From: Akkermansia muciniphila ATCC BAA-835
GTDB lineage: Bacteria; Verrucomicrobiota; Verrucomicrobiia; Verrucomicrobiales; Akkermansiaceae
DNA: 32,000 nt
NCBI RefSeq assembly: GCF_000020225.1
Contig: NC_010655.1
Span: 1,350,001-1,382,000 of the forward strand
Direction: 5' to 3'
Within the stretch, counting starts at the first letter, position 1. The number at the start of each line of letters is the position of its first letter. The position numbers and the translations under genes were made by a program. Below the pieces are notes generated by a model. It did not search any database. It was given only the letters and a program-made list of their open reading frames with translations, and had not been told where the DNA came from. Shown here in pieces: positions 1 to 32,000 of the stretch.

Positions 1-964
1 TGCCGTGGTGATGCTTCAGAAGGAGTTTATCGACCGCATTCTGGCGACGCCGGATGATGATGCCTTCGGGCTGTTGTCCCTGCGCATCCAGAAAAACTGG
101 ATTCCCCGTGCCCTCAAAACCATTCCGCCGGAAGCGTTTCATCCCCGTCCGCGTATTGATTCCACCGTGATGCTGCTCACTCCCCGTCCTGCCCGCGAGT
201 TGCCTCCATATGACGACCGCCTGATGGATGAACTGATGCGCAAGGCTTTTTCCCAGCGGCGCAAACAATTGAAAAAACAGCTCCCCGCTTCTCCTCCGTG
301 GGAGGGCGTGGCTGCTTCCCTGGGGCTTTCCCCTTCCGCCAGGGCTGAGGAATTGAATTTGTCCCAGTGGGTGGAATTGGCGCGCGTTTATGATACCAAT
401 CCTCTCAAGGATGTGGCGCAGAGCGGAGATGAATTGTTTGACATCGTGGACGAACTCAATCAGGTGACGGGGCAGGGCACGCGCCGGGAAATACATGAAG
501 GCAGCCTTCGTCATCGCGCCGTACATATGTTCCTGGTCAATAAGCATGGAGCTGTGCTTCTCCAGAAAAGGTCCCTGTGGAAAGACAGGCAGCCGGGCAA
601 ATGGGATTCCTCCGCAGCCGGGCATCTGGATGCCGGGGAAAGTTATGAGGAAGCTGCGGTGCGGGAGCTGAAGGAAGAACTGGGGGTGTCCGGCTGCGGG
701 CTGCAGAAAATCGCGGATTTTGACGCCGGAGAAAATAACGGCTGGGAATTCATCTCCCTCTATGAAGGGCGGTATTCCGGGAAAGTTCGTTTTCCGGCGG
801 CGGAGGTGGACAGCGTGCAGTGGTTTACGCCGGAGCAAATCCAGGCGTGGGTGGAACGCCGTCCGCAGGATTTCTCGCCTGCGTTCATTCCCTGCTGGAA
901 TGCATGGCTGGCCGCGAATAGAAAAAATCATTCTAACTCAAATACATATCATGATAAACCCTGA
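1..964 (+). CDS. rsmA: 16S rRNA dimethyladenosine transferase RsmA/KsgA (C-terminal part, 5'-truncated by window edge) fused in frame to a Nudix hydrolase domain
   Basis: The frame is open from nt 2 to TGA 962-964. The N-part (...QKEFIDRILA...GLLSLRIQ...IPPEAFHPRPRIDSTVMLLTPRP...RRKQLKK...) matches the C-terminal half of KsgA/RsmA. From about nt 430 the same frame continues without a stop into a Nudix fold: HRAVHMFLVN..LLQKRS..K..PGKWDSSAAGHLDAGESYEEAAVRELKEELGV, i.e. the Nudix box GX5EX7REUXEEXGU. Confidence 0.8.
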   Translation, partial: AVVMLQKEFIDRILATPDDDAFGLLSLRIQKNWIPRALKTIPPEAFHPRPRIDSTVMLLTPRPARELPPYDDRLMDELMRKAFSQRRKQLKKQLPASPPWEGVAASLGLSPSARAEELNLSQWVELARVYDTNPLKDVAQSGDELFDIVDELNQVTGQGTRREIHEGSLRHRAVHMFLVNKHGAVLLQKRSLWKDRQPGKWDSSAAGHLDAGESYEEAAVRELKEELGVSGCGLQKIADFDAGENNGWEFISLYEGRYSGKVRFPAAEVDSVQWFTPEQIQAWVERRPQDFSPAFIPCWNAWLAANRKNHSNSNTYHDKP

Positions 965-1412
965 TCAATTATCTCCGGAACAGATCCAGTCCATCCGAAC
1001 CTGGGCGGAAGAAGGACTGGATTTAAACGCCATCCAGAAAAGGCTGCATGAGGACTTGAACATCAAGCTGACGTTCATGGATACAAGATTCCTTCTTCAG
1101 GATCTGGATATCCGCATCAGCCAGCCGGAGCCGGAACCCGAAGCCGAGCAGCCCGGAGAGCTTCCCGGAACAATGCCTCCCCCTGCCTCCCTGCTGGGAA
1201 AAACCCAGGTAACTGTGGATGAAATAACGCCTCCCCACGCCCTGATGGCCGGCAAGGTTTTATTCAAGAGCGGCGCCCAGGGCGCATGGGATATTGACCG
1301 TACCGGCCGTATCAACTGGGACGCTACGCTTGGAGAACCTACGGCAGACGACCTGAGGGAATTTGAAACGGAACTGCAATCCGTCATTCGCAGCCGCATG
1401 GGAGCCATGTGA
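951..1412 (+). CDS. hypothetical protein (153 aa, acidic Pro/Glu linker)
   Basis: Runs from ATG 951, which overlaps the upstream stop by 14 nt, to TGA 1410-1412. Begins MINPDQLSPEQIQSIRTWAEEGLDLNAIQKRL... and contains a QPEPEPEAEQPGE linker. No family recognised. The ORF-track start at 720 lies inside the upstream gene and is rejected. Confidence 0.6.
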   Translation: MINPDQLSPEQIQSIRTWAEEGLDLNAIQKRLHEDLNIKLTFMDTRFLLQDLDIRISQPEPEPEAEQPGELPGTMPPPASLLGKTQVTVDEITPPHALMAGKVLFKSGAQGAWDIDRTGRINWDATLGEPTADDLREFETELQSVIRSRMGAM

Positions 1413-1603
1413 GGGAAACGGAAAATATTCCGCTTGAAATGGACTGGAAGCAGGAACTTGCCGGGTGGCGGTTATTTCCAATAAAAGCCCTGGCTGGAAT
1501 GGGAAATGCCGCGTCCGCATGCCATTCGGGAGAGAATGTCTGCCCGGAAAAAATGCGCGTTCATTTGGTTCCATAGTAAAATAAAAGCAACAAAAGGACT
1601 ATC

Positions 1604-1867
1604 ATGGAAATACCGGAGGAAATGATTGAAACGCTGGTGCCTGCCGTTCGGGAGCAGCTGGAGTCGCCGGACACCGCTTATGTCAAAAACTGTCTGGAAC
1701 GCCTGACGGGGCGGGAAAAACTGGGAGAACAGGAAGCTCTGGAACTGATGGCGCAGGCTCTGGCCATTACTATTAATGCGATGGTGGTGGGGGGCCGCTC
1801 TTTTGATTCGGGAAAGTACAAGGCGCTGTTGAAAGATCTCCCGGCTCTTCCGGATGAGGCTCCGTGA
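1604..1867 (+). CDS. small hypothetical protein (87 aa)
   Basis: ATG 1604 to TGA 1865-1867 on the same strand as its neighbours. Helical-looking sequence; no family recognised. Confidence 0.5.
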   Translation: MEIPEEMIETLVPAVREQLESPDTAYVKNCLERLTGREKLGEQEALELMAQALAITINAMVVGGRSFDSGKYKALLKDLPALPDEAP

Positions 1868-1923
1868 TAAATCTCGACAATCTCCGGAATTGATTCATAA
1901 TCCTTTCTTTCACTTGAAATTTT

Positions 1924-2745
1924 ATGGCAAAAAAACCATTAGAAACAGGTGCTCCGGAAGCGTCCGCAGCTAAAAAAACGGCTGCTCGCAAGACGACGGC
2001 CAAAAAGACGGCCTCTACTACCAAAAAGGCCGCCGCAGCTGAAAAAAAAGCTGCTGCTGACGCCGCTTCCGTAGAAGCACCCAAAACCAAAATCAAAACG
2101 GTCAAGTCCGCCCCGAAAACCGCGGTGAAGACAAAAACCGCGAAAACAGCCAAAAAGGCGGCTGATGAAAAGGCCCCTGTCTCTGAAACGGTTGTTGCCC
2201 CTTCCGAGGCCCCGGCTCCTTCCGCTCCCGTGGAAAAGGAGATGATGCCCGAAGCTCCCCAGAAGCCCCAGGCTGCCGCTCCGGTCAAGGTCAAGCGGGA
2301 ATCGTTCCGCCCCAATCGCAATGCGGAACAGCAGGAGCGCCATGAACAGCATGGCGGAGATGTCTTTGCCCAGCCGGAAACGGTGGGCGGCGCCTCCGAA
2401 GGGCCCTTTAACAAGCGCAAGCGCCGCCGCCGCAATAAGAAAGGCGGCGGTTCCGAAGACCGCCAGCCCATGCAGGATGCCGCTTCTCTCAAGCAGTTGG
2501 ATTGTAAGAAGGTGGCTTCCCGTGCCTGGAAAATGTTCCTGGCGGAGGTGTCTGAAGAAGGCCTTGCCCTGATGGACGACCAGACGGCGCGTGAGGCGGC
2601 CCGCCGCGCTTTCCGCTGTGCGGAATTCTTCATGATGGAGGAAGCGCGCCGCAAGCATGCCCAAAAAGCAGCTCTCCAGCAGCAGGAGAAAACTTCTTCT
2701 CCGGAAGAGGAACGGGATTCCGAAGAGGATTCCGGCGAAGAATAA
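1924..2745 (+). CDS. Lys/Ala-rich basic protein (histone H1/Hc-like low-complexity N-half, RKRRRRNKK motif, acidic tail)
   Basis: ATG 1924 to TAA 2743-2745. The N-terminal ~110 aa are AKKTAARKTTAKKTASTTKKAAAAEKKAAAD...KTKIKTVKSAPKTAVKTKTAKTAKKAADEK. The C-terminus is EEERDSEEDSGEE. A strong terminator follows. Confidence 0.7.
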   Translation: MAKKPLETGAPEASAAKKTAARKTTAKKTASTTKKAAAAEKKAAADAASVEAPKTKIKTVKSAPKTAVKTKTAKTAKKAADEKAPVSETVVAPSEAPAPSAPVEKEMMPEAPQKPQAAAPVKVKRESFRPNRNAEQQERHEQHGGDVFAQPETVGGASEGPFNKRKRRRRNKKGGGSEDRQPMQDAASLKQLDCKKVASRAWKMFLAEVSEEGLALMDDQTAREAARRAFRCAEFFMMEEARRKHAQKAALQQQEKTSSPEEERDSEEDSGEE

Positions 2746-2768
2746 TTCCTGTCTGTGTTGATGTTTTT

Positions 2769-2800
2769 GCCCTGCGGCGGATGCCGCAGGGCGTTTTTGT
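2769..2800 (+). terminator. rho-independent terminator
   Basis: Perfect 10-bp stem: gccctgcggc (2769-2778) pairs with gccgcagggc (2783-2792) across the loop ggat, followed by gtttttgt. Confidence 0.75.
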
Positions 2801-3000
2801 ATCTTCCGGGCTTATTTTCCGCAGTTTGAATGGCCGTGTTTTATCCGGTGCATTGGGAAGCAGCATGCGCCGCCCTTTGCCACCTGGGGGCAAAAAGCAG
2901 CCTTTTCTCCAACCAGGGCATTTTTTGAGAATGGGAGAGCGTTGGAGACGCCTGGATGAAAGCGGACTTTATTTCGTGCCGTTCCCCGTTCTTGTTCCTC

Positions 3001-4338
3001 CTAAACCTTTTTGCCTCTCCATTTCCCGCTCTTGAGGTACCACCATGCCAGGAAGATCAGGGTAACGCCGTAAACGTGTTCGGAAAACCAGCAGAGAGCC
3101 ACATCCGGCTTGAGCCTGATGATGCCGTAATAAATGACGGCCGTGTAAACGGCCAGGGAAATCATTTCCATGATGAATCCCGCCTTGGTATTGCCTGTGC
3201 CGGATACGGCATTGAACAGGATGAATGACGGAGCCATGATCAGTGTGGAAGAAGCCATCACATACACGGAATTGACGCTGGCGGCAATCAGGGACGGACT
3301 ATCCGTGAAGGCACGGAGGACGGACTCCGGAAACAGGCACAGTATGATGAGCAGGGGGATCAGGATGGCGTATGTCAGTTTGAGAGTCATGCCGCAGGTT
3401 TTGAACAGGCAGCGCTGTTCTCCCGCTCCAATCTGGTTGCTGATGAGAGCTCCTGCCGTGGTGGCAAAAGCGCTGATCACCATGATCAGCAGGGCGGAAA
3501 TATTGCGGACGATGTTGGTAACGGCCAGCGGGCGTTCCCCCAAATGTTCAATCGCCAGGAAAAAAATAAACCAGATGGAGACGGAAATAAAAGATTGCAC
3601 CATGGTCCATCCGGAAATGGACAGCATTCCCTTCAGCAGATGGGGGCGGAGTGTGAATGCCCGGCGGAAGCCGTACTTCCGTTTATCCGCCGTCATGCTT
3701 GTGTAGATGATGAAAAAGAGAAGGGAGACTGCTTCCGATACGCTGGAGGCAATGGCCGCCCCTGCTATGCCTGCGGCGGGAAAGCCGCCTTTCCCGAAAA
3801 TGAGGCAGTAATTTAACGCGACATTGCTCAGGAGCATGACAATGGAATTGACCGTCAGAATTTTCGTCTGGGTAATCCCCACGTAATAGGCTCGGAACAT
3901 GACGCAGAGGAAAGAGAAAAAAATACCGTAGGTGCGCCAGTGCAGGTAATCCGCCGTGGCCCCGTACACCTGTGGAGATTCAATGATGTCCCGCAGGATG
4001 ATGGGGGAAAAATATTGGGATGCGGCGAAAAGGGCTACCGCCAGGACCAGCATGAAATAACAGCCCTGAACCATGGTGGGGGCAATCCTGTTGTAACGGC
4101 GTTCCCCGTTGCGGCGCGCAATGATGATTTGTGCGCCAAAGCCGAAGCCGAATGCCAGCATGAACATGGCCATGTAATACACGCCGCCCAGAGCGCATGC
4201 TCCCAGCGCCACGTCCCCCACGCGCCCCAGGAAGACGGCATCCGTCAGGCCGATCATATGCTCAATGATCAGGCTGATCATGAGGGGGTATGACATGAGC
4301 CATATCTTTTGATAGGAAGTAAAAGAAGGATTATTCAT
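3001..4338 (-). CDS. MATE family efflux transporter
   Basis: 445-aa polytopic membrane ORF. The N-terminus (SYQKIWLMSYPLMISLIIEHMIGLTDAVFLGRVGDVALGACALGG) and overall hydrophobic periodicity are typical of MATE/NorM-type exporters. Confidence 0.85.
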   Translation of the reverse strand: MNNPSFTSYQKIWLMSYPLMISLIIEHMIGLTDAVFLGRVGDVALGACALGGVYYMAMFMLAFGFGFGAQIIIARRNGERRYNRIAPTMVQGCYFMLVLAVALFAASQYFSPIILRDIIESPQVYGATADYLHWRTYGIFFSFLCVMFRAYYVGITQTKILTVNSIVMLLSNVALNYCLIFGKGGFPAAGIAGAAIASSVSEAVSLLFFIIYTSMTADKRKYGFRRAFTLRPHLLKGMLSISGWTMVQSFISVSIWFIFFLAIEHLGERPLAVTNIVRNISALLIMVISAFATTAGALISNQIGAGEQRCLFKTCGMTLKLTYAILIPLLIILCLFPESVLRAFTDSPSLIAASVNSVYVMASSTLIMAPSFILFNAVSGTGNTKAGFIMEMISLAVYTAVIYYGIIRLKPDVALCWFSEHVYGVTLIFLAWWYLKSGKWRGKKV

Positions 4339-4475
4339 AGCGGGGGCAGCCTGCGGGCATGGTCCGCCAAGGGCAGGCGCTAAAGGCCAAATATTTTTGA
4401 ATTAAAATGTTTTCTTGCAAGAAAGAAATGCGTTTGCTTCCGCACATGTCATGAAAATGGGGGTAATGCCCCGGG

Positions 4476-6275
4476 TCAGCTGAGCGGCAGTCTGGTTTCC
4501 GGATACCGCAGGGGGGATTTGGTTGGTTGTTTCATGAAGGCCAGCACGAAAGCCACCATGCCCACACGGCCCACAATCATGTTGAACACGATGATCCATT
4601 TGCCGGCATCACTGAGTTCCGGAGTGACGTTCCATGAAAAGCCTACCGTGGCGAAAGAGCTGACTACCTCGAAAAACAGGCGTTCCAGACTCAACCGCGG
4701 TTCTGCAAAACACATGACCGTAGTCATCATGCCTACCCAGGCTCCGGCCAGGATGACGGTGATGACGGCCCGTTCCACCACATTGCGGGCAATCCGGCGC
4801 TTGTGCATGACCACGTCTTTCTTGCCCTGTAAAATGCGCGCCACCTCCCCGCAGGAAACGGCAAATGCGGTGGTATGGACCCCTCCCGTGGTGGAACCGG
4901 GATTGCCTCCGATGAACATGAGAGCTCCCAGAAACAGGGCGTATGGAGCGCTGTTGAGCGCCATGTTCGAAATGTTGAATCCTGCTGTGCGGGCCGTTGC
5001 ATTGAACAGGCTCTCCCACAAAATCCAGTACCACGGATCGGCAGACGTAAACAGGCTGCCGTCAATTATTTTAATCAGGAACAGGATCAGCCCGCCGCCA
5101 AGCACCAGAGCGGCGGTCATGCGTACGACCAGCCAGCTGTATGTGGACCAGTGGCGGCTGACGGTGTTCCGGGCATCCCAGCCCAGTGCGACTCTGGCCC
5201 GGCGGACGATTTCCAGATACATGGCGAATCCCAGGCTGCCGCAAAGCACCATGACCATGATGGTAATCTGGCCGCCCATATTGTAGGCTACGCCCGGTGT
5301 GGCCAGGTTATCCGCAAACAGGCTGAATCCCGCATTGCAGAAACCGGAAACGGAATGGAAGACGGCGTACCACCAGAGCGTGTCTCCCTCCAGCCCCGGA
5401 ACATGTCTCCAGGAAAAATAGAGGCCTATGGCGCCCAGCGCTTCCACTCCGAACGTGACGGCAATAATATTCTTGATGAACCGGTCTACCTGGGCAATGC
5501 CTTCTTCATCCAGCAGGTTGCTGATGGTTACCTTGGAACGCAGGCTCAACCCCTGGCCAACCATCAGGGAGACGAAATAAGTGAACGTCATGATGCCGAA
5601 AGCTCCCACTTGGAAAAGCACCAGCAAAATGGTCTGTCCGTAATTGGTGAAGTGTTCATGAACATTCAGGGGGACCAGCCCCGTGACGCAGACGGCGCTG
5701 GTGCTGATGAAATAGGCGTCCGTGGCGGAAAGGACGATGCCGTCCTTGGTAGCTCCCGGCGACATGAGAAGAGTTCCTCCCAGCGCAATGAAGGCAATCA
5801 GGGTAAGCAGGAAAAGAAGGGCGGGACGAATGCGCGGGAGGTGGAAGCCCCTGTTCCGGCGGGCGATGCGGAAAAAATATTCCTTGAGGTTCAGCAGAGG
5901 GGCGGCTCCGTAGCAGAGGCAGAGCGCGCGGAAAATGTTCTGAAGCTCTATTTTGGAGATAAAGGTGGAATGGAAAAAGTCGCCTGCCAGCATGACCAGA
6001 ATCACCAGCCCCAGCCCCAGTTCTACCCACCGGGGGTTGCGGATGGCCCTGGCAAGCCATTTTTCCCGCAAAATGCCGATGACGCCCGTGAGCTGGCCCA
6101 GCACCAGGAAGGAGAGAATTTCGCGGAAATAGCGCAGGGAAAGCTGGTCTTCATGAATTTCCCCGAAGCCGTTCCACCACAGCAGCCACATCAATGCGGC
6201 CAGTGTGCACAGGCCGAACCCCATTTCCATGACCTCAAAACGGTTCAATAGCGGTTTTTCATTCGTCTCATTCAC
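4476..6275 (-). CDS. TrkH/KtrB-family cation (K+) transporter
   Basis: 599-aa membrane ORF with four pore-loop glycine motifs: TSAVCVTGL, SGFCNAGFSLF, ARTAGFN/GGNPGSTTGGVHTTAFAV and SSFATVGFSW. The start at 6275 is GTG; an internal ATG at 6230 is an alternative. Confidence 0.85.
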   Translation of the reverse strand: MNETNEKPLLNRFEVMEMGFGLCTLAALMWLLWWNGFGEIHEDQLSLRYFREILSFLVLGQLTGVIGILREKWLARAIRNPRWVELGLGLVILVMLAGDFFHSTFISKIELQNIFRALCLCYGAAPLLNLKEYFFRIARRNRGFHLPRIRPALLFLLTLIAFIALGGTLLMSPGATKDGIVLSATDAYFISTSAVCVTGLVPLNVHEHFTNYGQTILLVLFQVGAFGIMTFTYFVSLMVGQGLSLRSKVTISNLLDEEGIAQVDRFIKNIIAVTFGVEALGAIGLYFSWRHVPGLEGDTLWWYAVFHSVSGFCNAGFSLFADNLATPGVAYNMGGQITIMVMVLCGSLGFAMYLEIVRRARVALGWDARNTVSRHWSTYSWLVVRMTAALVLGGGLILFLIKIIDGSLFTSADPWYWILWESLFNATARTAGFNISNMALNSAPYALFLGALMFIGGNPGSTTGGVHTTAFAVSCGEVARILQGKKDVVMHKRRIARNVVERAVITVILAGAWVGMMTTVMCFAEPRLSLERLFFEVVSSFATVGFSWNVTPELSDAGKWIIVFNMIVGRVGMVAFVLAFMKQPTKSPLRYPETRLPLS

Positions 6276-6475
6276 AAGCCTGCAATGGTGATGCCTCTGA
6301 TGCTGGGGGGAGACTACTGCATACGGAAAGATTTGAGAAGCCCTTATATCGTTTCCAGGCGGCCCCGGCTGGAGGCAGGAAGGCGCCTTTGGGAAAAATT
6401 TTTTTCATGTGAAGGAAAATAGTTGCCAATCCGCCGCCGCCGTGCATAATAAGCCCCGTTCTTACCAAACCATGT

Positions 6476-6562
6476 GCGCTCGTGGCGGAATTGGTAGACG
6501 CGCTAGATTCAGGTTCTAGTGGGGGTTCCCCCGTGAAGGTTCGAGTCCTTTCGGGCGCACCA
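6476..6562 (+). tRNA. tRNA-Leu: tRNA-Leu (anticodon CAG), class II with long variable arm, CCA encoded
   Basis: Acceptor stem GCGCTCG pairs with CGGGCGC (one G-U pair). Anticodon stem CTAGA/TCTAG carries the loop TTCAGGT, giving anticodon CAG. The variable arm is TGGGGGTTCCCCCGTG and the T-loop is GGTTCGAGTCC. The gene ends ACCA. Confidence 0.9.
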
Positions 6563-6565
6563 AAC

Positions 6566-6608
6566 AAGGCCCTGCAAGTTAACTGCTTGCAGGGCCTTAC
6601 TGGTTTTA
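6566..6608. terminator. bidirectional-looking terminator hairpin between the tRNA and the convergent lysis cassette
   Basis: Perfect 13-bp stem: aaggccctgcaag (6566-6578) pairs with cttgcagggcctt (6586-6598) across the loop ttaactg. There is a T-rich run downstream on the + strand, and ttgtttgg lies on the - strand side. Confidence 0.65.
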
Positions 6609-6671
6609 TGATGTATTCGTGCATTGGCTTTGACGCAACGCCGGAAGATTGGTGAAGGGGCTGGATAAGGA

Positions 6672-7010
6672 TTATTGCTCCGTTGTTAAGGAACGCCTGT
6701 GGTTTTCAGGGGAGGGGGCGTTGCCTTTTTGGGAGTGGATGCCTGCGAATTGTTCATGCGCCAGCTTCATGAACATACAGGAGGAACATTTCCTTTCAGC
6801 GGTAATGCGTTGTCTGCGCTCCTGGTCGTAAAGTTTCTCGTAGCGTTCGGCGCGTTTCATTTCCCTCCAGAGGAAGATGCCCATCACGGCTGCCACGGAG
6901 GCGCCGTTTTGAACGTATTCAAGCAGGGGATTGAGTTCTGAAGTCGCCATGCAAACAACCGCAAGGGTGTTGGCTAAAACGACACTTGTAGTAACGGCAG
7001 TCTGGGTCAT
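6672..7010 (-). CDS. small membrane protein, holin-like or spanin-like; third gene of the lysis cassette
   Basis: ATG at 7010, 13 nt after the endolysin stop, to TAA 6672-6674. It has two hydrophobic segments (AVTTSVVLANTLAVVCMA and ASVAAVMGIFLW) followed by a highly charged helix, REMKRAERYEKLYDQERRQRITAERK. An alternative start lies at 6950. Confidence 0.5.
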   Translation of the reverse strand: MTQTAVTTSVVLANTLAVVCMATSELNPLLEYVQNGASVAAVMGIFLWREMKRAERYEKLYDQERRQRITAERKCSSCMFMKLAHEQFAGIHSQKGNAPSPENHRRSLTTEQ

Positions 7011-7023
7011 GGGGCTGGAAAGG

Positions 7024-7611
7024 TCATGTTTCGAAACTTCTGCGCGCTTCGGAAATGCTTCCGAATTGATGGAGCTGCAAATGCGGCGGATCTGTAAAGG
7101 ATTTCCATGTTCCTCCCCACTCCAGGCCGTCAATTTTTGCGTAAAGTTTGCCAAGAGTGGTGTAAAGAGGGTGATTGGGCAGGTAGTTGCGGTCCTGGAA
7201 AATTCCAAAATCCCAGGCCAGGCCGAAGTTGTGCCAGCTCTGGCCGCCGCGGGCATTCGTTACTTTAGGGCGTTGCCTGTAGAGGTCATTCTGTTCGGCA
7301 TACGTGCGCGTTCCGCAGATAATTTTTGCTTCATATCCCTGGTTGGCGGCTTCATTCCGGGCCAGTTTGAACCACTGCCGGGCGGCTTTTTGCGCTTCCG
7401 GAAGAAGGGTGGAGATGTTCCGTTCGGTGCGTTCGTCAAAGCATCCGGTCTCCATTTTGTACCGGTCGGCGTCCGTGCTCCAGCGTTCCGTTCCGTTCCG
7501 CGTGCCGTTGCCGGGAATGCCGTCAATGGCTCCGTGATAGTACCCGGCCAGGCGCAAGAGCCTTTGCCAGTAGAAGGTATCTTTCTGCAGGTCGGAAATG
7601 CTGTCAGCCAT
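7024..7611 (-). CDS. phage-type endolysin: peptidoglycan-binding domain plus peptidase M15 (L-Ala-D-Glu / D-Ala-D-Ala metallopeptidase) domain
   Basis: 195 aa from ATG 7611. The N-terminus (WQRLLRLAGYYHGAIDGIPGNGTRNG) is PG_binding_1-like. The C-terminus carries the M15 Zn-peptidase motifs GGQSWHNFGLAWD (H-x6-D) and WGGTWKSFTDPPHLQL. The 7746 start in the ORF track is upstream read-through. Confidence 0.85.
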   Translation of the reverse strand: MADSISDLQKDTFYWQRLLRLAGYYHGAIDGIPGNGTRNGTERWSTDADRYKMETGCFDERTERNISTLLPEAQKAARQWFKLARNEAANQGYEAKIICGTRTYAEQNDLYRQRPKVTNARGGQSWHNFGLAWDFGIFQDRNYLPNHPLYTTLGKLYAKIDGLEWGGTWKSFTDPPHLQLHQFGSISEARRSFET

Positions 7612-7801
7612 TGTCGTGGTTTTCCTGTTCCTTTTTCCGGTCTTTGGTGACAATGCCGATGAGGCCTGCCGCCGCCATGCCTGCGGCGATAATCTGGTCG
7701 GCAAGAGCTTGTTCGATAGTGGCTCCGCAGGCTGTGGCCAGGGCAAGGAGGCCCAGCCATGTGGAACGTTCCGTCAGTCGATTGAGAATGTATTTGAACA
7801 T
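7604..7801 (-). CDS. holin-like small membrane protein (65 aa)
   Basis: ATG 7801. Sequence MFKYILNRLTERSTWLGLLALATACGATIEQALADQIIAAGMAAAGLIGIVTKDRKKEQENHDNG has two hydrophobic segments and a charged C-tail. Its stop (7604-7606) overlaps the endolysin start (7611) by 8 nt. Confidence 0.55.
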   Translation of the reverse strand: MFKYILNRLTERSTWLGLLALATACGATIEQALADQIIAAGMAAAGLIGIVTKDRKKEQENHDNG

Positions 7802-8082
7802 GTGATGGTCGGTTGGTATTGAAAAGTCCCTCTGTGGGAGAAGGGGGAAACCCGCCTTTCCGGGAATGCCAAAGGATGGGGAAAAGGTTTTTCCGAATCC
7901 TCTCCGCCAATGAGGAAAGGGTGCTATCGGTTCTCCGCACAAGTTGCTCTGAGGTTGCTGCCGCGATTTGCAAAGATTCCGCGGATACTTTTATTGCTTG
8001 CCCTAATCGGCAAAATCCGTCACAGGAAACGATACTTGTCTTTTATTCATGAAGATACCATAATGCGCCAACCAACGCCATT

Positions 8083-9336
8083 ATGAATAACCGTTTAACA
8101 TCGTTTATTATCCGCAGATTTCTACCATTTCTCCGATATGAATATCTCAGGGAATTGGAAGCGTACCTCAGAAAAGAGGTAACCGGTTTTCCTACTGTAA
8201 TTCCTCCTGAACCTTTTTCCGACCGCCAACAGCTGGAGGCATACCGCAGGGCTCTCGGGCAAACTATTATTTCCGGCATTTGTTACCGGATGTACGGCCT
8301 TAAAAAGGAGACGGACAGGATTTACCGTATTTTCCACCTTTTGCAAACGTGCAGTTCCGGTGAAGCTACTGCGGATTTGCGGGAATACGCCGAATCGTTG
8401 GGCGTTTCCGTCAACAGAGATTTTTCCAATGGAATTGAACTCGCCGTTCTGCATTTTCTGGACGGCAATATCAGCTTGCTCAGGCAGATTGAGGAATTGC
8501 ATTCCATTAAAAAGAGGAAATCGTATCGTATTCTTCCCCCCATGAAAGATGCGCTTCCTTTCCCCATGATTACGGAGAAAGAAAGGGAGAAGGAAAAAGA
8601 AGGCTGCCGTCAATATCTGTCCCGAATTTTGTCGCAGAAGGGGATGACTGACGTATGCGTTATCAGCTGTGACCGGATTTCCTCTGATTACTGGTTTACC
8701 ATCAAACGGGGGCATTATCAGGAAACCGTTGATGAGGTTGACACGTCGGCCAAAGAGATAGTCAGCAGCATACGTACTCCCGGGAATACGGACATTGTCA
8801 TCTACAGGGGGAGTTCGAAATGCCTGTACATCAATTTACAGGTCAGCGCCAGAATCCAATGGATGATGCGGGCCTATGCCGTCATTGCTGGCCGCATGCT
8901 GTTCGGCTCGGATATTTGGGAATTAAGGAACCGCTACACCCTGAGCGTGTTTAATAAGAAGCCCATCGCCGATATTGAGGTGTTCAATAATATTCCGGGT
9001 CTGCGAAGGGTTGCTGTTTATAAGCTTGTCATGTCCAGGCCTCTCCATGCAAGGAAGAGGACGGAGAAAGAGGTGTTGATGAGGGGATTTACAGGCACTT
9101 ACAAAAGCCTTTCCGAGCTTGGCGATGAAGACGGCCCCCTGATTGTCGTCCCCAGCGGGTTCCATGTGGACAAGGCGTTTTTTTATTTTGAGTTTGAAGA
9201 AGGAGACCCGAAAACCGTTTCTTTGACTCCCGATTCCAATGGCCTGGAATTGGAAAGCGAGCAATACAGGCTCATTGATATGTATTTTGAACAGGCTGGT
9301 TTTGACCAGTTGTACAATAGGATTCATGGAGCTTAA
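8083..9336 (+). CDS. hypothetical protein (417 aa), first gene of a coupled pair
   Basis: ATG 8083 to TAA 9334-9336, divergent from the lysis cassette. No domain recognised by eye, no TM segment and no P-loop. G+C on sampled lines is lower than in the flanks. Confidence 0.7.
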   Translation: MNNRLTSFIIRRFLPFLRYEYLRELEAYLRKEVTGFPTVIPPEPFSDRQQLEAYRRALGQTIISGICYRMYGLKKETDRIYRIFHLLQTCSSGEATADLREYAESLGVSVNRDFSNGIELAVLHFLDGNISLLRQIEELHSIKKRKSYRILPPMKDALPFPMITEKEREKEKEGCRQYLSRILSQKGMTDVCVISCDRISSDYWFTIKRGHYQETVDEVDTSAKEIVSSIRTPGNTDIVIYRGSSKCLYINLQVSARIQWMMRAYAVIAGRMLFGSDIWELRNRYTLSVFNKKPIADIEVFNNIPGLRRVAVYKLVMSRPLHARKRTEKEVLMRGFTGTYKSLSELGDEDGPLIVVPSGFHVDKAFFYFEFEEGDPKTVSLTPDSNGLELESEQYRLIDMYFEQAGFDQLYNRIHGA

Positions 9337-10516
9337 TTACGGCAATATCCTCAATATCATTATTGAAAGTGAGAGCCTGGAGTCTCCCGATTGGATATGG
9401 AAGGCCAGGGTGGGCGGGGATTTTTATCCGGGGCACTGGGTATGCGGCTGTAAACTTGCCGGAATATCCGGTGACTATTACAACCCCGACGATATCGGCA
9501 ATCCTTTGAAAGTGGTGGCTCTGCCTCCGGAAGAAGAGCCTTTTTACGAGTACGGAGGGAACCCCGGGGAAGAAGACCGCAGGCGTTTTTATGTATTGAA
9601 GGAACCCTGCTGCCGGGAGCCTGTTGAGAGGAGCGAGCTTTTCGTGCATGCCCTGGTGTTCGGGAAAATTGCTTTGAATATTGCCCGTTCCTGCGGAAAG
9701 ACGGAGAGGGAAATCAGCGGAACGGAGCTGATTCCGGAGTGCCTGATCAGGCTTTTTGATTTTCCTGTAACCGCCTATTTTGCTTTTGCTTTTGATGAGC
9801 GGCTGGTTTCCAGATGCCTGCGCGTCATCCGGCAGGCACAGCCGGAAAAGCCCTTTCTTCTCTTGGTGATGGGGAAGCGTTGGCGGACTGCCGCCATGGA
9901 GGCTGCAATTGTTGAGAAGTACAAAGGCATCGTTGTTTCCATTCCCGACGTCATGGTGACGACGAAAGATGGATTTGCCTGGGCATACGGCTATTCCTGG
10001 GAGTGGCTCAGGCAGGGCATGCCTGTGCATGCGCGCACGGGGGAAAGCCTTCCAACCGGCACCATGTGGGAGGATCTGTGGATTTCCGTGACCGATGAGC
10101 GGGAAATAGTCTTTTCCTGTTCACGGGGCGGTGGAGAAGTGAAGGAATTCATGAGGTTTTCCTATCGGGAGGAAAAACGTTTTTTCAGCAGGCAACGGGC
10201 GGCGGCGGGTCAGGATTCCACGAAGCCGGCTTATAAGATGCTGTTTTTGTACGTAATGAATCCGGATAAAGCCTGTTTGGACAAGGAGCTTCTGAAAAGG
10301 GCCGGGATAGGGAATGAGGCGGAAGCCAGGTCGGATTTGAGAAAAGTTCTTGTGGAAAGGCTGCCCCAGCTAGCGGAAAGAGACCCGTTTGCCAAGAAAA
10401 GGGAGAAGTCAAGGCAGGGCATGTACCGCCGGTTCCAGGTAGTGCCCTGTAAATCTTATATCCGTCCTTTGGAACTGATGCTTTCGCTTGAAAGGAAGCC
10501 GGAAAGGCACAGGTAG
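9326..10516 (+). CDS. hypothetical protein (396 aa), second gene of the coupled pair
   Basis: ATG 9326 overlaps the upstream stop by 11 nt; the ORF-track start at 9239 lies inside the upstream gene. Ends at TAG 10514-10516 and is followed by a strong terminator. The C-terminal ~90 aa are basic and helical (...LKRAGIGNEAEARSDLRKVLVERLPQLAERDPFAKKREKSRQGMYRRF...). Confidence 0.7.
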   Translation: MELNYGNILNIIIESESLESPDWIWKARVGGDFYPGHWVCGCKLAGISGDYYNPDDIGNPLKVVALPPEEEPFYEYGGNPGEEDRRRFYVLKEPCCREPVERSELFVHALVFGKIALNIARSCGKTEREISGTELIPECLIRLFDFPVTAYFAFAFDERLVSRCLRVIRQAQPEKPFLLLVMGKRWRTAAMEAAIVEKYKGIVVSIPDVMVTTKDGFAWAYGYSWEWLRQGMPVHARTGESLPTGTMWEDLWISVTDEREIVFSCSRGGGEVKEFMRFSYREEKRFFSRQRAAAGQDSTKPAYKMLFLYVMNPDKACLDKELLKRAGIGNEAEARSDLRKVLVERLPQLAERDPFAKKREKSRQGMYRRFQVVPCKSYIRPLELMLSLERKPERHR

Positions 10517-10658
10517 GAGGGCAGGCGGTTATAGACCCTCCCCATGAGCGGCTAGCTGGATGAGCTTATTCGTCCAGCTAGCCGCTTTCTTTTGGTAAAT
10601 ATATGAATTTCAAATAATAATGATGATGTGAAAGTGGGGTGTTTTTCGCTAGCTGGAT
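10366..10658 (+). promoter_or_regulatory. cluster of four GCTAGCTGG/CCAGCTAGC motif copies around the terminator and upstream of the sigma-like gene
   Basis: The copies are ccagctagcgg (10366-10376), gctagctggat (10551-10561), tccagctagcc (10573-10583) and gctagctggat (10648-10658). The last copy lies 24 nt upstream of ATG 10682. Confidence 0.3.
10547..10595 (+). terminator. rho-independent terminator
   Basis: Perfect 14-bp stem: agcggctagctgga (10547-10560) pairs with tccagctagccgct (10573-10586) across a 12-nt loop, followed by ttcttttgg. Confidence 0.8.
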
Positions 10659-10681
10659 AAGTCCGCACAGGGTTGGTGAAT

Positions 10682-11275
10682 ATGCACGAAAAGCAATCAC
10701 CATCCTTGTTGGAAACCGTGGAAAACCACGCCTTATATCTCGCTCAGCGCCTCCGTTCAAAAGCAAAATCCATCGGATTTCAGATACCTGAGGAAGAGTA
10801 TCTGGATGTCCTTCAACGGTTCAGAATCCGATGTTGGGAAATTTGCCGCCGTTACCGGAAAGGCGGCGCCGCCGGCATGAAAACATACCTGGGCAATGCA
10901 ACCGTTTTTGAGCCGGAACGCTATTTGCGCGAGAGGAACCGGAAGAAGAGGCTGCTGCTGCGGGAAGCCCGTCCTCTTGAATATGAGAATGGCCGGGAAA
11001 TTGATGCTGATGAGCATTCGGAATTCCTTTCCGGGCTGATGTTCCGGGAAGAATTCGCGCGGGAAATGGAATCTCTGGAGCCGCTGGAAAGGGCGCTGGT
11101 TGAGGCATTGATTGACGCTGAAGGGAATTTGTCACGGGCTGCCAGAAGCATTCGTCTGGAGGAAAGCAGAGCGCGCCGAATCAGGAAGCGCCTCCGGGAG
11201 GAAAAATTCACTTTTTTAAGAAATGGGCGGCGAATTTCCGGAAACGCGGCAAGCAATCATAGTGAAGGCAGATGA
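10682..11275 (+). CDS. divergent sigma-70/ECF-like factor (region 2-like plus region 4 HTH)
   Basis: The first ATG is at 10682; the ORF-track start at 10673 is TTG. The region 2-like block is EEYLDVLQRFRIRCWEICRRYRKGG...TYLGNATVFEPERYLRERNRKKR. The region 4-like block is LEPLERALVEALIDAEGNLSRAARSIRLEESRARRIRKRLREEK. Confidence 0.5.
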   Translation: MHEKQSPSLLETVENHALYLAQRLRSKAKSIGFQIPEEEYLDVLQRFRIRCWEICRRYRKGGAAGMKTYLGNATVFEPERYLRERNRKKRLLLREARPLEYENGREIDADEHSEFLSGLMFREEFAREMESLEPLERALVEALIDAEGNLSRAARSIRLEESRARRIRKRLREEKFTFLRNGRRISGNAASNHSEGR

Positions 11276-11371
11276 ACGTTCTTTCTTTTCTGGCGCATGC
11301 CCTGTCCGGGACAGCTTCGTGAAGAGCCGTTTATTCACTTTATCAAGAACCATAAGTATTTGAAAAACAAA

Positions 11372-12100
11372 ATGATGAATACAACAAAAACATGCGGGAA
11401 TTCCAGTTCCCGGCCTCAGCGTTCGGAAAATTCCCTTTCCTGTCCCGTGGCGGATGCCGCGGCAGGCCCCTCTCATGAACCCCTGCTTCCCGTAGGCACG
11501 GTTACCGGAGATATCAGGAACAACGACATTGTCCTTCCCCGCCTGAACATTGTTCAAAGCGTAGGCGCCCTTTCCGGGATATTTCCCCCCGGCAGTATCA
11601 TCCTCAACAGGGAGGTTGTTCTTTCCGACGGAAGCGTTCCTCTGGAGCTTTCCGTGCTTTCCGCACGCAAGCAGTTTATTGAAAAACTCCCCTTTGATTC
11701 CGTGGAGAAGCCGGCCGTCTTCAATTCTCTGGAAGAAGTAATAGCCTCCGGAGGCACGGTCGGCAGAGAGCCGGGAAACCGGCCTTCTTTCGCTCCCGTT
11801 CTGCATGTGCAGGCGCTTTTCAAGGCTCCGGAGGGCGTGGATTATCCCTTTCCCCTGGAGTACGAAGGAGAGGCTTTCGGGCTGGCTGCCTGGTCCCTGC
11901 GCGGCATGGCTTATTACCTTGCGGGGCGCGACATCCTCACGGCTTCCAGATTTGCCCTGAGGAATGAAGTATTCGCCGGCAAGTGGAAGCTTACGACCAG
12001 GCTCAGGAGGCTGGAACATAATGGCATTTTCATTCCCGCGCTGCGCAGTGCGGGCCGCAGTACACCGGAGTTCTCCTCCTTCATCAGGAGCATTGGTTAA
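11372..12100 (+). CDS. hypothetical protein (242 aa; 267 aa if ATG 11297 is used)
   Basis: Open frame to TAA 12098-12100. Contains ...[28 protein letters not shown]...; no family recognised. It lies 34 nt upstream of the first glycosyltransferase gene. Confidence 0.6.
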
Positions 12101-12133
12101 ATTTCTTACCCTCCGCAACGAAGAGCAGCGCTC

Positions 12134-13177
12134 ATGAGCAGTCCAATCAGGAGATTATTCGTCAACGGGTTCCCGAGCCTCTACGGAGGAGCGGGAACGG
12201 AACTTCACCACCAGATCATTGTCTGGCGCAAGATGGGCGTGGAAGTCCATCTCATCCCGTCCTGGGATTACCACGGGGAGCCTCTTTACAACGAGATGGT
12301 TTCCCTGGGCGTTATCATGCACGCCCCAGCGGACTGGTCGGCTGTCCAACCCGGCGACCCCGTGCTCGGTTTCTGCAATGCCGGCTTCCTCAACGCCTTG
12401 CCGGAAATACGAAGGCATACGAAACGCACAGTTTTCATCAACTGCATGACGTGGCTTTTCCCCAGGGAAAAGGAGGCCATGCAAAAGGGGGAAATCGCCA
12501 TGTTCCTCTATCAGAATGAAGCCGTCCGCCAGGAAGCCATGCCCGTGCTGCGCAAGCTCAACGGCGACCCGCAAGTGCAGTTCCTGACCTTCAGGCCCTA
12601 TTTCCATGCGGAATCCTTTCCCTTTATCCGGGAACGCGATGAGGATTTCTTCGGTTGCGGGCGCATCTCCCGCCAGGATGCCGACAAATTCGCGGCCAAC
12701 ACCCTGCATATCTACGGCGCATTCGTATCCCCCGTGCAGAAGCGCGGCCTTTTCCTCGGTTTTGACAAGAGGAGCGAAGCCAAGATAGGCCGGCCCTTCG
12801 ACTGGATTCGGATTGCCCGCAATCAAAGGGAAGTTTCCCAGCAGGATTTTTATAGGCACAGCCGGATCATCCTCCAGCCGACGGATACGACGGAGAACTG
12901 GCCCCGCATCGGCTTTGAGGCGATGGCCAGCGGAAGCGTGCTCATTGTGGACAACCGGGGCGGGTGGCGGCAGATGGTGGAGCACGGCAAAACAGGATGG
13001 CTGTGCAGCAACGAAAGGGATTTCATCTACTACGCTTCCAAAATGGCCTGTGAACCGAATCTTCGCGATGACATGGCGGAGGCGGCCCGGGCGCGCGGCC
13101 TGGAGCTGGGCGGGCTGGATGTTTCCCTGGAGAGCTGGAAGGAAGTGCTGGAGGCGATGGCAAGACTCCCGGAATGA
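12134..13177 (+). CDS. glycosyltransferase, GT4/GT1-fold (GT-B)
   Basis: 347 aa. The C-terminal block TENWPRIGFEAMASGSVLIVDNRGGWRQMVEHGKTGWLCSNERDF is the typical retaining GT-B E-x7-E region. Confidence 0.8.
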   Translation: MSSPIRRLFVNGFPSLYGGAGTELHHQIIVWRKMGVEVHLIPSWDYHGEPLYNEMVSLGVIMHAPADWSAVQPGDPVLGFCNAGFLNALPEIRRHTKRTVFINCMTWLFPREKEAMQKGEIAMFLYQNEAVRQEAMPVLRKLNGDPQVQFLTFRPYFHAESFPFIRERDEDFFGCGRISRQDADKFAANTLHIYGAFVSPVQKRGLFLGFDKRSEAKIGRPFDWIRIARNQREVSQQDFYRHSRIILQPTDTTENWPRIGFEAMASGSVLIVDNRGGWRQMVEHGKTGWLCSNERDFIYYASKMACEPNLRDDMAEAARARGLELGGLDVSLESWKEVLEAMARLPE

Positions 13178-13959
13178 ACATGGAACGGAAAACCGGCCTT
13201 ATGAATAAAAAATATGTTTCCCCGTGTTTCCTGCCCGGCATGCGGCTGGGCAACATCATGTTCACGCTGGCGGCCGCCTGTGCCCACGCCCGTACCGTAG
13301 GGGTGGAGTGCCGGGTGCCCTGGGCTTACAATGACGCTTCCCTGATGCTGCGCTCCCGGCTCGGCGGCTGGGTGCTCCCTTCTACGCCGTGCGGCACCAA
13401 TGAACCTCCATCCTGGCAGGAACCTTCCTTTGCCTATTGTCCGGTTCCCTCCCGCATCCGGACGGGCGGGCTTCGCGGCTACTTCCAGAGCGCACGGTAT
13501 TTTGAAGGGCAGGAAGCGTTCATCCGGGCGCTTTTCGCGCCTCTCACCGCGGAGAAGGAGCCCGGCGCCGTTGGCATTCACATCCGGCTTGGGGACTACA
13601 GGCGCCTCCGTGACAAGCACCGCATTCTGGACCCTGGTTTCCTGCGGAGGGCCGCAGGGCATTTATCATCCGGGAAGAACCGTCTGGTGCTGTTCAGCGA
13701 TGAGCCGGACGAGGCGGCGGAGATGCTTGCGCGCGTGCCGGCATTCGGACGCTTTGCGCTGGAAATCGACCGCGGCGCTCCGTGCGAATCCCTCCGCCGC
13801 ATGACGGCGATGGAGGAACTCGTCATGTCGTGTTCTTCCTTTTCCTGGTGGGGCGCGTGGCTGGGAAATACCCGGAAGGTCATCGTTCCGCGCGACTGGT
13901 TTGTCGGCGGTGTGGAAGACTACCGGGATATTTACCTGCCCCATTGGGTAACACTGTAA
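13174..13959 (+). CDS. GT11-family alpha-1,2-fucosyltransferase-like protein
   Basis: An ATGA overlap (13174-13177) joins it to the upstream stop. GT11 blocks are present: RLGNIMFTLAAACAHA, VGIHIRLGDYRRL, LVLFSDEPDEAAEML and MSCSSFSWWGAWLGN. Alternative start at 13201. Confidence 0.8.
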   Translation: MNMERKTGLMNKKYVSPCFLPGMRLGNIMFTLAAACAHARTVGVECRVPWAYNDASLMLRSRLGGWVLPSTPCGTNEPPSWQEPSFAYCPVPSRIRTGGLRGYFQSARYFEGQEAFIRALFAPLTAEKEPGAVGIHIRLGDYRRLRDKHRILDPGFLRRAAGHLSSGKNRLVLFSDEPDEAAEMLARVPAFGRFALEIDRGAPCESLRRMTAMEELVMSCSSFSWWGAWLGNTRKVIVPRDWFVGGVEDYRDIYLPHWVTL

Positions 13960-13988
13960 TTCCGCCACGAACCCATACCCGTAAAACA

Positions 13989-15677
13989 ATGAATACGAGA
14001 ACCGTTACAAGCCTCTGGGTGGGCGGGGAACTTCCCCTGATGTCCGTTCTGTGCATCAAATCGTTCCTGGACCATGGCCATGCTTTCCAGCTTTTCACCT
14101 ACCGGAATTACGACAATATTCCCGCGGGAACGCTTGTGCGCGATGCGCGGGATATTCTCCCGGAGGAGGCGATTTTCCATGATTCCCACAATAGCCTGGC
14201 GCCGTTTTCCGATTGGTTCCGCATGAAATTCCTTTCACAGGAAGGCGGCTTCTGGGTGGATATGGACGTCATCTGCCTGGGTGATGAACTTCCTGCCTCT
14301 CCTCTCTGGTTCTGCAGGGAGTGGGCGGAGGTGGTGGCCGTAGGCGCCATGGCCTTTCCTCCCGGTCATTCCGTTCCCGCAACCCTGTGCCGCCTTGCTG
14401 AGGATCCGGCGCTCCGCGTCCCCTGGGACTCTCCGGAAGAAGTCCGGGCCAAGGAGGAACTGCTACGCCGTGTGCCGGATATCGCCGATCGCCGGCGCCA
14501 GGTTCCATGGGGATTTTGCGGCCCCACCGGGATGACGCGCGCGTTGCGCCACTGCGGCCTGTTTGACCGGGCCGCTCCGTCTTCCCACATGTATCCGGTC
14601 CCCTGGACGAGATGGCGCGACTGCTACAACGGCAGCATACGCCTTGCCGGGCCGGAATTGTCCAATGCCTGGTGCGTCCACCTCTGGGGAGAGATGGCCA
14701 GGCGGGAGCCGGACGCCTGGGAAAATATGAGCCGCAGCAGCATGGCAGGCGAGCTGCTGGACAGGCATCTGCCGGGCCACGCCTGGAAGCCTGCCCCCGG
14801 GCCGCGTAAAAAAGTGAATATCCTGGTGGGCATCTGCAGCTGCACAGGCGCGGCGAACCGCCGCAAGGCGTGCCGGGAGACCTGGCTTTCCCATCCTCAG
14901 GAGGGTGTGGAATGCAGATTTTTCCTGGGGCGGCGCACTCCTTTGCCCAATGAGCCCGATGTAGTGGCCCTTTGGGTGGAGGACGATTACAGGCACCTGC
15001 CCGCCAAGGGGCTTGCCTTTTATCAATATGCCCTGGAACATTATGACTTTGACTGGCTTTTCAAGTGCGACGACGATACCTGGCTGGCGCTTGACCGCCT
15101 GGAAAGCCTCTGCGACGGCCGCTATGACCTTGTGGGCGACATGTCCCTGGCGGACAGGGGGTTCCCCAGCGGCGGAGCGGGCTACCTGATGAGCCGGGCG
15201 CTTGTGGAGGGTATTGTGGCGCACGGCGGCCGGGTTCCCGCCGTCGGGGCGGAGGACGTCATCTTCGGCCGGCTGGCGCGGGAACTGGGCGCGCGCGTCC
15301 ATGCCACGCCGCGCCTCTTCCTCAGCCATGCTCCGGCGCCCCACCGCCTGAATGACCAGGTGAGCGCCCATTGGTGCTCTCCGGGCAGGATGCACGGCAT
15401 TGAGGCCCTTTTCCATGATGAACCGGTGGCCGTTTATGACGCCGTGCATCCCCATTGGAGGGACGAACTCCTGTTTTTTGCCCGGGGCCGTTTCATGCGC
15501 GGCGCCGGCGGCTGCACCGGGCGCTACGTCCTGCAGGACGGGCTTCTCACGCTGTTCTGGGATGACTGGGCGCCGGAAGCTCTGGAAAAAAACGGCAGCG
15601 GATTTTCCCGCGGTCCGTTCTCCCTGACCCCTGCCGCCGGCAGCCGGCAGCTTCCTTTTCCGGAGTCCGTGTCCTGA
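13989..15677 (+). CDS. two-domain glycosyltransferase: GT32-like (DXD sugar-binding region) N-half plus GT31/Fringe-like (beta-1,3-Gal/GlcNAc-transferase type) C-half
   Basis: 562 aa from ATG 13989; the track start at 13782 overlaps the GT11 gene. The N-half reads LWVGGELPLMSVLCIKSFLDHGH...FSDWFRMKFLSQEGGFWVDMDVICL. The C-half reads KVNILVGICSC..RRKACRETWL..DDYRHLPAKGLAFY..DWLFKCDDDTWL..GGAGYLMSRALV. Confidence 0.8.
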   Translation: MNTRTVTSLWVGGELPLMSVLCIKSFLDHGHAFQLFTYRNYDNIPAGTLVRDARDILPEEAIFHDSHNSLAPFSDWFRMKFLSQEGGFWVDMDVICLGDELPASPLWFCREWAEVVAVGAMAFPPGHSVPATLCRLAEDPALRVPWDSPEEVRAKEELLRRVPDIADRRRQVPWGFCGPTGMTRALRHCGLFDRAAPSSHMYPVPWTRWRDCYNGSIRLAGPELSNAWCVHLWGEMARREPDAWENMSRSSMAGELLDRHLPGHAWKPAPGPRKKVNILVGICSCTGAANRRKACRETWLSHPQEGVECRFFLGRRTPLPNEPDVVALWVEDDYRHLPAKGLAFYQYALEHYDFDWLFKCDDDTWLALDRLESLCDGRYDLVGDMSLADRGFPSGGAGYLMSRALVEGIVAHGGRVPAVGAEDVIFGRLARELGARVHATPRLFLSHAPAPHRLNDQVSAHWCSPGRMHGIEALFHDEPVAVYDAVHPHWRDELLFFARGRFMRGAGGCTGRYVLQDGLLTLFWDDWAPEALEKNGSGFSRGPFSLTPAAGSRQLPFPESVS

Positions 15678-15797
15678 CGGGCATGGCCTCCATTCCCTGT
15701 TCTTCCCATCCGTCCGCCGTGGTGCGGCACGGGAAAGGAAGATGAACCAATCCAATCGGCGCCTTTCGCGCCGCAATAAAACAACAATCATCACACA

Positions 15798-18700
15798 ATG
15801 TTTACCAACGATCAACAAAATGACGCCCCCTCTTTGAACAGGGGTTCCGCAAACATGATTAACTCCAACCCCGCCGCCGGGCTTCCCGATGCGGCCAGCC
15901 AGCCCGGCGCGCCGAGCGCCGCAGCGCCCCTCAATGCCATGTCCACACCCATTCAGCCATACGGCGCGGATTCCGTTATTTATGAGAAATCCGACAACTT
16001 CGTTCAGACGTCTGCCGGAGCCGATGTCTTCATGTCTCCAGTCAACGACACCTTTACCGTCCCGGAAGGCGGGGCCACGGCTGTGGCCAGCCTGACGGTG
16101 GATGACTGGGGCAAGCTGACCATTTCCGGCCCGGGCGGCACGTTTGAGCTGGACCTGACCTCCGCCGCCGATGAACCCGGAGAACTGGGAGGCCACCAGG
16201 AATGGTCCAAATCAGGCTCCTTTGAGTTATCCGAAGGCACGTACACTCTCTCCATCACGCACCAGAACATCGACATGCCGCACAACGAATACAACCAGTC
16301 CGTGTGCAGGTACTCCGTGACGGTGACCGCGCATGGGGGCTCCAGCAGCAGTTCAAGCAGTTCGGACACCCCTCCTTCTTCCCTGTCGAGCAGCTCCTCT
16401 TCGGACGTGCCGCCGGAGGAAAAGGAAATCTGCTGCCGTTGCGGTTGTTGTACAGACGCGGAAGGCAATGAATACACCATTGCGGCGGAAAAACTGCCGG
16501 GTGACCCCGGCGTGGAAATCTGCATGTCCCAGGCCGAATTCCTGGCCAGGGGAGGGGCTTCGGCTCCGTCTCCCGCGGCCTTCAGCCTCCGCTCCGCGGA
16601 AAACGCCCGTGAAACGGCGGAAGCCTGCGGCGGCCTGAAATACGTGAGCCCGTGGGCCTGGCGCGCCCATCTGGACGAAACGTCCGGCCTCATCACCATG
16701 GTGCCGCCGGCGGGCGCCGCGCTTTACTTCAACGTGCAGGCCGGTTCCGATACGGCCCTGCCTGCGGGCATCTCCCGCAAGCGCGACTTCAGGGTGCAGC
16801 TGCTGGATGAAACTCTGGCTCCTGCCGCTTCCGGCGCCCCCGCCTACCTTTCCCTGGTGGACGCGGACGGGCAGAAAATCCGCTTCTCCGCGGAAACCGG
16901 CGCTGTGGTCGGCATGACCTCCGCCTCCGGCAGGGTTCTTCTGGCGGAAGACTACTTCCGGAATGTGAGCAATACGTATGACCATGAGGGCAGCCTGGTA
17001 AGCAGCTACAGCGCCGCGGAGGGGCTGATGCGCACCCGGACCGGAGCGGACGGAGAACTCGTCATGGAATGGTACGCTCCCGCCGCCGTCACGGTCCTGG
17101 CCGACGGAACATACGAGGTAACGGGGGAACCTTATAAAACCTCCTCCTTCCTGTCCTCGGAAGAAAACGGCGTGCGGACCACCGTCATCACGCGCCAGCA
17201 GCGCGGACTGCCGGCCCACACCATCACCCGTACGGAAGAACCCGGCAGAGTCAGCATCGCCAAAGGCCAGGGGGACGACACCATCATCCGTACCATTGAA
17301 ACCAACCGCCTCTACGGAGGCCTCTCGGAACGCATTGAGACCGTCAGGGGCATCAACGATGCCGAGCCTGTTTCCTGCAGCCGCAGCGTCAGGCAATACA
17401 CGGACGGCGGCTGGCTGCTGGTAAGCGAAACGGAAGCCTTCAACACGCCGCTGGCGCGGACGACCTCCTACGAATACAACAGCCAGTACCGCGTCTCCCG
17501 GATCAACCGCCCGGACGGAGGCTACACGCGCTATGAATACGACGGCGAAGGACGGGTCACGCTTGAGGCGGCGCCCTGGGCCGGCGGCGGAGAACAGGTA
17601 ACCCGGACCGAATACGCCGGCCTGCGCTTCTACGACAACCGTCCGGTGCGTGTCGCCGAATCCCGGGTGCTGTCCGACGGCACGGAAATCGAACTGACGG
17701 CCGTCGCTTACGCCTATGAGCAGTCTCCCCTCATGGAACGGGTTGTCAAAACCGTGACTGCCGCCGGTTCCAGCCAGGAACAGACAAGCGTGGAAGAAAC
17801 GTATGGAGAAGCCGCCGCCTATCCCTATGCCGCCGGGCAAATGAAATTCACCCGGGACATTGCCGGAGTGGAAACCTCCTATGACTATGAGGCGGCCGCG
17901 GAACACGGCGCCGCGCATAAAAAGACGGCCATCACCAAAGCCGGCGGCGGACTGGTGGCCGGACAGAGCCGCAAGACGGAATCGTTCATTGCCGCCAATG
18001 ATACGGTGCTTTTTGAGCAGGAAAGCATCTGGGATGGTGAAAACTGGCTGCTGCTCTCAAGCGGCGCCCATGAATACGATGAAGAAGGCCGCCGCACGAA
18101 AACCACGCGGGGCAACGGCCGCGTCAGCGTCACGTCCTGGATGTGCTGCGGCAAGCTCTCGGAAACGGACGAAGATGGTGTCCTGACGTCGTACGGTTAC
18201 AACAGCGCCCACCAGCTGGTGGAAACCATCCGTTCGGAAATCAGCGACGGAGACACGGTCGTTACCCCGGAAACCATCACCACCTACACCCGGGACGCCT
18301 CCGGGCGCGCCCTGCAGACGCGCCGGGACAGGGGAGCCATGACCACGACGGAAAGCGTGGAATACGACAGGCTCGGCCGTATCGTCAGGCAAACGGATGT
18401 GCTGGGTCGGGTGACGGCGACAGCCTACAGCGAAGACGGCCTTACGGAAACCGTCACGACGCCCTCCGGCGCTACCCTCGTCACGGAATATCATGCCGAC
18501 GGCTCCGTACTTCATGAATACGGCACGGGACAGCGCGAACGCTGCCATGTCTATGACATTGACAATAACTGTTTGAGGGAAACCGTTACCCTGGCCGGCC
18601 AGACCATCATCCTTTCCCGGACCCTGGTCAACGGCTTCGGACAAAGCGTCGTGCAAGTGACGCCCACGACTGCCGGGTTCCTGTATGACCGTTCCGAATA

Positions 18701-21700
18701 CGATGAACAGGGGAGTCTCATCCGCTCATGGAGGGATGCGGGAACGCAGGAGGGGGCCGTCGCCATGGCGCCTGCGCTCTATGAATACGATGCCTTTGGC
18801 AACATGACCAGGGAAACGCTCGCCCTGGCGGAGCAGCCCGCTCCGGACAACAGCCCCATCCGGGAATATGCCTTCAGCGTGGAAAACGCGGAGGACGGCG
18901 TCTATATGGTGACGGCGCAAATCCGCTACAATGCTGAGGGACAGCCGCTTGTCTCCGTACGGAAGCAGCTCCTGTCCGAACTCTCCGGAGTTCTGGAAAC
19001 AAAAACGGTCATCGTTAACGAACGCGGCTTGACTTCGGCGGAATGGACGGAGTATGCTGGAAATACGAAAAGAATCCAAAAGAGCGTTATCCCCTCTTCC
19101 AGCGTCACGGCTCAAACGGTGGCGATGGATGGTTGGGTGCTCTCGCAGCAGAACCACGCGGGCATCACGGAGACGGCCGCCCGCGCCTATACGGCCTCGG
19201 GCATGACTCTGACCCGCACGGACGGCCGCGGCAACACGGTCACGACCCGGACCGACCTGGCCGGTCGGGCCGTCAGCGTGACGGACGCCGCGGGGAATGA
19301 AACCGTGACGCAATACGACTCCTGCCACGACCTGGCTGCCGTAGTGACGGACGCGCTGGGCAATACGAAATGCGCCAGATACGACGCCAGAGGCCGGAAA
19401 ACGGCCGAATGGGGGACGGGGACGCAGCCCCTGCTCATGGGCTATGACGAGGCCGACCGCCTGGTGAGCCTGACCACCTTCCGCGCGGCGCAGGAAGGCG
19501 ACATCGCGGAGGACCCCTCCGAGCGCGCGGACGGCGACACCACCACCTGGAACTATGACGAAGCCACGGGGCTGGAAACGCGCAAAACCTATGCCGACGG
19601 AACGCACGTGGACAAAACCTGGGACGCCTTCAACAGGCTTGCTACGGAAACAAACGCCCGCGGCATCGTCAAGACCTGCACTTACGAACAGCCACGCGGG
19701 CTGCTGGTGGGAATCAGCTACTCAGACGCCACGCCCGGCCAGAGCTTCGCCTACGATCACCTCGGTCAATTGACGCAAATCACTGATGTTGCCGGAACGC
19801 GAACCTTCGCCTACAATCTCTACGGAGAACCGGAAACCGACAGCCTTGCGGCAAACGGCATCGCCTGGCAGGTCTCCGAGCGCTATGACGGGCTTGGCCG
19901 TCAGGCGGGGTACGAATTAAGCGCGGACGGCCGCCGCGTCCAGCAGACGCACCTGTCCTATGACGGGAAAGGCCGCCTCTCCACCCTCACGGCGGAAGGC
20001 ATGGAAACGCCCTTCTCCTGGACTTACTCCGAACATGGAGGGCTTGTGGAACAACTCGCCTACCCCAACGGCATGACCCGGGTCAACACCTATGAAGACA
20101 GCCGCGACCTCCTCTCCGTCATCGACTACCAGAGGCCCGGAAGCGCCAACCCGCCGGCAAGGCACGAATACGACTACGACGCGCTGGGCCGTCCTGCACG
20201 GCGCAGGGACACGTGGAACACGGCGGCGCCCAAAACGACGCGTTTGTTCACCTACAACAGCCGTGGCGAACTGGTCGGAGATCAGCTCAGGCCCGGCGGC
20301 CGCTTTGGCTATCAGTACGACAACATCGGCAACCGGAAAGAAGCCTTCGAATTCGGCAGCACCACGGACTATGAAACCGATGAACTCAACCGGTATGCGG
20401 GCATCGTCAGAAATAGAGGGGAAGCCTTTACACCCCAATACGACGCGGACGGCAACCAGACGCTGGTAAAAACATCCACGGGCATCTGGGAAGTCACCTA
20501 CAACGCGGAAAACCGGCCCGTGAAATTCGAAAGCGAAGACGGAGGGACAACCGTGGAATGCGCCTACGACTCCATGGGCAGGAGATTCGAGAAAAAAGTG
20601 ACGGTTGGAGGGACAACGGGCTTCCACGCGCGCTACCTCTACCGTGACTACCTGCAGGTGGCGGAGTGCGACTTGACCGGGGAAACGCCGGAGGTTGTGC
20701 GCAGTTACATCTGGGACCCCTCGGAACCTGAGGCCACGCGCGTCCTGTCCATGACGCGCTGGGAAGCGAACGGGACGCAGGAGAAAGAGCATCTCTACTG
20801 CATGCACGACGCGATGAAAAACGTCACCTCCCTCTTCGGGGAAGCGCGCGGACGCCGCGCCCTGTATGAATACCGGCCGTACGGAGGTCTGATCACGTCG
20901 GAAGGCAACATGGCGGAAGAGAACAAATTCCGCTTCTCCAGCGAATACATGGACGACGAACTTGGGCTGGTCTACTACAACTACCGGCATCTCAATCCGC
21001 TTGACGGCAGGTGGATCAGCCGCGATCCCATTGAGGAAGAAGGTGGTTGGAATTTGTTCGCGTTTGTAGGAAATAGAATTTTTAATCAAGCTGATATTTT
21101 AGGGTTGTGGCCATGGTCCCAGAAACAACCAGATCCTCCAACCTTTACAACAGAAACAAAAAAATGTCCAGATAAAAATACGATAAGCGTAGTTGTGCGT
21201 AGAAGTAACGAAATTACGGTGGATGCAGACGGTTCTCCTCGTGCGTATCATCCAAAAAACATAGGGTTAGATGATAATAGAAATGGAGGAATAGGAAAAG
21301 ATAATTACGGTATTGTTAGTCCTGATGTTATTCAAGGGAAAAATGATCCTGCTCCAGGTTATTATGTATCAGTTACAGCATTATTCGATCCCCGGAAAAA
21401 GAAAACAGACCCTCGTAGATATGTAAATTCAGAAGTAATTCCATATCTTGTTTTTAATAAAGAGGATAGAAAAAAAGGTGCTAAGGCCGGTGATTATGCA
21501 ACAGTTACTAAAAAGATGCCAAATGGTGATCTTTTAATTGTTCACGCTATTGTTGCAGATTATAACCCTTATTCTAAAGGGGAAGGTTCTATAAAATTAG
21601 TAAAGGAATTAGGAGGAAATCCGGATCCTAGAAGAGGAGGGGTAAAATGTAAGGAAGGTTTTACTATTTACGTGTATCCTGGGACTGCAGAAAAATTTGA

Positions 21701-21773
21701 TAGCGATAAAGTTTCTCATGAAACTATTCAAAAAAAAGGTAAAGAAATTTGGGATAAGCAGCATAACAAATAA
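15798..21773 (+). CDS. RHS/YD-repeat polymorphic toxin (1991 aa) with variable C-terminal toxin tip
   Basis: Many YD repeats are present: YEYDGEGRV, VEYDRLGRI, YEYDAFGNM, ARYDARGRK, FAYDHLGQL, LSYDGKGRL, YDYDALGRP, YQYDNIGNR, PQYDADGNQ and CAYDSMGRR. The RHS core ends ...YNYRHLNPLDGRWISRDPIEEEGGWNLFAFVGNRIFNQADILGL at nt 21107, and an AT-rich tip follows. Confidence 0.95.
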   Translation: MFTNDQQNDAPSLNRGSANMINSNPAAGLPDAASQPGAPSAAAPLNAMSTPIQPYGADSVIYEKSDNFVQTSAGADVFMSPVNDTFTVPEGGATAVASLTVDDWGKLTISGPGGTFELDLTSAADEPGELGGHQEWSKSGSFELSEGTYTLSITHQNIDMPHNEYNQSVCRYSVTVTAHGGSSSSSSSSDTPPSSLSSSSSSDVPPEEKEICCRCGCCTDAEGNEYTIAAEKLPGDPGVEICMSQAEFLARGGASAPSPAAFSLRSAENARETAEACGGLKYVSPWAWRAHLDETSGLITMVPPAGAALYFNVQAGSDTALPAGISRKRDFRVQLLDETLAPAASGAPAYLSLVDADGQKIRFSAETGAVVGMTSASGRVLLAEDYFRNVSNTYDHEGSLVSSYSAAEGLMRTRTGADGELVMEWYAPAAVTVLADGTYEVTGEPYKTSSFLSSEENGVRTTVITRQQRGLPAHTITRTEEPGRVSIAKGQGDDTIIRTIETNRLYGGLSERIETVRGINDAEPVSCSRSVRQYTDGGWLLVSETEAFNTPLARTTSYEYNSQYRVSRINRPDGGYTRYEYDGEGRVTLEAAPWAGGGEQVTRTEYAGLRFYDNRPVRVAESRVLSDGTEIELTAVAYAYEQSPLMERVVKTVTAAGSSQEQTSVEETYGEAAAYPYAAGQMKFTRDIAGVETSYDYEAAAEHGAAHKKTAITKAGGGLVAGQSRKTESFIAANDTVLFEQESIWDGENWLLLSSGAHEYDEEGRRTKTTRGNGRVSVTSWMCCGKLSETDEDGVLTSYGYNSAHQLVETIRSEISDGDTVVTPETITTYTRDASGRALQTRRDRGAMTTTESVEYDRLGRIVRQTDVLGRVTATAYSEDGLTETVTTPSGATLVTEYHADGSVLHEYGTGQRERCHVYDIDNNCLRETVTLAGQTIILSRTLVNGFGQSVVQVTPTTAGFLYDRSEYDEQGSLIRSWRDAGTQEGAVAMAPALYEYDAFGNMTRETLALAEQPAPDNSPIREYAFSVENAEDGVYMVTAQIRYNAEGQPLVSVRKQLLSELSGVLETKTVIVNERGLTSAEWTEYAGNTKRIQKSVIPSSSVTAQTVAMDGWVLSQQNHAGITETAARAYTASGMTLTRTDGRGNTVTTRTDLAGRAVSVTDAAGNETVTQYDSCHDLAAVVTDALGNTKCARYDARGRKTAEWGTGTQPLLMGYDEADRLVSLTTFRAAQEGDIAEDPSERADGDTTTWNYDEATGLETRKTYADGTHVDKTWDAFNRLATETNARGIVKTCTYEQPRGLLVGISYSDATPGQSFAYDHLGQLTQITDVAGTRTFAYNLYGEPETDSLAANGIAWQVSERYDGLGRQAGYELSADGRRVQQTHLSYDGKGRLSTLTAEGMETPFSWTYSEHGGLVEQLAYPNGMTRVNTYEDSRDLLSVIDYQRPGSANPPARHEYDYDALGRPARRRDTWNTAAPKTTRLFTYNSRGELVGDQLRPGGRFGYQYDNIGNRKEAFEFGSTTDYETDELNRYAGIVRNRGEAFTPQYDADGNQTLVKTSTGIWEVTYNAENRPVKFESEDGGTTVECAYDSMGRRFEKKVTVGGTTGFHARYLYRDYLQVAECDLTGETPEVVRSYIWDPSEPEATRVLSMTRWEANGTQEKEHLYCMHDAMKNVTSLFGEARGRRALYEYRPYGGLITSEGNMAEENKFRFSSEYMDDELGLVYYNYRHLNPLDGRWISRDPIEEEGGWNLFAFVGNRIFNQADILGLWPWSQKQPDPPTFTTETKKCPDKNTISVVVRRSNEITVDADGSPRAYHPKNIGLDDNRNGGIGKDNYGIVSPDVIQGKNDPAPGYYVSVTALFDPRKKKTDPRRYVNSEVIPYLVFNKEDRKKGAKAGDYATVTKKMPNGDLLIVHAIVADYNPYSKGEGSIKLVKELGGNPDPRRGGVKCKEGFTIYVYPGTAEKFDSDKVSHETIQKKGKEIWDKQHNK
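19704..19754 (+). repeat. 51-bp anchor repeat (LVGISYSDATPGQSFAY), copy in main rhs
   Basis: ctggtgggaatcagctactcagacgccacgcccggccagagcttcgcctac recurs at 22548-22598 with three mismatches. It also recurs in degraded form at 24621-24669. Confidence 0.85.
20969..21107 (+). repeat. 139-bp core-end repeat, copy A (main rhs)
   Basis: Aligns base for base with 23711-23849; I count six mismatches. It encodes VYYNYRHLNP.DGRWISRDPIEEEGGWNLFAFVGN.IFNQ.DILGL. Confidence 0.85.
21108..21770 (+). other. C-terminal toxin domain of the RHS protein; GH75 (chitosanase-type)-like fold proposed
   Basis: 221 codons at roughly one-third G+C on sampled lines. Three blocks (ITVDADGSPRAYHP, VIPYLVFNKED and GDYATVTKKMPNGDLLIVHAIVADYNPYSKGEGSIKLVKELG) parallel GH75 blocks recalled from memory: DxDG, PYVVF and GxWGDTN...GEASISLA. 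Confidence 0.45.
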
Positions 21774-21785
21774 TACAATAATTAT

Positions 21786-22364
21786 ATGAAATTATACATA
21801 GTATCTTTAATACTATTTTTTAGTACATCAAACTGTCAATATAATCTTAAAACGGTTGTAGAACCTAATAAAAATCATGATAGTGCCATTGTTGATGATG
21901 TTCAAATATTGGAAAAATCATCTAGTAGTTCAATATGGAAAAAATATTATGTTAAAATTCATGGCCTAGAAAAAGATATTCCAGGAGAATATATAGATTC
22001 TCCATACATTATTGAATACAAAAATAGACTTATTCTAGTATGTTCTATTAAAAGAGAGTCGGTTGTTTTTGTTGTTACAAGAAAAAATAATCAATTGGAG
22101 TTTATTCCTGTAACTGAAAAAAATAATTATGAATTGTTCATGGATAAATGTCGAAATATGAAATATTATCCTATTCGTTTTGTAAATGGAACATTGCTTA
22201 AATTGAAAAATGGGCAACTAGTATCTGATTATTCGATAGAGTGTTCTTCTAAAGAATTTCCCGATCCTTCTGATATTATTTATTTAGAATTTAAAGGAAT
22301 ATTTGATTTTGATTTCAAAAAAAATATATTGGAATTGAAAAGTATAGAAGGGCCTATAAATTAA
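21786..22364 (+). CDS. putative cognate immunity protein (exported, signal peptide/lipoprotein-like)
   Basis: ATG lies 12 nt after the rhs stop. AT-rich like the tip. The N-terminus is MKLYIVSLILFFSTSNCQ... No family recognised. Confidence 0.65.
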   Translation: MKLYIVSLILFFSTSNCQYNLKTVVEPNKNHDSAIVDDVQILEKSSSSSIWKKYYVKIHGLEKDIPGEYIDSPYIIEYKNRLILVCSIKRESVVFVVTRKNNQLEFIPVTEKNNYELFMDKCRNMKYYPIRFVNGTLLKLKNGQLVSDYSIECSSKEFPDPSDIIYLEFKGIFDFDFKKNILELKSIEGPIN

Positions 22365-22463
22365 CTCTTTCTATATTTGGTAATAATTTGAATTTCCTGG
22401 GTTGATAATTAATAAAAAACTTTATTAATTATCATAGAGTAAAAATTCCTTGTTATTTATACC

Positions 22464-22500
22464 ATGTTCCTTCCGGCATAAGCTGGAAGGAACATTTGCT
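22464..22500 (+). terminator. possible terminator hairpin after the immunity gene
   Basis: 11-bp stem: atgttccttcc (22464-22474) pairs with ggaaggaacat (22485-22495). The T-tract (tttgct) is weak. Confidence 0.35.
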
Positions 22501-22502
22501 AT

Positions 22503-24116
22503 ATGAGGATGAGCAAATATTCATCCTGCCTTATCCACCGGAATTTTCTGGTGGGAATTAGCTATTCGGACGCCACGCCCGGCCAGAGCTTCGCCTACAA
22601 TCCCTACGGAGAACTGGAAACCGACAACCTGCGAGTGGGCAACCACACCCACCTCATCACCGAGAAAAAAGACGCCTTCGGGCGCAGCACAGGCTACATC
22701 TACGCGCGGAGCGGCGCGGCGCAGCACACCGTAAGCATCGGCTACGGGGAAGACGGCCGCATCGCCACGGCCGGGTTCCTGCAGGGCAGCGCGCCCCAGA
22801 CCTTCACCTGGCAATACATGGAAGGAAGCGGCCTGCCCTCCGTGATGGCCATGCCCAACGGCATGACGCTGGAATGGGGCTATGAGGAAAAGCGGAATCT
22901 GGTCTCTACCATGGTCTACAAACGCGGCGCCACAAGAGTTGTGGAAAGGGAATACGTTTACGACAGCCTGGCAAGGCCCGTTACGCGGCGCACGGCCCGC
23001 CAGGGGAATACCGTCAACGACAGCTTTGCCTGCAACAGCCGGAGCGAACTGACCGCCGCCACCGTCAGCGGCAAGACATACGGCTACAGTTACGACAACA
23101 TAGGCAACCGGAAAACCGCGCGGGAAGACGCGGAAGAAGCGACCGCCTACACAACCGGCCCGCTCAACCAATACACCGCCATCGAGCGCGGAGAAGAAGC
23201 CGCCTTTGAGCCGGTTCACGACGCGGACGGCAATCAGACATTGATCAGGACATCCACCGGCATCTGGCAAGTCGCCTACAACGCGGAAAACCGCCCGGTG
23301 CGCTTCGTCAATGAAAGCGCCAAAACCGTGGTGGAATGCACCTACGACTACATGGGCAGGCGGCACACCCGCAAAGTGAGCGTCAACGGGACGGTGAGCA
23401 GCTACCTGCGCTACATGTACCGTGGCTACCTGCAAATAGCCGCCATAGATGCCGTCAGCGGAGTCTTTCGATGGTTCCTGTTCTGGGACCCGACGCAGCC
23501 TGAGGCTGCGCGTCCGCTGGCCATCCGCAAAGACGGCGCCTGGTACGCCTACGGGTGGGATCTGACCGGGAACGTCACGGGAATCTTCGGGAAAGCCGGT
23601 TACCTGCGGACGGTCTACACCTACACGCCTTACGGAGAAGTCACCGCCGAAGGGGATGTCACCCAGCCCATCCAGTGGAGCAGCGAATACAGTGACGAAG
23701 AACTGGGGTTGGTCTACTACAACTACCGGCATCTCAATCCGCACGACGGAAGGTGGATCAGCCGCGATCCCATCGAGGAAGAAGGTGGTTGGAATTTGTT
23801 CGCGTTTGTAGGAAATAAAATTTTTAATCAATCTGATATTTTAGGGTTGATATGTACAATAGAATATAGTATAAAATTACATACAATATTAATAAGGAAG
23901 GTAGATAAAGATAGTAATATACTTCGTTTAACGACGAGTAGAGTTTTTTCTGGAAATGGTGATGGGAAAAATAATCCGGACAATGTTGGAAATAAAGATA
24001 ACGGTCCTATACCACCAGGGAAATACTATGTGATAAAAAGACAATCTGGAGGAATTCGGAGCCAAATTAAAGATTGGACCTACAAATTATGGAATGATAA
24101 TGATAAGAATCAATAG
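22503..24116 (+). CDS. orphan RHS C-terminal cassette 1 (core fragment plus Tlde1/DUF2778-like tip, ending at an in-frame TAG)
   Basis: Homology to the main rhs gene begins at 22548 (LVGISYSDATPGQSFAY). YD repeats and the core end ...YNYRHLNPHDGRWISRDPIEEEGGWNLFAFVGNKIFNQSDILGL (ends 23849) are present. The AT-rich tip reads ...FSGNGDGKNNPDNVGNKDNGPIPPGKYYVIKR... ATG 22503 is probably fortuitous. Confidence 0.8.
   Translation: MRMSKYSSCLIHRNFLVGISYSDATPGQSFAYNPYGELETDNLRVGNHTHLITEKKDAFGRSTGYIYARSGAAQHTVSIGYGEDGRIATAGFLQGSAPQTFTWQYMEGSGLPSVMAMPNGMTLEWGYEEKRNLVSTMVYKRGATRVVEREYVYDSLARPVTRRTARQGNTVNDSFACNSRSELTAATVSGKTYGYSYDNIGNRKTAREDAEEATAYTTGPLNQYTAIERGEEAAFEPVHDADGNQTLIRTSTGIWQVAYNAENRPVRFVNESAKTVVECTYDYMGRRHTRKVSVNGTVSSYLRYMYRGYLQIAAIDAVSGVFRWFLFWDPTQPEAARPLAIRKDGAWYAYGWDLTGNVTGIFGKAGYLRTVYTYTPYGEVTAEGDVTQPIQWSSEYSDEELGLVYYNYRHLNPHDGRWISRDPIEEEGGWNLFAFVGNKIFNQSDILGLICTIEYSIKLHTILIRKVDKDSNILRLTTSRVFSGNGDGKNNPDNVGNKDNGPIPPGKYYVIKRQSGGIRSQIKDWTYKLWNDNDKNQ
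22548..22598 (+). repeat. 51-bp anchor repeat, copy at the 5' edge of orphan 1
   Basis: See 19704-19754. Homology to the main gene starts exactly here. Confidence 0.85.
23711..23849 (+). repeat. 139-bp core-end repeat, copy B (orphan 1)
   Basis: See copy A at 20969-21107. Confidence 0.85.
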
Positions 24117-24353
24117 CTCGCTTTCATTGCAATAGATGATGCATTAGACGATCAAAAAGAAATTAATGGAGTTTTTAGGTCTTCTTTTCGAATGCATTAT
24201 GGAACAAGATCTTTGAGGTGTATTACTTTTTTAGATAAAGAAGTATTTGAAAAAGCGCGTGAATTTATCCTTGAAACTGAATCTAGAACAGTAAAAGGAG
24301 CAGATGGAACAGAATATATATATTATGGAATTTTGGAAGTTAAAAAAGAATAG
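24117..24353 (+). pseudogene. in-frame continuation of the orphan-1 toxin tip beyond TAG 24114-24116
   Basis: The same frame stays open for 78 more codons, to TAG 24351-24353. It reads LAFIAIDDALDDQKEINGVFRSSFRMHYGTRSLRCITFLDKEVFEKAREFI..., which holds the His...Cys block expected in the second half of an L,D-transpeptidase-like (Tlde1) fold. Confidence 0.55.
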
Positions 24354-24642
24354 AAAAAGAATTGTTTTTTGTATTATTTTTTGTAGTATAATAACATTTC
24401 TTATTTTTACATTAGCATGTAAAATTATAGGAGCAGATGTCATGGAGGCTTGTGTTCCTGTTCATATAATGAGGATGATTATGAACAATTTTTATCCAGA
24501 AATAATTATTGATGGAGAGATATCCTATAGTATCCTTATGTATGATAGTTTTATTTTTTATGGGACAATTATTTTTTTAATAACATTTTTATGCATTTAT
24601 AAAAACAAGTCCGTGGGTTGCTGTGGGAATCGGCTATTCTGA
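24304..24642 (+). CDS. small polytopic membrane protein, immunity-like (orphan cassette 1)
   Basis: AT-rich ORF with alternative starts at 24304 and 24325. Hydrophobic segments are IVFCIIFCSIITFLIFTLAC and FIFYGTIIFLITFLCIY. Its last codons and stop (24640-24642) lie inside the rhs-homologous DNA of the next orphan. Confidence 0.5.
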   Translation: MEQNIYIMEFWKLKKNRKRIVFCIIFCSIITFLIFTLACKIIGADVMEACVPVHIMRMIMNNFYPEIIIDGEISYSILMYDSFIFYGTIIFLITFLCIYKNKSVGCCGNRLF

Positions 24643-25030
24643 CGCCACGCCTGTCAGAGCTTTACATACAACCATCTCAGTCAATTGACACAGGTTGAGG
24701 ATGCTAGAAGCGACCGTCTACACAACCGGCCCGCTCAACCAATACACCGCCATCGAGCGCGGAGAAGAAGCCGCCTTTGAACCGGTTTACGACGCGGACG
24801 GCAATCAGACATTGATCAGGACATCCACCGGCATCTGGCAAGTCGCCTACAACGCGGAAAACCGCCCGGTGCGCTTCGTCAATGAAAGCGCCAAAACCGT
24901 GGTGGAATGCACCTACGACTACATGGGCAGGCAGCACACCCGCAAAGTGAGCGTCCGATGGTTCCTGTTCTGGGACCCGACGCAGCCTGAGGCTACACGC
25001 CCGCTGGCCATCCGCAAAGACGGCACCTGA
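24621..25030 (+). pseudogene. orphan RHS fragment 2 (mosaic, internally deleted, truncated)
   Basis: 24621-24669 repeats the GISYSDATPGQSFAY anchor in degraded form. 24707-24955 is near-identical to orphan 1 at 23136-23384. A stretch of about 84 nt present in orphan 1 is then missing, and homology resumes up to TGA 25028-25030, where orphan 1 has TGG. Confidence 0.75.
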
Positions 25031-25039
25031 GTTGGAGCT

Positions 25040-25237
25040 ATGACAAGTGGTGCAATTGGTAGTGCTGGTGCCGGTGTTGGTGCTGCTCTTGGATCTGTAG
25101 TTGGCGCAAGGATAGGTGCGTTAATAGGAGATGTCACTGGTTGGTGGTTTGGTACGTCAATTGCAGAACGTGTATATGATTGGATATTCACAGAATTAGA
25201 AAAAGAAGAGTATGAAGTTGTATGTGCAAAAAATTAG
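25040..25237 (+). CDS. glycine-zipper small membrane peptide (65 aa); possible pore-forming toxin tip or bacteriocin-like peptide
   Basis: Reads MTSGAIGSAGAGVGAALGSVVGARIGALIGDVTGWWFGTSIAERVYDWIF..., with repeated GxxxG/A motifs. A GGAG lies 3 nt (cta) upstream of the ATG. It is in the same frame as orphan 2, separated by TGA plus 3 codons. Confidence 0.5.
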   Translation: MTSGAIGSAGAGVGAALGSVVGARIGALIGDVTGWWFGTSIAERVYDWIFTELEKEEYEVVCAKN

Positions 25238-25378
25238 TTTTTATTATTTGTAGTGGTATATTAGTTATATTTATTTGTAAAATTTTATAAAAATGAATCG
25301 AAAAATAAATAAGTACTATTTTGATATTAATAGTGAAGCAAAGTATATTTTTTTGAATGCAAAAATGGTTTGCATTAT

Positions 25379-26257
25379 ATGCTGTCCAATTCAATATGTT
25401 CATATATTCCGGAGTTGCCACCGAATGCCCGTGAATATCCAAACAAGTGGAATTCGCAGAAATGGAATAAATGTGGTAAAAAATGGATTTCTTTTTTATG
25501 GCGTGTTTTTTTCTGTGAAGATAATAACTGCGTTCCTTCGTATGAGCACTATTCTCATTTATATATTGGTTTTCAGTCCAGTATGGATACCCTTTATTTC
25601 ATGAATAATGGGGCGGTAATTCACTTTTTCTCAAAGAAAAAAGGGAAAAAAGAGATAGAGGAAATTCGTTTTTATACAAGTCAGCAGGCTGATAGAAATG
25701 GAATTCGCATTCAGAATTATCTACATAATTCCTCTTATCAAAATATTCCTATTTATTGGGAAGGGACAGGTGGTCTTTATCCTCTTGAAGGAGGATTTAT
25801 TGTCACACCAAGTTTTTGTTCCAGCGGAAAGCTTTGCGATATGAAAGCTTATGAACTTAATCATATTGAAAATTCACGCAGTATCGATTTTGTGCAAGGA
25901 GCTTTTAGTCTGGCAAAATATCCGGAAGAAAGTCGTGCATTTAGAGAGCTTCCTTCGTATTTCTGTGAACTGGCAGATTCCTCATTTGACTATGAATCAT
26001 GGGAGATGGCTATGACATCGGAATCCATTCCTCTGGAACACAACTGTGTTCATCCGTTTTATAAGAATGACATATGTATAGCTGAATTGGTAATTGTTAA
26101 TTTAATATGGGGAACTTCTTATTATCCCTATCAAGATTCATATGTACTTTTGTTACGCTACTCTCCATCAGTAGAATCTTGTGTTATCCAACTTGTTGAC
26201 CTTGTATTGGAAAAATTTCCCAGTATCAGATTAATAGAAAATAAAGAAATTATATGA
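25379..26257 (+). CDS. hypothetical protein (about 292 aa, AT-rich, cytoplasmic-looking); candidate immunity or accessory protein
   Basis: First ATG of the 25370..26257 ORF (25370 is TTG), running to TGA 26255-26257. No family recognised and the start is uncertain. Confidence 0.55.
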   Translation: MLSNSICSYIPELPPNAREYPNKWNSQKWNKCGKKWISFLWRVFFCEDNNCVPSYEHYSHLYIGFQSSMDTLYFMNNGAVIHFFSKKKGKKEIEEIRFYTSQQADRNGIRIQNYLHNSSYQNIPIYWEGTGGLYPLEGGFIVTPSFCSSGKLCDMKAYELNHIENSRSIDFVQGAFSLAKYPEESRAFRELPSYFCELADSSFDYESWEMAMTSESIPLEHNCVHPFYKNDICIAELVIVNLIWGTSYYPYQDSYVLLLRYSPSVESCVIQLVDLVLEKFPSIRLIENKEII

Positions 26258-26514
26258 TGATTTTGTCTAATTTTGAAAACTATTTTTAATCATCAGAAGA
26301 TGATGCGAAATACTGAAAGCTGTCCTGATGCCAAAAAGAGATAGAAATCTTATGCAGCGGAGGAAAGCAGCTATTTCAGGGTACTCTAAAAGTGAAATGT
26401 CTTATAAAAATTTAGAATGACAATTTGAATTTTTATGATATTATCATAATTGAGACTAATCTCAGAAGAGCAGAAGTTTTGTTTTTTAATAATTATCGAT
26501 TTTATTAAAATGAC

Positions 26515-26718
26515 ATGATGAAAAAATATATTATATACTGTATTATTGTTGTTGTTTCAGTATTTGCTTCTTTTCTGTTTTTTGATAAATATTATAAGAA
26601 ATCTACTCTTCTGGGAGAGATCGGCAATACATATGTCTTTAGCTATGATCCTCCTTTAATAATAGAAAATGTAAAGATTCAGGAATTATCTAAATTTAAT
26701 CAAACACTTGCTGATTAG
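26515..26718 (+). CDS. small N-terminally anchored protein (67 aa to TAG; 122 aa, i.e. 67 + 55 sense codons, if the TAG is read through to 26886)
   Basis: Begins MMKKYIIYCIIVVVSVFASFLFF... After TAG 26716-26718 the frame stays open for 55 codons (FPDHHVYASYCGKECTLTVIILYDYDADFSCADREKLWKLICEWQDSLWYKQDME) to TAA 26884-26886. Confidence 0.45.
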   Translation: MMKKYIIYCIIVVVSVFASFLFFDKYYKKSTLLGEIGNTYVFSYDPPLIIENVKIQELSKFNQTLAD

Positions 26719-26950
26719 TTTCCCGATCATCATGTCTATGCCTCATACTGTGGAAAAGAATGTACCCTGACCGTAATAATCCTTTATGATTATGATGCTG
26801 ATTTTTCTTGTGCAGATAGAGAAAAACTGTGGAAACTAATTTGTGAATGGCAAGACAGCTTGTGGTATAAACAGGATATGGAATAAATTAAATAAAACTT
26901 AATATTTTTGATTTTATATAATTAATACATGAAAACTGTTTAATTTTATA

Positions 26951-26986
26951 AAAGCTCTTTCTGTTTATCGGAAGGAGCTTTTTTTA
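26951..26986 (+). terminator. rho-independent terminator
   Basis: Stem aaagctctttc (26951-26961) pairs with gaaggagcttt (26971-26981), including one G-U pair. A run of Ts follows through 26986. Confidence 0.6.
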
Positions 26987-27183
26987 CAGAAATGATAATT
27001 ACTTTGTTTTGATAGTGATTTTTTTGTTGATTTTTATAAAATTATGTTTCCTGTCAAAGATATTGACCATTGTAAAAATGCTATGAATCTGCTAATAGTT
27101 TTGAGAAAATCCTTGACGAAGTAGCAGCAATATTGAAATGCTCAAGCAGGAACTGGATGTTCATGTTTCCAGATATAAAGAAT

Positions 27184-27831
27184 ATGGTTTTTAGTAAAAT
27201 ATTATACTTTTTCTTGTTTCCGGCTGTATTGTTTCCATCCTGTCGCCAGGGGATGACTACGGTGGCGCAGCCTCTGAAACCGGTATTTGTACGCGTAGCA
27301 GATCCTCTCAATCCGGAATCTCCCCAGTCAAGAGAAAAGATAAGGGACTTGTCACAACAGCAGAGGCAGCAGTTGGCGGGCTATATCGTTCATTCTGCAA
27401 ATTGGGAACAAATGACCAGGAAAGAATTTGAACTGATCCGCAGCGGACGGGGCCAGGAAGGTTTGTCTATGGATCACTGGAGTTCCGATAGTTATTTTAA
27501 CAGGATGACTGTTCCCTATATCCGTTCGTCGAGTAAGGATGAAGATATTTTATCCCTTCTTCAAAACAATGAAGACGGAGAAGTTATTTTGAGCAGAGCG
27601 AATCTTTTTGAATTGGTAGCGGAAAATTATATAGAACATTATCCTGATGATAAGAAAGGATGGGATTTTTTATGGTTTTTTATGGGTGAGGACGTAGACG
27701 AAATACCTTTTTGCAGTATAATTAAAGAAATGATTATAAAGAGGAATCTCGATCGATTCTCCTATGGGAAGAAAATATTGGATATGATAGGCGATTCCTC
27801 TATCAGAAAGAATGATGGACGTTGCCTTTAG
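27184..27831 (+). CDS. hypothetical exported protein or lipoprotein
   Basis: ATG 27184 gives MVFSKILYFFLFPAVLFPSCRQG, a signal-like h-region ending in Cys. In-frame ATGs also occur at 27157 and 27163. Ends at TAG 27829-27831. No family recognised. Confidence 0.55.
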   Translation: MVFSKILYFFLFPAVLFPSCRQGMTTVAQPLKPVFVRVADPLNPESPQSREKIRDLSQQQRQQLAGYIVHSANWEQMTRKEFELIRSGRGQEGLSMDHWSSDSYFNRMTVPYIRSSSKDEDILSLLQNNEDGEVILSRANLFELVAENYIEHYPDDKKGWDFLWFFMGEDVDEIPFCSIIKEMIIKRNLDRFSYGKKILDMIGDSSIRKNDGRCL

Positions 27832-28126
27832 TTCTATAGAGGGGCTGACAGACAACAAACTTTGGTCTGAAGCAGGGAAGAATAGTTCAGGATATGGGCT
27901 GAGTTTGCAAATTTTCTCAACTGAACCGCAAATTTATTGATAAATCAGGAGTTGATGAAGAAAATTTATTCTGAATAATGAATGAAATTTATTATAAAAT
28001 ACTTTGATAGCAAAAAGAAATTTCATTTCAACGAAATATACAAGACAGCTAAATATATTAAATCATTAATTGTTATTTCTCCGCAGGTTCTCCAGATAGT
28101 TTAAATTTTCAATAACAGAAATAATT

Positions 28127-28447
28127 ATGGACAATGAGAATACTAAAATAAAAGATACAGGATCTTGGTCCCCATTCTACTATTGGATAGTAGGAGTAGT
28201 GACTATGTGTGCCTTGATGTGGATGCTTCCTAACAATTATCCTAGAGAACCTTGGGAAAATATCATTAGAGTTTTACTTGGAGCATTGTTCATATTTCTC
28301 TTTTTTGTATGTCCAGTGTGGATGATTATTTCAGCAATACGCTATTGGAAGACAAAAGATTATATTCGTGCTACCGTGGCGGTATTAATTGCTTTGGCAA
28401 TTTTAGAGAGTGTTTTATTTGGTCCTCTGTTAAGCATTGATTTTTGA
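28127..28447 (+). CDS. small polytopic membrane protein (106 aa), immunity-like
   Basis: AT-rich ORF with three hydrophobic segments: YYWIVGVVTMCALMWML, LLGALFIFLFFVCPVWMIISAI and VAVLIALAILESVLFGPLL. Confidence 0.5.
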   Translation: MDNENTKIKDTGSWSPFYYWIVGVVTMCALMWMLPNNYPREPWENIIRVLLGALFIFLFFVCPVWMIISAIRYWKTKDYIRATVAVLIALAILESVLFGPLLSIDF

Positions 28448-28572
28448 TTTCACTATTTGTTTTCTAAAAATTCTGACGAGTGACTGGAAAGAAAAAAGGA
28501 GCTGCTGAACAATAAAATTGATCATTCCCGGCAAGCAAAAAAGTTATAAATCTCAGTTGAAACGGATAAAAG

Positions 28573-28854
28573 ATGGTGATTAATATAATTTTTTTCTGGA
28601 TATTAGTTGTTTTTGGAGTTATTATCAGCTTATATAATTGGATAATAGTTTTTAACTGTGTAATAAAATCCAAAAATTCATCTTGTATTCCTCTATTGGG
28701 CGGTGGAGCAATTGTTTTAGCTATGAATCTTCCTGGAATAGATATGGAAGAATACGAATCTATTCCCTTATTATTGGATTATGGATGCATTCCTCTTTTT
28801 GTCCACACGTTTTTTTCATTTATATATAAAATGTTGAAGGGATTATTTAAATAG
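28573..28854 (+). CDS. small polytopic membrane protein (93 aa), immunity-like
   Basis: AT-rich ORF beginning MVINIIFFWILVVFGVIISLYNWIIVF..., with further segments ..LLGGGAIVLAMNL.. and ..CIPLFVHTFFSFIY. Confidence 0.5.
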   Translation: MVINIIFFWILVVFGVIISLYNWIIVFNCVIKSKNSSCIPLLGGGAIVLAMNLPGIDMEEYESIPLLLDYGCIPLFVHTFFSFIYKMLKGLFK

Positions 28855-28899
28855 AGTAAAAAACAATTAGCCAAAAGGATCGTTTTTAACAGTTTTTCA

Positions 28900-29264
28900 T
28901 CAAGGGTATTTGCATATAGCAGAGTGCGGATTGACCGAGGAAATGCCGGATTCGTGCGCAGTTACATCTGGGACCCCTCGAAACCGGCGGCTGTGCGCAT
29001 CCTGACAGTGACGGGCCGGGAAGCGAACGGGATGCTAAGTGAAGGAGCGTTTCTACTGCGTGCACGAGACGATGAAAAACGTTACCTCCCTCTTCGGGGA
29101 AGAGTATATGGTCGCCGTGCCCTGTACGAATACCAGCCGTATGGAGGTCTGACACGTCGGAAGGCAATATGGGGGAAGAAAACGGGTTCCACTTCTCGAG
29201 CGAATACATGGATGGCGAACTGGGGCTGGTCTATCACAGTGTTCATCGGTATCAATTCGTTTGA
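28900..29264 (+). pseudogene. RHS core remnant 3 (frameshifted)
   Basis: A G+C-rich patch alignable by eye to the main gene at about 20640-21000 (...AECxLTxExPxxVRSYIWDPSxP...RRALYEYxPYGGL...SEYMDxELGLVY...). Indels break the frame, and the piece ends at TGA 29262-29264, before the DPxGL-type core end. Confidence 0.8.
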
Positions 29265-29393
29265 TATCTTTGGAGCGGCCTCATTCCTGTTGGAAATCTG
29301 TCAACGGGGATTGGAAAGAGATAGGTATTCATGCAGAGTTAGTTCTGTAAATTTTGTTGAGGAAGTCTTTTGGAATTCTGTATGGGATTCAAG

Positions 29394-29426
29394 CTGCATC
29401 CGGTATGTTCCGGGTGCAGTTTTTGT
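29394..29426 (+). terminator. rho-independent terminator at the distal end of the rhs island
   Basis: Stem ctgcatccgg (29394-29403) pairs with ccgggtgcag (29410-29419), including one G-U pair, across the loop tatgtt. It is followed by tttttgtg. Confidence 0.65.
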
Positions 29427-29737
29427 GTAAACGGGTTGAGAAAGACTTGCCGTTATCCGCCTTCCGGGAAGAACGGAAAGCGGGAGCGCAGCCGGAAGAA
29501 TTAATTTTTTCTTAACAAGAAGAAGAAGGAAGTTAACTACCCAGAATGGAATTTCCGGATATATTGAGGCAATGTTTTTACATTATATTAAACATCGCCG
29601 GTCCGTTCCGGGACTCCGTATCTGCCATAGCGGTTTTTCCGTGAAATTTTTTCAGATAAAAAAGAAAAACGGCATAGAATAATATTTTTGTTTCCATATA
29701 TGTTGGAATGGTTTGAATTTAAATTTCATAAAATATC

Positions 29738-29836
29738 ATGATGGAATCATTGTTGGGTTTTATCTTTTGTCTATTGAGCGGAATATTCTGTTTTTGGCTC
29801 TTTTTCAAATGCGTCGACTGGTTTGAAAAAATCTAA
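29738..29836 (+). CDS. possible 32-aa hydrophobic leader or accessory peptide upstream of kdpF
   Basis: ATG 29738 to TAA 29834-29836, reading MMESLLGFIFCLLSGIFCFWLFFKCVDWFEKI. It lies 14 nt upstream of kdpF. Support is only ORF plus position. Confidence 0.25.
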   Translation: MMESLLGFIFCLLSGIFCFWLFFKCVDWFEKI

Positions 29837-29850
29837 AACTGTGCCTGTCT

Positions 29851-29931
29851 ATGTATACATTATTATTTGTGATTAGCTTAATTGTGTTCGGTTATTTGAT
29901 GTATGTCTTGATCAAACCGGAAAAATTTTAA
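29851..29931 (+). CDS. kdpF: K+-transporting ATPase subunit F
   Basis: 26 aa, MYTLLFVISLIVFGYLMYVLIKPEKF: a single TM ending in the KdpF-typical xxPEKF. It sits 8 nt upstream of kdpA. Confidence 0.75.
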   Translation: MYTLLFVISLIVFGYLMYVLIKPEKF

Positions 29932-29939
29932 CCAGCAAG

Positions 29940-31649
29940 ATGATGAAAACAGAAATTCTAGGTGTTATTGCGCAAATCGTTCTTATGGTGGCTTTGAGCT
30001 ATCCTCTGGGGAAATATATTGCCAAGGTTTACAAGAAGGAGAAAACATGGCTTGATTTCATGAAGCCTGTTGAAAGGCTGATGTTCCGCCTGTCCGGGAT
30101 TAATCCGGAGGAAGAAATGAACTGGAAGCAGTTCCTGCGGGCTTTATTGACCGTAAATCTGTTCTGGTTCGTATGGGGGATGGTTCTTCTGGTCAGCCAG
30201 GGGTACCTGCCCCTCAATCCGGACGGCAACGTCGGACAGACGTGCCACCAGGCGTTCAATACATGCATTTCATTCATGGTGAATTGCAACCTCCAGCATT
30301 ACAGCGGAGAGAGCGGTTTGACCTATTTTACGCAGTTGTTCGTGATTATGCTGTTCCAATTTATTACGGCAGCTACCGGCATGGCCGCAATGGCAGGGAT
30401 CATGAACGCTCTCAGTAAGAAGACAACTAAAACGATTGGAAACTTCTGGGATTACCTCGTGTTGAGTTCTACCCGCATTTTGCTGCCTCTTTCTCTGGTG
30501 GTCGGATTCATCCTGATTACTCAGGGTACGCCGATGGGGTTTGACGGTAAGATGGAAGTGACAACCCTTGAGGGAGTGGAACAAACCATTTCCCAAGGGC
30601 CTGCCGCGGCTGTTGTGCCCATTAAACAGCTGGGAACGAATGGCGGCGGTTATTTCGGCGTTAATTCATCCCATCCGCTGGAAAATCCGACTTACCTTTC
30701 CAACATGGTCGAATGCTGGTCCATCCTGATTATTCCGATGGCGATGGTTTTGGCCTTTGGTTTTTATCTCAAGCGCAAGAAACTGGGATACAGTATTTAC
30801 GGCGTGATGTTGCTTGCCTTTTTAATTGGCGTTTGCATTAACGTGTATCAGGAGATGAACGGCAATCCCCGCATAGAAGAGATGGGCATCGTCCAGGAAA
30901 GCGGGGCTATGGAAGGTAAGGAAATCCGGCTCGGATCCGCGGCTACAGCTTTGTGGAGCGTCGTTACGACAGTTACGTCAAATGGGTCCGTCAACGGGAT
31001 GCATGATTCCACCATGCCTCTTTCAGGCATGATTCAGATGTTGAACATGCAGATTAATACGTGGTTTGGCGGCGTCGGGGTAGGGTGGATGAATTATTTC
31101 GCCTTCATGATTATAGCCGTGTTCATCAGCGGTCTGATGGTGGGAAGAACCCCCGAATTCCTGTGCAAGAAAGTAGAAGCCCGTGAAATGAAAATCGCTT
31201 CCATTGTGGCGTTGCTCCACCCGTTTGTGATTCTCGTCGGAACGGCTCTGGCTTGTTATCTGTTTGTTTACGCGCCGTCGTTTGTGGAAGGCGAAGGAGG
31301 GTGGGTCAATAATCCCGGCTTTCATGGATTGAGTGAATTCCTTTACGAGTATACTTCAAGCGCTGCCAATAACGGTTCCGGGTTTGAAGGGCTGGCCGAT
31401 AATACCTGGTTCTGGAATTACTCATGCGGCATTGTCCTCATTCTGAGCCGTTTCATCCCGATCATCGGCCAGGTTGCCATCGCCGGGCTTCTGGCGGGCA
31501 AGAAGTATATTCCCGAGACGTCCGGAACGTTGAAGACGGATTCCGTAACGTTCAGCGCCATGACTTTTGCCGTGATTTTCATTGTTGCGGCTTTGTCCTT
31601 CTTCCCTGTCCATGCCTTAAGCACCATTGCCGAACATCTGAGTTTGTAA
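29940..31649 (+). CDS. kdpA: K+-transporting ATPase subunit A
   Basis: 569-aa polytopic ORF with the KdpA hallmark QLGTNGGGYFGVNSSHPLENPT. The N-terminus is ...VALSYPLGKYIAKVY and the C-terminus is ...ALSFFPVHALSTIAEHLSL. Confidence 0.95.
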   Translation: MMKTEILGVIAQIVLMVALSYPLGKYIAKVYKKEKTWLDFMKPVERLMFRLSGINPEEEMNWKQFLRALLTVNLFWFVWGMVLLVSQGYLPLNPDGNVGQTCHQAFNTCISFMVNCNLQHYSGESGLTYFTQLFVIMLFQFITAATGMAAMAGIMNALSKKTTKTIGNFWDYLVLSSTRILLPLSLVVGFILITQGTPMGFDGKMEVTTLEGVEQTISQGPAAAVVPIKQLGTNGGGYFGVNSSHPLENPTYLSNMVECWSILIIPMAMVLAFGFYLKRKKLGYSIYGVMLLAFLIGVCINVYQEMNGNPRIEEMGIVQESGAMEGKEIRLGSAATALWSVVTTVTSNGSVNGMHDSTMPLSGMIQMLNMQINTWFGGVGVGWMNYFAFMIIAVFISGLMVGRTPEFLCKKVEAREMKIASIVALLHPFVILVGTALACYLFVYAPSFVEGEGGWVNNPGFHGLSEFLYEYTSSAANNGSGFEGLADNTWFWNYSCGIVLILSRFIPIIGQVAIAGLLAGKKYIPETSGTLKTDSVTFSAMTFAVIFIVAALSFFPVHALSTIAEHLSL

Positions 31650-31733
31650 ATTTAGGGTAGAATACGTTTACCACCAATAACATATTTACATATTTCCGTT
31701 CCAGTTTCTGGAATTGAAAAAGAAATCTACGAT

Positions 31734-32000
31734 ATGAAAAATTCCAATAATACTTCCCTGTTCCAAAGGGAACAGGTACGGGAAAGCTTGAAGCAGTCAT
31801 TGATCAAGCTTCATCCGGGAATGATGATGAGGAACCCGATCATGTTTACCGTGGAAATCGCCACGATGATCATGCTTCTGGTAACCGTTTATTCCCTCTT
31901 CAGCGACGGACAAGGGGATTTCCTTTATAATTTCCTCGTTTTCGTCATTTTGTTCCTCACCCTTCTGTTCGCCAATTTTGCCGAAGCGATTGCGGAGGCC
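31734..32000 (+). CDS. kdpB: K+-transporting ATPase subunit B (P-type ATPase), 3'-truncated by window edge
   Basis: ATG 31734, reading MKNSNNTSLFQREQVRESLKQSLIKLHPGMMMRNPIMFTVEIATMIMLL...ANFAEAIAEA. This is a typical KdpB N-terminus, and it sits directly after kdpA. Confidence 0.9.
   Translation, partial: MKNSNNTSLFQREQVRESLKQSLIKLHPGMMMRNPIMFTVEIATMIMLLVTVYSLFSDGQGDFLYNFLVFVILFLTLLFANFAEAIAEA

Follow-up and report, generated by a model that had tools for sequence, protein, structure and literature searches.

RHS toxin-immunity systems are well known, and it is their tips that define what they kill. In classical RHS/YD toxins (Koskiniemi et al. 2013; Zhang et al. 2012, PMC3482391), a YD-repeat shell leads into an RHS-associated core (Rhs_assc_core) with a DPxGL-like end motif, followed by a variable, low-GC tip, an adjoining immunity-like ORF, and orphan core-end, tip and immunity modules. 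T6SS effectors such as the Tge muramidases, V. cholerae VgrG3, and the "chitosanase-like" VgrG and WHIX proteins are proposed to attack the glycan backbone of peptidoglycan in the periplasm and are paired with periplasmic immunity proteins, both of which we also propose for the locus described here. VgrG3 has been described as lysozyme-like and likened to chitosanases as well, and the extension of Erwinia VgrG2 has been likened to the Streptomyces N174 chitosanase (1CHK), which we take to be a GH46 enzyme. A third point of comparison is V-Csn, a free-standing soil-phage GH75 endo-chitosanase that has been seen as a chitosan-directed auxiliary metabolic enzyme (PDB 7TVL-7TVP; Wu et al. 2022, PMC9485262). 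Six positions are universally conserved in GH75: two glycines and four acids, D-D-D-E (PMC9485262). In V-Csn, D148 and E157 were mutated and shown to be necessary for activity; the catalytic base is proposed to be D36, which together with D148 also binds glucosamine (GlcN) through its free amine at subsite -2; and D50/N54 are proposed to form the +1 subsite (PMC9485262).

We analyzed a 32,000-nt stretch of the gut bacterium Akkermansia muciniphila ATCC BAA-835 (hereafter, the window), in which an ORF at 15798..21773 (+) encodes a 1991-aa RHS protein that exactly matches ACD04969.1/B2UR84. Residues 1-1770 (15798..21107, +) comprise the RHS N-terminal region, the shell of YD/RHS repeats, and the RHS-associated core. 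The shell repeats matched Pfam RHS_repeat (PF05593, 2.6e-33) in 10 stretches, and the protein also matched NCBIfam YD_repeat_2x and RHS_core; for the repeats, TIGR01643 gave 1.2e-22. Residues 1692-1770 (20871..21107, +) matched the NCBIfam Rhs_assc_core model (TIGR03696, 1.2e-17) over positions 1-76 of 76, i.e., to its very last position, and end in ...RDPIEEEGGWNLFAFVGNRIFNQADILGL, the presumed autoproteolytic junction. Residue 1770 closes the motif ...NQADILGL at nt 21107, where the first-pass annotation had placed the end of the core; we found this motif, and the three peptide blocks that it quoted from the tip, verbatim. A 169-nt direct repeat (20939-21107 versus 23681-23849, 93% identity) stops at exactly this nucleotide, and GC content drops from 61.5% in the RHS core to 35.9% in the tip and again to 25.0% in the ORF that follows; the core/tip boundary coincides with both the repeat end and the GC break. 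The locus has the features of an RHS/YD polymorphic toxin: repeats, a core with a DPxGL-type end motif (DILGL), an exchangeable low-GC tip with an immunity-like ORF next to it, and orphan modules further downstream. Within the core cluster of ACD04969.1, other strains carry other tips (e.g., a "tlde1 domain-containing" member of 1918 aa), and a different Akkermansia RHS core (P0165) bears the same tip at 90% identity.

Behind the cassette lies an orphan RHS core, truncated at its 5' end and bearing a Tlde1-type (L,D-transpeptidase-like) tip (22503..24116, +; Pfam Tlde1_dom, PF10908, 5.2e-10; TIGR03696, 4e-18), which shares repeats with the main core and shows a GC drop at 23850. Tlde1 is a periplasm-acting T6SS effector. 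Tlde1/L,D-transpeptidase-like RHS tips, which sit on the main RHS protein in other strains, are peptidoglycan-directed, as we propose for the tip studied here, but they target the peptide stem rather than the glycan and have an unrelated fold. A small hydrophobic ORF of 26% GC (24304..24642, +) had no family match and is, from its position only, a candidate immunity gene for the orphan Tlde1 tip. Two further RHS core remnants follow, one at 24695..25030 (+; 98% and 95% identical to 23135-23384 and 23469-23542, respectively) and a degraded core end at 28924..29430 (+; 84-89% identical to 20697-20979).

The tip itself consists of the last 221 residues of ACD04969.1. Its first 35 residues (WPWSQKQPDPP..., 21108..21212, +) are probably an unstructured linker: they lie outside the alignment with V-Csn, and mean pLDDT is about 50-74 over residues 1-30. 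A phmmer search against the PDB aligned tip residues 36-201 (21213..21710, +) with residues 31-198 of V-Csn (7TVM; E=6.2e-24, 88 bits). The AF2 model of the tip (pLDDT 90.6) matched 7TVM in Foldseek with a TM score of 0.72 (E=1.6e-16, rmsd 2.5 Å, 194 columns, 32-34% identity), in agreement with the GH75-type tip proposed in the first-pass annotation, which had also called for a structural search. As in V-Csn, the modeled fold has two domains, a double-psi beta-barrel (DPBB) bracketing a cleft-forming variable insertion of roughly 70 aa (domain 2); a C-terminal helix (tip residues 204-219) and the stop codon complete the tip (21711..21773, +). The other search that had been proposed, with the Pfam profile Glyco_hydro_75 (PF07335, gathering score 27 bits), returned nothing at E<=1 for the tip alone, and neither did NCBIfam return a match. 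Most of the 187 tip homologs do match PF07335, as do 48 of the 50 homologs aligned with the tip in a 51-sequence alignment (E<=0.01) and 104 of 130 relatives in a second alignment (E<=0.001); scores among relatives include 59 bits for P0167, 52 bits for P0166, and 27.5 bits for P0173, which is RHS-linked. The miss reflects the sensitivity of the model on a K-rich, low-GC sequence and is no argument against homology. Because it has a solved relative in V-Csn, the predicted fold, and PF07335-matching homologs, we assign the tip, by sequence and model, to the GH75 family, and the resemblance is far beyond chance. What sets it apart from V-Csn is its context: it rides on an RHS shell, in a low-GC exchangeable cassette with a putatively exported partner of its own.

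All four universal GH75 acids are present and are invariant in a five-sequence alignment that includes V-Csn. D1809 and D1811 (the DADG block, codons 21222..21230, +; tip D39 and D41) correspond to V-Csn D34 and D36, and D1921 of ADYN and E1929 of GEGS (21558..21584, +; tip D151 and E159) to D148 and E157; a V-Csn chain carrying E157Q places its Q opposite E1929. The Asp of ADYN and the Glu of GEGS, named as catalytic equivalents in the first-pass annotation, therefore align with the two residues that were mutated in V-Csn, and the DADG block provides the other two active-site acids. Across both the 51-sequence and the 130-relative alignments, every sequence keeps D151 and at least 90% keep E159. 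D1825 and N1829 (21270..21284, +; tip D55 and N59), equivalent to D50/N54 of the proposed +1 subsite, are likewise invariant in the five-sequence alignment, and D55 is invariant among the 51 sequences. G1812 and G1928 (tip G42 and G158), which we take as the two conserved glycines of GH75, are invariant in the five-sequence alignment too. With all GH75 acids kept, the tip appears to be catalytically intact.

The tip stop codon (TAA, 21771-21773) is followed by 12 nt (TACAATAATTAT) and by the ATG, at 21786, of ACD04970.1 (21786..22364, +), a 192-aa putative cognate immunity protein that is predicted to be exported. Both the spacing and the signal-like start recorded in the earlier reading hold. 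The N-terminus, MKLYIVSLILFFSTSNC (21786..21836, +), is signal-peptide-like, its first 15 residues having a Kyte-Doolittle hydropathy above 2; N16 and C17 are at least 90% conserved, Cys17 lying in a non-canonical lipobox. Cys86, Cys122, and Cys153 are conserved as well, which fits an extracytoplasmic protein. The AF2 model is all-beta and matched neither a PDB entry nor any known inhibitor fold, and the sequence matched no known immunity family in Pfam or NCBIfam. ACD04970.1 is co-inherited with the tip: a homolog adjoins the tip with the same 12-nt spacing in locus L085, and in another Akkermansia species (L001) a homolog is still adjacent to a decayed orphan tip. The family (40 matches) is confined to Akkermansiaceae. 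One stand-alone homolog, 47% identical and found in a toxin-less locus of another Akkermansiaceae MAG, looks like an orphan immunity gene. We infer that ACD04970.1 is the immunity protein of the tip.

The reading that we consider probable, with some reserve, is that ACD04969.1 is a polymorphic RHS toxin whose GH75 tip works in the periplasm as a GlcN-dependent glycan hydrolase directed at peptidoglycan, with its immunity protein encoded downstream. The RHS shell would carry the tip inside and, to judge from the RHS family, free it by autoproteolysis at the ...DILGL junction. This exchangeable C-terminal module would be a DPBB-fold, inverting glycoside hydrolase of the endo-beta-1,4-glucosaminidase type. 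Once in a target cell's periplasm, it would hydrolyze a beta-1,4 glycan containing free-amine glucosamine, the likeliest substrate being the glycan strand of de-N-acetylated peptidoglycan. The producer would be guarded by exported ACD04970.1, presumably through binding to the enzyme. To our knowledge, chitosan hydrolysis is the sole biochemically proven activity of GH75, and we know of no demonstration that a GH75 enzyme cleaves a GlcN-MurNAc glycan. A MurNAc bearing its lactyl-peptide would need to fit subsite -1 or +1, which counts against peptidoglycan as a substrate. About 40-43% of the GlcNAc in A. muciniphila peptidoglycan is reported to be de-N-acetylated, a value that appears to lend outside support to the de-N-acetylated-peptidoglycan idea of the first-pass annotation. 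Akkermansia's own wall is unusually rich in such peptidoglycan, which would make rival Akkermansia strains the targets for which the weapon is tuned. The usual view of GlcNAc de-N-acetylation is that it shields peptidoglycan from lysozyme (PMC11382707).

The nearest tip homologs outside Akkermansia (42-49% identity) are GH75 domains fused to PG_binding_1 or PG_binding_3, and elsewhere among the relatives the fusion partner is a GH25 muramidase, Peptidase_M15, YkuD, CHAP, SPOR, SH3, or SLH domain. The Myxococcota proteins of the PG-binding type (e.g., P0002 from Archangium) share the same active site, and their fusion partner points to the same substrate class, although they are stand-alone secreted enzymes of 330-350 aa with no RHS carrier. 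A tblastn search over 50,697 GenBank phage records gave no match, so an endolysin-like role of close relatives is undocumented in those records. GH75 has also been recruited independently to other toxin chassis, namely a second RHS protein (P0173, locus L083) and a PAAR protein (P0255, locus L084). The ORFs downstream of these two fusions and of the one in the window are mutually unrelated, each with a signal- or Tat-like N-terminus. We regard one alternative as unlikely: the tip may be a true chitosanase acting on non-bacterial chitosan, either as an antifungal effector against gut fungal walls or to obtain a dietary or fungal nutrient, with the downstream ORF having no immunity role. The closest characterized protein, V-Csn, is an endo-chitosanase (PMC9485262), the residues that bind the GlcN amine at subsite -2 are kept in the tip, and many relatives belong to fungal-polymer degraders (Myxococcota, Cytophagaceae, and Paenibacillus). 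However, RHS encapsulation together with a 12-nt-linked, co-inherited, putatively exported small protein is the pattern of a toxin-immunity pair, and ORFs with signal-like N-termini stand behind all three independent fusions. The restriction of the ACD04970.1 family to Akkermansiaceae and its lone, orphan-like member also speak against a chitosan target, and the fusion partners of the relatives are peptidoglycan-binding or -lytic, not chitin-binding.

Below 7TVM, the Foldseek matches of the tip were weak DPBB proteins only (MltA, LtgG, barwin, and cerato-platanin, E 0.06-0.6), and the authors of the V-Csn study noted the kinship of its DPBB with barwin, cerato-platanin, expansins, and GH45 endoglucanases (PMC9485262). 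The tip might act on peptidoglycan without hydrolysis, as an MltA-like lytic transglycosylase or an expansin-like loosener that has only the DPBB scaffold in common with GH75. We hold this to be improbable: the match to V-Csn outranks that to any MltA by 15 orders of magnitude, and the tip keeps the full D-D-D-E set and the domain-2 insertion, which argues for GH75 inverting hydrolase chemistry.

Upstream of the RHS gene lie glycosyltransferases (12134..15677), transporters, and genes of unknown function. The glycosyltransferases, together with the requirement of GH75 for free amines, would suit a target in another GlcN-containing envelope or matrix polymer (partly de-N-acetylated PNAG, a capsule, or an exopolysaccharide), as the first-pass annotation had also offered, in which case the tip would strip biofilm or capsule rather than lyse cells. 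Several observations make this quite improbable. GH75 enzymes cut beta-1,4-chitosan, whereas PNAG is beta-1,6-linked; degradation of an external matrix would need neither a dedicated periplasmic immunity protein nor RHS delivery; and the relatives' fusion partners are peptidoglycan-specific. The glycosyltransferases, moreover, have normal GC (58-68% in 400-nt windows, 14000-15600) and stand outside the low-GC cassette (36% and 25%). Very improbable, finally, is that tip and ORF currently serve no function, being left over from evolution or carried along as an inactive passenger: the L001 cassette is indeed decayed (DADG block lost, an internal stop, GEGS changed to GEDS) and the locus is rich in orphan fragments, but in the window a full-length RHS protein of 1991 aa continues in frame into a tip with every catalytic residue intact, the exact RHS protein is present on 30 contigs, tips 90-96% identical with intact active sites occur in other strains, and the exact ACD04970.1 sequence is present on 671 contigs.

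One point against the favored reading is delivery. Nothing in the window supports a T6SS association: the window contains no PAAR, VgrG, or Hcp, no secretion genes, and no vgrG/hcp/EagR linkage. In departure from classical RHS/YD toxins, ACD04969.1 has no signal peptide, PAAR, T6SS-targeting N-terminal domain, or other recognizable trafficking domain; its residues 1-560 gave no Pfam match, no PDB match, and no hydrophobic signal. The PAAR-GH75 fusion P0255 exists elsewhere and is a different protein. Delivery in vesicles or by an unrecognized system is possible. Extracellular vesicles harmful to AmI cells show an enrichment of Rhs proteins of A. muciniphila clade AmII, and single clades exclude one another in the gut in a vesicle- and possibly Rhs-linked manner (PMC11923206). 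More tentatively, and as a reading that may well prove wrong, we suggest that de-N-acetylation has been turned into a vulnerability, that the tip is a kin-directed lysin of the Akkermansia wall, and that bacterial and phage GH75 proteins with the domain-2 insertion are wall-lytic enzymes. The tip would then preferentially lyse Akkermansia-type walls and help to bring about the pattern of one clade per host. In the same way, the products of phage "chitosanase auxiliary metabolic genes" and the myxobacterial PG-binding fusions would cut de-N-acetylated peptidoglycan, not chitosan.

The first-pass annotation knew of no chitosanase-fold tip. Put so broadly, this is too strong, as "chitosanase-like" T6SS effectors are known (VgrG3, Erwinia VgrG, and WHIX); none of them appears to be GH75, so the claim of novelty is limited to the GH75 fold. 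In our literature search, no GH75 (DPBB-fold) glycosidase was described as an antibacterial or polymorphic-toxin domain, and a search of the Rhs/T6SS literature found only lysozyme/GH46-type "chitosanase-like" effectors. The available portion of the 2012 polymorphic-toxin survey names no chitosanase, glycosyl hydrolase, barwin, or double-psi toxin domain (PMC3482391). The last 100 residues of the WHIX effector WP_023247212.1, a comparison confined to its C-terminus, showed no similarity to the tip. VgrG3 and Erwinia VgrG2 are set apart by their descriptions, the tip being a GH75 DPBB beta-barrel whose -2 subsite is predicted to read a free amine.

Should the tip prove to cut GlcN-containing peptidoglycan, envelope-targeting effectors would gain a new enzymatic class, and bacterial and phage GH75 enzymes would have, for the first time, a physiological rationale beyond chitosan catabolism. 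A modification that confers lysozyme resistance would also be connected with a weapon made to match it. Among next-generation probiotics, A. muciniphila is a leading candidate, and a putative toxin-immunity pair whose substrate and catalytic residues are predicted makes clade exclusion in this organism directly testable.

The RHS gene (15798..21773, + strand) encodes a protein of 1991 aa, identified by exact-sequence match as ACD04969.1 (B2UR84) of A. muciniphila ATCC BAA-835. Ten RHS-repeat stretches were found in it with Pfam (2.6e-33), and the NCBIfam model Rhs_assc_core (TIGR03696, 1.2e-17) covers residues 1692-1770, with its final position on residue 1770, the leucine of ...NQADILGL (nt 21107). 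An orphan copy further downstream shares a 169-nt direct repeat with the core (20939-21107 versus 23681-23849, 93% identity), and this repeat also stops at 21107; the GC content changes from 61.5% (core) to 35.9% (tip) and 25.0% (downstream ORF). The end of the repeat and the change in GC are two independent DNA marks of one core/tip boundary; together with the end of TIGR03696, they bear out the core end that the first-pass annotation had placed at ...NQADILGL. The peptides it quoted, the 12-nt spacer between the RHS stop and the downstream ORF (TAA-TACAATAATTAT-ATG), and the signal-like start of that ORF were all found in the sequence.

The 221 residues beyond this boundary had been likened to GH75 chitosanases. 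A Pfam scan of the tip for Glyco_hydro_75 (PF07335) returned nothing at E ≤ 1, nor was there an NCBIfam match; the sole Pfam match, DFP (E = 0.15), was rejected as spurious. When the tip was searched against all PDB sequences with phmmer, the only matches were five entries of V-Csn, a soil-phage GH75 endo-chitosanase of solved structure. The best of them, 7TVM (E = 6.2e-24, 88 bits), gives an alignment of tip residues 36-201 to V-Csn 31-198 that has few gaps. Among 5.8 billion proteins searched, 187 proved to be tip homologs, the majority with a precomputed PF07335 match. Scanned singly, 48 of the 50 homologs in an alignment with the tip matched PF07335, as did 104 of the 130 relatives in a wider alignment. 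[quoted passage not shown] Hence, the tip almost certainly belongs to GH75. An "endolysin" annotation cannot be transferred to it because tblastn found no match to the tip in 50,697 GenBank phage records; among viral predicted structures (Foldseek, BFVD), matches were weak, with a best TM of 0.42-0.44.

[quoted passage not shown] In V-Csn, D36 and D148 bind the GlcN free amine at subsite -2, D36 is the proposed base and E157 the proposed proton donor, D50 and N54 are assigned to a proposed subsite +1, and the mutations D148N and E157Q lower activity (PMC9485262). Equivalents of these functional residues are all present in the tip and conserved among its homologs: D39/D41 (DADG), D55/N59, D151 (ADYN), and E159 (GEGS), which are D1809, D1811, D1825, N1829, D1921, and E1929 of the full protein. 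The Asp of ADYN and the Glu of GEGS, proposed as the catalytic pair in the first-pass annotation, align with D148 and E157, the pair mutated in V-Csn, and are therefore an experimentally supported choice. Like V-Csn, the tip keeps the ~70-residue domain-2 insertion, which several viral and some bacterial members of GH75 possess and fungal ones lack (PMC9485262). As judged from sequence, this RHS polymorphic toxin carries a GH75 tip with intact catalytic residues.

A HMMER search of 1.84 billion representative proteins yielded 1035 relatives at E ≤ 1e-3, mostly free-standing proteins of 230-360 aa. Among GTDB species genomes, relatives occur mainly in Myxococcota (Archangium), Cytophagaceae and other Bacteroidota, Verrucomicrobiota, Paenibacillus, Acidobacteriota, and cyanobacteria. 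The nearest non-Akkermansia relatives of the tip (42-49% identity) are GH75 domains fused to PG_binding_1 or PG_binding_3, and the domains co-occurring with GH75 in the 130 relatives of the wider alignment and in long matches are mostly peptidoglycan directed. These fusions (proteins P0166, P0176, and P0002-P0011, and members of the wider alignment) include PG_binding_1/3, Peptidase_M15_2/3, YkuD_2, GH25 muramidase, CHAP, SPOR, SH3_3, and SLH modules. In view of them, it may be asked whether "chitosanase AMGs" that phages carry from this clade in fact act on cell walls. One of the GH75-like domains is fused to a bacterial alpha-2-macroglobulin.

By domain architecture, at least two further toxin chassis have acquired GH75. 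P0173, encoded on an ICE-like metagenomic contig (L083 4555-7687, JGI 3300044642), is a YD-shell protein in which a GH75 domain with 44% identity to the tip comes after a ...VDYLGQ junction, and P0255 (L084 561-2677, Logan SRR29483436) is a PAAR-linker-GH75 protein of 438 aa. Each is followed by its own ORF with an export-type N-terminus, one with a Tat-like SRRKLTK and a hydrophobic stretch, the other hydrophobic.

The ORF that follows the Akkermansia RHS gene (21786..22364, + strand) encodes ACD04970.1 (exact-sequence match), a protein of 192 aa that starts MKLYIVSLILFFSTSNC. Its N-terminus is strongly hydrophobic (Kyte-Doolittle > 2 over residues 1-15) and leads into a conserved Asn16-Cys17; further invariant or near-invariant cysteines are C86, C122, and C153. 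These features fit a protein predicted to be exported, possibly lipidated through a non-canonical lipobox, and disulfide bonded. Its detectable family numbers only 40 proteins and is confined to Akkermansia or Akkermansiaceae, and ACD04970.1 has no Pfam or NCBIfam match. Its AF2 model (pLDDT 75.6, mostly > 80 for residues 37-192) is all-beta with one helix, and a Foldseek search of the PDB gave no match at E ≤ 0.001 and no TM above 0.34.

Three observations argue that ACD04970.1 is the cognate partner of the tip. First, a different assembly (L085) carries an orphan tip copy with the same 192-aa ORF behind it, again 12 nt apart. Second, a decayed orphan tip of an uncultured Akkermansia sp. (L001 3121-4249, CAZGGR010000004.1), in which the DADG block is missing, an internal stop has appeared, and GEGS has become GEDS, still adjoins the partner ORF, itself shortened to 142 aa. 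Third, the most divergent homolog of ACD04970.1 (P0340, 47% identity; L081 8001-8588, Akkermansiaceae MAG GCA_021202695.1) occurs by itself among housekeeping genes, flanked by panC and a hydrolase gene and with neither RHS nor GH75 genes within 8 kb, and is therefore a candidate orphan immunity gene. We consider it probable that the tip and ACD04970.1 form a toxin-immunity pair, with neutralization putative. Around the decayed L001 tip are arrayed further low-GC ORFs that resemble tips or immunity genes. BLASTP found no similarity between ACD04970.1 and the ORF downstream of P0173, so the candidate immunity proteins are not one family. Three unrelated partners, each with a signal-like N-terminus, beside three independent toxin-GH75 fusions suggest that the GH75 enzyme acts outside the cytoplasm.

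The genomic neighborhood gives little indication of a delivery route. No secretion genes were found among the upstream and downstream ORFs of the 32-kb window, and the RHS protein lacks PAAR; a "T6SS effector" label is therefore unsupported. RHS residues 1-560 have no signal peptide, PAAR, Pfam match, or PDB match (phmmer) and may serve Akkermansia Rhs proteins, and only these, as an uncharacterized trafficking domain. This region (15798-17480) has poly-Ser tracts and a Cys-rich EKEICCRCGCC around residues 180-240. The lead on vesicle association of the RHS protein comes solely from the literature. On the upstream side, an ORF (5-964) joins the end of an RrnaAD match in frame to a NUDIX domain and may represent either a fusion or two neighboring genes read as one; MatE, TrkH, unknown ORFs, and glycosyltransferases follow. 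The glycosyltransferase genes (12134-15677) immediately precede the RHS gene; GT1-like matches were obtained for the first, and Galactosyl_T, Gb3_synth, DXD, and Fringe-like matches for the second (631 aa). Their GC content of 58-68% (400-nt windows, 14000-15600) places them outside the low-GC cassette of tip and downstream ORF. Behind the cassette are orphan RHS modules (22503-25030 and 28924-29430) and kdpA. The first module, a 5'-truncated core with an L,D-transpeptidase-like (Tlde1-type) tip (22503..24116), may have a truncated tip, since the profile match covers only positions 4-49 of 120. Next come a low-GC hydrophobic ORF (24304..24642) and two further RHS core remnants, which share 98% and 84-89% identity with other core segments.

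RHS loci of the toxin-immunity type, orphan arrays included, are well established. Rhs expansion in Akkermansia was noted earlier (PMC8920140, PMC11923206). "Chitosanase-like" T6SS effectors exist as well, among them V. cholerae VgrG3, Erwinia VgrG2, and WHIX effectors, so a chitosanase-type tip is not in itself as new as first supposed; none of them is described as GH75. Unlike the GH75 tip, VgrG3 is described as resembling lysozyme-like chitosanases, and for the Erwinia VgrG2 extension the likeness is to the Streptomyces N174 chitosanase (1CHK), which we take to be GH46; these descriptions, lysozyme- or GH46-like, set both apart as prior art. The WHIX effectors were provisionally rejected as prior art because the C-terminal 100 residues of one example, the part compared, are without similarity to the tip. 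The accessible part of the 2012 polymorphic-toxin survey does not mention chitosanase, glycosyl hydrolase, barwin, or double-psi; our literature search found no account of GH75 as a polymorphic toxin or of a GH75 toxin in work on Rhs/T6SS chitosanases, and a preprint on GH75 and peptidoglycan does not suggest that GH75 acts lytically. Since the literature yielded no GH75 antibacterial toxin, what is new is the combination of a known delivery scaffold with GH75. We rate this as an enzyme family not recognized before as an antibacterial toxin, on a known RHS scaffold. The original observation is confirmed, and its interpretation holds up wherever computation can check it.

By analogy with other RHS proteins, the tip would be encapsulated in the YD shell and released by autoproteolysis at the DILGL junction. 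The partner proteins and the fusion partners of relatives suggest that it would then act on a glycan in the target periplasm, where GH75 chemistry predicts endo-hydrolysis of a beta-1,4 glycan presenting a free GlcN amine at subsite -2. To our knowledge, the sole such polymer of the Gram-negative envelope is peptidoglycan with de-N-acetylated GlcNAc; we know of no GH75 enzyme shown to cut peptidoglycan. For such cleavage, MurNAc and the peptide would have to fit beside the scissile bond. GlcN-containing peptidoglycan is a plausible substrate, at best an even call, and the weakest link of the mechanism.

Among the gut bacteria profiled in one study, A. muciniphila is described as a remarkable exception, with 43% de-N-acetylated GlcNAc, a value stated there to agree with the ~40% of Garcia-Vello et al. 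2022 (bioRxiv 10.1101/2023.10.08.561446). Two reviews repeat this de-N-acetylation, one giving ~87%; the three secondary sources thus disagree (about 40-43% versus ~87%). Needing GlcN, the tip would be matched to Akkermansia walls and mismatched to fully N-acetylated walls. Single Akkermansia clades are reported to exclude each other, and AmII vesicles, which are Rhs enriched, to damage AmI cells, with tip functions not given (PMC11923206). A GlcN-requiring Akkermansia toxin would agree with both the clade exclusion and the damage by Rhs-rich AmII vesicles.

Follow-up and report, generated by a model that had tools for sequence, protein, structure and literature searches.

The tip of an orphan RHS gene of Akkermansia muciniphila encodes a Tlde1/DUF2778 toxin domain that is interrupted by a premature TAG stop codon and has an arginine codon in the place of the glycine directly before its catalytic cysteine. 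Other strains carry the same tip without these lesions, and the ORF overlapping the end of the toxin frame, a putative immunity gene, is still open. We regard it as highly probable that the tip is a Tlde1 toxin silenced by the stop and the active-site change while its immunity ORF was retained, which amounts to ordinary toxin decay. Coordinates refer to the window, i.e., the whole 32-kb stretch of DNA that was analysed, and all features listed here with their coordinates are on its forward (+) strand.

The orphan RHS fragment and its toxin tip

The first orphan RHS ORF (22503..24116, 537 aa) combines a C-terminal RHS/YD-shell core fragment with the N-terminal half of a toxin tip. It lies downstream of the resident full-length RHS gene (15798..21773, 1991 aa), which has a different tip but whose core bears the intact Tlde1 tip in other strains. 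An ORF (21786..22364), presumably the immunity gene for the main toxin now in place, separates main gene and orphan. Homology of the orphan to the main RHS protein begins mid-core, at ...GISYSDATPGQSFAY, and the N-terminal part is absent. Position and truncation are those of an orphan module. In the window, the RHS locus is neighboured by glycosyltransferase genes and kdpFABC.

The core of the orphan ends in DILGL (23835..23849), where the G+C content of the composition profile falls from ~0.6 to ~0.3. The same DILGL boundary is found in a full-length RHS protein (P0306), and a PDB sequence search aligned the core end ...YNYRHLNPHDGRWISRDP...DILGL with the core ends of RHS/Tc toxins. Pfam gave a weak RHS_repeat match to the orphan ORF and placed Tlde1_dom at residues 480-525, while TEN_YD-shell and Tlde1_dom are precomputed on an identical protein from a 2.66-Mb genome. 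A shell, a core-terminal motif and then a tip of different composition is the layout of an RHS/YD-repeat polymorphic toxin. T6SS, PAAR and VgrG genes were absent from the 32-kb window, which hence gives no indication, within its bounds, of T6SS delivery. A promoter and terminator scan performed no better than on shuffled sequences and was uninformative.

The sequence-only reading had described the tip as a Tlde1/DUF2778-like domain split by an in-frame stop, and this description holds in all its parts. The tip begins at 23850, right after ...NQSDILGL, and contains FSGNGDGKNNPDNVGNKDNGPIPPGKYYVIKR. The ORF ends at the TAG at 24114..24116, after which the same frame runs for exactly 78 sense codons (24117-24350), including FRSSFRMHYGTRSLRCITF, to a native TAG stop at 24351-24353. 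An arginine codon (AGG, 24216-24218) directly precedes the cysteine codon (24219-24221), and the comparison with related strains that the reading had proposed yields a sense codon, TGG (Trp), at 24114. With the premature TAG read as X, the conceptual translation of 23850-24353 gave a single match to PF10908 (Tlde1_dom) across both halves (69.5 bits, E 4.5e-19, profile positions 4-118 of 120; gathering cut-off 30.1 bits).

The N-terminal half (23850..24113, 88 codons) has the motifs FSGNG...GPIPPGKYYVIKRQSGG and the residues S, G, GPIPPG, YY, R and GG that are invariant in the family alignments, and by itself it passes the cut-off (44.3 bits, profile 3-49). The untranslated C-terminal half (24117..24353, 78 codons plus the native stop) covers the complementary profile positions 60-118 and by itself scores under the cut-off (22.8 bits, E 1.3e-4). 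Both catalytic residues, the histidine (codon 24195-24197) and the cysteine, are invariant in the family and are still encoded here, downstream of the premature stop. At the local G+C content of 30%, 78 codons would be free of stops with a probability of ~5e-4, and shuffling gave a sequence with no in-frame stop in just 31 of 100,000 cases, so that the open continuation is not a product of chance. The other two frames contain 5 and 10 stops.

The L,D-transpeptidase (YkuD-like) fold is apparent from the AlphaFold (AF2) model of an intact homologue with 62% identity (P0002), in which the domain has a pLDDT >90. The best PDB matches of this homologue model in Foldseek were all YkuD-type L,D-peptidases, including Pgp2 (6xj7, E 1.5e-4), 4xxt, YkuD (1y7m/4a1i), DpaA (8ikr) and 8qzg. 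The top matches had probabilities of 0.87-1.0 and E values from 1.5e-4 to 2.4e-2, and one of them is a 1,3-L,D-transpeptidase. Tlde1a of Salmonella was absent among the Foldseek matches listed. Its structure 7UMA was the top PDB sequence match of an enterobacterial family member in a weak pairwise comparison (E 0.24), and was missed by PDB searches with Akkermansia-centred or Burkholderia-centred profiles, which gave only RHS core ends or noise. Hence, the link from the tip to Tlde1a rests on Pfam membership together with the weak pairwise match. By way of a homologue, the catalytic motif could be aligned with R115, H121, S128, G130 and C131 of Tlde1a. For another homologue (P0001, 276 aa), the N-terminal 125 residues were modelled with low confidence and Foldseek returned nothing significant; this N-terminus is probably an assembly chimera. 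NCBIfam and PADLOC gave no match for either the toxin or the immunity ORF.

The tip belongs to a subfamily with the motif H-x4-S-L-G-C, in contrast to S-H-G-C in Tlde1a, and the second histidine is replaced by Leu or Met. Judging from this motif, the exact chemistry of the subfamily may differ from that of Tlde1a. That the tip represents one complete Tlde1/DUF2778 domain with an L,D-transpeptidase/carboxypeptidase fold, borne on an orphan RHS fragment, is part of the explanation that we hold to be highly probable. In its intact form, the domain would form the C-terminus of a large RHS shell protein and be freed after the ...DILGL core end. By analogy with the family, the released domain would act in the periplasm of the target cell on tetrapeptide stems of peptidoglycan, using a His/Cys active site. 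The place of the orphan, first behind a resident gene with a different tip, is what the displacement of an old tip by an incoming one would be expected to produce.

Two lesions and their distribution across A. muciniphila

The premature stop takes the place of a TGG (Trp) codon of the intact alleles (W89->stop). All members of the three family alignments (21, 62 and 120 sequences) have this Trp. The second inactivating lesion is an AGG for a GGG codon at 24216..24218 (G123R). The Gly that it replaces is invariant in the 21-sequence alignment, is found in at least 90% of the sequences of the larger alignments, and corresponds to G130 of Tlde1a. In Tlde1a, G130 forms the floor of the D-amino-acid pocket, and both G130Q and W90A abolish toxicity (PMC9638812). 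The uninterrupted frame and the conserved Gly of PF10908 are thus both lost in the window copy, which is a pseudogene of the Tlde1/DUF2778 family and not a functional member.

The lesioned allele is widespread. Eleven contigs, one of them a 2.66-Mb NCBI chromosome, have an identical 537-aa ORF, and the TAG was present in 20 of the 40 related contigs (a count that leaves out three probable assembly chimeras). In at least 1000 contigs, the stranded C-terminal half is called as a 53-aa ORF from an internal ATG. The tip also exists in other A. muciniphila strains, at 97-99% DNA identity and with TGG at 24114 and GGG before the Cys, which shows that both halves are one gene. One such intact tip is on the full-length RHS, as in L047, where the RHS core is joined directly to the tip, and in the 1918-aa P0306 (WP_288668459.1). 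Other intact tips belong to orphans that lie at this locus as well, with the glycosyltransferase genes on one side and kdpFABC on the other. Intact orphan copies are common (P0008 with 134 members, P0010 with 53) and under purifying selection. Therefore, orphan position alone does not explain the decay.

The TAG has a single origin and is linked to 24069A and 24109A. Alleles with TAG and an unchanged GGG are also present (L003; P0274 on 186 contigs), and the most plausible sequence of events is that W89->stop first inactivated the tip and that G123R came later on the TAG background. The reverse combination, TGG with AGG, was seen on one contig only (L055) and could be an artefact of strain mixing. 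Recurrent mutation was considered to explain the occurrence of all four TAG/TGG and AGG/GGG combinations; it was rejected, as the haplotype table indicates a single origin per lesion with a crossover between 24115 and 24216. Three or more different 5' haplotypes and two 3' haplotypes carry the TAG block, which has therefore been moved by recombination.

Transfer of the cassette between phyla was also considered, since the tip is fused to a low-G+C MreC in some assemblies (P0006, L006, L042). Native MreC (P0123, P0124; ...LLKIKG(V/I)DKDSNIKVGD...) has a VDKDSNI stretch of ~21 nt in common with the tip. The fusion is therefore an artefact, made by assemblers that join two organisms at the shared stretch, and the transfer was rejected.

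The two allele classes differ in their variants. Intact alleles showed 2 nonsynonymous and 10 synonymous variants, compared to 11 and 2 among the private variants of the TAG alleles (Fisher p = 0.0012, with sites counted in non-independent metagenome contigs). Further lesions in the TAG clade comprise a second nonsense codon (W76*), a 3-nt insertion, two 1-nt deletions and TA-repeat frameshifts. After both lesions, the toxin sequence would have drifted neutrally.

The putative immunity gene and the fate of the null allele

The ORF at 24304..24642 overlaps the end of the toxin frame by 50 nt and encodes 112 aa from the ATG at 24304, or 105 aa from the ATG at 24325, with two hydrophobic segments according to the hydropathy profile. 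The sequence-only reading had suggested that this membrane protein is the immunity gene. Conserved pairing and membrane architecture lend support to that suggestion and make it a likely assignment, in which the small two-TM protein would protect the producer. Among the DUF2778 genes examined in proteobacteria, most are followed by a similar two-TM ORF. Within the genus, the ORF is 32% identical (E 1e-17) to the one following a toxin of another Akkermansia species (L007) that is 63% identical to ours. No sequence similarity was detectable between the Akkermansia protein and its proteobacterial counterparts, and Pfam gave no match. Its family is tiny, with 17 representatives at E <= 1e-3 among 1.84 billion proteins, too few for profiles to connect it with other families of immunity proteins.

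Of the 36 contigs that extend to the immunity ORF, 30 have it open, with 5 more cut by the contig end, and the most decayed toxins are accompanied by an open ORF. It is broken or replaced in L006, L041, L049, L051 and L059, and its tail is frameshifted in L038. Constraint is only moderate, with 5 nonsynonymous and 4 synonymous variants among intact alleles. In the window, homology to the intact-toxin loci stops at 24603, so that the final 12 codons are not those of these loci. An (AT)5 repeat (24314..24323) between the two candidate starts is a slippage site with 2 or 4 additional nt in some strains, and a fused product of 150 aa (P0290) associated with it was found on 54 contigs. The gene, still open next to a dead toxin, probably protects against sister strains with live toxin.

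The persistence of this combination raises the question whether the null allele might be a selected state, disarmed yet immune, which saves cost or avoids self-intoxication and has spread by recombination through A. muciniphila. The mobility of the TAG block among haplotypes would fit this idea, as would the high frequency of the TAG allele, illustrated by the many contigs with the 53-aa ORF, and the open immunity ORFs beside the most decayed toxins. Orphan immunity genes against Tae6 have also been described in Salmonella. However, heavy sampling of one clade may alone produce a high frequency, recombination among orphan copies is expected anyway, and intact orphans under purifying selection are common as well. 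We therefore consider selection for the disarmed state possible but rather unlikely. If true, the polymorphism between armed and disarmed strains would contribute to the exclusion of strains and clades in the gut, and the two-TM protein would define a family of immunity proteins to Tlde1-type toxins that is new and occurs in a bacterium with no obvious T6SS.

Far less probable is that the TAG is decoded, by a suppressor tRNA, programmed readthrough or recoding, and that full-length toxin is still produced. The 78 codons downstream are still open and the stop has the context CAA-TAG-C; stops followed by C are comparatively leaky in some systems. Yet, TAG is also the regular terminator of this toxin frame, at 24351-24353, and of three or more further ORFs in the window, the sole tRNA gene in the window is Leu-CAG, and the intact alleles encode Trp rather than a special residue. 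Moreover, the Arg for Gly beside the catalytic Cys would cripple the product. In programmed readthrough, the stop is conserved and the downstream frame is under purifying selection, whereas here the orthologues have TGG and the downstream frame of the TAG alleles gains missense changes and frameshifts. The excess of nonsynonymous private variants, the second nonsense codon and the frameshifts in the TAG alleles indicate decay, not readthrough. Hence, of the two options named in the sequence-only reading, the freshly silenced toxin is favoured over the suppressed stop. The remaining notion, that the stop is a sequencing or assembly artefact or that the halves are unrelated neighbouring genes, as gene callers imply by labelling them as separate hypothetical proteins with the 53-aa ORF starting at an internal ATG, is refuted, because the same TAG occurs in complete genomes and many independent metagenome assemblies, a single HMM match spans both halves, and intact orthologues exist.

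Ordinary decay of a Tlde1 toxin thus remains our preferred explanation. Accordingly, two 'hypothetical proteins' that turn up on A. muciniphila contigs by the hundreds to thousands are the two parts of a single dead Tlde1 toxin. Strains of this species differ in whether the toxin is armed, on the main RHS gene or as an intact orphan, or disarmed, which might serve as a typing marker. Rhs proteins are already suspected to play a role in strain exclusion (PMC11923206), and the marker could feed into such work.

Comparison with known toxin-immunity systems

Mechanistically, nothing in these results is new, since Rhs-DUF2778 fusions, membrane immunity proteins and orphan decay have already been described. 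Rhs-fused DUF2778 effectors are known as Tae7 (later Tlde1c), with the transmembrane immunity protein Tai7 (Sibinelli-Sousa et al., bioRxiv 10.1101/2020.02.18.954545), for example in Shigella sonnei (WP_052983304.1). The Akkermansia tip resembles Tae7 in that the DUF2778/Tlde1 domain is the C-terminal tip of an RHS protein, in the short spacing from His to Cys, and in the small immunity-like gene with TM segments directly after the toxin. In contrast to Tae7, its host is a verrucomicrobium and not an alpha-, beta- or gamma-proteobacterium, the window is free of PAAR, VgrG and T6SS genes, and the copy is orphaned and inactivated. The immunity protein also differs from Tai7 in lacking detectable similarity to the proteobacterial proteins. 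The likeness to Tae7 is one of architecture.

With Tlde1a of Salmonella Typhimurium (STM14_0336; 7UMA/7UO3/7UO8; immunity protein Tldi1a), the tip shares membership of PF10908 and equivalents of the R, H, S, G and C residues (R115, H121, S128, G130, C131). It also shares a conserved Trp whose loss kills Tlde1a toxicity; its equivalence to the Trp of the window is presumed rather than aligned. The overall sequence similarity lies under the level of direct detection. Tlde1a is a stand-alone T6SS effector of 173 aa, whereas the Akkermansia tip is RHS-borne, with S-L-G-C in its subfamily instead of S-H-G-C and 8 instead of 10 residues between His and Cys. Immunity differs as well: against Tlde1a it is provided by a periplasmic DUF2195 protein encoded upstream, whereas the putative immunity protein of Akkermansia has two predicted TM segments and is encoded downstream.

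The layout, with a core fragment, a variable tip and an immunity gene after the main gene, agrees with the orphan rhs-CT/rhsI modules of Salmonella and E. coli (Koskiniemi et al. 2014, cited in PMC8920140). These modules also match our results in the sharp G+C drop at the tip and in the occurrence of one tip on the main gene or on an orphan, depending on the strain, which is consistent with recombinational displacement. Unlike in those modules, the Akkermansia tip itself is lesioned, and its decay can be followed in graded steps from strain to strain. The retention of the immunity ORF finds a parallel in the Tai6 orphan of Salmonella (STM14_0332), where an immunity ORF likewise persists although its cognate toxin is missing or no longer functional, plausibly offering protection against neighbours with live toxin. 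Unlike the Tai6 orphan, the Akkermansia immunity gene is still adjoined by its dead toxin.

A split toxin frame in the first orphan module

The locus is flanked by glycosyltransferase genes and kdpFABC. A full-length RHS gene (main RHS, 15798-21773) and the ORF behind it (21786-22364) precede a series of orphan fragments. The first of these carries the Tlde1-like tip. This orphan is a 537-aa ORF (22503-24116, plus strand) with a C-terminal fragment of RHS core that ends in ...NKIFNQSDILGL at 23849. From 23850 on, the G+C content drops from ~0.6 to 0.3, and the AT-rich tip begins with an N half (ICTIEYSIKLH...FSGNGDGKNNPDNVGNKDNGPIPPGKYYVIKRQSGG...NDNDKNQ) that stops at TAG 24114-24116. Beyond this stop, the same frame continues for 78 more sense codons (...NGVFRSSFRMHYGTRSLRCITF...YYGILEVKKE) up to TAG 24351-24353, and its 3' end is overlapped by an ORF at 24304-24642 (plus strand). 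All features described in an earlier sequence-only reading were recovered in the window. The chance of 78 stop-free codons is ~5e-4 at the local base composition, 31 of 100,000 shuffled sequences lacked a stop in frame, and the two other frames of this stretch contain 5 and 10 stops. An identical 537-aa ORF is found on 11 contigs, including the NCBI chromosome CP174100.1 (2.66 Mb).

The sequence-only reading interpreted the tip as a Tlde1/DUF2778-like domain split by one in-frame stop, which is correct according to the profile match and the orthologues with a Trp codon. The 167-residue conceptual protein, with the stop as X, gave a single match across both halves to PF10908 (Tlde1_dom, formerly DUF2778; profile 4-118 of 120, 69.5 bits, E 4.5e-19, gathering score 30.1). 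Searched by themselves, the N half matched profile positions 3-49 (44.3 bits) and the C half positions 60-118 (22.8 bits, E 1.3e-4), and hence they fit complementary parts of one model. In alignments of 21, 62 and 120 sequences, which took in tips from Akkermansia as well as free-standing DUF2778 proteins of proteobacteria, the residues S-G, G-P-I-P-P-G, Y-Y, R, G-G, W, R, F-R, H, S and C were invariant. The Gly preceding the Cys, which is Arg in the window (AGG 24216-24218, G123R), was invariant in the smallest alignment and present in at least 90% of the sequences in the other two. The AlphaFold model of an intact homologue with 62% identity (P0002) had a domain pLDDT >90, and its best PDB matches were all YkuD-fold L,D-peptidases (C. 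jejuni Pgp2 6xj7, E 1.5e-4; 4xxt; B. subtilis YkuD 4a1i and 1y7m; DpaA 8ikr; and 8qzg, a 1,3-L,D-transpeptidase).

A stand-alone DUF2778 homologue of Burkholderia multivorans (OZ244258.1; L027:10001-10411) has Tyr instead of the catalytic Cys (...GISKGYITV...), and may be another inactivated family member. The second orphan of the window is a short RHS remnant (ORF 24695-25030), in which 24706-24955 repeats 23135-23384. Together with the 65-aa glycine-zipper ORF behind it (25040-25237; weak Pfam matches to DUF6861 at 23.5 bits, Gly-zipper and microcin V), it looks like the remnant of a membrane-active tip.

Origin and decay of the stop allele

A 30-nt pattern allowing A or G at 24115 was run against metagenome contigs and matched 26 of them; with loci fetched via protein matches, this made 43 cassette copies of 96-100% identity. 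The probable assembly chimeras L001, L006 and L042 were excluded from allele counts. Related strains did have a sense codon at the position of the stop, a check that the sequence-only reading had proposed: 20 counted contigs carried TGG (Trp) at 24114, nearly all with GGG (Gly) before the Cys, and 20 carried TAG, nearly all with AGG.

The intact tip occurs on long RHS proteins. In contig L047 it is joined directly to the core of the window's main RHS (an open frame of at least 1323 codons, cut by the contig end), and WP_288668459.1 is a complete 1918-aa protein with this tip, annotated 'tlde1 domain-containing protein'. It also occurs in same-locus orphans of varied length (P0008, 363 aa, 134 cluster members; P0010, 481 aa, 53 members). 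In rabbit MAGs of a different Akkermansia species (L007, L008), an intact tip with 61-63% identity ends a 1915-aa RHS. Among contigs with upstream sequence, the TAG allele was not seen on a full-length RHS.

TAG was always linked to 24069A (E to K) and 24109A (T to N), which indicates a single origin of the stop (W89*). The TAG block lies on three different 5' haplotypes, and thus has moved by recombination. TAG with GGG exists (L003; a 53-aa ORF with Gly, P0274, on 186 contigs), but TAG with AGG is far commoner (the window's 53-aa ORF, on at least 1000 contigs). Hence, the stop came first, and G123R arose later on an already silent allele. TGG is combined with AGG in a single contig, L055, whose 3' flank resembles that of the window and which is either recombinant or an artefact of mixed strains. 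Further lesions in the TAG/AGG clade are a second Trp-to-stop change at 24076 (L045, L048, L051), a gain of 2 or 4 nt in the (AT)5 run (24314-24323; L031, L045, L048, L051), a 3-nt insertion (L044), two 1-nt deletions (L034) and, in L032, additional missense changes. The only frameshift among TGG alleles was in L043.

Counting each variable toxin-frame site once, Trp-intact alleles showed 2 nonsynonymous versus 10 synonymous variants (one of the 2 being G123R in L055), and variants private to TAG alleles were 11 nonsynonymous (2 nonsense) versus 2 synonymous, at a nonsynonymous/synonymous site ratio of 3.8 in this frame. The difference (Fisher p = 0.0012) is indicative only, because the contigs are non-independent. 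Intact copies, including orphan ones, are therefore under purifying selection, whereas TAG alleles evolve as expected of unconstrained sequence. Of the 13 substitutions found in TAG alleles alone, 8 are G to A on the coding strand; both nonsense mutations are among them, and G123R is of this type too. Since G exceeds C in the tip region, this may reflect only the usual GC-to-AT bias.

An alternative explanation in the sequence-only reading was that the stop is suppressed or read through. TAG is, however, the native terminator of the toxin frame and also ends at least 3 other ORFs in the window, which has Leu-CAG as its single tRNA. Combined with G123R and the continued decay, this makes programmed decoding of TAG very unlikely. 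Its other option, a silenced toxin, agrees with W89* followed by G123R, the excess of nonsynonymous changes and the later lesions. The window copy is an orphan module silenced by W89* and then G123R, and it is decaying while its putative immunity gene persists.

P0005 (196 aa), from a related tip family in Akkermansia, is an orphan degraded in another way: its RHS core runs straight into ...TSRTFSGNG..., so that the toxin domain lacks its initial beta-strands. P0318, in the P0008 cluster, is a 155-aa piece of Akkermansia RHS core on a 3.1-kb contig, labelled 'hypothetical protein, partial [Bacteroides ovatus]', and is probably contamination of that assembly. In L006:3406-4212, L042 (minus strand, 715-1521) and P0006, a low-G+C (25%) Bacilli MreC is fused to the Akkermansia tip. 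Gene transfer was rejected, because native MreC (P0123, P0124) has ...KG(V/I)DKDSNI... and has ~21 nt (window 23895-23915) in common with the tip; the fusions appear to be recurrent assembly chimeras. L001/P0001, with a third N-terminus joined at the same point, is probably chimeric as well.

The overlapping putative immunity ORF

Of the 36 contigs reaching it, 30 carry the putative immunity ORF in full when it is read from ATG 24325 (105 aa), and in 5 more it is cut only by the contig end; these include the contigs with the most decayed toxins. L006, L041, L049, L051 and L059 have it disrupted or replaced, and in L038 its tail is frameshifted. In L041 and L049, the toxin is intact, its orphan is short (242 upstream codons), and homology to the window ends at 24357. 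The similarity thus breaks off just behind the toxin stop, and the usual immunity ORF is truncated in these two contigs or has been replaced.

The (AT)5 run lies between the two candidate starts, and its length variation points to ATG 24325 rather than 24304 as the functional start, although AAGGAG (24295-24300) lies directly upstream of ATG 24304. With +2 nt, the stranded C-terminal part of the toxin frame is joined to the immunity ORF (150-aa P0290, 54 contigs). The last 12 codons of the window ORF differ from those of intact-toxin loci (in the stretch 24596-24660, NKSVGCCGNRLF versus FISIFNKN or FMLIFIKN), because homology stops at 24603, the junction with the next orphan. L047 has ~70 extra nt ahead of that orphan, which suggests a small deletion at the junction in the window type.

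Hydropathy indicates a basic N-terminus followed by two hydrophobic segments (at about residues 20-42 and 80-98). The ORF overlapping the toxin end in L007 is 32% identical (E 1e-17), and thus has diverged faster than the toxin (63% identity). Immunity proteins usually diverge faster than their toxins. At most of the fetched proteobacterial DUF2778 loci, the ORF abutting the toxin stop also encodes a small protein with two hydrophobic segments (about 84-98 aa where called from the likely start), with no detectable sequence similarity to the Akkermansia protein. The family of this Akkermansia protein is tiny, with 17 representatives among 1.84 billion proteins. By analogy with the Tlde1 family, the persisting gene probably protects against armed sister strains.

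Comparison with known effectors

Pfam searches found neither PAAR nor another recognisable N-terminal secretion domain in the main RHS, nor any family for its current tip (after ...DILGLWPWSQKQ...) or the following 192-aa ORF. The 32-kb window contains no T6SS genes. For another clade of A. muciniphila, Rhs proteins have been reported in vesicles (PMC11923206).

The Salmonella effector Tlde1a (STM14_0336) is a DUF2778/PF10908 protein whose toxicity needs H121 and C131 (bioRxiv 10.1101/2020.02.18.954545), and is also lost in W90A and G130Q (PMC9638812). In a pairwise search with an enterobacterial family member as query, Tlde1a (7UMA) was the top PDB match (E 0.24), with KRGFFRLHPAGQSGISKGCITL aligned to KRGGFYIHDS-TKGYSHGCIEV. 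By this alignment, R110, H116, S121, position 123 (Gly to Arg) and C124 of the window correspond to R115, H121, S128, G130 and C131 of Tlde1a. At the position of H129 in Tlde1a, Leu or Met is found in the subfamily of the window's tip.

Overall, this is an ordinary representative of a known toxin family, in part annotated before, and of modest value for annotation and strain typing. Tai7 immunity proteins have transmembrane domains, and Rhs-DUF2778 fusions belong mainly to the Tae7 family (bioRxiv 10.1101/2020.02.18.954545). Judged from these relatives, the intact form would be an RHS-delivered peptidoglycan L,D-peptidase toxin paired with a small membrane immunity protein, and its closest known kind is the Rhs-linked Tlde1 (Tae7/Tlde1c-type) effectors.
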